DNA of 64,000 nucleotides. It comes from Nannocystis bainbridge (GTDB lineage: Bacteria; Myxococcota_A; Polyangia; Nannocystales; Nannocystaceae). The stretch covers positions 544,001 through 608,000 of the forward strand of contig NZ_JAQNDL010000001.1 in the NCBI RefSeq assembly GCF_028368995.1. Direction: 5' to 3'. The position numbers were made by a program, and so were the translations under genes. The notes under the pieces were generated by a model, which did not search any database, was not told the DNA's origin, and saw nothing but the letters and a program-made list of their open reading frames with translations. Positions 1 to 64,000 of the stretch are shown one piece after another; position 1 is the first letter of the stretch, and every line of letters begins with the position of its first letter.

Positions 1-425
1 TCCCCTCCATGGCGATTTCGCCCGAGGGGGTCACGTTGTGAGCGTCTCGCTCCGTACCACCGCCGATCGGCCCGACCACTCGCGCGCCAGCCCTCGCCAG
101 CGGGCACGCGAGCGGCGAGAGCGTGCCGGCGCCGTCGCGCTCCCCGAGATTGTGCGGAGGTTCCGCTCGTAGCATTCGTCGCGCCGCGGCCGATGCGGCC
201 GCATGGAACGAGCGCGCAGACGTTCACCGGCTCCGACGAGACCGCCGCCGCCGCCGCGAGCGCTCGAATTGGCTCGCGGGGCGCCGGGGGCGGCACGCGT
301 TCGCCCCGCCGGCGCTGGCCTCGGCGGCCGTTTCGACCGCTCGCCGGCGGCGGCGGCTCGGGCTCGCGCGCGTCCGAGCCTCACGCTCCCTCGTCCCCGC
401 GCGCCTGCTCGCCCATCTTCTTGCC

Positions 426-1496
426 ATGCGGATGCACGAGTTCATCAGTTCGCGGCGCGAGGAGCTCGTGTCGCGGACGCTGTTGGCGCTGAAGAAAGAC
501 TACCCCGATCGCACGGCGGACGAGCTCCTCGACGATCTCCCGCCATTCATCGACGCGGTCCTCCGCACCCTCCGTGGCGACTCCGAGACGTCCGGGGGCG
601 GCCCGTCTCTCGGGTTCGGCCGCCAGTTCGCCCCGGCGCACGGGCGGCAGCGAAAGGAGCAGGGCTTCGACCTCAACCGCATCGTCCACGACTACGGCGT
701 CCTGTGCGACGCGACCAATTCGCTCGCCGCCGAGACGGACGAGCAATTCAGCACCCGAGAGCATCTGCTGCTGAACCGCTGCATCGACGAGGCCACCGCG
801 CAGGCGATCGACGCCTTCGCCGCCGCCCAGCACGAGGACCAGTCGCAGGTCCTCGGAGCGATCGGCCACGAGATCAGGAACGCCGCGTGGAGCGCCTCCA
901 TGGCCTTCGACCTCATCTCGAGCGGCAAGGTCGGGGTCAACGGTCGTACGGGCGACGTGCTGCGTCGCTCGCTCGAGCGGATCGAGCAGCTCTCCCTGCA
1001 CGCCCTCGACGCCGCCCGCATGACGGCAGCCTCGACCGCCCAGCGCGAGTGGCTGGACGGCCGCGAGTTCTTGCAGCAGCTCGTCGACGCGACGGTGGGC
1101 GAGCGCGGCATCCAGGTCCACCTGGAAGTCGAGCCGGCGCTCGAGTTCGAGGTGGACCCGCGGCTGCTCACCTCGGCGATCAGCAACCTCCTGCAGAACG
1201 CGGTCAAGTTCACGCACGACGCCGGCACCGTGACGCTGCGCGCCAGCACCCGCGACGCGGCGGTCTGCATCGAGGTCGAAGATCGCTGCGGCGGGCTGTC
1301 CCGCGAAGCGCAGGAGCACATGTTCGATCCGACGCAGCGGAGGGCCCGCGGGCCGCGGAGCAGCGGCTTCGGCCTGGCGATCGCCCGCCAGGCCGTGGAG
1401 TCGCAGGGCGGCACCCTGAGCGTCGACGACGTGCCGAGCGTCGGCTGCGTGTTCCGCATCCTGTTCCCGCGCTCGACCCGGCTCGACCCGAACTGA
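426..1496 (+). CDS. Sensor histidine kinase (HisKA + HATPase_c, cytoplasmic N-terminal domain)
   Basis: H-box GHEIRN, N-box NLLQNAVKFT, VEDRCGG and G2 SGFGLAIARQAVESQGG. Start set at MRMHEF (426) because the upstream part of the ORF is low-complexity. Confidence 0.9.
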   Translation: MRMHEFISSRREELVSRTLLALKKDYPDRTADELLDDLPPFIDAVLRTLRGDSETSGGGPSLGFGRQFAPAHGRQRKEQGFDLNRIVHDYGVLCDATNSLAAETDEQFSTREHLLLNRCIDEATAQAIDAFAAAQHEDQSQVLGAIGHEIRNAAWSASMAFDLISSGKVGVNGRTGDVLRRSLERIEQLSLHALDAARMTAASTAQREWLDGREFLQQLVDATVGERGIQVHLEVEPALEFEVDPRLLTSAISNLLQNAVKFTHDAGTVTLRASTRDAAVCIEVEDRCGGLSREAQEHMFDPTQRRARGPRSSGFGLAIARQAVESQGGTLSVDDVPSVGCVFRILFPRSTRLDPN

Positions 1497-1596
1497 TTGC
1501 GATCGCGGCTCGCCCGGATCTCGGTCTCGCGGCCGAGGAGTTGGTCGCGCGGGCCGATGCAGCCGATCGCGCGCCGCGCCGGCCCGTGTCGACGCC

Positions 1597-4026
1597 TCAC
1601 CCTTTCACGGGATCCATGATTCCGGGGCAGCCTTGCTTGCAGCACATGCGCTCCTCGGTCATGGCCTTCATTTTCTCGATCGTACCCCGTGGGAACTTGA
1701 GGTCCGGCACACAGGACGCGCAGACCCATGTCCCGCAGGTTTTGCAGGCGTATGACTTCACGGGCGTGGGGGGTTTGACTCCGCTGCAAAGCGGGCACCC
1801 GACTGCAGCACCTGTGGCCTGGCGGGGCTTCTTCCCCGCATGGAGATCGCGGAGGGCCTGCTTTCCCTCGTCGCTCAGCAGATAGCAGTGGATCTCCGCG
1901 CAAACCAACAGCTCGTGCGCTCCGACCAGCTCCTGCAGCTTTCCGATGTCGTTGGCTGACTGGGGCACGACGCCCTCGATCTCCAGCTTGAACTCGCCGA
2001 TCAAGCGCTGGCGAACGGGAGCCGGCAGGGCGAGGACCGCCCTCGTCAGGGCCGCGTACTCCTCCGTCTGGCCGGTGCGGCTCAGGTCGGCGTGGGTGCG
2101 GAGATTGTCGGGCTCGGGACCGTCCACGCCTCCTCCGCTGGACCATGCCTCGGCGTAGCCCACCTTCTCCCGCATATACGCCAGGAACCCTTCGTTGTGG
2201 GCGAGGCCCCATTTCCCCGCGATCGCGGTCTTGGCAGGGTCTTCCAGGTTCAAATCGCCCTTCAAGAACGGAGCGAAGAAGAAGATGATCCCCGTCCCGA
2301 TCCGGGTGATCTGCGGGTTTGCATACCCGCCGCCCAGCGCGGGAGGGCCGGGAGTCAGGACGAGGCCGTGCTTCTCGTCGGCCAGCTCCTTCTCCAACAT
2401 GGACGCGAACATCGTGCTGCCGGACTTCAGCGCATCGAACACGCAGGTGTTGAGAATCGTGTCCCCGATGTCGCGCAGGATCACCCGACGCGCAGCGCCC
2501 TTGCCCGCCCTGTCGAAGGCGCTCAGGAAGTTCTGCGCGTTCGATGTCATGTGCTGGAGCCCGAAGTACGCCAACATCTCGGCCTTCGCGCGGCCGGCCG
2601 GGGTCGCGAAGTTCTGGGTCCAGAAATCCACCCAGTCGCACTTCGGCTCCCACGTCTCGGCGAAGGCCTTGCCGTGGCTGGGGATGGCCAGCGCCGGAAA
2701 CCACACCTCGCCCTCGCCGGCGCCCCCGATCTCGCGGATCTGGATGCCGTCCCACTCTGCGCCGTCGCGGAGCAAGATGCTGAGGATCTCGATCTGGTAC
2801 CCGGCTTCGAACGTCTGGGCCCCGAACTTTTTCTGCACCCCCGCGATGATGTTCGAGCGAGACATCGCATGGATGGAGTTCGCTTCGAGCTTGTCTTTGC
2901 CGTTGACTCGCTGACTCTGGGTGGCCACGTAGTCCACCCCCGTCTTGACCGAGTAATACTTCGCGGCTGCGTTCGCGTCGTCCGCCTGATGCTGCATCAG
3001 CGTCTTGGCCGTGACGTCCCCCTCTACTTGCGGGAGCTTCTGATTGTCAGCCTCGTCGGGGCGCAGCTTCCATGTGTTGTCCTGGTCGGGCGACAGGTCG
3101 ACCTTCGCAGGGGGGAAAGCAGTGATCGTGCTGCGCGAGGCCGTCGCCCACCTGGGCAGGGTCGCGGCCAGCCGCTTCGCATCGAACTTCTCGAACGCGC
3201 CGAGGTTCTTGCCGATCGCGCCTGATTTCGGCGAGTTATCGTCATAGTTGAACGGCATGACGATGAACGGCGGCTCCACGTCGACGGTGTTCTTGGTCCT
3301 GTCGGACGTCAGCGCGCGGCTGAGGATCACCGTCTTGGGCTTGGCGACGAAGGCGAACTTGTCCGGTTCGTTCGGGCGGCCCCCCTCCACCGAGTAGCAC
3401 GGCAAGAACGTCTTCAGCAACGCCTTGTGCTGATCGTAGTCCAGCTGTTCCAGGACGGCGATCTTGACGGCTCCCCCCCCCGACGTGCCATCGTCGTGCT
3501 CCGGCTGCCAGGACGTCTGACCGTCCTTGCGCAGAAGATCGTAGTTCAGCCGATACAGCCCGAGCTTCCGCTCCTTGCCGCCGCGTTGGTACTTCGGATC
3601 CGAATTCCCCTCGGTCTCCCAGATCAACCAGTCCCGGTCCGTTTCATCGTTCTGTTGGATGTCGAAGATCGACACCATCTTCTTCGGGCTGGCTTCCGAC
3701 GATGCGTTGTTCGACTGCCCCTGAGCATGCGGGGCGAGCCTCACCTCCACAGTGGGGGTGACGACGTACGAGGGGTCGTCCTCGCTGTCCCTGGGTACGA
3801 CGAAACGGCCGCGAAATTGCGCGCCCGGACTCGGCGGATGATCCAACAAGAGCGTGTCGCCGCCCTTCGCCTGGACCTCCTCGAATTCGAAGGCACCTTC
3901 GGCGTTCACCGTCCCCGTCCCCGTCGCGCCCTTGACAGCCATTCCCTGGCGTTGGAGGGTCCAGCTCACCTCGTCCTTCTCGACCGTCGGCTCGTCTCTC
4001 TTCTTCAGGGTGAGCTTGAACTTCAT
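1597..4026 (-). CDS. 809-aa hypothetical protein with an IucA/IucC (NIS synthetase)-like core and a C-terminal Cys-rich Zn-finger-like domain
   Basis: Protein-like composition. Motifs TASRST, YSVKT, IRE, FPALAI and FGLQHMTSNAQNFL...VILRDIGD occur in NIS order. C-terminus CPLC..CKTC..CASC..CCKQGC. Directly follows the LysM gene. Confidence 0.7.
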   Translation of the reverse strand: MKFKLTLKKRDEPTVEKDEVSWTLQRQGMAVKGATGTGTVNAEGAFEFEEVQAKGGDTLLLDHPPSPGAQFRGRFVVPRDSEDDPSYVVTPTVEVRLAPHAQGQSNNASSEASPKKMVSIFDIQQNDETDRDWLIWETEGNSDPKYQRGGKERKLGLYRLNYDLLRKDGQTSWQPEHDDGTSGGGAVKIAVLEQLDYDQHKALLKTFLPCYSVEGGRPNEPDKFAFVAKPKTVILSRALTSDRTKNTVDVEPPFIVMPFNYDDNSPKSGAIGKNLGAFEKFDAKRLAATLPRWATASRSTITAFPPAKVDLSPDQDNTWKLRPDEADNQKLPQVEGDVTAKTLMQHQADDANAAAKYYSVKTGVDYVATQSQRVNGKDKLEANSIHAMSRSNIIAGVQKKFGAQTFEAGYQIEILSILLRDGAEWDGIQIREIGGAGEGEVWFPALAIPSHGKAFAETWEPKCDWVDFWTQNFATPAGRAKAEMLAYFGLQHMTSNAQNFLSAFDRAGKGAARRVILRDIGDTILNTCVFDALKSGSTMFASMLEKELADEKHGLVLTPGPPALGGGYANPQITRIGTGIIFFFAPFLKGDLNLEDPAKTAIAGKWGLAHNEGFLAYMREKVGYAEAWSSGGGVDGPEPDNLRTHADLSRTGQTEEYAALTRAVLALPAPVRQRLIGEFKLEIEGVVPQSANDIGKLQELVGAHELLVCAEIHCYLLSDEGKQALRDLHAGKKPRQATGAAVGCPLCSGVKPPTPVKSYACKTCGTWVCASCVPDLKFPRGTIEKMKAMTEERMCCKQGCPGIMDPVKG

Positions 4027-4032
4027 GGCTTC

Positions 4033-4668
4033 CTATCTCCCGTAGACTTCCCGGAGCTTTAGACGGTTCGCGTCGTTGCATTCGCCAGTCGGCGGCATCC
4101 CCTGCTCTGCTTCGAACCGCGAGATCGCGGCTCGGAAGGCTTCGCTGACGGTCTCGTCCAGATCGCCGACCTCGTACCCGAGGTTCTGCAGGCGCTGCTT
4201 GAACCCCGTCACCTCGTCGATCGGATTCAGCCGCCCCAGCTCCAGCCGAAATTCCCGCCGCCTTTCCCCCTCGTCGACGCGAAGGGTGCCGAGCCCTGCG
4301 TTCGGCGGGATGGCGATGCTGATGCCGCCCTCGCCGTCGGTTTGGCCCGAGAGCGTGACCCCGTCGACCTCGAGCTCGAACTTCTTGTTCCGCAGCGGTT
4401 CGCCGTAACAGTTGACGACGATGTTCAGCCGCGCCGGCACGCCCCTGTAGCGGAACACATGGTTCGCGTCGGTCGGCTTGATCACGGTCTTGATCCGCTT
4501 GTCCGGAACGAACACGATGTCGCCGGGCATGAGGACGTTGATATCCTTGCGCCTGGCCCTCAGGTCGTCATTCTCCGGGTGGTTCCAGATCGTCTCCGGA
4601 AAGAAGCCGTGCTGAAATGCGATGCTGGAGATGCAATCTCCGGGTTCGACGCGATGACGGGTTGCCAC
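4033..4668 (-). CDS. LysM + peptidoglycan-binding domain protein
   Basis: N-terminal HRVEPGDCISSIA...IWNHPEN...LMPGDIVFVP (LysM). C-terminal QRLQNLGY...AAISRFEAEQGMPPTG (PG_binding_1). Confidence 0.85.
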   Translation of the reverse strand: MATRHRVEPGDCISSIAFQHGFFPETIWNHPENDDLRARRKDINVLMPGDIVFVPDKRIKTVIKPTDANHVFRYRGVPARLNIVVNCYGEPLRNKKFELEVDGVTLSGQTDGEGGISIAIPPNAGLGTLRVDEGERRREFRLELGRLNPIDEVTGFKQRLQNLGYEVGDLDETVSEAFRAAISRFEAEQGMPPTGECNDANRLKLREVYGR

Positions 4669-5161
4669 GGTGCTCCTTTCAATCCCGGAAACGGCCCGCT
4701 ATCCCTGGTCGATGCCGCCCCCAGCCTCCGCGTCCCGGGGTGACGAAAGTGTCCGGAGCGCGAGGCCGACGCTATCACAGCCAGGGACCTCGTCGATCGT
4801 CGCTTCGGACCCTCGCGGAGCGCTCGAAGATGCTCGCACGAGGATGGGGCCGAACCGCGCCTCGAGAGTGTTACCGCCCCTCGCGCCGGTGGTGAACCTC
4901 GGGCAAGCTCGGCAGGCTTGCGACGAGGCGCCTGCCGCGATCCTCGCCGTGGTCGTCGACCCACCGGGTCCTACGGACAGCTTCGATCAGCCCCACCCAC
5001 CACATCGACTTCCGGATCGCCCGCGTTCCGGCGGCCCGCGCACGGCCTCGCGCCTTCGTCCGCGAGCGATCGGCCGCGAGCGTGCGCGGGCGATTGCGTC
5101 GGCGAGGCAATCGCCAGGCGGCCTCGCCTCCTCCGGCGCGGCCGCCTGGCCCGAAGGACCC

Positions 5162-5602
5162 CTACGCGGCGCGGCCGACGTTGCCGGCGCGGGACCCCGT
5201 GGCGGTCGCCTCGGTGCGAACCTGCCGGTCGCGGGCGTCGGCCTTGTCGACCTCGGCGCTCTTGTAGTCGGTCGTGGCCCACAGGCCGAATAGGACGATC
5301 CCGGTGCCGACGAAGAAGTCGCGCTCCGGGCTGGCGTTCTGGAAGCCGGCGAGCCACGGCAGGGCCACCAGCGCCAGCGCGGCGACCATCTCGATGCCGC
5401 CGTGGACCGGGAACGGGACCAGGCGCAGCACGCCCAGCGGATAGCGGGTCAGCAGCGACAGCGAGAGCAGCGCCCCGCCGACCACGTAGGCGCTGAGCAT
5501 GGCGGCGTCGTCGTGGAAATCGAGCAAGCTCGGGGCGAGCAGGAACAGCGCCGCGAACAGGTAGTCGAGGACGCCATGGACACGCGGTGACACGAATCTC
5601 AT
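5162..5602 (-). CDS. SPW-repeat-like small membrane protein
   Basis: MRFVSPRVHGVLDY...LTRYPLG...VPFPVHGGIE; four hydrophobic segments. Confidence 0.8.
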   Translation of the reverse strand: MRFVSPRVHGVLDYLFAALFLLAPSLLDFHDDAAMLSAYVVGGALLSLSLLTRYPLGVLRLVPFPVHGGIEMVAALALVALPWLAGFQNASPERDFFVGTGIVLFGLWATTDYKSAEVDKADARDRQVRTEATATGSRAGNVGRAA

Positions 5603-5921
5603 CGGTATTCTCCCGGGTCTGGCCGGGACCGGCGATCGGCCCGCGGCTGGTTTCCGCCTATGCATAGAGACGACCGCCGCTCGGGCAAGCCGGGGCGCGC
5701 CGCGGCGGCCCGTGACGCGGTCGGTCGCGGGCAGGCTCGACGGGCCGGCTGCGCCGCCGACCGCCGCGACGATGGTTTGCGGATACGTCGGGGCCGGTGA
5801 TGAATGACGTCAGCGAGCGCGGCGGTCTCCCGACCGGCGCGGGGCCGCGGACCTCGCCGGCGGCAGCGACAAGGGATTTGACCAGCCTGCGCGCCCGGAA
5901 ACTCGCGCTAGCCTTGGCCTC

Positions 5922-6356
5922 GTGGCGAATGCAAAGACCCCGCGGGTATGCCCGCCCGAGCTGCACGGCGCGCTCGACACTGGCCTCGTCGTCGCCCTGG
6001 CGCTGGCTCCGGCGGCCTTCCCGCCCGGGACCCCGCGCGTGGCCACGACCGCCTGTTACCTGCTCATGCTCGGGCTGTGGCTGCTGTCCCAGCTCACCTG
6101 TTATCCGTTCGGCTCCGCCTGCGTCATCCGCTACAGCGTGCACGGGATCCTCGAGGTCGCGCTGGCGCCGATCCTCATCGCCCTGCCCTGGCTGCTCGGC
6201 TTCGCCGACTCGCCCGTGGCGCTCGCCGTATTCGTGGCGGCGGGCGTCGCCACTTTGCTGCTGGGGCTGTCGGCGTGGGGTCGCCGCGACGAGCGCGAGG
6301 CTCCGCACCAGCCGCCGATCGATCGCGGGGCGCGGCCGCCACATCAGGGTGTTTGA
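5922..6356 (+). CDS. SPW-repeat-like membrane protein (diverged paralog of 5162-5602)
   Basis: Shares LHGALD, LTCYPFG, VHGILEVA and IALPWLLGF with the neighbouring gene. Confidence 0.7.
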   Translation: MANAKTPRVCPPELHGALDTGLVVALALAPAAFPPGTPRVATTACYLLMLGLWLLSQLTCYPFGSACVIRYSVHGILEVALAPILIALPWLLGFADSPVALAVFVAAGVATLLLGLSAWGRRDEREAPHQPPIDRGARPPHQGV

Positions 6357-6513
6357 AGACCTTGCGCCAATGGAGGGGCGTTCGCGCCGCCACCGTCCCG
6401 CGATCGGTACATGCGTCGTCAAGGCCCCCTGGGTCGCCAAATTTGGTTTTCGTGTTGCTCCGATCCGCGACGCGCCTCAGAGAGGCGATTGCATCCACTG
6501 TCCAGGAGCTGGA

Positions 6514-7722
6514 ATGAGCCTCGATATCTTCAAAGAGCGCGGTACGCCGCTCGATCGGCAATCCTTCACATGGAAGGACATGGTCGGCGAGCCCTACAGC
6601 AAGCTCGACGACGACGCCTTCACGCGCGTGCGTCAGATCTTGATGCACGGCGTGGAGCAGGAGTCCTGCCGCTTCAAGCACTTCGCGGCCCGCTTCAACC
6701 CCGAGCTGCGCCTGCCGCTCGCGCGCATCCGGCGGGTCGAGCACCACCAGGCGACGATGGTCAACTGGCTGATGCCGGGCGACCAGTCGACGCTCGAGAC
6801 GACGATCGGCTTCGAGCAGGTGGCGATCGAGGTCACCGCCCACGTCGCCGCGGTCGAGCCCGATCCCTACATGGCCCAGATCTACCGCTTCGGCCTGCTC
6901 GAGGACTTCGATCACCTTTACCGCTACGCCGCCCTGATGGACCGCCTGTGCGGCAAGGACGCCAACAACATCCTTCAGAGCTACACCGACGTGATGCCCG
7001 GGCGGCCGACCTCGGTCGAGCACCGCGCGCCCGAGGACGACCTGCGCCTTCACTACCAGAAGACCCGGGCCGCGCCGCTGACGAAGATCCACGCGGCGCT
7101 GATCACCGGCTCGGAGTGGCAGACGCGGGACTACTACCTGACCGTCGGCCCGACCTTCGCCGACCCGATCGCCCGCCAGCTCTACGCCGAGATCGCCTCG
7201 ATCGAGGAGCAGCACGTCACCCAGTACGAGGCGCTCAGCGATCCGAGCGAGACCTGGCTCGAGAAGTGGCTCGTGCAGGAGGCGACCGAGGTCTACGCCT
7301 ACTGGAGCTGCTATTCGCAGGAGCAGAACCCGCGGATCAAGCTGATCTGGGAGCGCTTCCTCAGCTACGAGCTCGAGCACCTGCGGCTGGTCCGCGAGCT
7401 GATGCAGAAGCTCGAGAACCGCGATCCGGCGGAGCTGCTGCCGGCCGAGTTCCCGGACCCGCTGAGCTTCACCAGCCACCGCAAGTTCGTGCGCGAGACG
7501 CTGGCGGCCGAGGTCGACCTGCGGGCGCGCGGCTACGACATCGTCCCGATGGACCAGGACAGCCCGGCGTCGATCGCCTACCGGGCCCAGCTCAACGCGG
7601 GCGGCTCGCCGTCCGAGGCCGTGGCCGCCGGCTATCACTGGCGCCCCGGGACCGAGCTCACCGACCGGCGTGTGCGCGACGCAGCGTTCGCGCCGCTGAG
7701 CGGACAGGAGGCTGCACAATGA
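6514..7722 (+). CDS. Ferritin-like (di-metal) domain protein
   Basis: AGGAG RBS before the ATG; repeated ExxH motifs (VEHHQ, EDFDH, EEQH, ELEH). Confidence 0.8.
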   Translation: MSLDIFKERGTPLDRQSFTWKDMVGEPYSKLDDDAFTRVRQILMHGVEQESCRFKHFAARFNPELRLPLARIRRVEHHQATMVNWLMPGDQSTLETTIGFEQVAIEVTAHVAAVEPDPYMAQIYRFGLLEDFDHLYRYAALMDRLCGKDANNILQSYTDVMPGRPTSVEHRAPEDDLRLHYQKTRAAPLTKIHAALITGSEWQTRDYYLTVGPTFADPIARQLYAEIASIEEQHVTQYEALSDPSETWLEKWLVQEATEVYAYWSCYSQEQNPRIKLIWERFLSYELEHLRLVRELMQKLENRDPAELLPAEFPDPLSFTSHRKFVRETLAAEVDLRARGYDIVPMDQDSPASIAYRAQLNAGGSPSEAVAAGYHWRPGTELTDRRVRDAAFAPLSGQEAAQ

Positions 7723-8480
7723 ACAAGAACGACCGCCCCACCGACATCGGCATCAATCGCACCGGCATCGCCCTGTCGCCCCTGGACGGGCCGCTGACCG
7801 CGGAGGGCGCCAGCGCGGCCCCGCCGAGCTCGGCCGGCTCGTGGCAGGACGCGGCCATGGTCCGCCTCCGCTACGCCGCCGAGGCCAGCGAGTTCGGCCA
7901 CATGCCGCCGCCGGCGACCCTGCGCGGCCTGGCCAAGACCGCCAAGGAGCTGCTCAAGGGCCACAAGGCCAACGTGCTGCTCGACAAGCTCGGCGAGCGG
8001 CTGGCGTTCGAGCGCACCGGCGTGCGCCTCTACGACGGCCTGATCGTCAAGTTCGAGGCCAACGGCTCGTGGGAGGGCGGCCCGACGCTCGAGGAGCTGG
8101 TCGCCTTCCGCAGCGACGAGGCCCGCCACTTCGAGCTGATGGTCCAGGCCCTGGTCAAGCTCGGCGCCGACCCGACTGCGATGACCCCCTCGGCCGACAT
8201 CACGGCGGTCGAGAGCCTCGGCGTCCTGCAGGTCATCTCCGATCCCCGCACCGGCCTCGCCCACGCCCTGCACGCGCAGCAGATCGCCGAGCTGGCCGAC
8301 GTCGCCGGCTGGGACCTGCTCGCGTCGCTCTCCGAGACCCTCGGTCACACCGAGCTGGCCGCCGAGTGCCGGCGGGCGCTCGCGCAGGAGAACCTGCACG
8401 CCGCCGCGGTCGCGCGCTGGCTCAAGGCCCACGCGGAGGTCGCGGCCCGCGGCGAGCTCGAGCAGGCCGTCGCCAGCTGA
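7719..8480 (+). CDS. Ferritin-like domain protein
   Basis: ATGA overlap with the upstream gene; LDKLGERLAFERTGVRLYD, DEARH, AELAD, QENLH. Confidence 0.85.
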   Translation: MNKNDRPTDIGINRTGIALSPLDGPLTAEGASAAPPSSAGSWQDAAMVRLRYAAEASEFGHMPPPATLRGLAKTAKELLKGHKANVLLDKLGERLAFERTGVRLYDGLIVKFEANGSWEGGPTLEELVAFRSDEARHFELMVQALVKLGADPTAMTPSADITAVESLGVLQVISDPRTGLAHALHAQQIAELADVAGWDLLASLSETLGHTELAAECRRALAQENLHAAAVARWLKAHAEVAARGELEQAVAS

Positions 8481-8498
8481 TCCTCGCAACGTCGCCAC

Positions 8499-8535
8499 GA
8501 AGGCCGCCCTGCCCGCTCGGGCCCGGGCGGCCTTC
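8499..8535. terminator. GC-rich hairpin between convergent genes
   Basis: Perfect 11-bp stem GAAGGCCGCCC / GGGCGGCCTTC; no U-tract. Confidence 0.45.
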
Positions 8536-8583
8536 GTGTCTCATCGTCGCGCCGATGTCGTCGGCAATGCCAGCACCCCGCGC

Positions 8584-9417
8584 TCACGCCCTGCGCGTCG
8601 GCGCGATCGGCAGCACCCGCGGCGCGTCGACCTCGCGGTCGGGGATCGTCGTCGGCAGCTCGAGGTGATAGACGCCGCTCGGCATCAGCCCGCAGCCGCC
8701 GAAGCGGGCCATGACGCGCAGCTGGGCCAGCACGTCCTCCCCGCAGTGCTCGCGCGGCAGCTCGGTCCAGAACCCGAACCCGCCGACGGCGCGCAGCTTG
8801 GCCGCGTCGTAGAGCACGCAGCCGCCGACCCACGCGACCTTGTAACAGCGCGTGCGCTCGGGGGTCAGCGCCAGCGCGCGTTGCACGTGCCAGAGGTTGG
8901 CGGCGTTGTGAAGCTCGTGGCGCGACCACGCGGGGCCGCCGCACTCGACGAGCTCGGGCTCGACCGGCCCGTCCCACAGCTCGAAGCGCTGCTGGTGCGG
9001 GCGCAGGCAATCGATCCGGCTCAGGCCGATCACGGCGCTGCCGACGAAGCCGCAGCGCTCGCGCGCCAGGGCGGCGGTCATCTGTGCGACCACCCACGGC
9101 TCGAGCAGCAGGTCGTCGTCGAGGTAGAGCACCTGGTCCGCGCGGGCCTGGTCGAGCAAGAATTGCCGCTGCTCGGCGACGCCGCGCCGCGGCAAGTGAC
9201 GGTGCAGCTCCACCGCGTGGCCGTGCGCCCGCAGCACCCGCATCACCGCGCGCACCTCGCCGTGCGCCTCCACCGGCACGTCCCCCTGATCCGACACGAC
9301 GATCCGGAACGGGGCGCCGCCCGGCGCGATCAGGGTCTGCGCGCTCAAACTGGTCAAGGTGACGGCCAACGCGGCCGGACGACCGCACGTGGGGAGCAGC
9401 ACATCGAGGTGGTTCAT
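8584..9417 (-). CDS. Glycosyltransferase family 2
   Basis: DVLLPTCGRP, VVSDQ, LYLDDD, GEDV motifs. Confidence 0.85.
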   Translation of the reverse strand: MNHLDVLLPTCGRPAALAVTLTSLSAQTLIAPGGAPFRIVVSDQGDVPVEAHGEVRAVMRVLRAHGHAVELHRHLPRRGVAEQRQFLLDQARADQVLYLDDDLLLEPWVVAQMTAALARERCGFVGSAVIGLSRIDCLRPHQQRFELWDGPVEPELVECGGPAWSRHELHNAANLWHVQRALALTPERTRCYKVAWVGGCVLYDAAKLRAVGGFGFWTELPREHCGEDVLAQLRVMARFGGCGLMPSGVYHLELPTTIPDREVDAPRVLPIAPTRRA

Positions 9418-9692
9418 GACGAATGGGGGCAGCGCGGCGGCGCGAAGGCTTGCACACGTCGCCTCGACGACAAGCAAGGGCGACCGCCGCGGCGCCGTGA
9501 TTCGTGCATCGGCAATGCGCACACCCTCGCCGCCCAGGGCCGCTCCCGGGCCGTGCGCGGCGGACGAACGACACCTTCCATTTCATTGCCACGATCCACG
9601 CGGTGACCCTGGCCACGCCATCGTAGGAGCGCCGGAGCGCCGGCTTGACCGCAAAAACGCCGGTGCTATCCGTTTAGCCCGCGAGACGCATC

Positions 9693-9950
9693 ATGACCAA
9701 GACCCTGGCCTCCCCGATCGACCTGGCTCGTCACCTCCGCGGCATCGACTTCCCGGTCCAAAAAGAGGACCTGATCCAGCACGCCCGCGACAACAACGCC
9801 GACGAAGCCGTGCTGCGCGAGATGGAGGCGATGCCCGAGCAGGAGTTCCGCAGCATGAAGGACGTCACCCGGGCGATGGGCCACGCGGAGGACGAGCAAG
9901 ACGAGGAGCAGCCCGGCGTCCGCCAGGACAGGACCCGCAGCGGGCGCTGA
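9693..9950 (+). CDS. DUF2795 domain small protein
   Basis: LRGIDFPVQKEDLIQHARDNNA...MPEQEFRSMKDV. Confidence 0.85.
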   Translation: MTKTLASPIDLARHLRGIDFPVQKEDLIQHARDNNADEAVLREMEAMPEQEFRSMKDVTRAMGHAEDEQDEEQPGVRQDRTRSGR

Positions 9951-9989
9951 CCGCCCGCGCCGACGCGCGCGCCGAACCATCGGAGGACC

Positions 9990-11825
9990 ATGACGATCGC
10001 CGCCAGCGAGCCCGCCATCTCGGTGTTGATGCCGACCTTCGGCCACGCCCGCTTCGTGCCCGCCGCGCTCGCCAGCTTGCTGGCGCAGGAGCGAACCGAC
10101 TGGGAGCTCGTCATCGTCGACGACGCCTCCCCCGACGACACCGCGGTGGTCGTCGCGCCCTACCTCGCCGACCGGCGGATCCGCTACGAGCGCTTGCCCG
10201 CCAACCTCGGCCTCGGCGCCGCGCTCAACGTCGCCAGCGACCTGGCCCGCGCGCCCCGGCTGGCCTACCTGCCCTCCGACGACCGCTACGACCCCGATCA
10301 CCTCGGCTCGCTGGCGGCCCGGCTCGACGCCGACCCGGCGGCCGTGCTCGCCTATTCGGGCGTCCGCCATCACTACAACCGCCGCGCCGACGGGGCCGTC
10401 GACGGCCATTGTCTACAGTTGGTCCAGGTGATGCATCGGCGCACCGCCGCGCGCTGGCTGGAGCGCGCCGATCTGGTCACCGACGACCTCGGGCGCATGC
10501 TGTGGGACCGCCTGCTGCGCGACGGCCCCGCGGTGGCGACCGGGCGCGCCACCTGCGAATGGGTCGACCACCCGGGGCAATTGCACAAGCTCTTGCGCGA
10601 GCCGCTCGGAGGGCTCAACGCCTATCGCCAGCGCTTCGCCGTGCGCCACCCGCTCCGCTTTCACAGCAGCGTCGGCAACCCGATCGACGAGGTCGAGCAC
10701 TACCGCCGCGCCCGCGAGCGGCCATCGACGCCGCGGGCGCGCGATGGCCTGACGATCCTGCTGGTCGGCGAGCTGGCCTACAACGCCGATCGCGTGCTCG
10801 CGCTCGAGGAGCGCGGGCACTCGCTGTACGGCCTGTGGATGAGCGATCCGCACTGGTACAACACCGTCGGGCCGCTGCCGTTCGGCCACGTGCGCGACCT
10901 GCCGCGCGACGACTGGCGGACGATGATCGCCGCGCTCCGGCCCGACGTGATCTACGCCCAGCTCAACTGGCAAGCGGTGCCGTTCGCCCGCGAGGTGCTG
11001 GCCGCCGACACCGGCGTGCCGTTCGTCTGGCACTTCAAGGAGGGGCCGTTCATCTGCCGCGAGCAGGGCAGCTGGGACGCGCTGATGCAGCTTCACACCC
11101 GCGCCGACGGCCTCGTGTATTCGAGCCCCGAGATGCGCGACTGGTTCGCCACGGTGTTGCCCGCCAGCGCCGCCGCCATCCCGTCGATCGTGCTCGACGG
11201 CGACCTGCCGCGGCGCGAATGGTTCGTCGAAACGACCACGCCGCGGCTGTCGCAGCGCGACGGGGCGATCCACACGGTCGTGCCCGGGCGGCCGATCGGC
11301 CTCCACCCGCGCCACATCGCCGAGCTGGCGGCGGAGGACGTGCACCTGCATTTTTACGGCGACTTCACCCACGGACAGTGGCGCGGCTGGATCGACCGCG
11401 CGCGCGCGGCGGCGCCGCGGCACCTGCACCTGCACCCGCACGTCGATCCGCGCCGGTGGGTCGAGGAGTTCTCGCGCTACGACGCCGGGTGGCTGCACTT
11501 CTTCGCCAGCCGCAACGGCGGCGACGTCGGCCGCGCCGACTGGGACGACCTCAACATCCCGGCCCGCGCCAGCACCCTCGCGGCCGCCGGGCTGCCGATG
11601 ATCCAGCGCGACAACGACGGCGCCTGCGTGGCCACCCAAAACCTGGCCCGCCAGCTCGGTGTCGGCCTGTTCGCCCGCGACATGGCCGAGCTCGGGGCCC
11701 GGCTGCGCGACCGGCCCGGCATGGACGCGGTGCGCGAGCGGGTCTGGCAGCGGCGCGACGTCTTCACCTTCGATCACCACGCCGATCGCCTCGTGGAATT
11801 CTTCACCGCGGTCGCCCGCCGCTAG
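9990..11825 (+). CDS. Two-domain glycosyltransferase (GT2 N-terminus + GT-B-like C-terminus)
   Basis: GGAGG RBS; SVLMPTF, IVDDASPD, YLPSDD; second domain with ILLVGELAY...AAAGLPMI. Confidence 0.85.
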   Translation: MTIAASEPAISVLMPTFGHARFVPAALASLLAQERTDWELVIVDDASPDDTAVVVAPYLADRRIRYERLPANLGLGAALNVASDLARAPRLAYLPSDDRYDPDHLGSLAARLDADPAAVLAYSGVRHHYNRRADGAVDGHCLQLVQVMHRRTAARWLERADLVTDDLGRMLWDRLLRDGPAVATGRATCEWVDHPGQLHKLLREPLGGLNAYRQRFAVRHPLRFHSSVGNPIDEVEHYRRARERPSTPRARDGLTILLVGELAYNADRVLALEERGHSLYGLWMSDPHWYNTVGPLPFGHVRDLPRDDWRTMIAALRPDVIYAQLNWQAVPFAREVLAADTGVPFVWHFKEGPFICREQGSWDALMQLHTRADGLVYSSPEMRDWFATVLPASAAAIPSIVLDGDLPRREWFVETTTPRLSQRDGAIHTVVPGRPIGLHPRHIAELAAEDVHLHFYGDFTHGQWRGWIDRARAAAPRHLHLHPHVDPRRWVEEFSRYDAGWLHFFASRNGGDVGRADWDDLNIPARASTLAAAGLPMIQRDNDGACVATQNLARQLGVGLFARDMAELGARLRDRPGMDAVRERVWQRRDVFTFDHHADRLVEFFTAVARR

Positions 11826-11919
11826 GAGCCTGCCTGAGAAACGCGCGGGCGAAGGCGCGGGGCCGTGGGGATCTGGTTGACGGCGGGCTCGGAGCGGCGG
11901 AGCGGGTCCCTTGTATGTT

Positions 11920-13296
<1,377 letters not shown>

Positions 13297-14337
13297 CGCC
13301 GCAACACAACTGCTCGCTACGGCGGGGCCCTCCCAGGCGACGTGCTCGTCGCCCTCGACTACGAGAGACATCTGTCCTTAAGAACAGAAGTGTCTCGTGC
13401 ACCACGGACGATGGCTCCTGCGCGCGGTTGCCTGCGGCCCGTCCCGCCTGCGTACCCGCAGAACGCCCCAAACCCGCCCCTGTCGTTTCCTGGCCCAATT
13501 CGGCGTTCTGCGGGGATTTCGGAACCGGACCGAACCGGACCGAGCCGGCTCTGTTTGCAAACCGAACGCAACCGCGCGCTCGCGGAAGAACCTGGTGACC
13601 GAGAACCTCCCGGTTACGCCCACTACGTCCGAGACCTGGTGTCAGGGCCACTGCGGGTCGACACTCCTTCGAGCGCCGGCCCTCGGCGTGCGCGGCGACC
13701 CGCGGGAACACGCGCGGCGAAACGTGTCCACGAAACGCGTCGGCAAAGCACGACGGCAAATTTTCGCCAATCGCTACCGGCGCCAACATATTAACCTGTC
13801 TCGAAGGGCAAAGGCAGTAGCCTCGGCCGTAGCGCATCTGACTCTCGCAGCGAACAGGAGCACGTCGCCGCGGCTCGCGCGCCTCCAACTCGGGCCGGCC
13901 GGCCAACTCCCGCTTGAGCCAGGCCAGGTGGTCCGCCCGTACCGCCTGGTGCAGTGGCACAGACGCCGTTGCCTCACCGCCGCCGCTGCAAGCCCGACGG
14001 TCGTGAGCGCCGGTGGTGGCATGGCACCGGTGGTCCCGTGCCTCCCGGCCGCTCGGGACCTCGCGGAGTCCTGACAGAACGTTTCACGCGGGTTGATACG
14101 AGTATCGACGACACGCACGTGCGGTGGGCTTCTTGATGAGAATGCAACTCGCTCGCAGCCGACTCGCCCGCCGATCTCGCAGCGGTGATCGACGAGCTCG
14201 CGCGGGCCGCCGCAGGGGTCCTGTGGGTCAGCGAGGCAGTGCCGTCAGGGCCGCGGCGCTGGTCGCCGCGGCGCTGGCGATGGACGTCTCCCTCGCAGCC
14301 AAAGCGTTCGACCCCGTTCCCCCCGGCGACACCGAGT

Positions 14338-15348
14338 TCAAGGCTTCGTCTGCTGGGAGCGCAACACAGCTAGTGTGTCCTTGAGCACCTGTTCCAAACT
14401 GGCCAGTGGTGCCTTGGGTGACGCACCAAAGTCTACAGAATGGCTTGCGAACAGCTTCGACAATTTTTCAAGCGATTGCTCAGGCGAATGATGCCGCACA
14501 AACATCGCGTCGGCCAGCGATTCGCATGCATTGGCAAGACGGGAATTATATCTGTACAACGACACCAGAATTTGAACCAAGAACACCAACATGAGCACGA
14601 TGCCGACTCGCGTCGAAAGCGTTGTAATAAGGTATGTCTCCAAGCGACTCTCCGATTGAAACGCGGTGCTTTTCTGCAATTCAGCGAACCCTTCAATGAG
14701 CTTGTCAGCCTGAGCCTTTTGCGCCTCACACACGGATGCTGCGACGACCCACGGCCTATCGGCATACTCGTCACTAAGGAGCAGACCCTTCTTTTCATAA
14801 TCACGCAACCCCTTAAAGGTCAGGCTGACCTTCTCCCTCTCCTTTTCCTGAAACGGCAAACCTGCCTGGAAAGCGGCATGAGATTCATTAAGCACAGAGG
14901 TTGCCTGCCGCATCCGTTTTTCGATCTCCGCGAGCGCCCCAAACGAGTCCGCCCGTACGAAGATCCAGATAGCGATGCCAATCGAAGAGACGATAGCAAG
15001 GAGTATGAACCAACTTTGCGTGCGAAGCCCCCTGGCACGGCGACGGAGATGGGCCGCCAAGAAAACCATTTCAGCCGAATGCTCGCCCGGCCAGGAAGGG
15101 GCAGGAAAGGCATACAAGCCCAAACTAATGCTCGCACTCATACCCACAATGAGACATGCGAACCCCGGGAGTATCTTGTCGGCCTCTATCAGACTCACCG
15201 TGAAGATGAGCGAGACCACACCGATACACCAGCATATCACGGCCGTAGCGAGCCTGGATTCGGACGATGCGGGCTGCGTGCCGGATGAAGGAACTGTCCA
15301 ATGGGCCGCTATTTCTTCAGGATTAAAGCGGTGCTGTTGTTCAAGCAT
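14338..15348 (-). CDS. Hypothetical multi-pass membrane protein with a helical/coiled linker (low GC)
   Basis: Long ORF in AT-richer DNA; about four TM segments; C-terminal LVQILVSLYRYNSRLA. Start uncertain (ORF open to 15468). Confidence 0.7.
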   Translation of the reverse strand: MLEQQHRFNPEEIAAHWTVPSSGTQPASSESRLATAVICWCIGVVSLIFTVSLIEADKILPGFACLIVGMSASISLGLYAFPAPSWPGEHSAEMVFLAAHLRRRARGLRTQSWFILLAIVSSIGIAIWIFVRADSFGALAEIEKRMRQATSVLNESHAAFQAGLPFQEKEREKVSLTFKGLRDYEKKGLLLSDEYADRPWVVAASVCEAQKAQADKLIEGFAELQKSTAFQSESRLETYLITTLSTRVGIVLMLVFLVQILVSLYRYNSRLANACESLADAMFVRHHSPEQSLEKLSKLFASHSVDFGASPKAPLASLEQVLKDTLAVLRSQQTKP

Positions 15349-15833
15349 CGGAAGAGTGTACGCCGCTCCGAGGCTTCTTCGCATAGACTCGCATTTGCGG
15401 ACTCTACGAAATTTAACCTTGTTCCCGAATGTGCCATGACCGCGCACAATCGCACGGCGCCGGCGCAAAGACGCGGGCGGCGTCGCTGAGTGCTCGCTCA
15501 GTGGGCCGAATTAGTCACCGGAAAGGCCGAGGGTTGATACTGAGGCGTGCCGGGGTGCTGATGGTGGAAGCGCAAGCCCGTTGATGATCGCGCCGACGCC
15601 GCGGTCGAGGGGCTCCTCAGGATCGGCAGCGACGTGCTGGATCTCGGCGAGCACGACCTTTGGGCCCACATCGATTGCCAAGGTCAACTGCGTAGGTGCG
15701 TCAGGGCAACGGGCGAACTCCGCACGGCGCGTGGTCAGCAACGAGTGCAGGGCCGTGCGCGTCGACAGGCTTGACGTGGAGGGCACATCAGTCTTGACGG
15801 GGATCAACGGCGCATCCATGACGGAGCTCGAGG

Positions 15834-16661
15834 GTGCTCTGCAATACCGGCCAGCACAGGGCTCGATTTCGAGTGTTCCGGCTCCCTCTCCGGTCCGATC
15901 GGGACCGGTGGTGTTGGCGTGGGGGGCGTGGAAGTCACCTGGAGCGCCGGCGTTCGCTAGCCCGCGCGAGGTGCTCGCCGGCGCAGCTCGGTGGACGGCC
16001 GAGCTACTCGGCCCGGCTCGAGTTCACCCTGGGCAACGAGGGGACCCAGAAAATCTCGCTGCAGGACCCGATGGTGCCCGAGGATGGCGAGTCGCTGCTG
16101 AGCCTACTCATCTCGCAAGGGCCGACTCGGGAGGTCCCCTCCCCGACACCGAAGCACGTCACCATCACGCCCCACATGCTCTCGCGGCTCGACCAGGCCC
16201 AGCCCCACGCCAGAAGGCCGCCGGGCTCGCACCTCGAGCTCGCGCCGGGTGAGTCGGTGCGGTTCGCCGCCACACCATCGGCCTACCTGTCGCCGACCGA
16301 GCACCGAGCCGTCCTGCTCGTCGACACGGGAGAGTGCCCCCGGGAGAGTGCCCCCAGCGGCCAACCGATCACGAGTTCGGCGTTCTCACCGTCGATATGC
16401 CGTCCCTTCGCATTGTCCATCGATAAATCCTTCAATCGTAGAGAGGTGGCGAATGCATTGCCACCCCATGCGGAAGGAATAGCCCCATTTGAAATTCGTG
16501 TCGGCTTGCGCGGAGGCGGTTGCGGTTGGCGGAACCGGCTGTCGCCGCGCCAAGCGCGCACAGAGCGGGGAAGTAACCGCACGCGCGCAATCGCGCTCTG
16601 CGCGACACCCGTCTGGCCACGTTCGCCCGCTCCGTGGTATGGTAAACCCTCACGTTCATGA
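15834..16661 (+). pseudogene. Possible degraded hypothetical gene
   Basis: The middle part (LEFTLGNEG...LELAPGESVRF...VLLVDTG) looks protein-like; the ends do not. Confidence 0.25.
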
Positions 16662-18460
16662 CGCCGACCTTGACCATCGAGAAGGCCCTACACAGGCACC
16701 AGCGCGCGAACGCGCATAGGGCTGGACACGATTTCTTCACAAAGTATTTTCTGCTGCGTGAGCGACTGACGAAGGTCGAATATGCGCAGGCGATGCAGGG
16801 TTTTGCAGGAGGCAACGATCACGGACCGCAGCACATCTTTCGAGTGTTGGGATATCTCGACGCTCTACTCGGTAAAAACCCTACAAAGGTGCTTAATGTC
16901 TACGAATTATTTCTCGCAATGATGGCGGTGTTGTATCACGATGTAGGCATTTTGCTTGGACGGGAGCAGCACGCAGAGAAAAGCGCGTACCTGCTATCGC
17001 TGGAGCGGAATGACTACGTTTTCGACGCGCTTGACAAGGAGTACATGTCGATCGCGGTGCGTGACCACTCCAGCTCTCAGCTGATTGAGGAGGACTGCAA
17101 GAAATACCCTGATGAATTCAAAGTTCGAGAACACACCTTGCGAATCCGTCGAGTTGCGGCACTGGTACGTCTCGCTGACGAAATTGACGAAGACGCACAG
17201 CGCGCCCCCGCGGATCTTGAGGCAAAAATGCAATTGCCGGAGGCCTCTCGATTTTTCTGGGCTTTTAATCAAAGAGTCCTGGGCGTCGCACCCGACCCCA
17301 ATCGAAAGCACATCGCCATTACCATGCAGTTCCGACCCGAGGATGTGACGACGAACTTTCCTCTTCCCGGCAAAGAGCCACAGCCATTCGTCCGCTTGGC
17401 AATCGAGAAAATTTTGAAGATCAACAAGGAACGGGTCTACTGCAACCGCTTCTTGCCAGACAATGCGCAGTACACACGACTCGAGCTAACGCTGCTGCCC
17501 CTAAAGATTGATTCGTCGTGGACGACCCCATCGGTTCACACCCTCAGCGACGCTACGACATTCGAGGAGTTATGGGCTCATCTCCCTGCGGATCTTCTTC
17601 CTCAGCAAAAAAATACACCGGCATCAATTGTTGAGGCCCGGCTCCTTCCGGCCGTGGCCCATGGCGAAATCGTCGGAGAGGAAGAGTTCAAGCGACTCTA
17701 CGATTTGATCCAAAATTTGGAAGACGAGCTTTCCATCGAGGGTACTATCGACACGAGACTTCGACATGGTGAGAACGTTACCGAAGAGCATATGAACAAG
17801 ATCTTGAGAGCAATCTCAGGAGTTCGGCGAGCGCTCGGATTGCCTATCACCTGGAGAAATTGGCCTGTGGGCCCAACACGACTCGTCACAGCTGATGCGT
17901 TCAACGAGATCCTCGCTTCCATAAACCAGGCGGCAAAAGCCGCGGCGGTGAAGCGAGGAAAAGCGACCTCAACTCAAATCGAGGAAAGCCCTGCACTGGA
18001 TCCCGACCGTGATCTGTCTCTCGATACTGTCACTGAGGCGATCCATCGTCAACTGGTCGAGTTCTTTGGATACGACGTGAGTATTATTTCGTTTGATGAG
18101 ATCGATGGCGTGAAGTATCTGGACGTCAGCATTATCAGCAAGGCGCGCACTCCTTACGAAGTTCAAACCGAAGTCCTCTTGTTCGCTAGGCACATTGGGC
18201 TTGTTCCGAAGGACGCCTTGGCGTACGTGTCGCTGAATCTGCTCCGCCCTCCCCAGGAGGAATACGTGCCAGACCTCTCAATCGCAGACGTTTCTCTACA
18301 AGCTCGGATCGCGCTTACCGATCTGCATGACTTTAGGGCCTCGAAGGTCACCGCAAAGCAGATCTGGGATAAGATTGGCTTTTTCGTTCCCGCTGCGCTG
18401 AATGAACTTAATCGCCCCGTTCTCCAGCAAGCCAAAATTCTTTTCTCTGGCGGAGTTTGA
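16658..18460 (+). CDS. HD-domain protein (HD-CE-like) with uncharacterised C-terminal domains
   Basis: NDHGPQHIFRV, AVLYHDVG, REQHAEKS, VRDH, LVRLADEID; low-GC codon usage. Confidence 0.85.
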   Translation: MTPTLTIEKALHRHQRANAHRAGHDFFTKYFLLRERLTKVEYAQAMQGFAGGNDHGPQHIFRVLGYLDALLGKNPTKVLNVYELFLAMMAVLYHDVGILLGREQHAEKSAYLLSLERNDYVFDALDKEYMSIAVRDHSSSQLIEEDCKKYPDEFKVREHTLRIRRVAALVRLADEIDEDAQRAPADLEAKMQLPEASRFFWAFNQRVLGVAPDPNRKHIAITMQFRPEDVTTNFPLPGKEPQPFVRLAIEKILKINKERVYCNRFLPDNAQYTRLELTLLPLKIDSSWTTPSVHTLSDATTFEELWAHLPADLLPQQKNTPASIVEARLLPAVAHGEIVGEEEFKRLYDLIQNLEDELSIEGTIDTRLRHGENVTEEHMNKILRAISGVRRALGLPITWRNWPVGPTRLVTADAFNEILASINQAAKAAAVKRGKATSTQIEESPALDPDRDLSLDTVTEAIHRQLVEFFGYDVSIISFDEIDGVKYLDVSIISKARTPYEVQTEVLLFARHIGLVPKDALAYVSLNLLRPPQEEYVPDLSIADVSLQARIALTDLHDFRASKVTAKQIWDKIGFFVPAALNELNRPVLQQAKILFSGGV

Positions 18461-18462
18461 GA

Positions 18463-19170
18463 ATGAGTCAGAATCGAGCATACGTCAGCATTGTTTCGCG
18501 TCAGGCGGGACAGTTGCGCTTCGAGATGGTTCAAGGGGATCCGTCGTTTAGATTGCACAAGTTTGGGACTACCTACAACACGACTAAGCTCCCGACTGCC
18601 GATTTCACCATTGCCGGACGAAAATTGTCGACAGGCCGGTTCGATATCGAACAAATTGAGATTGGTGACAAGATCACGGCAGGAGTGAAGACTGCCCAAG
18701 ACACAGATTTCAGGCTCTGCTTCACTGGGGAGGTCGCCCACACCGAATTGATACAAACATCTCCGGAGGATGCAGACCTCATGGTTCATGGGGTGCATCC
18801 GTTTTGGCGGTGGACGGAGGGCGTGATCTCGATGCCTGAACGGTCCGGGGAACGCCATTTAAAGGATGTCTTGGACCAAATGGCTCAATCGGCTGGTCTT
18901 GGCAAAAATTCAGTTGTTGTTTCCGAGGCCGCTGATGTTACTTTGACCAGAGTACAGGCATCTCGGATTCCTGCGTTCCATTTGGTGAAGTTCCTGTTTT
19001 TGAAGTACGGTCTTTACGGTATGTTCGAGCTTGATGGGACCCTGTCGGTGCGCACGTATGAGGAAGAGTTGCAATTGTTTCTGACGACACCGCCGGTTGA
19101 GATCGGTGGCGACAATCTTCGATATCCGCTTCGGCGGATGAAGGGGCGTCGCCACGATGAGAAGCTGTGA
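18463..19170 (+). CDS. Hypothetical protein resembling phage baseplate hub / late-control D (gp27-like)
   Basis: Starts 2 bp after the HD gene stop; pattern FTGEV...MVHGVH...DVLDQMAQSAGL...Q...FHLVKFLFLKYG...DGTLSV. Confidence 0.55.
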   Translation: MSQNRAYVSIVSRQAGQLRFEMVQGDPSFRLHKFGTTYNTTKLPTADFTIAGRKLSTGRFDIEQIEIGDKITAGVKTAQDTDFRLCFTGEVAHTELIQTSPEDADLMVHGVHPFWRWTEGVISMPERSGERHLKDVLDQMAQSAGLGKNSVVVSEAADVTLTRVQASRIPAFHLVKFLFLKYGLYGMFELDGTLSVRTYEEELQLFLTTPPVEIGGDNLRYPLRRMKGRRHDEKL

Positions 19171-19317
19171 GTTCTAGTACCGTTGGCTCTCCTCATCCAT
19201 CGGGCTCAAACCTCAACAACCCCCGCGAGGTCGAGCTGGTCGGCGACGCCTGCTCCAGAACGGTGAGGTCCAGGTCTTTCGTGGAACGACAAGGCCGCCG
19301 CCAACCGGGTCTGCCGC

Positions 19318-19500
19318 ATGCAGACCAACGCCGATCTCGAGGCTTTCGGCCCTCACCGGATCCGGCACTCGGTCCTGTCCGTCCTCGCCAGGCGTGGGGT
19401 TTCGCCCTACGCGCTCCAGGCGTTCGCCAGGCATAAAAACCTGGAAACGACAATGAAATACTACATTCACCTGGAGAAGATCGCGCTTACCGCTCAGGCG
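19318..19500 (+). pseudogene. Tyrosine recombinase/integrase C-terminal fragment
   Basis: GPHRIRHS...LARRGVSPYALQAFARHKNLETTMKYYIH is box II (HxxR, H, catalytic Y). No N-terminal part is present. Confidence 0.85.
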
Positions 19501-20180
19501 GTCGACGGTCGACGCGCTCGATCTCGAGCGGGCGCTCACGCCCGCGAAGCCGGTTGCAAAGAAATTGCAACCCGACGCAAGCGGTCCCGACTTCCTGCAC
19601 TGAGGCAGGAATTCGGGCCAAGTGCTACTCCCCGCCTGCGTCCCACGCCGCCGCTCCGTGCCCGCCTGCGGAGAGCGTCGCCGGCCCCGCTTGTCGCCGT
19701 GCAAGGTTCGACGCTTGGCGCTCCGTGCCCGCCGTCACCCAGATCTTCAGGGCCCGCGTCTTCAGCCACGCGATTTCCTGGACAGGCTGCTAGCCGCCGG
19801 TTCCCCGCCCCCGAACGGCTCAGCCTGGCGTGCGCGACAGGGTCCGTGACGTCATGGCAGCTGCGGGCGCCCCGATGAGCCCGCCGCGTCGCGCGGGCAG
19901 CCTTTCAATCGTTCCAGGATCGGCCGCCTCGCTCCATGAACGAGCGCCCGAACCGTCGCTATCGCTGGATTGAACGGTCCGGAGGCTGGCTTCGGCATTC
20001 GCAGGCGGACCCGGAATCACCAGTACGCGCAGTGGCCGCCGGCTCTGTGCCTGGGCGCCCATGGGCGCCCAGAGGCACCCCACGGCCTCGTTCGGCCGAC
20101 TTGCGCGGCAGCGATGGGACCTTGCAGTAGCAGCAGGGGAGTCCCTAATATTTCGACTCCCCACGATCCCAGGATTTAGC

Positions 20181-21947
<1,767 letters not shown>

Positions 21948-21981
21948 CCCCATCTTCCCCCACTCCACGACGCGGACCCTC

Positions 21982-23505
21982 ATGACGACCCCCGCAACCG
22001 CTCGCACCCTCGCCCTGACAGCGCTCCTCTCGACGGCGCTCGCCGCCGGACCGGCGTCCGCCCAGGAGCCCGCCGCCGCCGCCTCCGCAGACGCGGCCGT
22101 GGCGGCCCCTGCAGCGCCCGCCGCCTCGACCGGCGCCCGCGCCAGCGACAATTCGACCCCGTGGATCAAGCGCTACCGACCGGTCCGCAATTCGTGGGAG
22201 CTCGGGATCTACGGCGGCGTCTTTTTGCCCTCGGCCCGCCACGAGTTCTACGAGCCGGACCTGCGCGTCGAGGGCTTCGGCTATCAACGCCTCGGCCGCG
22301 CCGGCGCCGACGTCGGCCTGCGCGTCGGCTACTACCCGCTGAGCTTCTTGGGCCTCGAGCTCGAGGGCGGCGTCATGCCGATGCGGGTGGCCGACGGCAG
22401 CTCGGCGACGCTCTACACCTTCCGCCCGGTCGCCGTGGCCCAGCTCCCGTACCGGATCGCGCCGTTCGTCCGCGTCGGCTTCGGCCTGCTCGGCATCAGC
22501 TCGCCGACGCTCGGCCGGGACATCGATCCGACCCTCAACATCGGCGGCGGCGTGAAGTTCTACGTCAATCGCCTGCTGGCGCTGCGCCTCGACATCGTCG
22601 ACAACGTCGCCACCGCGCGCGGCGTCGGCAACGCGCGCTCGAACAACCTCGAGGTCCTGCTCGGCCTGTCGCTCCGGCTCGGCAAGCACAAGGACACGGC
22701 CGCGCCCCTGAGGGACAGCGACGGCGACGGCCTCTACGATCCGGGCCAGGCCGGCGTCGCGGCGGCCGACGAGGACGCGTGCCCGCACGAGCCCGGCCCG
22801 CGCGAGAACCGGGGCTGCCCGCTGCGCGACAGCGACGGCGACGGCCTGTACGACCCCGGCCAGGGCGGGGTCGCGGCGGCCGACGAGGACGCGTGCCCGC
22901 AGGAGCCGGGCCCGCGCGAGAGCCAGGGCTGCCCGCTCATCGACACCGACAAGGACGGCCTCTTCGATCCGGGCCAGCCGGTGGCGGCCGCCGACATCGA
23001 CCTGTGCCCGAGCGAGCCGGGCCCGCGCGAGCTCAAGGGCTGCCCCGACCGCGATCAGGACCGGATCATCGACAAGCTCGACAAGTGCCCGGACCAGCCC
23101 GAGGTCTACAACCAGATCGCCGACAGCGACGGCTGCCCGGACGAGATCCCGAAGGCGGTCAAGAAGATCTCGGGGGTGCTCCAGGGCATCTACTTCGACG
23201 TCGACAAGGACTCGATCAAGCCGCGTTCGAAGCCGATCCTCGACAAGGCGATCAAGGTCCTCAAGGAGTACTCCGAGACGCGCTGGCGCATCGAGGGCCA
23301 CACCGACGCCGACGGCGACCGCGACCACAACATGGACCTCTCGCAGCGCCGCGCCGAGGCGGTCCGCACCTACCTCATCGAGCACGGGATCGACGCCGAG
23401 CGCCTGGTGCCCAAGGGCTTCGGCCCCGAGCAGCCGATCGACACCAACGCGACCGCCAAGGGCAAGGCCAAGAACCGCCGCATCGAGTTCAAGCTGATCG
23501 ATTGA
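21982..23505 (+). CDS. OmpA-family protein: beta-barrel + TSP3-like repeats + OmpA C-terminal domain
   Basis: Signal peptide; alternating barrel strands; DSDGDG..DACP repeats; IEGHTD, NMDLSQRRAEAV, NRRIEF. Confidence 0.92.
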   Translation: MTTPATARTLALTALLSTALAAGPASAQEPAAAASADAAVAAPAAPAASTGARASDNSTPWIKRYRPVRNSWELGIYGGVFLPSARHEFYEPDLRVEGFGYQRLGRAGADVGLRVGYYPLSFLGLELEGGVMPMRVADGSSATLYTFRPVAVAQLPYRIAPFVRVGFGLLGISSPTLGRDIDPTLNIGGGVKFYVNRLLALRLDIVDNVATARGVGNARSNNLEVLLGLSLRLGKHKDTAAPLRDSDGDGLYDPGQAGVAAADEDACPHEPGPRENRGCPLRDSDGDGLYDPGQGGVAAADEDACPQEPGPRESQGCPLIDTDKDGLFDPGQPVAAADIDLCPSEPGPRELKGCPDRDQDRIIDKLDKCPDQPEVYNQIADSDGCPDEIPKAVKKISGVLQGIYFDVDKDSIKPRSKPILDKAIKVLKEYSETRWRIEGHTDADGDRDHNMDLSQRRAEAVRTYLIEHGIDAERLVPKGFGPEQPIDTNATAKGKAKNRRIEFKLID

Positions 23506-23704
23506 TCGGCCGGCGATGCGGGCCCGCTCGGCGAGCCCGCAGTGCACGGGCTCGCGGGCGGCGCTCGCGAGCCCGTCCGTTTGAGGACAGCCCGCGCGTG
23601 CGGGCCGTCCGAAATGCTCGATCCTGCTGCGCGCGCAGGTTCGAGCCGGCGAAATCCAGCGCCGGCGCCGACGCCGGTGGTACATCTGTTTTCAGATCGC
23701 GAGC

Positions 23705-24358
23705 ATGCGAGAGCGGCGCTTCATCGAGGCTTTCACGGCGCCCCTGCTGGCGCTCGCGTGGCTCCTCGCCGACACGCCGACGGCGCTCGCGCGGGCCGAC
23801 GATCCGGACGCCGCGACGCTCGCCCGCGAACCGCCGCTCGAAGCCCCCCTGGGCAGCGCACCGCTCGCCAGCGAACCGCTGGACGTGTGGGTCAGCCCCG
23901 CGCGCCCGGGCACCGACGAGATCGTCACCGAGGTGCCCGTCGAGCCGCGCGAGCCGCCCACGAGCCCCGAGACCGCCCAGGTCGCCGCCGAGGCACCCGA
24001 CACTCCGACCGTATTGCCGGTGGTGGAGACCATCCAGATCGCCGCCGAGAAGCCGCGTCGCCCGCGTCGCCCGCCGCTGCCCCCGGCCAAGCGCGAGCTC
24101 CGGCAGGCGCGCGGGCTGCTCGCCGGCGGCATCATCCTCGCCACGCTCTGCTCGGCCGGCTTCGGCTTCATCACCTATGCCCTGATAGCAGGCCGCGATC
24201 GATTCAACGACCGCTCGCGCAGCGGCGCATACACCATGCTCGGCGCCACCTTCAGCTGCACCCTCGCCTCGGCCGCGGGGATCGGCGTCGGGGCCCGGAA
24301 GCTGCGCAGCCTCAAGGGCCGCGTCGCGTGGACCGGCGGGCTCGGGCTCCGCTTCTAG
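23705..24358 (+). CDS. Hypothetical exported/membrane protein
   Basis: Signal peptide, Pro-rich linker, two Gly-rich hydrophobic segments, ends GLGLRF. Confidence 0.7.
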   Translation: MRERRFIEAFTAPLLALAWLLADTPTALARADDPDAATLAREPPLEAPLGSAPLASEPLDVWVSPARPGTDEIVTEVPVEPREPPTSPETAQVAAEAPDTPTVLPVVETIQIAAEKPRRPRRPPLPPAKRELRQARGLLAGGIILATLCSAGFGFITYALIAGRDRFNDRSRSGAYTMLGATFSCTLASAAGIGVGARKLRSLKGRVAWTGGLGLRF

Positions 24359-24573
24359 CGGACCGGCTCAGCGGTGCGCCTTGAACCTGGGCGGCCTGCT
24401 CGCACAGCGGCGAGCGCCGCGTCGACGGCCCGGCCGTCCCCGCTCATCCCACAAACAGGCGGAGGCTGCGACTCTCGCCCGTCCGGCCGGCGGAACTGCT
24501 CCGCGCCGACATCGCGGCCGGGAATCTATGGACGTCCGGTTGTGATCGGCCCAGCATTTGCCATGGGCGCGAC

Positions 24574-25212
24574 ATGCTCACCGAACTCCTCATCGCCGTC
24601 TCGCTGTTCGCGGCGCCCGCTGCCGGTCCCGCGCCCGCCACGCCGGACGAGTTCTTGGACAGGGCGGCCAGGGCGAACGATGTCACCGAGGCTGACTTCG
24701 AGGCCGTGTTGAACGACCTCGAATTGTCGATCGACCTTCATCATGTCGACGCCTTCGTGGAGACCGCGCACGGAATCCACATGCAGGTCGATTATCCCAT
24801 CGCGCTCGGTCACGTGACAATTACCATGCGCATGGGCGAGGAGGGTACCGGCGTGGCGCGACTGACTCTCAACCAGCGCGTGCTCGCCGAGCAGAAATTC
24901 GTAGACGGCAAAGTCATCACGGAGAGCACCGCGTTCGGCGCTCTCACCGATGAGGAAGCGTATCTCCTGGTCGCAAGCGTCTATCAGGTCTGGGACCACG
25001 AGGTCGTCATCAAGGCCCTGGCGGAGACGCGAGGGCTGCTTTGCGGTCTCGCGGCCGGAATCAGCTTCCTGGCAATTTCCGCCGGCGTGTTCGCTGGCTG
25101 CGAATTGGCAACGTCAGGCCTCGGCACCGCCGCCTGTGTCACTCTGGGCGGCGGGCTGGGGACGCAGACCGGGGCCATCGTGCATGACAAATGCAAGAAG
25201 GCGCAGAACTAG
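24574..25212 (+). CDS. Secreted hypothetical protein with a Gly/Cys-rich hydrophobic C-terminus
   Basis: Signal peptide; C-terminal LLCGLAAG...AGCELATSGLGTAACVTLGGGLG...DKCKK. Confidence 0.7.
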   Translation: MLTELLIAVSLFAAPAAGPAPATPDEFLDRAARANDVTEADFEAVLNDLELSIDLHHVDAFVETAHGIHMQVDYPIALGHVTITMRMGEEGTGVARLTLNQRVLAEQKFVDGKVITESTAFGALTDEEAYLLVASVYQVWDHEVVIKALAETRGLLCGLAAGISFLAISAGVFAGCELATSGLGTAACVTLGGGLGTQTGAIVHDKCKKAQN

Positions 25213-25226
25213 CCGAGACGGGGCCC

Positions 25227-25907
25227 ATGTCTGCGCTCAGGGTTTATACGCCGCTCCCCCCCCAGCCTTGGGGCTGGTTGCCGACTGACCAATTCTGGGC
25301 GCGGGCATTGCTGACACCCATCGCGCTCATCTTCTGGTTGCCCTTCGCCGTCTTCGTCTTTCCGCTCACGCTGCATTTTAACGTGGCCTGGTGGCAGACC
25401 GCGCTGGGCTTCTACCTATACCATCAACTCTGGGGGGGGCTCGTGGAGCGGCTTGCCCGCAGGCGGTTCGCCCAGCTTCATCGGCGCGTGCTGGTCGCTG
25501 ATGCGGGTATAGAGACCTCATCGACGGAGGAAGTGCGTGCGCCCGTCTCTCGTTTGAGCGGGCTCGATGACTACGAGGACTTCATGACCCGGTGGTTCGG
25601 GAGATACGACCGCCTGGTCCATCACGTCTTCCACCTCGCGTTCCTCGTCTTCATGTTCTACCCAGGCTGGTGGACGAAGGCCCTGGGGGTCCTGTGGATC
25701 CTCGGCTTTACCAAGTTCGTCCGCGCATCCACTCGGCGCCAGCGACTCCATTCGCCTGTGGACCCGGTCCTCCCTGCGACGCCTACTGCGTGTGGCGTTG
25801 GGTCGTGGGAACGCCGGCAGACGATAGCGGCTGTTGGGGAGATGCCCCACCCGGCGCTGGAGGGCGACGACAGACGACCAGGCGACCCGCACGAGCGCGT
25901 CGGGTGA
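25227..25907 (+). CDS. Hypothetical membrane protein (about 4 TM)
   Basis: Aromatic-rich hydrophobic segments; 14 bp downstream of the previous gene. Confidence 0.65.
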   Translation: MSALRVYTPLPPQPWGWLPTDQFWARALLTPIALIFWLPFAVFVFPLTLHFNVAWWQTALGFYLYHQLWGGLVERLARRRFAQLHRRVLVADAGIETSSTEEVRAPVSRLSGLDDYEDFMTRWFGRYDRLVHHVFHLAFLVFMFYPGWWTKALGVLWILGFTKFVRASTRRQRLHSPVDPVLPATPTACGVGSWERRQTIAAVGEMPHPALEGDDRRPGDPHERVG

Positions 25908-26060
25908 GCCCCGCCTGCGGAGCGCGCCCGGAGCCCCGTCGTGGCTCGGAACAGTTTCGCGGGCCGGGTGCCGAACTACCCACTACCGCGCCTGCGCTCG
26001 CGCGAGCCGTCGACGCCAGGCGCGACGGCTGAACTGCCTCGCGCCGCCGATGCGGCGCGC

Positions 26061-26429
26061 TCACACGTGCTGGTCGAACAGGATCGGGTTGCCGTCGGGA
26101 TCGACGACCACGAAGCTGGCCGGCCCGGTCGTCGTCTCGTCGGCCGCGGTGATCGGCTCGATGCCCTCGGCGCGGAGCCGGCGCTGCAGCTCGCGCACGT
26201 CGACGAACGCCGGCAGCCTATTGCAGTCGCTGTCCCACCCGGGGTTGAACGTGAGGATGTTGCGCTCGAACATCCCCTGGAACAGGCCGACGATCGCCGC
26301 CCCGCTCTTGAGGATCGCGTAGCTGCTCCCGTTGCCGGCCACGACCTCGAACCCGAGCTTTTGATAGAAGCTGCGGGACACCGCGAGGTCCTTGACGGTG
26401 AGGCTGACCGAGAAATTTCCGAGGGGCAT
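26061..26429 (-). CDS. VOC/glyoxalase family protein
   Basis: LGNFSVSLTVKDL...FYQKLGF...GLFQGMFERNILTFNPGWD...DPDGNPILFDQH. Confidence 0.92.
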   Translation of the reverse strand: MPLGNFSVSLTVKDLAVSRSFYQKLGFEVVAGNGSSYAILKSGAAIVGLFQGMFERNILTFNPGWDSDCNRLPAFVDVRELQRRLRAEGIEPITAADETTTGPASFVVVDPDGNPILFDQHV

Positions 26430-26553
26430 GCTCTGATGCGTGGTCACGGGGCGCACTCTATGCTTTCGCGGTCATCGTGTCCTCGCCGGACTGACCATTC
26501 GATCGCGGCGAGAATTACGGCGCCAGCGCCGGCGGGCTGGCGCCGCGCGCGGC

Positions 26554-27723
26554 TCAGGGCCGCAGCACCACCTTGATGCAGCCGTCCTGCTTGTCGCGGA
26601 ACGTCTTGTACGCCTCGGGCGCTTGCTCGAGCGGCAGGCGGTGCGTGACCACGAACGACGGGTCGATCGCGCCGGCCTCGATCTTCTCGAGCAGCGGCCG
26701 CAGGTAGCGCTGGACCGGCGTCTGGCCCATGCGGAAGGTCAGGCCCTTGTTGACCGCGGCGCCCATCGGCATTTTGTCGACCGCGCCGACGTAGACGCCG
26801 GGGATCGACAGCGTGCCGAACTTGCGGCAGCACATGATCGCCTCGCGCAGCACGTGGGCGCGGTCGGTCGCCAGGTTGACCGCGGTTTTGACCTTGTCCA
26901 TCACCGCGTCGGCGCTGCCGGCCCCGTGGGCCTCGCAGCCGACGGCGTCGATGCAGCGATCGGGGCCGCGGCCGCCGGTCAATTCCATCAGTCGGTCGTA
27001 GACCTTCGTCTCGTCGAAGTTGATCGTCTCCGCCTTGCCGGCCTCTGCCATGCGCAGGCGCTCGGGCACGCGATCGATCGCCACCACCCGGCCCGCGCCG
27101 AGCATCCAGGCGCTGCGGATCGCCATCTGCGCCACCGGCCCGCAGCCCCAGATCGCCACCGTGTCGCCCGGCTCGATGCCGCACAGCTCGGCCGCGAAGT
27201 AGCCGGTCGGGAAGATGTCGGAGAGGAACAGCACCTGCTCGTCGCTGAGCCCCGAGTCGATCTTGATCGGGCCGACGTCGGCGTAGGGCACCCGCAGGTA
27301 CTGGGCCTGCCCGCCGGCGAACCCGCCGAGCATGTGCGAATAGCCGAGCAGGCCCGCGGGCGACTGGCCCATCGCCTCGCGGGCCATGTGCGCGTTCGGG
27401 TTGCTGACGTCGCAGCCGCTGTGCTCGCCGCGCCGGCAGAAGAAGCACGAGCCGCAGGCGAGCACGAACGGGACCACCACGCGGTCGCCCTTCTTGAGGT
27501 TCGTGACCGCCTTGCCGACCTCCACCACCTCGCCCATCGGCTCGTGGCCGAGGATGTCGCCGGACTCCATGGTCGGCATGAACCCGTCATAGAGATGCAG
27601 GTCCGAGCCGCAGATCGCCGTGGCCGTGACCCGGATGATGATGTCGCGCGAGTCGAGGATCGTGGGATCGGGGACATCGTCGACGCGGACGTCGCCCTTG
27701 CCGTGCCAGCACAGTGCTCTCAT
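26554..27723 (-). CDS. Zn-dependent alcohol/formaldehyde dehydrogenase
   Basis: ICGSDLH, GHEPMG, CGSCFFC, SDIFPTG, GCGPV. Confidence 0.95.
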
Positions 27724-28284
27724 GACGGTGTTCTCCAGTGCGATGAAAATTCGCGGGCGACCGCTCGCATTCCCGCCGCCGCCACGACCACCGCAAACCT
27801 GAGCGATCGCGGTGCGGGTGCAACGAACTCGCCGTCGCCGATCGTGCGAGCTCGGCCGGGAGGCGCCGGGGCCCGCGTCGCCCCCCGCCCTCGCGCCCCC
27901 CGCCGGAGAAGGTCGAGAAATGGCCGGGATCCAGCGACCACGACCGTTCGCAGCGCCACCGCGCGCGGGCCGCAACGGTCCCCGGCGCGCATTTTCCATC
28001 GTTCGCGCCGCCGCTCCTCGGACCTCTACAGCGAGCAGAGCCGGCCGGGCCGGCCCGCGGGGTGCCATGAATCGAGCCGGTCTCTCCGCCTCGCTGTCAC
28101 TTTCCCGGGGTTTTTACTCGTTCGGCGGCGGGCGGATGATCCTCGCATTCGGGGCCCGGCGGGCGCCTCGCTCGCAGCCCTCGCGCGAATGCTCGATCTC
28201 GGCTTGCTCGCCACGGTCTCCTGCCTACAGTTCTCGTGGCAGTTGCATCCGCCTGCGGGCGGGGAGCGACAAGGAGATTTTGTC

Positions 28285-28764
28285 ATGACGAAGCGAACGA
28301 TCTACGACATCCTGAAGCGAGAGCACGAAGAGGTCAGCGAGCTGTTTCACGAGCTCGAGGAGGCCGAGGGCGCCGAGGCCCTCGCGCTGTACTCCCAGCT
28401 CAAGCTGAAGCTGGTGCCGCACGCCAAGGCGGAGGAGGCCGTGGTCTACCCGCGATTCCTGCAGGAGTCGCAGGCCGTCGACATCACCCGCGAGGGCATC
28501 GAGGAGCACAAGCAGGTCGACCACCTGCTGGCCGAGCTCGACGGGACCAGCACCGACGCCGAGAACTGGACGGCCAAGATCAAGGTGCTCGCCGACATGG
28601 TCGGCCACCACGTCGACGAGGAGGAGCTGCAGATGTTCCCGCTGGCCCAGCAGAGCCTGTCGGAGCGCGACGCGGCGCAGCTGGCCGACGCTTACGAGCG
28701 CGAGCGCGACGCGTGGATCGAACACATGAAGGCGGCCGAGCAGCGACGCACGGCGGCCGCGTGA
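28285..28764 (+). CDS. Hemerythrin/HHE domain protein
   Basis: AAGGAG RBS; EHEEV, HAKAEEAVVYP, EEHKQ, HHVDEEE. Confidence 0.92.
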   Translation: MTKRTIYDILKREHEEVSELFHELEEAEGAEALALYSQLKLKLVPHAKAEEAVVYPRFLQESQAVDITREGIEEHKQVDHLLAELDGTSTDAENWTAKIKVLADMVGHHVDEEELQMFPLAQQSLSERDAAQLADAYERERDAWIEHMKAAEQRRTAAA

Positions 28765-28803
28765 CACCGGAACAGGGAAGCAAGGGAGGAGGAGGAGGAA
28801 GCC

Positions 28804-28986
28804 ATGTCTGACGACCCGAACATCAACGGTCCGCAGGACCGCAAGCTCATCAACGTCCACCAGGAGCACGAAGTCCGCTCGTGGACGAGAGCGCTCAATA
28901 CGACCCCGGAGAAGCTGCGCGAGGCCGTCCAGGCGGTCGGGACCTCGGCCGAGCGGGTCCGCGAGTACCTCCAGGGTAATCAATGA
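28804..28986 (+). CDS. DUF3606 small protein
   Basis: MSDD...GPQDRKLINVHQEHEVRSW...EKLREAVQAVG; strong GGAGG RBS. Confidence 0.9.
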   Translation: MSDDPNINGPQDRKLINVHQEHEVRSWTRALNTTPEKLREAVQAVGTSAERVREYLQGNQ

Positions 28987-29036
28987 CCCGGTGACTCGTA
29001 CCCGCAGGCGGGCTCACGCGACGCGTGGGCTCGCCT

Positions 29037-30020
29037 TCAATTGTGCGCATAACCGTGGGGATGCGCCCGCATCCAGCTCCACGCCGAATCGATGATCTTG
29101 GCCAGCGCCCCGGGCCGCGGGTGCCAGCCCAGCTCCTTCTCGATGCGCGTCGAGCTGGCGACCAGGACCGCCGGATCGCCGGCCCTGCGCGCGCCGACGC
29201 GGACCGGGATCGCGGCCCCGGTGACCTCGCGCGCCACGTCGAGGACCTCGCGCACGCTGTAGCCGGCGCCGCCGCAGCCGAGGTTGTAGGTGCAGCTGCC
29301 GCGCTCCAGGCCGTCCAGGGCCAGGACGTGCGCGCGCGCCAGATCGACGACGTGCACGTAGTCCCGCACGCAGGTGCCGTCGGGGGTCGGATAATCGTCG
29401 CCGAACACTGTCACGTGGGGCGAGCGCCCGGCCGCGACCTGCAGGACCAGCGGGATCAGGTGCGTCTCCGGATCGTGGACCTCCCCGCAGCGGGCGCTCG
29501 CCCCGGCCGCGTTGAAGTAGCGCAGCGAGGCCGAGCGCAGGCCGTGGGCCCCGCCGTACCACGCCAGCGCGCGCTCGAGCGCGAGCTTGGTCTCGCCATA
29601 CGGATTGGTCGGTCGCGTCGCCGCGGTCTCCTCGATCGGCTGGCGCTCGGGCTCGCCGTAGACCGCCGCGGTCGACGAGAACACCAGGCGCAGCACCCCG
29701 ACCTCGACCATGGCGTCGAGCAGGCCGAGGCCGGCGACCATGTTGTTGTTGTAGTATTTCTCGGGCCGCTGCACCGATTCGCCGACCAGCGAGTCGGCCG
29801 CCATGTGGACCACCGCCTCGATCCGCGCCTCGCGCAAGATCTGGCGCAGCCGCGTCGGCTCGCGCAGGTCGGCGCGGATCAGCTCGACCTCGGGCGGCAC
29901 GGCGTCGGCGTGGCCCTTGCTGAGGTTGTCGATGACGGTGACCGCGTGGCCGGCCGCGAGCAGCTCTTCCACGACCACGCTGCCGATGTAGCCGGCGCCG
30001 CCGGTGACGAGGATGTGCAT
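29037..30020 (-). CDS. galE: UDP-glucose 4-epimerase
   Basis: ILVTGGAGYIGS, FSSTAAVYG, YGETK, LRYFNAAGA, RDYVHV. Confidence 0.95.
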   Translation of the reverse strand: MHILVTGGAGYIGSVVVEELLAAGHAVTVIDNLSKGHADAVPPEVELIRADLREPTRLRQILREARIEAVVHMAADSLVGESVQRPEKYYNNNMVAGLGLLDAMVEVGVLRLVFSSTAAVYGEPERQPIEETAATRPTNPYGETKLALERALAWYGGAHGLRSASLRYFNAAGASARCGEVHDPETHLIPLVLQVAAGRSPHVTVFGDDYPTPDGTCVRDYVHVVDLARAHVLALDGLERGSCTYNLGCGGAGYSVREVLDVAREVTGAAIPVRVGARRAGDPAVLVASSTRIEKELGWHPRPGALAKIIDSAWSWMRAHPHGYAHN

Positions 30021-30022
30021 GC

Positions 30023-31381
30023 TCAGGCTCCTGGCGGGACGGCCGCGTCCGCGTGGTGGGGGGTCTCTCGCCCGCTGCTGGCGGGCGACGGGTAGATCAG
30101 GCGCGACGGCTGGCGCCACCAGCCGGGCACCGCGAGCGCCGGGTGGCGGGCGGTCTCGCCGCGGGCCAGGCCCGCGAGGTAGCGCGCCAGCTCGGTGGGC
30201 CTCGGGGTCCCGTCGCGCACGTCGAAGGCGCCGGGCTCGTATCGACCGGTCTCGCGGGTCACCAGGCAGTGCCAGTCGAACGCGCCGAACAGCGACCACG
30301 CCGTGACCGCGCGGACGTCGACCCCGGCCTCGCGGCAGCGCAGCGCCGCGCGCCACAGCTCGTCGAACCAGCGGATCTGCTCGTCGACGTGGCAGGCGAG
30401 GTGGGCCTCGGTGACGGCGATCGGGAGGCCGTAGCGCGCCGCCAGCTCGCACAGCAGCTCGTACGGGCCCGGCACCGCGTCGTCGCACACGCGGACCGCC
30501 TCGACGTCGACGTAGTGGTGGCGGCCGTTGCCGCCGACGAGGCCGGCCGGGTAGTGCTCGATACGGTCGTCGAGGAACCGCACGCTGGTGACGTAGTGAT
30601 TGACGCCGAGCAGGTCCGGCGGCGGCTGGTCGCGCAATTCGGCGAGCTCGCCCTCGGTCACCCCGAACTTCAGCAAATAGGGGTACAGCGGGTGGTCACG
30701 CCCGACCCGGCCGCCCAGCAGGTCGTGCGAAAGAAACCGCCGCCGGTTCTCGAACTCCGCCTGGTACCGCAGCGCGGGCGTCGAGAGCGTGGCCCCGAGG
30801 TCCTCGGTGTGCAGCAGCCGCGCCGCGGGGTTGATGCGCTGGATCTCCCGCATCGCCCGCTGGGTCGCCAGACACTGGTGAATCAGCGCCCGGCAGAACG
30901 AGGCGTCGCTGCGATGATGGGGGTACCAGTGGCCGTAAAGCCCGCTGAAGCGGGCCGTGGTCAGCGGCTCGTTGACGGGGGTGTAGAGCTCGACCCACGG
31001 GTAGCGCCGGGCCACCGCGCCGGCGAAATCGGCGAGCAGCCGCGGGAACTGCGGATCCAGCAGATCGGTGTGGCGCGGCCCGCTGCCGTGATGCACGAGC
31101 CCAACGATCGGGGTCACCCCGCGCGCGCGCAGCAGCCTCAGCCGGCGATCCGACCAGGCGAATTCGCGGCGGCCCGGGCTCGGCTCGGTGCGCTCCCACA
31201 GCACCGGGTAGCGGACCGCGCGGACCCCGAGGCCGGCGATCCTCTCGATGTCGCAGGGCCGGTGGTGGTGGCCGCTGGCGTGCAGCTGATCGTGCACGCG
31301 ATCGCCGACGCGATTGACCGTACATTCGACGCCGCCCCACAGGGCGAGCGGCGCCGGCTCCTGACGGGTGATCGTCGTCAT
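30023..31381 (-). CDS. Family 1 glycoside hydrolase-like protein
   Basis: LWGGVECTVNRV, TPVNEP (acid/base), AVTEAH (nucleophile). Confidence 0.88.
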   Translation of the reverse strand: MTTITRQEPAPLALWGGVECTVNRVGDRVHDQLHASGHHHRPCDIERIAGLGVRAVRYPVLWERTEPSPGRREFAWSDRRLRLLRARGVTPIVGLVHHGSGPRHTDLLDPQFPRLLADFAGAVARRYPWVELYTPVNEPLTTARFSGLYGHWYPHHRSDASFCRALIHQCLATQRAMREIQRINPAARLLHTEDLGATLSTPALRYQAEFENRRRFLSHDLLGGRVGRDHPLYPYLLKFGVTEGELAELRDQPPPDLLGVNHYVTSVRFLDDRIEHYPAGLVGGNGRHHYVDVEAVRVCDDAVPGPYELLCELAARYGLPIAVTEAHLACHVDEQIRWFDELWRAALRCREAGVDVRAVTAWSLFGAFDWHCLVTRETGRYEPGAFDVRDGTPRPTELARYLAGLARGETARHPALAVPGWWRQPSRLIYPSPASSGRETPHHADAAVPPGA

Positions 31382-31390
31382 GGCCTCGGG

Positions 31391-32479
31391 TCACCCGCGC
31401 AGCCGGGCGTAGAGCGTCAGCGCCTGAGCGACCACCTGGTCCATGTTGTAATAGCGGTAGGTGCCGAGCCGGCCGACGAAGTGGACCCCGGGGGTCGCGT
31501 CGGCGAGGGCCTTGTAGCGGCGGTAGAGCTCGGCGTTCTCGGGCCGCGGGATCGGGTAGTACGGGTCGCCGTCGTCGCACGGATACTCGTAGACGACGCT
31601 GGTCTTGCCGTGGTCCTGGCCCGTGAGGTACTTGAACTCGGTGATCCGCGTGTAGGGGTGCTCGTTGGGGTAATTGACGACCGGCGCGCGCTGAAACACC
31701 GGCTTGTCGACGGTCTCGTGGCGGAAGCGCAGCGAGCGATACGGCAGCTTGCCGAACCGATGATCGAAGTACTCGTCGACCGGGCCGGTGTAGATCAGCT
31801 CGCGGTAGCCGACCTCGCCGACGATCTCGCGGAAATCGGCGTTGAGCATCACCTTGATGTTGGGGTGCGCGAGCATGCGCTCGAACATGCGGGTGTAGCC
31901 GCGGCTCGGCATGGCCTGGTAGGTGTCGCCGAAGTAGCGGTCGTCGCGGTTGCTCCGCACCGGCACGCGCGCGGTCACGGAGGCGTCGAGCTCGCTGGGG
32001 TCGAGGCCCCACTGCTTGCGCGTGTAGTTGCGGAAGAACTTGGTGTAGAGCTCGCGGCCGACCCGGCTGACGATCACGTCCTCGGAGGTGCGCACGCACT
32101 CGACCCGCTCGGCGCGCTCGGCGAAGAACTGCTCGAGCTCGCTGGAGGACAGGCGCAGGCCGTACAGGCGATTGACGGTGTCGAGGTTGATCGGGACCGG
32201 GACGAGCTGGCCGTCGACGCTGGCGAGGACCCGGTGCTCGTAGGCCCGCCACTCGGTGAACCGGCCCAGATAGTCGAACACCTCGCTCGAGTTGGTGTGG
32301 AAGATGTGCGGCCCGTACTTGTGGACCAGGATGCCGCTGTCGTCGTAATGATCGTAGGCGTTGCCGGCGATGTGTGGGCGCCGGTCGACGACGAGGACGC
32401 GCTTGCCCGCGTCGGCGGCCAGGCGCTCCGCGAGCACGCTGCCAGCGAAGCCGGCGCCGACGATCAGATAGTCGAACAT
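31391..32479 (-). CDS. glf: UDP-galactopyranose mutase
   Basis: DYLIVGAGFAG, HKYGPHIFHT, GRLGTYRYYNMDQ. Confidence 0.96.
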   Translation of the reverse strand: MFDYLIVGAGFAGSVLAERLAADAGKRVLVVDRRPHIAGNAYDHYDDSGILVHKYGPHIFHTNSSEVFDYLGRFTEWRAYEHRVLASVDGQLVPVPINLDTVNRLYGLRLSSSELEQFFAERAERVECVRTSEDVIVSRVGRELYTKFFRNYTRKQWGLDPSELDASVTARVPVRSNRDDRYFGDTYQAMPSRGYTRMFERMLAHPNIKVMLNADFREIVGEVGYRELIYTGPVDEYFDHRFGKLPYRSLRFRHETVDKPVFQRAPVVNYPNEHPYTRITEFKYLTGQDHGKTSVVYEYPCDDGDPYYPIPRPENAELYRRYKALADATPGVHFVGRLGTYRYYNMDQVVAQALTLYARLRG

Positions 32480-33669
32480 GCCCCGCCCCTCGTGACACCG
32501 GACAGGTCGCCGCGCACGGCGGCGCCGATCAGCGACTCCATCTGCGCCCAGGTGTCGTCCCACGAGCCGCGCGCCAGGAATTCGTCGACCCGCTGCAGCC
32601 ACTCGCCGCGCCGCGGCCGTTGCAACGCGCGATCGATCGCGGCGACGAACGCGGCCGGCTCGTCGGCGATGTCGACGAGGCCTTCGCGGCCGTACGGGTC
32701 GACGACGTCGCGGATCGAGGTCGCCACCACCGGCCGCCCCGCCGCCAGGTACTCGGGCGTCTTGGTCGGGCTGATGTAGCGCGTCGAATCGTTGCGTGAA
32801 AACGGCATGATCGCCGCGTCCCACCCGGCCAGGTAGGCCGGCAGCTCGGCGTACGGCTTCTGCCCGAGGTAATGGATGTTGGGCCGCTTCGGCAGGCTCG
32901 ACGCCTCGATCTTGGCCACCGGCCCGATCATCACGAACTCGAGGCCCGGGCGCAGGTCGGCCGCCGCCGCCAGCAGATCGAGGTCGATGCGCTCGTCGAT
33001 GACGCCGCAGTAGCCGATCCGCGGCCGTCGCAGCTCCCGCTGGTCGGGCGGCTCGGGCTGGGGCGCGCGCGCCCGGCGAAAGTGGCTCACGTCGATGCTG
33101 CTCGGGAACAGATACGCGGTCGGCCGCACCACCTGCTTGGCCTCGTGGAGGCTGCGCCCGCCGGTGAACACGAGGTCGGCGCTGCGCAACAGGTCGCGCT
33201 CGCGCTCCCGCAGGGCCGGCGGCGCGCCCCAGAAGTTCGAGAGCTCGTCCATGCAATCGTACACGGTGGCGGCGGGGGCGAGGTGCCGGGTGAAGCCGAG
33301 CGCCATCGGCGTGTAGTACCAGAGGACATATTGACGCAGGCGATCGGCGACGATCAGATCGTCGATCAGGCAGCGCAACAGCATCTCGCTCTCGTCCTCG
33401 TCGACCTCGCGCGGCAGGTGGGGCACGATCACGTTCACGCCGCAGTCCCGCCGGCTGCGCTCGATCCGCGGCTGCGCGCCGCCGCGGTGCGGCTCCTCGA
33501 TGAAATACACCGGCCGGGCCCGGGCGCAGCGCGACAGCAGGTGCTGCGGGCGTTGATAGACGAAGTCCCAGCGGAGGTGCGACAGGCACACGAGGGCGTA
33601 GTCCGCGGCGGCCCGTGAGAGGCCCTGCGACCATCGATTCGGGACCTGCTCCTGATCGAGGTGATTCAT
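32464..33669 (-). CDS. Glycosyltransferase (GT-B, glf-associated)
   Basis: CLSHLRWDFVYQRPQHL, YDCMDELS, ISPTKTPEYLAAG. Confidence 0.92.
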   Translation of the reverse strand: MNHLDQEQVPNRWSQGLSRAAADYALVCLSHLRWDFVYQRPQHLLSRCARARPVYFIEEPHRGGAQPRIERSRRDCGVNVIVPHLPREVDEDESEMLLRCLIDDLIVADRLRQYVLWYYTPMALGFTRHLAPAATVYDCMDELSNFWGAPPALRERERDLLRSADLVFTGGRSLHEAKQVVRPTAYLFPSSIDVSHFRRARAPQPEPPDQRELRRPRIGYCGVIDERIDLDLLAAAADLRPGLEFVMIGPVAKIEASSLPKRPNIHYLGQKPYAELPAYLAGWDAAIMPFSRNDSTRYISPTKTPEYLAAGRPVVATSIRDVVDPYGREGLVDIADEPAAFVAAIDRALQRPRRGEWLQRVDEFLARGSWDDTWAQMESLIGAAVRGDLSGVTRGGACSTI

Positions 33670-34796
33670 GATTCGAGGTTCATGGGACGGTTCGCCGGTC
33701 GATGCAACCACGGCAGTACGATCATTGGCGCGTGCGGGGCCATCGCCGAGTACGCGGCGACGACGTCGAGCGCGACGGCGGCGGTGCTGGCCCGATTGGT
33801 GAGGATGATCATCGCCCCGCCGAAGCCCCCGCCGGTGATGCGGGCGCCCAGGACGGCAGGGTGGCGATGGGCCAGCTCGACGAGCAGGTCGATCGCCGGG
33901 ACCGAGACCTCGAAGTCGTCGCGCAGCGATCGGTGCGACGCGTCGAAGATCCGCCCCAGCGCGGGCAGGTCCCCGCCCGTCAGCGCCGTGGTCGCGGCGA
34001 GCACCCGCAGGTTCTCGTGCACGACATGGCGGGCGCGGCGCCGCAGCGGCTCGGGCAGCTCGTCGATGCGCGGGTCGCCGGCCTCGACGTCGCGCAGCTG
34101 CGGGACCCCGAGCAAGGCCGCGGCCCGATCACACTCGGCGCGGCGCGTCCGATAGTCGCCGGTCGCGTGATCGTGGGCGACGCCCGAATCGATCACGACC
34201 AGCCCGAGGTCTGGCGGCAGGGCGATGCGCTCGACGACCCGCGAGCGGGTGTCGACGAACAAAGCGGAGCCCTCGTCGCCCTTGCTGCAGACCAGCGGAT
34301 CCATGATGCCGACCGGCGCGCCGACGAATTCGGTCTCGGCGCGGTGGGCCAGCGCGGCCAGCAGGTCGTCGTCGTAGGTCAGCGAGAAGGCGCGCCGGAG
34401 GCCGCGCAGCAGCGCCACCTCGAGGGCGGCGCTGGACGACAGGCCGCCGCCGACGGGCACGTCGGAGTCGACGTAGAGATCGAAGCCGGAGAGGGACCGA
34501 TCCGTCGCCGCGAGGGTGGCGGTGATCGCCTGCACGTAGTCGATCCATTCGCCGGAGCGGCGCTCGGCGCCGAGCTCGTACTCGCGGATGCCGGGCCGCT
34601 GGGCGCTGGTGGCCCGCACGCGCCGATCGGGCCGGAGCGCCAATTGCACGTAGGTCCGCTGCGGCAAGGCCGTCGGCAGCACATAGCCGCCGTTGTAATC
34701 GGTGTGGTCGCCGATCAGGTTGACGCGGCCCGGCGCGCTGGCGCCGAGATCGCTGGGGCGACCGAAGAGCTCGGTGAAGGCGTCGCGCTCAGTCAT
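33666..34796 (-). CDS. galK: Galactokinase
   Basis: APGRVNLIGDHTDYN, GLSSSAALE, GARITGGGFGG. Confidence 0.95.
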   Translation of the reverse strand: MTERDAFTELFGRPSDLGASAPGRVNLIGDHTDYNGGYVLPTALPQRTYVQLALRPDRRVRATSAQRPGIREYELGAERRSGEWIDYVQAITATLAATDRSLSGFDLYVDSDVPVGGGLSSSAALEVALLRGLRRAFSLTYDDDLLAALAHRAETEFVGAPVGIMDPLVCSKGDEGSALFVDTRSRVVERIALPPDLGLVVIDSGVAHDHATGDYRTRRAECDRAAALLGVPQLRDVEAGDPRIDELPEPLRRRARHVVHENLRVLAATTALTGGDLPALGRIFDASHRSLRDDFEVSVPAIDLLVELAHRHPAVLGARITGGGFGGAMIILTNRASTAAVALDVVAAYSAMAPHAPMIVLPWLHRPANRPMNLES

Positions 34797-35871
34797 CGAT
34801 CTTCACCTCGACGGCGCGCAGCTCGGCGGCCTTCTGCTCCGGCAAGGTCTCGGCGGTGAACACCCCCGCCCCGACCTCCGTGCCCGCCAGGTACTTGAGC
34901 CGCCCGGGCATGCGATACGGCGGGTAGAACTCGATGCGCAGGTGGGCCTCGGGGTGCGTCTGGCCGTCGCTCGGGGCCTGGTAGCAGGCCATCACGTACG
35001 GGAAGCTGCGCGCCCACAGGCCGTCGTACTTGAGCAGCGTGGTCTTGAGCGCGCGCGCCAGGTCCTTGCGGGTCTCGCCGTCGAGCGCGGGCAAGGAGGG
35101 GCACGCGACCCTGGGCGTGACCCACACCTCGTAGGCATAGCGGGCGCACACGGGCACGAACGCGACGGCGCGTGGGCCGTGGTAGAGGAGGCGCTCGGCG
35201 GCGGCGATCTCGGCGTGCACGAGCTCGAGCGCGAGGTTGCGGCCGCAGCGGGCGAAGTACTGCTCCTGGTTGGCGAGCATGCGCGCGGGGATCGGCGGGA
35301 CGAACGGATAGGCGTAGATCTGGCCGTGCGGGTGATGCAGGGTGACGCCGACCTCGACGCCGCGGTTCTCGAACGGGAACACGTAGGCGATGTCGTCGCG
35401 CCGCCCGAGCGCGGCGGTGCGGTCGGCCCAGACCTCGAGGATCAGCTCGATCTGCGCCAGCGGCAGGGTGCCCAGCGATTGCGTGGGGTCGCGCGAGAAC
35501 ACCACGACCTCGCAAGCGCCGATCCCGGGGCCGGTGTCGACGATCGTCTTCGGCGGCGCGGGGGCGGTGGCCGCCAGCGCGGGATAGAGGTTGTCGAACA
35601 CTGCGACGTCCCACGGGCAGCCGGGGACCTCGGTCGGATGCGCCGGGTCGGAGGTCGGCAGCAGCGGGTTGTACTCGGGCGGCGGCAAGAACGTGCGGGT
35701 CTGGCGATGGGCGGCGTAGACGACCCACTCGCCGCGCAGCGGGTGCCAGCGCAGGTGGGAGCCGCCCTCGCCGCCGCGCGGACCCTCGAGCCGGCATTCG
35801 TCCGGCACCGCCGAATGGCCATAGAGGTGGAGCTCGCGCCCGTCCGGCTTGACGAAGCTGCGCTTGAACAC
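34789..35871 (-). CDS. galT: Galactose-1-phosphate uridylyltransferase
   Basis: [15 protein letters not shown] (HxHxQ motif). Confidence 0.95.
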
Positions 35872-35872
35872 G

Positions 35873-37711
35873 CTACACCTCCTGCCCCTGGCGCCCGTGG
35901 TCGTCGTGCGGGGTCGGCGGCCCGAGGCCGTTCAGCGCGGCGATCCGCTCGATCGGGAGCTTCGGCGTGCGGTCGGCGTACAGCAGGCCGTTGGCCTCCT
36001 GATAGGTGTCGGCGAACTGCGTATAACAATAGCCGGCGAGGATGTCCTGGGCGCGGACCACCGAGAACAGCGCGTGCAGCCGGCGCTCGAGGTCGGCCGC
36101 GTCGTCGCTGCGGCTGTAGCCCCAGGTGCTGCGGCGGTCAGGCGAGCAGGCGATGCCGCCGAACTCCGACAGGACCACCGGATGGTTGAACTCCTGGAAG
36201 TTGCCGAGCACCAGCTCGCGGCCGCCGAAGCGCTCGCGCTCGCACAGGTTGTGGCGCACGTTGGGCGCCTGGTAGCGCGACAGCATGCGCTCCGGGTCGA
36301 CCTCGTAGTCGTGGATGCCGACGATGTCCGTGGCGACGCTCTCCCACCCGTCGTTGCCGACGACCGGGCGGTTGGGGTCGAGGGTCTTCGTCAGGTGGTA
36401 CAGGGCGGTGACGTAGTGCCGCTCGGACGGGTTGTCCGGCAGGTTGGGGACCCCCCACGACTCGTTGAAGGGGACCCACGCGACGACGCACGGGTGGCTG
36501 CTGTCGCGCTCCAGCACCTGCATCCACTCCTGGGTGAGCGCCTGCACCGAGCGGCGGGTGAAGCGATAGGCGCTCGGCATCTCCTCCCATACGAGCAGGC
36601 CCAGGCGATCGGCCCAATAGAGGTAGCGCGGGTCCTCGATCTTCTGGTGCTTGCGGACCGCGTTGAAGCCCATGGCCAGCGCGAGCTCGACGTCGCGGCG
36701 CAAGGCCGCCTCGTCCGGGGCGGTGAGCCCGGTCTCCGGCCAATAACCCTGGTCGAGCACCATGCGCAGGCGGATCGGGCGGCCGTTGAGCAAGATCTGG
36801 TCGCGGTGCACGCCGATCGTGCGCAGCGCGGTGTAGCTGCGCACGGCGTCGACGACGGCGCCGCCGGGGCCGATCAGATCGACCTCCGCCTCGATGAGGT
36901 TGGGCGCCTCCGGGCACCACAGCAGCTCGTTGCGCGCGTCGTCGATGCCGGGATCCGACAGCGGGATCCGGCGGTGGATCTCGTGGTGCTGGCACTGGTA
37001 GCGATCCTCGACGAGCAGACAGTCGCCCGAGAACAGCCGCAGGCGCAGGCTGTAATCCGGGCTGACGACGCCGACGATCGTGCTGCTGAAGCCGATCTCC
37101 CAGCGGAACAGGTTCGAGGTCCAGCGCAGGTGCGCCAGGTGGACGGCGGGGACCCGCTCGATCCACACCGATTGCCAGATCCCCGTGGTGCGCTGATACC
37201 AGATCGAGTGCGGCACCTCCTGCCAGTCCTGCTTGCCGCGCGGCTTGGCGAGGTCGTGCGGATCGTCGAGGGCGCACACGACGACCTCGATCGGCTTCCT
37301 GGCGCCGCCGAGCCGGGTCACCTCGACCGAGAACGGGGTGTAGCCGCCGACGTGGGTCGCGACCTCGGCGCCGTCGATCCACACCGTGGCAGCGTAGTCG
37401 ACCGCGCCGAAGCGGAGAAACAGCAGCTCGCCGGCGGCCGCGGCCGGGAGGGTCACCTTGCGGCGGTACCAGCAGGCGGCGTAATAGCCGTGCTCACCGA
37501 CGCCGCTGCGCTCGGTCTCCGGAGCGAACGGGACCTGGATCGTTCGGTTCCAGGCGACCTCCCGCGGGTGCCGCCAGCGCGCCTCACGATCGAGCGCGAA
37601 GTCCCAGGCGCCGTCGAGGCTGGCCCAGGTGTCGTCGCCCCGGCGCAGCATCGGCCGCAGATAGCCGGGGCGCGACGGGGCCACGGCGCTGTTGGAAGAG
37701 GGTCGGGTCAT
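35873..37711 (-). CDS. Glycoside hydrolase family 2
   Basis: FGAVDY, PRGKQ, LDQGYWP, RKHQKIE, FNESWG, LSEFGG. Confidence 0.93.
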   Translation of the reverse strand: MTRPSSNSAVAPSRPGYLRPMLRRGDDTWASLDGAWDFALDREARWRHPREVAWNRTIQVPFAPETERSGVGEHGYYAACWYRRKVTLPAAAAGELLFLRFGAVDYAATVWIDGAEVATHVGGYTPFSVEVTRLGGARKPIEVVVCALDDPHDLAKPRGKQDWQEVPHSIWYQRTTGIWQSVWIERVPAVHLAHLRWTSNLFRWEIGFSSTIVGVVSPDYSLRLRLFSGDCLLVEDRYQCQHHEIHRRIPLSDPGIDDARNELLWCPEAPNLIEAEVDLIGPGGAVVDAVRSYTALRTIGVHRDQILLNGRPIRLRMVLDQGYWPETGLTAPDEAALRRDVELALAMGFNAVRKHQKIEDPRYLYWADRLGLLVWEEMPSAYRFTRRSVQALTQEWMQVLERDSSHPCVVAWVPFNESWGVPNLPDNPSERHYVTALYHLTKTLDPNRPVVGNDGWESVATDIVGIHDYEVDPERMLSRYQAPNVRHNLCERERFGGRELVLGNFQEFNHPVVLSEFGGIACSPDRRSTWGYSRSDDAADLERRLHALFSVVRAQDILAGYCYTQFADTYQEANGLLYADRTPKLPIERIAALNGLGPPTPHDDHGRQGQEV

Positions 37712-37736
37712 ACGCGCCGCTGGGTTGTCGCCGCTG

Positions 37737-39008
37737 TCAATCGCCGTCCGGCCGGCCCAGCGCGCCGGGGTGGCGCTCGCACACCACGGCCAGCGCGGCC
37801 TCGGCGGCGCGCAGGGTGCGATCGATGTCGTCGTCGGTATGGGCGGCGCTGACGAACCAGAGGTGACGCGGGTGCAGCAAGATCCCGCGCTGGACCATCT
37901 CGGTGTAAAAAGTCGCCGCGACGGCGTCGCGCACCCGCAGATCGGCGTGGGTGAACCGCAGGAACGGCATCGGCGGCAGCGGCTCGCCGTAGGCCAGAGC
38001 CGGCACGCCGGCGCGGTCGACGGCCGCCTGCAGGCCGGCGATGAGGCGCTCGCCTAGCCGCCACACGTGATCGGTGACGGCGTAGCGATCGAGCACATCG
38101 AGGGTGGCGAGCGCCGCCGCGATGCCGGTGGTCTCGCCGTGGTAGGTCGCCGACATGTGGAGCTCGGCGCCGTGCCGCATGACCTCGCGCCGCCCGACCA
38201 CCGCGGCGACCGGCCAGCCGTTGCCGAGCGCCTTGCTGAGCGTGGTGAGGTCGGGCACGACGCCGGCCCACTGCTGAAACGAGCCCGGGCGGATGCGCAG
38301 GCCGGTCTTGATCTCGTCGAGGATGAAGACGGCCCCGTGCTCACGCGCGTGCTCGGCGAACAGCCGCGCGAGCTCGGGCCGCGACGCGGGCATCATCTCC
38401 GGCGCGAGGATCACCGCCGCGACCTCGCCCGGGTGCGCGCGCAGCAGCTCGCGCAGCGACTCGGGCTCGTCGGGGCGGAACTCGAGCACCTGCCTCTCGA
38501 GCCCGTCGGGCACGAAATCGGCGAGCGGCAGGCACCAATCGTGCCACCCGTGATAACCACAGCGGGCCACGCGACGCCGACCGGTGGCCCGTCGCGCCAG
38601 CCGCAGCGCCGCCGTGGTCGCGTCGGAGCCGGTCTTGAAGAACGCCCCCATGTCGGCGCCAGGCAGGCGCGCGACCAGCCGCTCGACGAAGCGCAGGTGC
38701 AGCGGGTGATTCAGGGTCAGCAGGTTGCCGCGCCGCGCCTGCTCGAAGGCCGCGCGGTCGACCTCCTCGTGGGCGTAGCCGAGCAGCAGCGGGCCGAAGG
38801 CCATCACGTAGTCGATGTATTCGTGGCCGTCGACGTCCCACACGCGACAGCCGGCGCCGCGCGCGAAGTACATCGGCGAATCGGCGGGGGTCACGAGCGG
38901 CCGCCCGGAGAGGTGATAGCCGCCGGGGATCAGCGTGCGCGCGCGCTGCAGCAGCTCCTGCGAGGCGAGGAACGAACGCGCCGGCGGTGTGAGGCCCTGC
39001 TGGTCCAC
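37737..39008 (-). CDS. Class III PLP aminotransferase (GSA-aminomutase-like)
   Basis: DVDGHEYIDY, TGSDA, GYHGWHD, ILDEIKTGLR, SKALGNGWP. Confidence 0.9.
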   Translation of the reverse strand: MDQQGLTPPARSFLASQELLQRARTLIPGGYHLSGRPLVTPADSPMYFARGAGCRVWDVDGHEYIDYVMAFGPLLLGYAHEEVDRAAFEQARRGNLLTLNHPLHLRFVERLVARLPGADMGAFFKTGSDATTAALRLARRATGRRRVARCGYHGWHDWCLPLADFVPDGLERQVLEFRPDEPESLRELLRAHPGEVAAVILAPEMMPASRPELARLFAEHAREHGAVFILDEIKTGLRIRPGSFQQWAGVVPDLTTLSKALGNGWPVAAVVGRREVMRHGAELHMSATYHGETTGIAAALATLDVLDRYAVTDHVWRLGERLIAGLQAAVDRAGVPALAYGEPLPPMPFLRFTHADLRVRDAVAATFYTEMVQRGILLHPRHLWFVSAAHTDDDIDRTLRAAEAALAVVCERHPGALGRPDGD

Positions 39009-39238
39009 GCCCGGGGTGTGCCGCGGAGCGCGGTTCCGTCCACCCGCGGCGGCGTAGACGGGCGAATGCGCGGTCCCTGGCCGGGATGTGCGGCGGACCC
39101 CTCCGGACTTGCGGGCCCGCCGCCGCCTCGCGGGTGCTGTGATTCGCGGGCGAGCGCTCGAGCGACGCCCAGCGGCCCGGGCCGCTCGTGCGATTCACCC
39201 GCCGCGGCCGCGCCGGCGGCCACACCTCTGTGCGGCGC

Positions 39239-40318
39239 TCAGAAGCGAATCATCAGCCCGTCCGTCGTCACCGCGATCCGCCGCTGGCCGACCGCGCGAC
39301 GACGCAGCCCGTAGTGGGCCGCCACCACCCCGAGCACGGCGAACGGCAGCGCCACGGCGAAGCCGATCAGGCTGCTCGTGCGCGCGTGCCTGGCCGCGTC
39401 CTCGCGCTCGAAGCGGGTCGGGTACGGCCGCTTGCCCGACTCGATCGCGTCGCCGCGGGCGATGAAGAAGAAACCGACGCCGAGCCCCGCCAGGGCCCCC
39501 ACCCCCGCCGCGCCGGCGACCGCGAGGTAACGACCGCTGGATTGCTGGACCTCGCGGCGCCACCCGTCCTCGCGCGCCTCGTCGGCCTCGCCGAGCTTGA
39601 CCTGCCGGGCGGCGCTGGCGGCCACGCCCTGCTGCGCGCGCTCGAGGTCGGCCTCGGCCGCGTCCACCGCCTGCGCCGCGGCGGTCGCCTCGCCGCGCAG
39701 CTTCACCACGGCGGGATCGATCGAGCTGTCCTTTTGGCCAGGTGTGGGCTTTGTCCCCGCCGGCACCGGGACCCACGGATCGGCGAGGCCCTCGTCGCGC
39801 AGCGCCGCCTCGACCGTGTCCCTGGCCGCCGCGCGCGGCTGGTCGCGCAAGGCTGTCTCGTGGTGCGTGCGGCGCAGCTTCAGCGCCGCCTTGCGGCACG
39901 GCTCGAGCCCGGCGAGCGCGGCGTCACGCGCAGGCTCGGACACGTAGGCGCCGAGCAGGCGCCGCAGCGCGGTCAGGCGCCCTGGTGCGAGGGTGCAGCC
40001 GACCGCGCCTGCGCGGGCCTCGGCGATCGCCGCCGTGTAGCGCTCGCCGTCGCCCTGCTGCGTCTCGGCGTCGGCGTCGGCCTCGCTCTCGGCGGCCCGC
40101 AACGCCTTTGCCGCCGCGACCTCGGCCTCCCTGGCCTTTTGGACAGCTTCGTGGGCCTGCCACTCGGCGGCCCGCAGCGCGCGGCCGGTCGCCTCCTCCT
40201 CGGCGTGCGCCTGCACGTCCTTGCCGGGCGGCGCCGGGGGGGCGAGGCGACACGCGCCGGCCGCGAGGGCCAGCGCCACCAGATGGGCTGAAATCGTGAG
40301 ACGTCGAGGGCGAGGCAT
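39239..40318 (-). CDS. Hypothetical lipoprotein with a coiled region and C-terminal TM pair
   Basis: Lipobox LAAGAC; Ala/Glu-rich helices; ends LMIRF. Confidence 0.65.
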   Translation of the reverse strand: MPRPRRLTISAHLVALALAAGACRLAPPAPPGKDVQAHAEEEATGRALRAAEWQAHEAVQKAREAEVAAAKALRAAESEADADAETQQGDGERYTAAIAEARAGAVGCTLAPGRLTALRRLLGAYVSEPARDAALAGLEPCRKAALKLRRTHHETALRDQPRAAARDTVEAALRDEGLADPWVPVPAGTKPTPGQKDSSIDPAVVKLRGEATAAAQAVDAAEADLERAQQGVAASAARQVKLGEADEAREDGWRREVQQSSGRYLAVAGAAGVGALAGLGVGFFFIARGDAIESGKRPYPTRFEREDAARHARTSSLIGFAVALPFAVLGVVAAHYGLRRRAVGQRRIAVTTDGLMIRF

Positions 40319-40439
40319 TCGCGGCGGCCGGAGTATTGCCCACTCCGGGGCCCCCCTCAAGCCGCGGGCCGCGTACGCCGGGGCCCGTGTCCCCTGCCCC
40401 GGCGCTCTGCGACGCGACGCGCCTCGCGTCGCGCCCACC

Positions 40440-41435
40440 TCACAGCGCCAGCAGGCCGCGCGCCGCGTCGAGCGCCAGCGGCTGGGCCCCGTAGCTGGCC
40501 GCGCCGACGCCCCAGCGCGCGAAGCCGGCGGGCTCCGGCGCCTCGTCGGTGGCTGCGCCATGGCTCCACCAGCCGGTCACGCTCAATCGCTTGCCGCGCG
40601 CGTACGGCGACACCGGCGTGACCGCGTGCACGGTCTCCGCCGCGACGTTGAACACGATCAGCGTGTTGAATGACGGCACCACCTGCGCGCCGCTCGGGCC
40701 CCACACGAACTGACCGCCCGAGGCCGCGTCCCAGTCGCGGGCGAGGTGCCACACGAACGCGACGGCGCGCGCCAGCTTGTGATCGGCGTGCGGCGCCGCG
40801 AAGTCGCCGGCGACGTAGCGCGTCGCCCCGAGCTCGAGCGGACCGCCGCAGTCGCGGCCCGACAGCGCCGCCGCGAGCTCGCGGCTGGCGGCGGCGCCGA
40901 ACAGCGCGCGGCTGGCCGCGATCGTCGGGCCGGCGGGGTCGGCCTCGTCGAGCACGTGGTGTCGATAATGCGGCGAGCTGCCGAACGCCTCGACGGCGCG
41001 CCAGCGGACGGCGGCGTCGAGGGCCGCGCCGACCCGCTCGGCGAGGTCGCGGCGCAGCGCGTCGCGGATGACCACGGCCCGCCCGGCGGCCAGCTGGGCG
41101 GCGATGTCGTCCTTGCGCGCCAGCGCGGCCGGGTCGAGCGCTTCGACCAGCGACGTCGGCCACGCCGCGGGCGCGACCGCGGGCGTGCGTTCGTCGACCA
41201 GCAACCCCTCGGCGACCAGGCCGGCGACCGTCGCCGCCAGCTCGGCAGGCGAGCCGAACTCGGCGAGCGTCGCGTGGGCCGCGGCGATCGTGCGCGGGCA
41301 GGCGAACGCGGCCAGCGTCTGGAACACCCGCGGCGCCAGCGAGAAGGCGCGCCGACCGACGAGCGCGACGACCGTCGCGTCAGGCCCGGGGCGAAACACG
41401 CACGCGGGCGCGAGGACATAGGACGACTCCGGCAT
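40440..41435 (-). CDS. 2OG-Fe(II) oxygenase with an N-terminal winged-helix (RRE/PqqD-like) domain
   Basis: YVAGDFAAPHAD (HxD), WDAASGGQF, HAVTPV, RLSVTGW. The N-terminal ~80 aa end in LVAEGLL. Confidence 0.85.
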   Translation of the reverse strand: MPESSYVLAPACVFRPGPDATVVALVGRRAFSLAPRVFQTLAAFACPRTIAAAHATLAEFGSPAELAATVAGLVAEGLLVDERTPAVAPAAWPTSLVEALDPAALARKDDIAAQLAAGRAVVIRDALRRDLAERVGAALDAAVRWRAVEAFGSSPHYRHHVLDEADPAGPTIAASRALFGAAASRELAAALSGRDCGGPLELGATRYVAGDFAAPHADHKLARAVAFVWHLARDWDAASGGQFVWGPSGAQVVPSFNTLIVFNVAAETVHAVTPVSPYARGKRLSVTGWWSHGAATDEAPEPAGFARWGVGAASYGAQPLALDAARGLLAL

Positions 41436-41525
41436 TGGCACCACCACTCAGCGCTCGTACCCGCGGCCGCGCCGTCGCGTCAAGCCGCAGCGCGCTCGAC
41501 CCGTCGCGGGCGAAATGAAGCATGT

Positions 41526-41542
41526 AAAAATCACGGATTTTT
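41526..41542. promoter_or_regulatory. AT-rich inverted repeat, candidate operator in the divergent promoter region
   Basis: AAAAATC-ACG-GATTTTT, a perfect 7-3-7 inverted repeat. Confidence 0.4.
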
Positions 41543-41737
41543 CGCTGCGACATCGCCGAGCACGCCCTGTCATCCCGACAGAGGCGCACGCACGGCATGT
41601 CCCGCCGCCACGCATTATCGAACATCCACGCGCACGATCGCCCGGGACCCGGGGACGAGGTGCCACGAATACGGAGCGTGTCCTTGTATTTCGACACAGG
41701 CAGCTCCGCGGACCCGAACACACAGGAGAGAAGCGAC

Positions 41738-41899
41738 ATGAAGGAGACGATTCAAGAGGTCGAGGGCGTGAAGGAGATCGATCCGGCCCACATCCACGAC
41801 CTGTTCCAGCTCGAGACCCTGGCCCCGCCGAGCGAGGCCAACGGCATGAGCTGCTGCGTGATCATCTGCCGGACCTGGACCCCGGGCCAGGCGGGCTGA
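41738..41899 (+). CDS. Putative RiPP precursor peptide (53 aa)
   Basis: AGGAG RBS; acidic leader followed by ...ANGMSCCVIICRTWTPGQAG; first gene of the oxygenase/DUF692 operon. Confidence 0.8.
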   Translation: MKETIQEVEGVKEIDPAHIHDLFQLETLAPPSEANGMSCCVIICRTWTPGQAG

Positions 41900-41925
41900 A
41901 CCAGGGCGCCCGCCACCACCACGCC

Positions 41926-42732
41926 ATGACGATTCCACCGGACAACTTGTCGGAGTATCGCGACCACGGCGCGACGGTGCTGCGCGGCGTCATCCCGGCG
42001 AGCTGGCAAGCCCGCCTGGAGGCGGCGATCGACCGGGTGCTCGCCGCGCCCGGCTCGATCGCCGTCGACTACACCCCGCCGGACCGACCCGGTCGCTTCT
42101 ATAACGATTTCTTCTTGTGGCTGCGCGAGCCCGAGTTCGCCGCGTTCGTGCGCGAGTCGCCGCTGCCCGCGCTGGCCGCGGAGCTGCTCGGCGCGGCGAA
42201 GGTCGGGTTCTTCTTCGACCAGCTGTTCGTCAAGGAGCCGCGCACCCAGGAGAGCATGCCGTGGCATCAAGACCTGCCGTACTGGCCGGTCGCGAGCGAC
42301 GCGCTGGTGACGATGTGGGTGCCGCTCGACGTCGTCACCCGCGAGAGCGGCGCGGTGGTCTACGCCCGCGGCTCGCACCGCTGGGGTCGCGTCGCCAAGC
42401 GCTGGCGGTTCGCCCGCGACGGCGCGACGGCCCCGCCCGAGACGGAGGAGATCCGCGAGGCGTCGTTCATGTACTGGGACCTGCGGCCCGGCGACGTGCT
42501 GGTCCACCACCCGCTGACGGTGCACGCGTCGGGCGGCAACGCGACGCCGGGGACCCGCCGCCGCGCGCTCGCGCTGCGCTACTTCGCCGACGGTTGCGTG
42601 TACCAGCCGCGCGAGGGCGACATCCTGCAGAACCCGCGCGTGCGCGAGCTGCTGCCTGACCTCGCCCTCGTCGCCGGCGAGCCGCTACGCGGCCCGGAAT
42701 TTCCGATCGTGTGGCCCCCGGAGGTCGCGTGA
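41926..42732 (+). CDS. PhyH-family Fe(II)/2OG dioxygenase
   Basis: FVKEP, PWHQD, WVPLD, GSHRW, TVHASGGN, RRALALRY. Confidence 0.92.
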   Translation: MTIPPDNLSEYRDHGATVLRGVIPASWQARLEAAIDRVLAAPGSIAVDYTPPDRPGRFYNDFFLWLREPEFAAFVRESPLPALAAELLGAAKVGFFFDQLFVKEPRTQESMPWHQDLPYWPVASDALVTMWVPLDVVTRESGAVVYARGSHRWGRVAKRWRFARDGATAPPETEEIREASFMYWDLRPGDVLVHHPLTVHASGGNATPGTRRRALALRYFADGCVYQPREGDILQNPRVRELLPDLALVAGEPLRGPEFPIVWPPEVA

Positions 42733-43556
42733 CGCCGCCGCCGCTGGTCGGCTTCGCCTATCGCCGGCAGTATCGCGCCGCGCTGTGCGAGGCGGCGCGC
42801 GGGCCCGACGTGCTCGAGCTGATGGCCGAGTCCTTCGACCCGCGCCTGCCCGGCCGGATCGACGACGTGCGAGCGCTGCGCGAGCGCTACGCGCTGATCG
42901 GGCACAGCGTCGGGCTGTCGATCGGCTCGGTCGAGCGCCCGCCGCAGGCCTACCTCGACGGGCTGGCGCGCTTCGTCGAGTTGGTCCAGCCGCGGGTCTA
43001 CAGCGACCACTTCGCCGTCACCTACGCCGGCGGGCGCGACCTCGGGCACCTGACGCCGATCTGGTACGGCGAGCAGGCGCTCGAGGTCGTCGTGAACAAC
43101 CTTACCGCGGCGCGGCGCTTGCTCGGCGTGCCGATCTGCCTCGAGCTCATCGCCGAGCCGTTCTCACTGCCCGGCGCGCAGTGGGACCAGGCCCGCTTCG
43201 CCGCCGAGGTGTGGCGCGCGTGCGGCTGCGGGATCCACCTCGACGTCACCAACGTCTTCATCAACGCCCGCAACTCGGGTCAGTGCCCGCGGGCCTCGAT
43301 CGCCGCGCTGCCGGCCGAGGCGGTGCAGATGATCCACGCCGTCGGCTTCGGCCGCTACGAGCACGGCGAGCTGGCCGACACCCACGACCAGGACATCCAG
43401 CAGGAGCTGTGGGACCTGCTCGCGTACACCTTCACGCGCGTGCGCCCGACCACCGCCGTCATCGAGCGCGACGCCAACTTCCCGCCGTACGAAGCGCTGC
43501 TGGCCGAGGTCGATCGCATGCGCTCGCTCGCCACGCCCCTGGAGGTCGCCTCGTGA
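42729..43556 (+). CDS. DUF692 / multinuclear non-heme iron oxidase (MbnB/TglH family)
   Basis: HSVGLSIG, SDH, LE, LDVTNVFIN, IHAVG, DTH, IERD; GTGA overlap with the upstream gene. Confidence 0.92.
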   Translation: MTPPPLVGFAYRRQYRAALCEAARGPDVLELMAESFDPRLPGRIDDVRALRERYALIGHSVGLSIGSVERPPQAYLDGLARFVELVQPRVYSDHFAVTYAGGRDLGHLTPIWYGEQALEVVVNNLTAARRLLGVPICLELIAEPFSLPGAQWDQARFAAEVWRACGCGIHLDVTNVFINARNSGQCPRASIAALPAEAVQMIHAVGFGRYEHGELADTHDQDIQQELWDLLAYTFTRVRPTTAVIERDANFPPYEALLAEVDRMRSLATPLEVAS

Positions 43557-45691
43557 CACCGCTGACCCTCTGCATGATCGTCAAGTTCCCGCCGATCCAG
43601 GGCGGCGTCAGCCAGCAGAGCTACTGGCTGGCGCACAACTTCGCGCGCGCCGGTCACCGCATCCACGTCGTCACCAACGCGCTCGAGGCCGCGTCCGACT
43701 ATCGCATGTTCCTGCCGGCGGCCGAGCGCCCGCACCTCGAGGGCGAGTACCCCGGCGGCGGGTTCGTCCGCCTGCACGCGAGCGACGAGGCCGGGCTCGA
43801 GGGCAACTACATCCCGTACGCCAACCCGTACGTCAGCAAGCTGGCGGCGCTGGCCCGCGACGTGGTCCGCGAGCACGCCTGCGATCTGATCTGGGCCGCG
43901 TACCTCGAGCCCTACGGGGTCGCGGCGGCGCTGGCGTCGAAGCTCACCGGGGTGCCCTACGCGGTCCGCCACGCCGGCAGCGACATCGCCGGGCTGGCGC
44001 AGCTGCCGGCGCGCCAGAACCTCTACCTCGACGTGCTCCGCCACGCGAGCCTGGTGGTCACCGCGCCGTTCCTGCGGCCGACGCTGGAGCGCGTCGGGGT
44101 CGCGCACGCGCACATGTTCGCGGTGCCGCTCGCCGCATACGCCAGCGCGGGCTTCGAGCCCGACGGGCCGAAGCTCGACGTCGAGGCATTGCTCGACGAG
44201 GCCGCGGGCGAGCGCGGGCCGTGGCCCCGGCCGGCCCGGCGCTTCGACCCCGCGCTGCCGACGTTCGGCATCTACGGCAAGGTCAGCGGCTACAAGGGCA
44301 TGTTCGAGGTCGTCGCCGCGCTCGGCGAGCTCGCGGCCCAAGGTCGCCGCTTCAATCTTTTGACGTTGGTCGGCGCGCGCGGGCCGGCGGTCACGGCCCT
44401 GCAGCAGGCGGTCGCGCAGGCCGGCATCGCCGAGTCGACGTACGCGCTGCCGTTCTTGCCGCACTGGATGGTGCCGCGGTTCATCCGCACGTGCACCGCC
44501 GTGTGTTTTTTGGAGAACCGGTTCCCGATCGCCATCCACACGCCGCAGGTCGGGTTCGAGATCCTCGCGTGCGGCCGCTGCCTGATCGTGTCCGAGGAGG
44601 TGCGATCGAAGACGCAGCGGCGCGCCGATCTGGTCGACGGGGTGCACGCGCTCGTGATCGACGATCCGGCCGACGCGGCGCAGGTGCGGCGGGCGCTGGC
44701 GCGGGTGCTCGACGACCCCGCCGAGGTGCGGGCGATCGGCGCGCGCGGGCGAGAGTTCGTGACCGGGCGGTTCGCCGCGCCGGACGTGTCGGCGGTGGTG
44801 AAGCGGCTGCGCCGCGTGATCGAGGAGGCAAACCCGATGTCCCTGGAGGGCCTGCAGCGGACCCTGAGCGAGCTCTACGCCGATCCGTCGCTGCGCGCCG
44901 CGCTGGCGGCGGGCGAGGAGGCTGGCCTGCACGGCCGCGACCTCGACGACCGCGAGCGCGCGGCGGTGCTGGAGCTGGGCCGGCGGCTGATGCCGCAGGT
45001 CGAGCGCTTCGGGCAGATGCTCGTGCACAAGCGGCTCGAGTATTTCCTCGAGCTGTTCGCCGCGACCGCGCCGCACCTGCGGGCGCACGAGCCGGCGCTG
45101 TTGGCTGCGTTCGCGCGCGAGTTCGATTTCCGCTGGCGCGCGCCGGCCGAGGACGTCGCGTACTTCGGCGAGTTCCTGCGCCGCCTGCTGGTCGCGCCGT
45201 GGCCGGCCCACGTGCGCGAGCTGGTGCGCTACGACGAATGCATGTGGCGGGCCGAGACGACCGACGACGACGCCGCGCCCGCGTTCGAGCGCCTGCTCGA
45301 GATGCAGATCACCGAGCCGCCCGGCCTCGGCGCGGCGCCGCTGAGCGCCGAGGACCGCGTCGCGCTCGCGCCCGGGGTGATCGTCGAGCGCTTCGCTCAC
45401 CCGGTGCACCGCCTGGCCGCGGAGGGCCCCGAGGCGCGGTTCGAGCCGGCCGCGACGGTGATCGTGTTCACGCCCCGGCGCGGAGCGACCGCCGCCCGCG
45501 CCCACGTGATGAACGAGGAGCTCGTCCGCCTGGCCACAGCCGCGGGCGACGGCCATCCGGTGGCGGCGCTGCTCGACGAGGCCGCGGCGCGTCACGCGGA
45601 GCGCCCGGCCGAGGCGGTGCGGCAAGCCGCCCTGCGCGCGCTGCAACGGCTCGGCGAGCGTCACGTGCTCGTGCGCGCGCCGCTGCGGTGA
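43553..45691 (+). CDS. GT4 glycosyltransferase fused to a C-terminal MNIO-partner-like domain
   Basis: FPPIQGGVS, GHRIHVVT, YKG, FEILACG. From MSLEGLQRTLSELYADP (44837) a helical partner-like region ends in a winged-helix-like segment. Confidence 0.85.
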   Translation: MTPLTLCMIVKFPPIQGGVSQQSYWLAHNFARAGHRIHVVTNALEAASDYRMFLPAAERPHLEGEYPGGGFVRLHASDEAGLEGNYIPYANPYVSKLAALARDVVREHACDLIWAAYLEPYGVAAALASKLTGVPYAVRHAGSDIAGLAQLPARQNLYLDVLRHASLVVTAPFLRPTLERVGVAHAHMFAVPLAAYASAGFEPDGPKLDVEALLDEAAGERGPWPRPARRFDPALPTFGIYGKVSGYKGMFEVVAALGELAAQGRRFNLLTLVGARGPAVTALQQAVAQAGIAESTYALPFLPHWMVPRFIRTCTAVCFLENRFPIAIHTPQVGFEILACGRCLIVSEEVRSKTQRRADLVDGVHALVIDDPADAAQVRRALARVLDDPAEVRAIGARGREFVTGRFAAPDVSAVVKRLRRVIEEANPMSLEGLQRTLSELYADPSLRAALAAGEEAGLHGRDLDDRERAAVLELGRRLMPQVERFGQMLVHKRLEYFLELFAATAPHLRAHEPALLAAFAREFDFRWRAPAEDVAYFGEFLRRLLVAPWPAHVRELVRYDECMWRAETTDDDAAPAFERLLEMQITEPPGLGAAPLSAEDRVALAPGVIVERFAHPVHRLAAEGPEARFEPAATVIVFTPRRGATAARAHVMNEELVRLATAAGDGHPVAALLDEAAARHAERPAEAVRQAALRALQRLGERHVLVRAPLR

Positions 45692-45882
45692 CTGCCATGA
45701 TCGCCCGAGTCACTCGGCGAGCACCACATCGTGCGCCGTTGCAGTGACTGCCGTGATCGTCCGTATCACTCGGCGAGCGTCACGGGATCGTGCGCGCCGC
45801 TGCTGTGACTGCCGTGATCGTCCGTATCACTCGGCGAGCGTCACGTGATCGTGCGCGCGCCGCTGCAGTGACTGCTGTGATT
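45650..45882 (+). repeat. About 4 degenerate ~60-bp tandem repeats that include the 3' end of the GT gene
   Basis: CTCGGCGAGC...GTGACTGC units start at 45650, 45713, 45769 and 45830. Confidence 0.85.
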
Positions 45883-45918
45883 CGCTGCGAGCCCGGTCGA
45901 CTACGATCGGGCGCTCGA

Positions 45919-48507
45919 TCAGGGCAAAATCTCGACGTACCCATCCGTCCCGTGCACGCGGATCCGCTGCCCGTCGCGGATCCGCCGGGTCGCCTGGTCC
46001 ACGCCGACGACGGCCGGCAGGCCGTACTCGCGGGCGATCACGGCCCCATGCGTCATCAAGCCCCCCACCTCCGTCACCAGCCCGGCGATGGCGACGAACA
46101 GCGGCGTCCAGCTCGGGTCGGTGTACGCGGTGACGAGGATGTCGCCCGCCTCGAGATCGGCCCGCGCCATGTCGAGCACGACGCGGGCCCGCCCCTCGAT
46201 CGTGCCGGCGGACACCGGCAAGCCGACCAGCGCGCCGGCCGGCAATCCGTCGGATCGGTACGCCCCGGCGACGACCTCGCCGTCCGAGGTGAGCACGCGC
46301 GGCGGCGTGAGCGAATGATAGGACTCGAAGGCTTCTCTGCGCTGGCGGAGCAGCGCCGCGTCGACGTGATGCGTGCGCACGACGTCGAGGAGCTCCGGCA
46401 ACGTGAGGTAGTCGATGTCGTCCAGCGCCCGCAGCACGCCGGCCTGCACCAGGCGCCCGGCTTCTTCCACCAGCGCCTGCTTGTAGACGAAGAAGCGGCA
46501 GATCATGCCGTACTTCGGGTACTCCCGGTAGCCGATGAAGGTGCGCACGCGATCGATCTGCCGCCGGGTCTCCTCGGCCTTGCGCTCCCCGTCCGGCAGG
46601 GCCCGCAGGCGCTCCTGCAGCTCCTGCGATCGCTTCAGCGCCTCCTGCCGCCCTCGCTCGAAGCGCCGCGCGCCGGCGCCCGGCCCCAGGTTCTTGATGT
46701 TGCCCAGGAGCACCGGCACGAGCATGCCGGGGCGTTCGCTCCACCGCGGCCGCGTGATGTCGATCTCGCCGGCGCAGCGCATGCCGTACGCGTCGAGGTA
46801 GGCGACGATGGCGTCCCGCGCCTCCGGCCCGCCCGGGAGCGTGGCCAGCCCGGCCAGGAAATCGTCGTGCTCGACGCGCTGGAGAAACGCCACCACCTCC
46901 GGATACGGGCGAATGACGTCGGCGACGTCGAGCAGCGCCAGCCCCATCTCCGAGGTGACGTTGTCGGCGACGGACTGCGTGAGGATGTCGGCGGCGCTCT
47001 TCTCGCCAAGCCACGCGTGAAGCTGCTCGTTGAGCCACCAGGTGGCCTCGAACGCGGCCATGAGCACGCGATGGCCCTGCGGATCGAACAACCGCCGCTT
47101 CAGCTCGGGGATGTCGGCGAGGATGCACTCGAGCAGCGCCGCGCCGGTCTTGCCGTGGATGTCGCGCTTCAGGGCGGCGATGGAGGCCTGGTTGCGCTCG
47201 ATCAACCCGGCGACGATGGCGGGGTCGGTGTCGATCGGGGCCGGCGCGCCACCAGCCGGCGCCGCGGCGGGCGGTGGGTCCGGGAGCGCGCGGATGAAAT
47301 CACCGCGCTCCCAGATCGACCGCAGGGCGTCGCGGATCCGCGGGTCGGAGCGGCCGAAGACCTCGAGGAGCTTGGCCCGGCTCGTCGGCGCGGCGAGGCC
47401 CCGCGTGACCTCGACGAACAACCTCCCGCCCGCCTCGTGCATGGGCCCGGCCGCAGCGAGGCGAAACAGCGAAAGCCCCAGCGGCTTCATCGGGTCGGTC
47501 ATCATCTGCTGGTGGCCGACCGAGACGTAGACGTGGTTGTCGCCGTCGCCCGCCTCGGGGATGGGAAACAGGGTGGTGATCGGCCGGCTCTGCACGATCG
47601 AAAATTCGTCGTCGACCAGGCACCACTCGATGTCCTGCGGGCGGCCAAAATGCGCCTCGATCTGCCGGCCGAGCTGCGCGAGCCGTAGCACCTGCGCGTC
47701 GGTCAGCGCCGGCTGCCGCTGCCGCTCGGGCGCGACCGCCTGCGCCTGCGTCCCGCCGACCGGCGCGGCGACGACGGCGAACTGCTTGCAGGCGATCGTC
47801 CTGGTGACGATATCGCCGCCCAACACCTTGAAGATGTCCGGGTTCACCAGGCCGGAGACCTGGGCCTCGCCGAGGCCGAAGCTGGCCTCGACGGAGACGA
47901 CCTTGCGGTGCGACGTGACGGGGTCGGCCGTGAACAGGACGCCGGCGGCCTGCGGGAAGACCATGCGCTGCACGACCACGGCCATGCCGACCTTGCGGTG
48001 ATCGAAGCCGTTGCGCTGGCGGTAGACCACGGCCCGCTCGCTGAACAGCGAGGCCCAGCAGCGACGGACGTGCGCCACGATCGCCGCCGGCCCGACGATG
48101 TTGAGGTACGTGTCCTGCTGGCCGGCGAAGGAGGCCGTCGGCAGGTCCTCCGCGGTCGCGCTCGAGCGGACGGCGTACGCCTCGCGCTCGCCGAGCCGAA
48201 CCACCGCGCCGGTGATCGCGGTTGCCAGCTCGTCCGGGATGGTGATGGCTTCCACGATCGCGTGGATCTCCGCCGCGAGCGCCCGAATCGCCGCGCGATC
48301 GTCCGGCTGCAAGCGCGCCAGCCGGGCCAGTGACTCGGCGATCGAGGGCGCCACGACCCGCTGAAACGCCGCCGTCGTCACGCAGAAGCCGGCGGGCACG
48401 CGCACGCCTTCGAGCCGCGACAGCTCCCCCAGATGCGCGCCCTTGCCGCCGACAACCGCGACCTGCGTCCGATCGATCTCCTCGAAATTCACCACGTAGT
48501 GGCCCAT
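45919..48507 (-). CDS. rph: Rifamycin-inactivating phosphotransferase
   Basis: 862 aa; GGKGAHLGEL, RSSATAEDLPTASFAGQQDT, YVSVGHQQMMTDPMKPLG, GYREYPKY; C-terminal swivel domain THGAVIAREYG. Confidence 0.92.
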   Translation of the reverse strand: MGHYVVNFEEIDRTQVAVVGGKGAHLGELSRLEGVRVPAGFCVTTAAFQRVVAPSIAESLARLARLQPDDRAAIRALAAEIHAIVEAITIPDELATAITGAVVRLGEREAYAVRSSATAEDLPTASFAGQQDTYLNIVGPAAIVAHVRRCWASLFSERAVVYRQRNGFDHRKVGMAVVVQRMVFPQAAGVLFTADPVTSHRKVVSVEASFGLGEAQVSGLVNPDIFKVLGGDIVTRTIACKQFAVVAAPVGGTQAQAVAPERQRQPALTDAQVLRLAQLGRQIEAHFGRPQDIEWCLVDDEFSIVQSRPITTLFPIPEAGDGDNHVYVSVGHQQMMTDPMKPLGLSLFRLAAAGPMHEAGGRLFVEVTRGLAAPTSRAKLLEVFGRSDPRIRDALRSIWERGDFIRALPDPPPAAAPAGGAPAPIDTDPAIVAGLIERNQASIAALKRDIHGKTGAALLECILADIPELKRRLFDPQGHRVLMAAFEATWWLNEQLHAWLGEKSAADILTQSVADNVTSEMGLALLDVADVIRPYPEVVAFLQRVEHDDFLAGLATLPGGPEARDAIVAYLDAYGMRCAGEIDITRPRWSERPGMLVPVLLGNIKNLGPGAGARRFERGRQEALKRSQELQERLRALPDGERKAEETRRQIDRVRTFIGYREYPKYGMICRFFVYKQALVEEAGRLVQAGVLRALDDIDYLTLPELLDVVRTHHVDAALLRQRREAFESYHSLTPPRVLTSDGEVVAGAYRSDGLPAGALVGLPVSAGTIEGRARVVLDMARADLEAGDILVTAYTDPSWTPLFVAIAGLVTEVGGLMTHGAVIAREYGLPAVVGVDQATRRIRDGQRIRVHGTDGYVEILP

Positions 48508-48718
48508 CCGCGCACTCCCTTCGCAAAAGGAGCGAGAGCATAACGCGGCTAGCGAGGCAGTCCACCCCCATTCGCGCTGGCGCTTTGTGACAGTGCGAAG
48601 ATCGGCGGAGGCCCGAAAGGGCGCCCCGGCGCGGCCACGAAGCGCTACACTTGCGGTGGAAGAAGCGAGGAGAGGCGAGTTCGGGCCGCTCGACCCGCGT
48701 CGCCTCGCCGGCTCCCGA

Positions 48719-49384
48719 TCAGCTCGCGGCATTCGCCGGCGGCGCGTCGAATCGATAGGGGGTGCGCTGCGCCGAAGGTCGCGCGGCGAACTCCTGCGCG
48801 AACCGGACCAGCGCGGGGTACGGCTGCAGCGGCAGCGTGGCCCGGAACGTCAGGTGATCGACGAGGCAGTACAGCGAGGCCTCGAACAGGCTCAGCTCGC
48901 GCGACGCGGGCAACGACTCCAGCACCCGCGCGAGGTGCTCGTCGAGCCAGGCGAGCGCGCCCGCGAAGCCCTCGCGCGCCTTGACGAAGTAGAGGTTGTC
49001 GGCCGGCAGCTGCGCGACCACGGTGCCGAAGATCAGCTGCACCTGCGCGGCCATGGCGTGCCGCACCAGCTCGTGGGCGTTGCGCGCCAGATCGCTGCCC
49101 AGCTGCTCCGGCCAGACGACGCGCCGCGGCGGGTCCGCGAGCTCGGCGAGGGCCCGGCAGATGTTCTCGGCCCCGAACACCGGCGAGCCGCCGCGTCGCA
49201 AGATCGGCAGCTTCAGGGCCGGGTTGCCGGCGTAGATCGCCGGATCGGTCTCGGTCATGTCGTGGACCGGCACGAGCTCGAACGACACGCCGAGCTCGTG
49301 GGCGAAGATCAGGGCCAGTCGTGTGAAATGCGAGCTGCTCCGGCCGACGATCTGAACGCGATCCGCGGTGTCATGATGTCCCAT
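48719..49384 (-). CDS. Glutathione S-transferase-like protein
   Basis: GRSSSHFTR, NPALKLPIL, ICRAL. Confidence 0.85.
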   Translation of the reverse strand: MGHHDTADRVQIVGRSSSHFTRLALIFAHELGVSFELVPVHDMTETDPAIYAGNPALKLPILRRGGSPVFGAENICRALAELADPPRRVVWPEQLGSDLARNAHELVRHAMAAQVQLIFGTVVAQLPADNLYFVKAREGFAGALAWLDEHLARVLESLPASRELSLFEASLYCLVDHLTFRATLPLQPYPALVRFAQEFAARPSAQRTPYRFDAPPANAAS

Positions 49385-49565
49385 GTCGAGGCGCCTCCGC
49401 TGCGGCCTCGAGAATGACAGGTCCCGCGCGCAGCAGCGAAGAAAGCGAGCGCCGCTGCCCGAGCGCCCACGGGCGCCTACGGGCGCCCACGCGGTTGGCC
49501 GGCGTCGCCTGCTGCGGCTGCGCCTGATTCACGTCGTCCCGACAGGATGTTAGGACATCGATCCG

Positions 49566-49811
49566 ATGATCGATGTCGTCATGCCTCAGTTGGGAGAGTC
49601 CGTGTCCGAGGGCACGGTCACGCAGTGGTTCGTACGCGAAGGCGATGTCGTGACCCGCGACCAGACGCTCCTGGAGGTCGGGACCTCGAAGGCCGACGTC
49701 GAGATCCCGTCGCCGTCGAACGGCGTCGTCGTATCCATCGACGCCGCGGTCGGGGCCGTGGTCCCCAAGCAAGGGCTGCTGTGCCGCATCGACGAGACCG
49801 CCAGCGGCTGA
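49566..49811 (+). CDS. Stand-alone lipoyl/biotinyl carrier domain
   Basis: MPQLGESVSEGTV..W..EGD.V...EVGTSKADVEIPSP. Confidence 0.85.
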   Translation: MIDVVMPQLGESVSEGTVTQWFVREGDVVTRDQTLLEVGTSKADVEIPSPSNGVVVSIDAAVGAVVPKQGLLCRIDETASG

Positions 49812-49821
49812 CAGCGAGCCC

Positions 49822-50184
49822 TCAGCCGGGCGCGAACTCGAACGGATAGCTGGCCTTGAACGTGCCCTCGTCGGGGCGGACGAACAGCCAGCTGCGCACC
49901 GCCGCGGCCACGCAGGCCTCGACCTTCGGGTCGGCCAGGGTCGAGTCCACGGCTTCGCTGTTGAGGACGTGGCCGTCGCTGCCGATCTCGAAGTTCACCG
50001 TCAGCTTGCCGGCCAGCGCCGGCTTGCGGGCCAGGCCCTCGTTGTAACAGGTGCGGACCTCCGGCATGTGGGCGCGCACGACTCGGCGGATCAGGGTCTG
50101 GTAGAGCGAGCCGTCGTCGGCGCGCGCCGGGCCGGCCGCGGTCACGATCGTGGTGAGCATCAGAAGCGAAATCATCGTGCGCAT
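49822..50184 (-). CDS. Secreted AgmX/PglI C-terminal (TonB_C-like) domain protein
   Basis: Signal peptide; IRRVVRAH..EVRTCYNEGL...GKLTVNFEI...VEACV...YPFEF. Confidence 0.88.
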   Translation of the reverse strand: MRTMISLLMLTTIVTAAGPARADDGSLYQTLIRRVVRAHMPEVRTCYNEGLARKPALAGKLTVNFEIGSDGHVLNSEAVDSTLADPKVEACVAAAVRSWLFVRPDEGTFKASYPFEFAPG

Positions 50185-50531
50185 GGGGTCGCGTCTCCTT
50201 GGTTCTCCCCGTTCCACGGGCCCGCCACGCCGAGGTTCCCGGCCCCGCGAACTTTTTTTCGATCTTCGTCCGAACGGGCTCCGGGGCGCCGACAGACTGC
50301 GATCGCCGCGCCTGTCGGGGTCGGCGCCGACGCGGTCGCGCTCGCCGGGCCTGGCCGGGACGGCGCTCGCACGCGCGAGCCCAGGTCGGCGTCGGCGACC
50401 GCCTCGCCCCGGAGAGTCTCCTGTCGGCAGTTCCCCCCGTGCTCCCACGGCCCGAGGCGAATCCCGGCCACTCGCCTGCAAGCGCGTCCGTCCGCGAAGC
50501 CGGTCCCCCGCCCTCGGCGTTATGCTCGGAC

Positions 50532-51040
50532 ATGCTCGAGCCCCCCTGCGCTGCGCTCCCGGCCTCGACCTTCCCGCAGCGGTGGCTGCTGGCCTATCTG
50601 CTGCTCTACGTCGCCCCCTTCCCGCTGAACTACATCCCCGGCCTCGACATGCTGGTGGCGGTCCCCGGCGTCGCGTGGCAGGCCGTGGTGACATGGGTCG
50701 GCGCGGTGGTGTTCGCGGTCGAGGCGGTCCCCCGCGCCACCGGCAGCGGGGACACCATGTTCGACTACGTGCAATTGGTCTGCCTCGCCGTGATCGCCAT
50801 TCCGCTGGCCGCGGCCTGGCCGGCCCGGCTGGGCCGCGGCGTCGCCTGGGACCGCCTGCTCGACCGCACCCGCGCCTATCTGCGGCTCTACCTCGGCTGC
50901 TACCTCCTGGTCTACGGCCTCTGCAAGGCCATCCCGACCCAGTTCCCGCCGCCCGGCCCCGATCGGCTGATCGTCCCCTATGGTGATTCATCGCCGATGG
51001 GCCTGCTATGGACATTCATGGGCCAGAGCCCCGCGTACGT
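50532..51040 (+). pseudogene. Truncated DoxX-like membrane protein (N-terminal part)
   Basis: GSGDTMFDY, YGLCKAIPTQFPPP, YGDSSPMGLLWTFMGQSPAY; sequence becomes non-protein-like after this point. Confidence 0.7.
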
Positions 51041-51207
51041 CGCCGATGGGCGTCGGCCTCGACGACGACTGCAACGACTGGAGCGGCGGCCCCTTCCAGG
51101 CGGAGGTCGGCGAGTGCAGCGTCAAGGACGGCCGCTGGACCCTCGGCTGCGGCCTGCACTCGTGCAACCTGACCGCGCACCTCTACTGCGTCGAGCAGGG
51201 CCTGTGA
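51040..51207 (+). pseudogene. C-terminal fragment of a Cys-rich secreted protein (..C.DW....C....LYCVEQ type)
   Basis: DDCNDWSG...WT..CG...C...HLYCVEQ in a different frame; no N-terminal part. Confidence 0.55.
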
Positions 51208-51255
51208 CGCCCGGCTGCGGGCGATCGGTCCCGCGGTGAAGCGCGCCCCTGCGGA

Positions 51256-51597
51256 CGCGCGAGCGGTGACGCGCCCGCAGACTTGCGGATGCGCTGCCGT
51301 CACGTCGCGCGAGCGGCCGGCGGGCGCAGCGGCAGCGCGCTCACAGATTTGCGGACGCGCCGCCCTCCCGTCCCGCGAGCGGCCGGCGTCCGCCGCAACA
51401 GCCCTCACAGATTGCGGACGCGCTGCCCTCCCGTCCTGCTAGCGGCCGGGGTCCGCAGCGACAGCGCGCCCGTCGAGTCACGGACGCGCCGCCTCCCGTC
51501 CCGCGAGCGGCCGGCGTCCGCAGCGACAGCGCGCTCACAGATTTACGTACGCGCGGCCCTCACGTCGCGCGAGCGGCCGGCGTGCGCAGCGGCGGCG
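51256..51597. repeat. 5-6 degenerate ~65-bp tandem repeats overlapping the 3' end of the reductase gene
   Basis: C(A/C)CGTC..GCGAGCGGCCGGCG..CGCAGC units at about 51301, 51367, 51430, 51495 and 51561. Confidence 0.8.
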
Positions 51598-52561
51598 GCG
51601 GCATCTCGGCGGTCAGGAACGCGTCGGCGCTGATGTCCTTGAGCCCGGCGCCGCGCAGGAAGCTCTGCTTCTTCAACGCAGTGACCCGGTCGGGGCTGCC
51701 GCACAGGAACACCCGCCAGCCCTTCAGGTTCGGGAACAGCCGCTGCGTCACCTGGGCCAGGTCGCCGACCTCGATCTCGCCGCCTGTCTCTCCGGACATG
51801 GCGCATCGGACATAGCTGAAAGCTCCTGTCCCATCGGACATGCCCTTGAGCTCGTCCACCAGGTAGAACCCGTCCGGGTCGCGGGCCCCGTGGACCAGCG
51901 AGATCGGCCCGGTGTGGCCGCGGCGGCGGGCGTCGTGGACGATCGCGCGCAGCGGCGCCAGGCCGGTGCCGGTGCCGACCAGCAGCATCGGCTGCTCGGG
52001 CCGGCCCTCGGTGTAGAAGCACGTTCCGGCCGGGCCGCGCAGGCCGACGCGGGTCCCGGGGGCCGCCGCCGCCAGCCAGCGGCTGACCCGGCCCAACCTG
52101 TGCACGCGCACGTGCAGCTCGAGCGCGCGCCCGTCGGCCGGCGAGCTCGCCAGCGAGTAGGCGCGGACATGGTCGCCCTGGATCAGCTGCACGTATTGAC
52201 CTGGCCGATAGGACAGGTCCTCGTCGGGCTCGAGGCGGACCCGCACGATCGCCGGGCCGATCGGCGCGACCTCGGCGATCGTCGCCCCGATCGCCGGCGG
52301 CGGGCCCTCCTCGATCACCAGCTCGCCGGTCGGGCGGGCCATGCACGACAGGAACCACCCCTGCTCGCGCAGCGCCGGGGCCAGGCCCTGCTGCGCCGCG
52401 GCCCCGGGGTCGCCCGCGACCGCGCGCAGCATGCAGGCCTGGCAGGCCCCGGCGCGGCACGAAGAAGGGACCGCGACGCCGCCGCGGAGCAGGCCCTCGA
52501 GCGCCGTCTCACCTGGCTCGAGGGCCAGGTCGAGGTTACCGCGACGGATCCGCCCGGTCAT
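51560..52561 (-). CDS. 2Fe-2S ferredoxin-FAD/NAD(P) oxidoreductase
   Basis: CRAGACQAC..C, RAYSLAS, GTGTGLAP, FLCG. Confidence 0.93.
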   Translation of the reverse strand: MTGRIRRGNLDLALEPGETALEGLLRGGVAVPSSCRAGACQACMLRAVAGDPGAAAQQGLAPALREQGWFLSCMARPTGELVIEEGPPPAIGATIAEVAPIGPAIVRVRLEPDEDLSYRPGQYVQLIQGDHVRAYSLASSPADGRALELHVRVHRLGRVSRWLAAAAPGTRVGLRGPAGTCFYTEGRPEQPMLLVGTGTGLAPLRAIVHDARRRGHTGPISLVHGARDPDGFYLVDELKGMSDGTGAFSYVRCAMSGETGGEIEVGDLAQVTQRLFPNLKGWRVFLCGSPDRVTALKKQSFLRGAGLKDISADAFLTAEMPPPPLRTPAARAT

Positions 52562-52564
52562 GGC

Positions 52565-52942
52565 TCACACCGCCGGATCGCGGCCGAGGACGTCGTTGCG
52601 GACCGACTCGGCGATCGCGCCGACGCGGGCGATCTTCGCGTCGTCGACCCCGAGCTCCTTGAGCGTGCCGGCGAGGTGACCGACGACCGCGTCGAAGTGG
52701 CTGTCGTCGATGCCCTCGGCCACCAGGTGGGCGTGCGCGCGGCGCATGTCGCGGCCCGAGTAGTGCGCCGGCCCGCCGGTCACCATGGTCAGGAACGCCT
52801 TCTGCTTGGCCGCCTGGCGCTCCATGTCGACGTCGTCGAAGAAGGGGGCCAACCTCTCGTCAGCCATGACCTTGCGGTAGAAAATATCGACCGCGGCGTC
52901 CATCGCCACAGCCCCACCAATCTCGTCGTAAAGGCTCGTCAT
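52565..52942 (-). CDS. Group I truncated hemoglobin
   Basis: SLYDEIGG, VDIFY, LAPFF, GGP..YSGRDM..AH. Confidence 0.95.
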   Translation of the reverse strand: MTSLYDEIGGAVAMDAAVDIFYRKVMADERLAPFFDDVDMERQAAKQKAFLTMVTGGPAHYSGRDMRRAHAHLVAEGIDDSHFDAVVGHLAGTLKELGVDDAKIARVGAIAESVRNDVLGRDPAV

Positions 52943-52975
52943 CGCTCTCTTGCTCCCTCCGGCAGCGCGCCGGAA

Positions 52976-52998
52976 AAGTTGTATTCTTGGTACGTATT
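52976..52998. promoter_or_regulatory. Candidate NsrR-type operator
   Basis: AT-rich imperfect 11-1-11 AAGTTGTATTC-T-TGGTACGTATT between the divergent globin and Rrf2 genes. Confidence 0.5.
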
Positions 52999-53024
52999 TT
53001 CTGTCCCCGAGGCCAGCGCAAATC

Positions 53025-53504
53025 ATGCAGCTCACCCAGTTCACCGACTACGCTTTGCGCACGCTCCTCTACCTGGCGGTGCACCGGGACCGACTGGTGC
53101 CGGTCGCCGAGATCAGTGCCGCCTACGGGATCTCGAACCACCACCTGGTCAAAGTCGCGCACCAGCTCGCGCGCCTCGGCCACGTCGAGTCGGCGCGCGG
53201 TCGCGGCGGCGGCCTGCGGCTCGCGCGCGACCCGGCCGACGTGACCGTGGGTGAGGTGGTCCGCGCCACCGAGCCGCATTTCCACGTGGTCGAGTGCTTC
53301 GACGCCGACCACAACGCGTGCCCCATCGTGCCGGCATGCGGCCTCATGCGCACGCTGGCGCAGGCGCGTGAGCGCTTCCTCGAGGTCCTCGACAGCCAGC
53401 GGCTGGCCGACCTCGTGCAGGACCCGGTCCGCGTCGACAAGCTGGTCACCATCTGGAAGCGCACCGGCAGCGCCACGCGCCGCCAATTGGCCTCCCCGGA
53501 GTGA
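53025..53504 (+). CDS. nsrR: Rrf2-family regulator (NsrR-like)
   Basis: MQLTQFTDYALR, YGISNHHLVKV, RGRGGG, three Cys (VECF..C....C). Confidence 0.85.
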   Translation: MQLTQFTDYALRTLLYLAVHRDRLVPVAEISAAYGISNHHLVKVAHQLARLGHVESARGRGGGLRLARDPADVTVGEVVRATEPHFHVVECFDADHNACPIVPACGLMRTLAQARERFLEVLDSQRLADLVQDPVRVDKLVTIWKRTGSATRRQLASPE

Positions 53505-53524
53505 TGGGTCTATATCCGGGCGCC

Positions 53525-54760
53525 ATGACCCGCACGCTCGCCACCGCCGCCGAAGCCCCCGTCCTGCCGCGGATCCTGCTGCGCGACGGCGAGGCGGTGA
53601 CGGCCCCGGTCCCGGCCGCGCCGGCGCGCACGGGGGCGGCGGCGGCGACGGAGCGGCCCCTGCGGGTGGTGATCGCCGGCGGCGGCACCGGCGGGCACTT
53701 GTTCCCCGGCATCGCCCTCGCCGAGGAGATCCGGGCCCGCGGCGGCGAGGTCCATTTCGTCGGCACCGCCCGCGGCATCGAGGCCCGCGCGGTGCCCGAG
53801 AGCGGGTATGCGCTCGAGCTGATCGACGTCGCCGGCATCAAGGGCCGCGGCCTCGCGGGCCTGGTGCGCGGGCTGCTGCGCCTGCCGCGGGCCTGGCTGC
53901 AGAGCCTCCGCCTGCTCCGCCGCCTGCGCCCCGACGTGGTCGTCGGCGTCGGCGGCTACGCCTCGGGCCCGGTGGTCGCGACCGCGTCGATGCTGCGGAT
54001 CCCGACCGCCATCCTCGAGCAGAACAGCATCCCCGGGATCACCAACCGGATCCTGTCTCGCCTGGTGCGCAAGGTGTTCTGCACCTTCCCCGACGTCCGC
54101 GGCCGCTTCCCCGCGCCCAAGGTCGTGCTGGCCGGCAACCCGATCCGCCGCCAGATCCTCGGCCAGCTCGTCGCCGCCGGCGAGACCACCGCCGCCGCCG
54201 CCGCGGCCACGCCGCACGGCCCGCGCCTGTTCGTGTTCGGCGGCTCGCAGGGCGCCCGGGCCATCAACGACGCCGTCCTGGCCGCCCTGCCCGGCCTGCT
54301 GGAGCGGCTGCCGAACCTCGAGATCTGGCACCAGACCGGCAAGGGCGACGAGGCGCGGGTACGCGACGGCTACGCCGCGCTCGGCCTCGGCGAGCCGCGC
54401 GCGCGCGTGGCCGCCTTCCTCAAGGACATGGCCGCGCCCTACGCCTGGTGCGACCTGGTGCTGTGCCGCGCCGGCGCCACCTCGCTGTCGGAGCTCACCG
54501 CGGTCGGCAAGCCCGCGGTGCTGGTGCCCTTCCCGCACGCGACCGACAACCATCAGGAGTGGAACGCCCGCGCGCTGGTCGACGCCGGCGGCGCGCTGCT
54601 GATGCGCGAGTCGGAGTGGACGCCCGAGGCGCTGACCGGCGCGCTCGCCGGTCTGCTCGCGGCGCCGGAGCGCCTCTACGACATGAGCAACGCCATGCGC
54701 ACCGCGGCCCGGCCCGAGGCGGCGCGCACGATCGTCGACGCCATGAGCGCGTGGCGGTGA
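53525..54760 (+). CDS. murG: MurG lipid II GlcNAc transferase
   Basis: GGGTGGHLFPG, GGYASGP, EQN, GNPIR, GGSQGA, CRAGA, DNHQEWNA. Confidence 0.93.
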   Translation: MTRTLATAAEAPVLPRILLRDGEAVTAPVPAAPARTGAAAATERPLRVVIAGGGTGGHLFPGIALAEEIRARGGEVHFVGTARGIEARAVPESGYALELIDVAGIKGRGLAGLVRGLLRLPRAWLQSLRLLRRLRPDVVVGVGGYASGPVVATASMLRIPTAILEQNSIPGITNRILSRLVRKVFCTFPDVRGRFPAPKVVLAGNPIRRQILGQLVAAGETTAAAAAATPHGPRLFVFGGSQGARAINDAVLAALPGLLERLPNLEIWHQTGKGDEARVRDGYAALGLGEPRARVAAFLKDMAAPYAWCDLVLCRAGATSLSELTAVGKPAVLVPFPHATDNHQEWNARALVDAGGALLMRESEWTPEALTGALAGLLAAPERLYDMSNAMRTAARPEAARTIVDAMSAWR

Positions 54761-54826
54761 GTGCCCAAACTCTCGCCTGCGGGGCCTGAGGGCCCGGGGA
54801 GCGCGCGGCTACTATGCGCTCCGCCG

Positions 54827-57730
<2,904 letters not shown>

Positions 57731-57880
57731 CGCGGAGCGCCGCGCAGGCGCCCCTCGTCTGCGCCCGCGACCGATCGCCGCTGCGGCCCCGCGACCTCCG
57801 TGCCTCCCGGCGCGGAGGTCGTTCGCGTCTCTGCTTCGCGCGTTGACCGTCGCGCAGCAGGACGGTAAGCCTGGCCCGTC

Positions 57881-59038
57881 GTGCTCACCGACTTCCAGAT
57901 CAAGAACTTCAAGTCTCTCCGCGACCTCCGGCTCGAGCCGGGCCGCGTGACGGTGCTGGTCGGCGACAACGGGTCCGGCAAGAGCAACATCCTCGAGGCG
58001 ATCGCGTTCGCCGGCGCCGCGCTGGCCGACAAGCTCGACCACGAGTTCCTCGCCAGCCGGGGCATCCGCGCCGCCGATCCGCGATGGATGCGGGCGGCCT
58101 TCGGCGCCGACGACGACACCAAGATCGAGGTCCGCGTGGCTCACGGCGCCGAGCGGGTCGGCTTTCACGTCGAGACCTCGGCGTCGCGCCGCAGCTTCTG
58201 GAAGCTGGTCGTGACCGAGCGGAGCATGCGCTCGCCCAAGGAGACGCTGCTGCTCGACAGCTTCCGCGCGGCCTTCAAGTCGGTGATTCAGGACGAGGAC
58301 GAGCGAATCAGCGACGCGGAGCTGGCGGAGTTCGTCGACGGCCGCCTGGCCCAGATCTTCCTCCTCAACTTCGAGCCGCTGAAGTCGTTCCTGATCTACG
58401 CGCCGGAGACGGCGGCGCTGCGCAGCTTCGCCCAGGAGGGCCAGATCCTGCCGCTCGGGGTCCGCGGCGAGGGCCTGTTCTCGCTGCTGAAGACGCTGGC
58501 CGCCGACGCGCCGCGCCTGGCCGAGCTGAAGGAGCTGCTGCACCTGGTCGACTGGTTCGCCGACCTCGAGGTCGGCGCCGCGCTGGCGCCGTACGAGCGG
58601 ACCCTGCAGCTCCGCGACCGCTATCTCGCCGCCGGCAACCCGCTGGCGGCGTTCGATCAGCGCAGCGCCAATGGCGGGTTCCTGTTCCTGCTGTTCGCCT
58701 TCGCCGTGGTCCTCAGCCCCGACACGCCGAAGCTGTTCGCCATCGACGACATCGACGCGGCCCTCGATCCGCGCCTGCGCGCCGAGCTGATCCGGCAGCT
58801 CCTGGCGCTCGCGGCCCGCCACGGCAAGCAGATCGTGGTGACCACCCACGACCCCGCGATCGTCGAGTCGCTCGACCTGCACGACCCCGACTTGCGGCTC
58901 TACACGGTGCAGCGCGACGCGCAGGGGCACACGCAGGTGACGCGGGTCCGCGCGGCCCAGCCGGCCGAGGCCCCGCCGACGCACGAGCTGTCGGAGGCGT
59001 TCCGCCGCGTGGTCCTCGAAGTGCCACCGAGCGCCTGA
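57881..59038 (+). CDS. AAA_21-type (ABC-like) ATPase
   Basis: IKNFKSL, Walker A GDNGSGKSN, AIDDID, VTTH. Confidence 0.9.
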   Translation: MLTDFQIKNFKSLRDLRLEPGRVTVLVGDNGSGKSNILEAIAFAGAALADKLDHEFLASRGIRAADPRWMRAAFGADDDTKIEVRVAHGAERVGFHVETSASRRSFWKLVVTERSMRSPKETLLLDSFRAAFKSVIQDEDERISDAELAEFVDGRLAQIFLLNFEPLKSFLIYAPETAALRSFAQEGQILPLGVRGEGLFSLLKTLAADAPRLAELKELLHLVDWFADLEVGAALAPYERTLQLRDRYLAAGNPLAAFDQRSANGGFLFLLFAFAVVLSPDTPKLFAIDDIDAALDPRLRAELIRQLLALAARHGKQIVVTTHDPAIVESLDLHDPDLRLYTVQRDAQGHTQVTRVRAAQPAEAPPTHELSEAFRRVVLEVPPSA

Positions 59039-59163
59039 GGCAGCGCATGCACGAGACCCCGAGCTCCGTGGCCGCGCGCGCGAGCGCCAGTCGCCGGTGG
59101 CGTGCTGCACAGGCTGCGAGCGACGCGACCTCCGGCCGCGCGGCCCGGCACATAATCGCCGGG

Positions 59164-61104
59164 ATGCGCCGTAGCCTCGCGTCCCTGCCCTTCGTCGCCG
59201 TCCTCGAGCTCGCCTGCGCCCACGGCCCTCGTTCGCCGGCCTCGCCCCGGGCCCTCCTCGTGGCCGGCGAGGCCGCGCGCAGCGGGCCCGCGCTGGCGAT
59301 CCACGACGTGCCGCCGGCGGTGTTCGTCGACGCCAAGCGGGCGCAGAAGCTCGCGGCCGTGCTGCCGAAGATCCACGACGTCGTCGCCGGCATCGTCGCC
59401 GACGATCGCCTCATCGGCCTGGCCGTCGGCGTCGTCGTCGACGGCCAGCTGGTGTTCGGCGAGGGCTTCGGCGTGCGCAACGTCGACGAGGGCGGCGCGG
59501 TCGACATCCACACCGCCTTCCGGATCGGCTCGATCACCAAGGTGTTCTCCGGCATGACCGCGCTGCGCCTGGGCGACGAGGGATTGCTCGACCTCGACGC
59601 GCCCGCGGCGAACGTGCTGCCCGAGCTGGCCACCCTCGTCTATCCCAGCGCCGACGCGCGGCCGATGACGGTCCGCGACATCCTCACCCACACGGCCGGC
59701 CTGCCGCGCGACCCCGACCTGCCGCTGAGCGGCGGCGGCCAGCCGCACACCCGCGACGCGGTGATGCAGGCGATCGACGGGCTGTCGCTGGTGCGCCCGC
59801 CGGGCATCGGCTCCGAGTACTCGAACCTCGGCTTCGTGCTGCTCGGCCACGTGCTCGCCGCGGCCGGCGGCGAGCCGTTCGGCGACGTCATCCGCGACCT
59901 CGTGCTGCAGCCGCTCGGCATGCACGAGACGGTGTGGCAGGCGAGCGACCTCCCGGCCGGGCAGCGCACGCGCGGGCACGCGGTCGTCGACGGCAAGGTC
60001 GTCGCCACCACCTCGGGCGGTCACAGTGCGCTGAGCGCCGCCGGCGGGCTGTGGTCGACCGTGGCCGACATGGCCCGCTTCGTCGCCTTCCAGCTCGACG
60101 CCTGGCCGCCGCGCGGCGACGCCGAGAGCGGCCCGCTCGCGCGCTCGACCGTGCGCGAGGCCCAGCGGCTCCGCGCGCTCCGCAGCTTCCGCGCGCGCAC
60201 CACCGCCGACGAGGCCGCGGCCGGCGGCATCGAGGGCGGCGCCTCGGGCGTGGGCTTCCCGTGGAGCGTCGGCCACAACTGCGAGGCCGCGTACGTGGTC
60301 GGCCACAACGGCGCGCTCGAGGGCTACTTCGCGACGATCCGACTGTTCCCGCACGCGGGCGTCGGCGTCATCGTGCTCGCCAACGCGGGCTGGACGGACA
60401 CCGACGGGATCGCGGTCCAGATCCAGCGCGTACTGGCCGCGGGCGGGGTGCTGGCGAACCGCGCGCCGCAAGCCCTGCCGGCGCTGGGCGAGGCGGCGCA
60501 GCGGATCGTCGATCTGTTCCCGGCGTGGGACCCGGCGAAGTTCGGCGAGTGGAGCACGCACGGCTGGACGGCCGCCGGCAACGCCAAGCTGCTGGCCGCC
60601 GAGATGACGTGGCTGCACGCGGGCCTCGGCGCCTGCACGCTCGGCGGGCTCAAGCGCGCGACGAGCCCGTGGTCGGGCGTGTACCGGGCGAAATGCGAGC
60701 ACGGCGACGCCGAGCTGACGGTCAACCTGACCAGCGCGAAGACGCCGAAGATCGCCAGCGTCACGCTGGCGTGGCTGGCCGGCACGCCGGCGCCCGAGCT
60801 GCAAGCGCTGGCCGAGGCCGCGGCGCCGCAGCTGGCCCAGTTCGACGAGGCCGGCTTCCTGACCAGCTTCTCGCCCGGCTTCCGCCGCTCGACGCTGCGC
60901 CACACGATCGCCGACACCCAGTTCGAGCACGGCACCTGCGTGCTCGACAAGCCGCTCGAGGTCCGCGGCCCGCGCGAGGCGACCTACGCCCTCAAGTGCG
61001 ACAAGGGCACCGCGAAGCTGTCGCTGACGATCGACCGCGGGCAGCCGGCGCAGATCGTGTCGTTCAGCGTGGCGTCGACCGGCGCGCTGCCGACCTGCCG
61101 CTGA
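59164..61104 (+). CDS. Serine hydrolase / beta-lactamase family (class C-like) protein
   Basis: FRIGSITK (SxxK), LTHTAG, YSN, GHNG; duplicated C-terminal domain. Confidence 0.9.
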   Translation: MRRSLASLPFVAVLELACAHGPRSPASPRALLVAGEAARSGPALAIHDVPPAVFVDAKRAQKLAAVLPKIHDVVAGIVADDRLIGLAVGVVVDGQLVFGEGFGVRNVDEGGAVDIHTAFRIGSITKVFSGMTALRLGDEGLLDLDAPAANVLPELATLVYPSADARPMTVRDILTHTAGLPRDPDLPLSGGGQPHTRDAVMQAIDGLSLVRPPGIGSEYSNLGFVLLGHVLAAAGGEPFGDVIRDLVLQPLGMHETVWQASDLPAGQRTRGHAVVDGKVVATTSGGHSALSAAGGLWSTVADMARFVAFQLDAWPPRGDAESGPLARSTVREAQRLRALRSFRARTTADEAAAGGIEGGASGVGFPWSVGHNCEAAYVVGHNGALEGYFATIRLFPHAGVGVIVLANAGWTDTDGIAVQIQRVLAAGGVLANRAPQALPALGEAAQRIVDLFPAWDPAKFGEWSTHGWTAAGNAKLLAAEMTWLHAGLGACTLGGLKRATSPWSGVYRAKCEHGDAELTVNLTSAKTPKIASVTLAWLAGTPAPELQALAEAAAPQLAQFDEAGFLTSFSPGFRRSTLRHTIADTQFEHGTCVLDKPLEVRGPREATYALKCDKGTAKLSLTIDRGQPAQIVSFSVASTGALPTCR

Positions 61105-61223
61105 GCGGCCCATCGCGCGTGCTCGCGTTCGCGGACGGCGACGATCGCCGGATGCGAGCATTCGCGGGACGCCGAACGCTCACCGGAGCGAAATCAAGGG
61201 TGCTCACATTCGCGGACGCCCGC

Positions 61224-61381
61224 CGCTCGCCGGAGCGAGATCAGGGTGCGGGCAATCGCGGACGCCGAACCCTCCCCCGCTCGCCGATGACCGTCGCTCG
61301 CGCTCGCGAAGCGCTCGCCGGAGCGAGATCAGGGTGCGGGCAATCGCGGACGCCGAACCCTCCCCCGCTCGCCGATGACCG
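61224..61381 (+). repeat. Two identical 70-bp direct repeats (period 88) within a degenerate repeat tract
   Basis: CGCTCGCCGGAGCGAGATCAGGG...GATGACCG at 61224-61293 and 61312-61381. Confidence 0.85.
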
Positions 61382-61527
61382 ACGCTCGCCACTCGTCGGA
61401 GCTCACAGGCCTTCACCTTCGCGGACGCGACCGGCGCTGCTGCCCACATTCGTTCGCGCGCCTGAAACGGCGAAGCGCCGGCGCGCCGTGAGGCACGCCG
61501 ACGCTCCTGCGGATTCACCGGGCGAGA

Positions 61528-62460
61528 TCAGTTGCAGGTCGGGGCGACCTGGCCGTCGGAGCCGGTGTTGATATACGCGTCGGACACGTAGCCCGTGCCG
61601 ATGAAGTCCCACAGCTTGGTGGTGCCGAACGTGCCGGTCACCGAGGTGCCGTTCTTCTGGCAGGTGATCGTCACCTTGGCGCCGTTGGCGACCGAGCCGA
61701 CCGCCGTCCCGCTGGTGCTCGGGGTCGAGCGCACGGTCAGCGGCAGGCCGCTGGTGGAGACCGTGCCGGTGACGCCGCCGCTGCCGCCGCCGCTGCACTT
61801 GTTCTTGCTGGTGTAGTTCTTGGTGCCGAAGAACAGCGCGGTCGAGCCGTTGAACACCGGCTTCTGCGCGGTCCCGTTCAGGCGCTGCTCGTAGTGGAGG
61901 TGCGGGCCCGACGAGCCGCCGGTGCTGCCCACGGTGCCGATCTTCTGGCCCTGGCTGACGCTCTGGCCGACCGTCACGCTCTGCGAGTTGAGGTGGGCGT
62001 AGCGGGTGCGGTAGCCGCCGCCGTGATCGATCTCGACCCACTTGCCGTAGCTCGTGGCGCCCTCGTTGGCCACGCGGCTGACCTTGCCCGCCGCGGCCGC
62101 CACCACCGGATCGTTTACGTCGTCGGTGCGGTTGAAGTCGACCGAGTTGACCGGGCTGTGATTGGTGCGGGTCTGGCCGGCCCACACCTGGCCGCACGGG
62201 AACGGCAGCTGGAACGCCGGCGCCAGGCTGACCTCGGTCTGCGCGGCGAGGTCCTCGAGCGCGTCGAACTCGGCGGCCTCCTCACCGGCGGGCGGGCCCG
62301 CGTCCCACCACTCCTCGTCGCCGAAGAAGCCGGCCGGATCGAGCTCGGCCTCCTCGGCGGTCATGTCCTCGATACAGCCGCCGAGAGCGACGGACAGGGT
62401 GCCAGCGAGCGCCAGCGAGAAGAGGTTGCGATGGGCGAACACGGAGGCGAGTCGGGTCAT
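61528..62460 (-). CDS. M23 peptidase lipoprotein with a C-terminal SH3b-like domain
   Basis: Lipobox LGGC; H...VD, YAHL, GPHLHYE; LTVRSTP...YVSDAYI. Confidence 0.92.
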   Translation of the reverse strand: MTRLASVFAHRNLFSLALAGTLSVALGGCIEDMTAEEAELDPAGFFGDEEWWDAGPPAGEEAAEFDALEDLAAQTEVSLAPAFQLPFPCGQVWAGQTRTNHSPVNSVDFNRTDDVNDPVVAAAAGKVSRVANEGATSYGKWVEIDHGGGYRTRYAHLNSQSVTVGQSVSQGQKIGTVGSTGGSSGPHLHYEQRLNGTAQKPVFNGSTALFFGTKNYTSKNKCSGGGSGGVTGTVSTSGLPLTVRSTPSTSGTAVGSVANGAKVTITCQKNGTSVTGTFGTTKLWDFIGTGYVSDAYINTGSDGQVAPTCN

Positions 62461-62665
62461 GTCGGGGTCCTTCGCGGGCGAGACAAAGAGGGCGAACGTG
62501 GAGTCGGTCTCCACACGCAGAGCCGCCGGTCCAGCGGCTCCGAACGTCGTCCTGTCGAGTAACCCGGCCCCGATTTTCGATCACCGAAGTCGACCGCGCC
62601 GCAAACACCGCGAGCGCTCGCAGGCGCGCCCACGCGTGCGCCCCGCGAACCTCGCTGCGCTCGAC

Positions 62666-63994
62666 TCAGCGCCTGCTCGCCGTCGTCGCGCGCCGACGAC
62701 GGCGCCCCCACAGACCGCAGCCGAACAGCCCGAGCACGCCGATGCCGTCGGGCCACGCACCAGCGGGCTCGGCGTCGCAGCCGAACGGCTCGCCCGGCCC
62801 CGCGTCCCCGGGCTCGCACACGCCGGCGACGCACGCACCGCTCGCGCACTCGTCGGCGACGACGCACGCCGCTCCCGACGCGACCTGTCCGAAAGGATAG
62901 AGCTCGACGGCGGCCAGCGGACTCGTGATCGAGCCGACCGTGCCGCCGACGATCAGGACCCCGTGACCGGGCACGAAGGTGGCCGTGTGGAGCCACCGCG
63001 GCGTCGTCATCGGCGGCAACGGGGTCCACGTGTCGGTCGCCGGGTCGTAGACCTCGACGCTCGCCAGCACGCCGCCGAGCCCGCGACCGCCGGCCACCAG
63101 CACCCTGCCCGAGGGCAAGCGCGTGGCCGTGTGATCGAAGCGCGGCTCGCTCATGGTCGCCGCGGCGGCCCAGGTGTCGCCGACCGGATCGTAGCGCTCG
63201 GCCGTCGCGGTGACGCGGAACGGATCGGGCACGAGGGTGATGTCGATGCTGCCGCCGCCGCTCACCAGCACCTCGCCGGTGGTCAGCAGCGTGGCGGCAT
63301 GACGCTCGCGCGGGGTCGCCATCGCGGCCGCGGCGATCCACGCGTCGGTCGCCGGATCGTAGCGCTCGGCGGTCGCCAGCGGCTCCTTGATCTCCGCGTC
63401 CCAGGCGACCAGGTAGCCCCATTTCCAGCCGCCCGCGGCCAGCACCCGGCCGTCGGCCAGAGTCGTCGCCGTGGGGCTGCTGCGCGCGCCCACGAGCGAG
63501 CGCGGGCTGGCCACGGTGCCGGCGGCGACGTCGTAGCGCAGCGAGGTCTTCGGCGTGTCGAGGCCGCCGACGATCAGCACGTCGCCGTCGGGGAGCAGGC
63601 TGAGCGCCGTCTCCTCGCGGTAGGTCCCGGCCAGCGCCGGCACGTCGAGCCAGACGTCGGAGGCCGGGTCGTAGATGACGCCGACGAGGGCGTCGAGCGC
63701 CAGCCAGCGACCGTCGGCGAGGCGCACGGCGACGGCGTCCCACAAGGCCGCCGGGGCGGTCGTCAGCGGCGACCAGACGTCGGCCGCGGCGTCGAAGCGG
63801 AACACGGACTCGGCCGCGCCGGCGGGAGCGTGGCCCCCGGTGACGACGACGCCGAGACCGGGGAAGAACTCGGCGACGTGCTGCGCCCGCGCGGGGCTGA
63901 GCGGGGCCCGCGATACAGGCCCGGCCGCTGTGGCGGTGGACACGGTGCATACGAACAATGACGATAGTGCGGAGGCGAAGGCGATACTTTTCAT
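62666..63994 (-). CDS. Secreted Kelch-repeat protein with a C-terminal sorting-like tail
   Basis: Repeated R..HTAT.L..G.VLVAGG...E.YDP; Cys cluster and a TM+RRRR tail. Confidence 0.9.
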   Translation of the reverse strand: MKSIAFASALSSLFVCTVSTATAAGPVSRAPLSPARAQHVAEFFPGLGVVVTGGHAPAGAAESVFRFDAAADVWSPLTTAPAALWDAVAVRLADGRWLALDALVGVIYDPASDVWLDVPALAGTYREETALSLLPDGDVLIVGGLDTPKTSLRYDVAAGTVASPRSLVGARSSPTATTLADGRVLAAGGWKWGYLVAWDAEIKEPLATAERYDPATDAWIAAAAMATPRERHAATLLTTGEVLVSGGGSIDITLVPDPFRVTATAERYDPVGDTWAAAATMSEPRFDHTATRLPSGRVLVAGGRGLGGVLASVEVYDPATDTWTPLPPMTTPRWLHTATFVPGHGVLIVGGTVGSITSPLAAVELYPFGQVASGAACVVADECASGACVAGVCEPGDAGPGEPFGCDAEPAGAWPDGIGVLGLFGCGLWGRRRRRATTASRR

Positions 63995-64000
63995 TATGGG

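Follow-up and report, generated by a model that had tools for sequence, protein, structure and literature searches.

Closest described systems

By HMM, the MNIO (DUF692) families nearest to the enzyme described here are BufB, HvfB and FonB of the captophorins, bufferins and oxazolin, which work with partners of PME-type 1 and convert cysteine to 5-thiooxazole, a reaction that removes 4 Da per cysteine. According to PMC13097082 (in part), the thiooxazole absorbs at about 305 nm, known substrates are of the Lys-Cys, Cys-Lys or DUF2282 type, the proposed catalytic base is FonB-D249, and classes that form thiooxazole have Phe or Asp directly after the ERD aspartate.

TglHI (pearlin / 3-thiaglutamate) is a PME-type 2 system with a signal-peptide-less substrate, and the lack of a signal peptide in the precursor correlates with a PME-type 2 partner (PMC12452194, in part). 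ApyHI (aminopyruvatide) has a leader-type precursor and several metalloenzymes per cluster (10.1101/2023.10.30.564719, in part). Fusions of a peptide-binding RRE to a glycosyltransferase were reported by RRE-Finder for PF00535, a GT2 family (PMC12710340, in part). For MysH, the Fe/2OG dioxygenase of mycosporine-like amino acid biosynthesis, alpha-hydroxylation of a glycyl moiety has been proposed, which then breaks up into an amine and glyoxylate (PMC10666671, in part).

A five-gene island in Nannocystis

The window is a stretch of 64,000 nucleotides from Nannocystis bainbridge. Positions 40440-45691 are confirmed as a real, self-contained five-gene RiPP island, which is wider than the span given in a preliminary description of this DNA. 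Its features are as follows.

40440..41447, minus strand: 335-aa protein with an RRE-like domain (about residues 9-85) and an OGFOD1/Tpa1-like 2OG-Fe(II) oxygenase (PF13661, PF13640, OGFOD1)
41448..41737, no strand: divergent intergenic region, 290 nt, with the precursor RBS AGGAGA at its 3′ end
41738..41899, plus strand: precursor gene, 53 aa, ATG at 41738, TGA ending at 41899
41792..41839, plus strand: predicted leader recognition segment, residues 19-34, with the invariant LFQLETL (three-chain model and invariant columns)
41846..41896, plus strand: predicted core, residues 37-53, with x-S-C-C-V-I-I-C and then a variable tail (conservation pattern)
41926..42732, plus strand: PhyH-type Fe(II)/2OG dioxygenase, 268 aa, MysH-like (PF05721, 2.5e-34)
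42729..43556, plus strand: MNIO (DUF692) peptide maturase, 275 aa (PF05114; start overlaps the PhyH stop, GTGA)
43553..44836, plus strand: GT4-type glycosyltransferase domain, residues 1 to about 428 of a 712-aa fusion (PF00534, PF13524)
44837..45691, plus strand: predicted MNIO partner domain, "PME-type 2", residues about 429-712 of the fusion (AF2/Foldseek, weak NCBIfam)

All sequence features named in the preliminary description were found where it had placed them. It proposed a RiPP operon in which PhyH, MNIO and GT4 tailor a Cys-containing precursor encoded at its head, and protein families and conservation agree with this; however, the fifth, divergent gene (40440-41447) and the partner fused to the glycosyltransferase had been missed. 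The GTGA overlaps said to couple the enzyme genes at 42729 and 43553 were both read in the sequence. The operon had been described as free of protease and exporter genes, and neither these nor an immunity gene occur inside the conserved block.

DNA homology to three related loci (L001, L003 and L002) starts at 40440, which is the stop codon of the divergent 2OG gene, and ends at 45688, 45702 and 45512, respectively. L001 and L003 have common flanks, while L002 and the window have only the block in common. Four neighbouring genes of the window were tested (an aminotransferase, a 440-aa ORF, a PEP-utilising protein and a GST), and none has a real counterpart in the compared loci. The intergenic region can be aligned among the Nannocystis copies and presumably carries promoters for both directions. 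A sigma-70 scan of this region gave no promoter-like site, with 0.0 in shuffles, though DNA this rich in G+C is not expected to show any; Rfam had no match at E <= 0.1.

The best explanation of the whole, to which we assign a probability of about 0.7, is a five-gene RiPP island of a Nannocystis-like myxobacterium acting by the mechanism proposed below. Most likely, the five genes turn a small Cys-containing peptide into an oxidised, hydroxylated, sugar-bearing natural product.

With captophorins, bufferins and oxazolin the island shares a Cys-containing precursor, a helical partner with RRE and a conserved ERD aspartate. It differs from these systems in an MNIO that stays under their equivalog cut-offs, in a partner that lacks the DUF2063 signature of Pfam and forms one protein with a GT4 domain, and in a precursor with a classical acidic leader in place of a Sec signal peptide. 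DUF2282, EGKCG/Cys-Lys repeats and DoxX are all missing, and the island adds a PhyH protein, an RRE-2OG oxygenase, a glycosyltransferase and, in its relatives, a methyltransferase. The partner domain finds its closest structural match in TglI, and TglH is also matched by the MNIO, but the island has no PEARL/LanB-like gene and BufB/HvfB are by far the nearer relatives of its MNIO. The target of ApyH is Asp, while it is Cys that is conserved here, and the island has neither a P450 nor a B12-radical SAM enzyme. As in the RRE-Finder fusions, RRE and glycosyltransferase reside on one polypeptide; the glycosyltransferase is, however, of GT4 type (PF00534), and the fused module would be an entire MNIO partner, with a helical domain beside the RRE, instead of an RRE alone (PMC12710340, in part).

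The preliminary description had not recognised the combination of precursor, PhyH, MNIO and GT4 from characterised pathways, and no description of it was found in full-text literature searches. In the available part of the MNIO landscape paper the terms "glycosyl", "PhyH" and "Myxococc" do not occur. The island is an MNIO RiPP locus whose enzyme arrangement, as far as these searches show, has not been described.

The precursor family

The 53-aa ORF with its RBS, which had been noticed before, starts 8 nt downstream of AGGAGA. The peptide is acidic at its N-terminus, lacks a signal peptide and belongs to no family in Pfam or NCBIfam. The 11 aligned precursor sequences (44-79% identity to the window peptide) have 12 invariant columns: G10, L22, F23, L25, E26, T27, L28, G36, S38, C39, I42 and C44. 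The border between leader and core is probably located directly after Gly36. The motif of the family is S-C-(C/V)-x-I-x-C, i.e. C-x4-C with a middle Cys that is usually present, and replaces the CCxxxC suggested earlier. The language-model look-alikes of the precursor are lantibiotic-type precursors (0.81-0.83), which is under the level where the tool considers a match more than a lead.

The precursor family is very rare. It has seven copies over four genomes, one in the window and two each in L001, L002 and L003, and a profile of these seven retrieved eight proteins at E <= 0.01 (among 1501 candidates drawn from 5.8 billion database proteins); beyond the four genomes, there are four further database sequences. 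Conservation of the small ORF beside homologous enzymes had been proposed as a check, and the ORF does precede PhyH, MNIO and GT genes in three Nannocystaceae genomes. Of the four loci found with the MNIO, three have this ORF in the same gene order. Changes of length at the N- and C-terminus leave the reading frame intact. Summed over all pairs, the codons of a 31-codon block differ synonymously in 42 cases and non-synonymously in 108, with the 108 lying mainly in the variable part of the leader; taken alone, this comparison is no demonstration of purifying selection.

The MNIO enzyme and its likely chemistry

The MNIO matches PF05114 with an E-value of 4.5e-64 (216.7 bits, cut-off 25). H94, E139, D172, N175, H203, D217, H219 and E246 align to the corresponding residues of MbnB (7TCR), which from the MbnB structure papers we take to be metal ligands; the earlier statement that the DUF692 protein has its metal ligands is in line with this. 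H59 aligns to a His of 3BWW. The residues at the ligand positions and the ERD motif are conserved. In the PDB, the best match by sequence is 3BWW (2.5e-21), followed by MbnB (9.3e-14) and TglH (1.4e-11), and 3BWW has been placed among the MNIO-PME1 loci, i.e. in the group of the captophorins, bufferins and oxazolin (PMC13097082, in part). Among NCBIfam models the enzyme scores 181 bits with BufB (2.5e-53, cut-off 310), 147.9 bits with HvfB (4e-43, cut-off 360), 77.3 bits with ApyH (cut-off 400), 45.8 bits with MbnB and 28.1 bits with ChrH. By these scores it appears nearest to the thiooxazole formers BufB and HvfB, yet it stays under both equivalog cut-offs.

These low scores, a partner lacking the DUF2063 signature and a hydrophobic core make a different MNIO reaction quite possible. 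With the same cluster and precursor, the enzyme might produce an oxazolone-thioamide as does MbnB or a thioether/imidazolidinedione-type macrocycle as does ChrH, excise a beta-carbon as does TglH, or act on a residue other than Cys, like ApyH and the ortho-Tyr and homocitrulline MNIOs. Such a reaction would go along with the PME-type 2 partner, a type found in the TglI, ApyI and PbsC systems with other chemistry (PMC12452194, in part), and with a core that resembles no known thiooxazole substrate. Moreover, the ERD aspartate is followed by Ala or Gly and not by Phe or Asp (PMC13097082, in part; the position was matched via the 3BWW and not the FonB alignment, and its equivalence is inferred). 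However, the enzyme is much closer to BufB and HvfB than to ApyH, MbnB or ChrH, the only obvious conserved nucleophiles of the core are the two invariant Cys and Ser38, and the precursor does not end with Cys as TglA does. We consider a product other than thiooxazoles less likely and favour thiooxazole formation.

A glycosyltransferase fused to the MNIO partner

The gene at 43553-45691 had been described as a GT4. This applies to its first domain, which matches PF00534 (7.1e-8, 32.6 bits, cut-off 26.4) and PF13524 (1.2e-6), with weak scores under the cut-offs for N-terminal Pfam models of GT4 type. A profile of nine fusions matches the GT4 structures 5I45 (4.2e-8), 4XSO and 6KIH, and the GT domain has 85 invariant columns across these nine, including the GxYGK..KG motif and E336. 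It had been overlooked that the protein is a fusion of 712 aa, the last ca. 285 residues of which would be the MNIO partner. Among plasmid-borne proteins, those most closely related to the GT domain occur in non-MNIO clusters.

The partner domain consists of a helical, DUF2063-like part and a C-terminal RRE from about residue 602 (window position ca. 45356). Its AF2 model (pLDDT 83.0, pTM 0.73) gave 265 Foldseek matches, only three of them at E <= 0.001: TglI 8HI7_A (1.6e-5, TM 0.58/0.65), 8HCI_A (1e-4) and NGO1945 3DEE (3.8e-4). By sequence, HvfC (7.5e-5) and PqqD_rel_X (5e-4) from NCBIfam are matched under their cut-offs, Pfam DUF2063 is not matched, and transitive links lead to ApyI, HvfC, PqqD and NGO1945_C. 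Half of the 12 relatives (E <= 0.001; 1.84 billion representatives) have the GT4-plus-partner architecture of ca. 700 aa; P0012-14, P0019 and P0021 are such fusions other than that of the window. Five of the 12 are stand-alone proteins (228-299 aa) which start exactly at the "MSL" of the partner domain; one of these, P0016, matches the ApyI model (2.2e-10) and HvfC (1.7e-7). Sequence links and models together support that the MNIO has its required partner in the C-terminal part of the glycosyltransferase protein, and that this partner is of PME-type 2 with an RRE. Together with the signal-peptide-less precursor this fits the correlation in PMC12452194 (in part).

Docking of the leader

In a three-chain model, the invariant LFQLETL of the leader is placed on the RRE of the GT C-terminal domain. 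The ipSAE is 0.67, versus 0.00 for the best of three controls; 58 of 80 solved complexes attain this mark, as do 2 of 110 mismatched pairs, counts that hold only roughly because own alignments and three chains were used. Contact agreement between runs is at least 38%, and pLDDT is at least 47 for the partner and only 48-52 for the precursor itself. Precursor residues 19-34 (19-20, 22-28, 30-34) contact the strand and helices of the RRE, which correspond to residues 247-260 and 281-303 of the fusion domain; the errors expected for these contacts are 0.8-1.5 A. The contacting residues coincide with the invariant leader columns. The result may mirror what the predictor had learned from solved complexes of an RRE with a leader, for example TbiB1-TbiA and MbnABC, which are both among the Foldseek matches of the partner domain.

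It is very improbable that there is no RiPP locus at all, with a fortuitous small ORF and with GT, PhyH and MNIO acting on a small molecule or polysaccharide. The precursor has no described family, its look-alikes do not exceed the level of leads and the plasmid-borne GT relatives lie in non-MNIO clusters, all of which such a reading would accommodate. It would leave unexplained that the ORF is conserved in four genomes and four more database sequences with an invariant 12-residue pattern, that two island proteins have peptide-binding RRE folds, that in the model precisely the invariant residues of the leader contact the RRE, with controls at 0.00, and that PF05114 is a peptide-maturase family.

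Two oxygenases

The PhyH-type 2OG dioxygenase of the preliminary description was recovered with PF05721 (E 2.5e-34). Its best solved relative is MysH (9C9N; 3.2e-40, 141.6 bits, over residues 3-231), and the metal-binding WHxD motif and distal His match up. Unlike for MysH, the substrate is presumably a peptide and not a mycosporine, and no mys genes are nearby.

The 2OG gene at 40440..41447 is transcribed divergently from the precursor. Homologues adjoin the operon in L001, L002 and L003 (53-87% identity), and by this synteny the gene belongs to the island. The protein matches PF13661 (1.9e-13) and PF13640 (7.8e-12) and, in the PDB, OGFOD1 4NHX (8.4e-6); H220, D222, H274 and R287 are invariant in eight homologues. 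Its catalytic half resembles the OGFOD1/Tpa1 ribosomal prolyl hydroxylases (Foldseek to Tpa1, 6.5e-3). Overall confidence in the AF2 model is low (pLDDT 58.6), but residues 9-85 score 70-88 and follow the order strand-strand-strand(-strand)-helix-helix-helix. This part superposes on RREs of RiPP tailoring enzymes, namely MccB, PqqD, PbtF, TbiB1 and lasso B1 (rmsd 2.3-3.4 A, 81-87 columns), at Foldseek E-values of 0.02-0.14, with no match at E <= 0.001 and none by HMM. Given the low-confidence model and the weak E-values, we call the domain RRE-like. A fusion of an RRE to an oxygenase of OGFOD1/Tpa1 type was not found in the literature looked at.

Proposed pathway

We infer every chemical step as follows. 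The RRE of the GT-partner fusion would capture the leader as an added beta-strand, while the helical part docks the MNIO. The MNIO would then oxidise the invariant C39 and C44, and probably C40, most likely to 5-thiooxazoles as do its nearest characterised relatives BufB, HvfB and FonB. The GT4 domain of the same polypeptide may glycosylate the tethered core, with the invariant Ser38, a hydroxylated residue or a Cys as candidates. The MysH-like PhyH and the RRE-2OG oxygenase would add hydroxyl groups, candidate targets of the latter being the near-invariant Pro30/Pro31. The product would thus be MNIO-modified, hydroxylated and glycosylated. The relatives would also methylate, a step lost in this genome. 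Leader removal and export may depend on functions encoded elsewhere or on an oxidative route.

Variation and decay

The relatives have two precursor genes and a SAM methyltransferase, whereas the window has one precursor and no methyltransferase. In L003, a 665-bp deletion has taken out two thirds of the MNIO gene together with 40 codons at the start of the GT gene. The L001 methyltransferase is frameshifted by a 2-bp deletion, which could be an assembly error since it is located in a GC-repeat. The deletion in L003, the frameshift in L001 and the two losses in the window make the pathway look dispensable.

The island might thus be a decaying or silent remnant, and this genome might form no mature product. 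Two of the four Nannocystaceae copies are damaged, the block has no export, protease or immunity gene and the family is extremely rare. We nevertheless consider decay in the window unlikely and prefer a functional island: the damage in L001 may not be real, all five window ORFs are full-length with intact catalytic motifs, and the methyltransferase was lost by a clean, exact in-frame junction across which both GTGA start/stop couplings are retained. The cluster is 84-90% identical to L001 at the DNA level and has no frameshifts.

Gene content and borders of the island

The island occupies positions 40440-45691 of the window and consists of an oxygenase gene and, divergent from it, an operon of four genes:

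40440-41447, minus strand, 335-aa 2OG-Fe(II) oxygenase (PF13661, 1.9e-13)
41738-41899, plus strand, 53-aa putative precursor peptide
41926-42732, plus strand, PhyH-type oxygenase (PF05721, 2.5e-34)
42729-43556, plus strand, MNIO enzyme (PF05114, formerly DUF692; 4.5e-64)
43553-45691, plus strand, 712-aa fusion of a predicted glycosyltransferase (PF00534, 7.1e-8) with a C-terminal partner domain

The trio of PhyH, DUF692 and GT4 genes proposed in the preliminary description is thus borne out, and both GTGA overlaps reported there are present in the sequence. When the MNIO was used as query against species-representative genomes, 73 pattern matches were obtained, 4 of which encode a relative. 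Three are from Nannocystaceae: Nannocystis pusilla Na p29 (L001, 93% identity), Nannocystis sp. RBIL2 (L003, 92%, over a truncated gene) and Nannocystaceae bacterium ST9 (L002, 67%). DNA similarity to these three loci starts with the stop codon of the divergent gene (40440) and ends at 45688 (L001), 45702 (L003) and 45512 (L002), at or just before the stop codon of the 712-aa gene. Flanking DNA is common to L001 and L003; L002 and the window have the block alone in common, and the neighbours in the window (an aminotransferase, a 440-aa ORF, a 937-aa PPDK_N/PEP-utilising protein and a GST) have no real counterpart at the relatives' loci. From the sharp borders and the unrelated flanks we infer that 40440-45691, self-contained and 5.3 kb in size, is the functional unit, which has been found in three distinct genomic settings. 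Neither a protease nor a transporter nor an immunity gene lies inside 40440-45691, so that the lack of a protease and an exporter, noted previously for the operon, extends to the whole conserved block.

With its relatives in the Nannocystaceae and a G+C content of 70%, the window most likely stems from a Nannocystis-like myxobacterium. The G+C content of the island (73.4%) is higher than that of the whole window (70.1%). This difference and the abrupt ends of homology in three contexts may mean that the island has been transferred as a cassette. The window shows no mobility gene next to it.

The fourth relative, from a deltaproteobacterial MAG (L004), is an unrelated MNIO (39%). This locus was rejected as an instance of the same system as it has neither glycosyltransferase, PhyH nor a related precursor and adjoins a long ORF with a Ser/Gly/Cys-rich tail; it was left out of the synteny counts and retained as one row of the MNIO alignment. 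At L004:4049-7225, the MNIO follows a 617-aa ORF with a C-terminal Ser/Gly/Cys run and is itself followed by a 175-aa ORF, an arrangement resembling the TIGR04222-type systems of PMC12452194.

A conserved family of precursor peptides

The 53-aa ORF with a ribosome-binding site, from which the preliminary description started, is confirmed by an ATG at 41738, a TGA at 41899 and the motif AGGAGA 8 nt upstream. It is also conserved beside homologous enzymes, with small ORFs found upstream in all four Nannocystaceae copies; there are two precursor genes in tandem in the relatives and one in the window. A profile of 7 copies retrieved 8 proteins at E <= 0.01 (from 1501 candidates in 5.8 billion sequences), half of which (4 of 8) are additional sequences of 49-58 aa. 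The 11 aligned precursors are 44-79% identical to the peptide from the window. Twelve positions are invariant in all of them (G10, L22, F23, L25, E26, T27, L28, G36, S38, C39, I42 and C44) and seven more are conserved in at least 90% (E13, P30, P31, E33, N35, C40 and V41). The peptides start with an acidic N-terminus of variable sequence, followed by the leader motif LFxLETL and a spacer whose last residue is Gly. Next comes the core x-S-C-(C/V)-x-I-x-C, with Ser, Val and Ile as neighbours of the Cys, and then a variable tail in which Trp, Lys and Pro are frequent. Four of the 11 precursors end in Gly. By eye, the peptide has no signal peptide, the acidic N-terminus being devoid of a hydrophobic h-region, and no Pfam or NCBIfam family matches it.

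The reading frame is preserved through indels at both ends. Codon differences counted over all pairs in a 31-codon block (42 synonymous versus 108 non-synonymous) are not decisive with respect to selection at this small ORF. A weak precursor-like tblastn match (55416-55481, E 0.25) was discarded, being located inside a 989-aa ORF and missed by the profile. Look-alikes in the ESM Atlas are lantibiotic-type precursors and DUF6229 proteins at 0.81-0.83, a level reached by shuffled proteins one-third of the time.

The MNIO enzyme and its likely chemistry

The MNIO matches PF05114 with 216.7 bits (cut-off 25) over profile positions 2-261 of 263. Conservation of the metal ligands of the DUF692 protein, claimed previously, was corroborated: alignments with 3BWW and with MbnB (7TCR) show H59, H94, E139, D172, N175, H203, D217, H219 and E246 at the ligand positions of MbnB, and all nine are invariant in the 4 MNIOs. 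We take these nine positions, by the MbnB structures, to be iron ligands. In the NCBIfam ranking, BufB comes first (181 bits), followed by HvfB (147.9), ApyH (77.3), MbnB (45.8) and ChrH (28.1); all scores are below the cut-offs, so that equivalog status is missed for BufB (310), HvfB (360) and MbnB (325).

The closest solved relative is 3BWW. According to PMC13097082, this structure belongs to the group of BufB, HvfB and FonB, which convert Cys to 5-thiooxazole, and D249 of FonB has been proposed to act as catalytic base. The island MNIO has retained the Asp of the ERD motif. At the next position the island MNIO family has Ala or Gly, and the Lys-Cys and Cys-Lys classes of PMC13097082 have Phe or Asp; the correspondence of these positions to FonB is derived through the 3BWW alignment. 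As the enzyme is nearest to BufB/HvfB and 3BWW and has the ERD Asp, formation of thiooxazoles at C39 and C44, perhaps also at C40, is the favoured prediction, at roughly even odds. The type of its partner (PME-type 2, see below), the scores below the BufB and HvfB thresholds and the hydrophobic core leave considerable scope for a different chemistry performed by the MNIO.

A partner domain fused to a glycosyltransferase

Pfam accounts for residues ~17-413 alone of the 712-aa fusion protein. The C-terminal Rossmann domain of the glycosyltransferase scores 32.6 bits against PF00534 (cut-off 26.4). The glycosyltransferase domain by itself has no sequence match in the PDB at E <= 0.01; a profile of 9 fusions matches the GT4 structures 5I45 and 4XSO. 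By these sequence matches the domain is a divergent GT4, a predicted glycosyltransferase. Over the 9 fusions, 85 columns of this domain are invariant, which speaks for catalysis as its conserved role and against a mere scaffold function. Plasmid-borne relatives of the domain (5 records, 27-37% identity) were set aside as uninformative for this cluster; in the two contexts inspected, from Agrobacterium and Bacillus mycoides, there is no MNIO.

For the C-terminal part, covering window positions 44837-45691, NCBIfam gave two weak matches, to HvfC (7.5e-5; 22.7 bits versus a cut-off of 142) and to a PqqD-type chaperone (5e-4), and PF09836 (DUF2063) gave none in the fusion at E <= 0.01. Among 1.84 billion representatives, searched exhaustively, phmmer found 12 relatives of this domain at E <= 0.001. 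Half of these (P0011-14, P0019, P0021) are proteins of ~700 aa that share the GT4 N-terminus. Another 5 occur as stand-alone proteins (228-299 aa), and the remaining one, a repeat protein of 548 aa, is dubious. The stand-alone relatives start exactly where the domain starts in the fusions, with a conserved MSL. One relative, P0016, matches ApyI (2.2e-10), HvfC (1.7e-7) and PqqD, and another, P0021, matches HvfC (4.8e-9), Pfam PqqD (1.9e-6) and NGO1945_C. A word-indexed search of proteins of 391-1246 aa yielded 3 with the partner domain at E <= 0.001 (that of the window, that of N. pusilla and one more). In the ESM Atlas, two clusters of GT4 proteins of 610-676 aa (75 and 84 members, mainly Pseudomonadota) were found with a score of 0.98, which is a lead that the GT4-partner architecture is more widespread.

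Sequence comparison of the domain with the PDB gave no match (best E 0.29), and fold comparison alone worked. In the AlphaFold2 model (14-row alignment; pLDDT 83.0, pTM 0.73), the N-terminal half is helical and the C-terminal module is made up of strands and helices. Foldseek returned 265 PDB matches at E <= 10, of which 3 are at E <= 0.001: TglI (8HI7_A, 1.6e-5, and 8HCI_A, 1e-4) and NGO1945 (3DEE, 3.8e-4). These are followed by PqqD and the lasso peptide RRE TbiB1. To judge from the model, the partner protein of the MNIO is the C-terminal domain of the glycosyltransferase fusion encoded by the next gene. As described in PMC12452194, PME-type 2 proteins are structurally like NGO1945/TglI, are devoid of the DUF2063 signature and are linked to substrates without a signal peptide; a 276-residue example from Plesiocystis pacifica is displayed there as a model. 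With no DUF2063 signature and a likeness to DUF2063 proteins that is structural only, the modelled partner domain is assigned to PME-type 2.

Nine of 11 scanned relatives of the partner domain (P0012, P0014-P0021) match models of NHLP-type RiPP leaders with their first ~60 residues (NF038399, the Os1348 family, and in 2 cases also Pfam Frankia_peptide; E 2e-11 to 3e-3). The domain of the window itself does not reach E <= 0.1 against NF038399. By sequence, the helical head of the relatives' domains resembles a leader-peptide fold.

Docking of the precursor was modelled in one prediction of three chains, in which the precursor was the chain scored, alongside the MNIO and the partner domain (residues 27-312 of the domain query). 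The ipSAE was 0.66-0.69 (median 0.67), compared to 0.00 for the best of 3 controls. The mark applied is attained by 58 of 80 solved complexes and by 2 of 110 mismatched pairs; both counts are approximate for a prediction based on custom alignments and three chains. Between runs, at least 38% of the contacts agree, with a partner pLDDT of at least 47. Confident contacts connect precursor residues 19-20, 22-28 and 30-34 with domain residues 247-260 and 281-303, and the contacted segments are the RRE strand 249-253 and the helices 255-264 and 286-302. This predicted docking is of the canonical RRE type, and the leader residues involved are precisely the invariant ones. As RRE-leader complexes and MbnABC have already been solved, we take this as likeness rather than proof of binding. 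Residue 13 is the only one of the MNIO in confident contacts, so that the model says little on the route of the core to the iron site.

Oxygenases and methyltransferase

The divergent 2OG oxygenase has a relative in the ribosomal prolyl hydroxylase OGFOD1 (8.4e-6), and its residues H220, D222, H274 and R287 are invariant in 8 homologues. Its gene accompanies the operon in L001, L002 and L003, and there is a hint that a homologue (P0025) and a precursor (P0006), both assigned to contigs 6702 in length, are linked in a fourth lineage. The first ~85 residues match no HMM. In a model with a mean pLDDT of 58.6, they reach 70-88 and form four short strands followed by three helices. Foldseek aligns this N-terminus over ~85 columns with the RREs of MccB, TruD, TigE, PqqD, PbtF and TbiB1 (rmsd 2.3-3.4 A) at E-values of 0.008-0.14, none being <= 0.001. 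From this model, an RRE at the N-terminus of the oxygenase is probable, not established.

The closest solved relative of the PhyH protein is MysH (3.2e-40), and the WHxD and distal His motifs are aligned. In the relatives, a class I SAM methyltransferase (Methyltransf_25, ~4e-18) is encoded between PhyH and the MNIO. This gene of ~780 bp is present in L001-L003 and missing from the window (42700-42775), where the methyltransferase start region is joined in frame to the N-terminal codons of the MNIO with the GTGA coupling kept.

Gene loss and integrity

Several copies have suffered losses. In L003, a deletion of 665 bp (6255-6300, corresponding to window positions 43015-43680) has removed MNIO residues ~97-275 together with residues 1-40 of the glycosyltransferase, and the RBIL2 copy, judged by these missing parts, is therefore probably dead. 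In L001 (5430-5510), a 2-bp deletion within a GC-repeat, as compared with L003, splits the methyltransferase into two frames; the frameshift may be real or due to an error of the assembly. The window has neither the methyltransferase nor one of the precursors, and ST9 is the only copy among those compared with the full intact gene set. These lesions and losses would fit an island that is a decaying or silent remnant. Nevertheless, the five genes in the window are intact, for which reason we rate this explanation as unlikely.

Comparison with known systems

What was found for the island is a PF05114 match of high score, the ligand positions, an adjoining partner and a conserved precursor with C39 and C44. 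Captophorins and bufferins, which are 5-thiooxazole metallophores, derive from precursors that mostly carry a Sec signal and belong to the DUF2282, Lys-Cys repeat or Cys-Lys types, none of which the island precursor matches; their partner is of PME-type 1 with the DUF2063 signature, whereas that of the island is of PME-type 2. Pearlins (TglHI) have a C-terminal Cys, either added to the scaffold peptide or already part of it, and a PEARL enzyme; however, none of the 11 precursors of the island family ends in Cys, and Pfam revealed no LanB/PEARL-like protein among the five island proteins. With regard to methanobactins (MbnABC), MbnC chains rank only 25-27 in the Foldseek search with the partner domain (E 0.76-0.80).

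The enzyme combination had not been recognised from characterised pathways, and indeed no description of it was found in the full-text papers searched. The same holds for any MNIO cluster with a glycosyltransferase or PhyH (subscription journals being outside the coverage) and for Nannocystis together with MNIO. In the MNIO papers searched, the term glycosyltransferase appears at most once, within a reference; in the main text of PMC12452194, glycosyl, PhyH, dioxygenase, methyltransferase and Myxococc have 0 occurrences. Fusions of an RRE with a glycosyltransferase are reported, for PF00535, in PMC12710340. We conclude that the island represents an uncharacterised MNIO RiPP family with a new precursor family, a GT4-partner fusion and an unusual set of oxygenases.

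As a possible mechanism, one leader-binding scaffold would feed the hydrophobic C-x4-C core to a multi-iron oxidase and a sugar transferase. For MysH, alpha-hydroxylation of a glycyl group followed by hydrolysis has been proposed (PMC10666671). By analogy, the MysH-like PhyH might alpha-hydroxylate the invariant Gly36 before the core, or a C-terminal Gly, whereupon the backbone would fragment spontaneously. Such PhyH-driven removal of the leader would explain why no protease is present in a block conserved over three contexts. That the island stands for a new RiPP class, with the partner welded to a GT4, a C-x4-C core and leader removal perhaps free of a protease via PhyH, is a long shot.

More than 13,500 MNIO clusters have been catalogued, few of which are characterised (PMC12257519), and the unprecedented peptide chemistry that MNIO enzymes provide is under active study. 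Several features of the island were not met with in the papers searched. The partner-glycosyltransferase fusion implies an assembly in which oxidation and glycosylation would be physically coupled, and offers a probe of MNIO activation by partners. The hydrophobic Cys core is unlike known thiooxazole substrates, so that a BufB-like enzyme would form either the same heterocycle or new chemistry on it. Two different RRE-bearing enzymes, one of the RREs being probable, would compete for one leader or share it. The family provides a natural experiment, with and without methyltransferase and with one versus two precursors, and the small self-contained cluster is suited to heterologous expression.

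Flanking genes and regulatory signals

The 440-aa ORF (39239-40561, minus strand) has no Pfam family and no conserved counterpart next to the island in the relatives; if its first start codon is used, ~120 nt of it overlap with the 3' end of the 2OG oxygenase gene. The 937-aa protein (45919-48732, minus strand), with PPDK_N and PEP-utilising mobile domains, is encoded tail-to-tail with the glycosyltransferase gene. A Bacillus mycoides plasmid cluster with a distant relative of the glycosyltransferase domain also has a "PEP/pyruvate-binding domain-containing protein". This is probably a coincidence, as the gene does not adjoin the island in L001-L003.

A promoter scan gave 0 promoter-like sites, and no RNA family from Rfam was detected in window positions 39500-46500. 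Three terminator-like hairpins with T-runs are all located inside the glycosyltransferase fusion gene (44486-44506, 45106-45119), with 1.1 expected in shuffled sequences.
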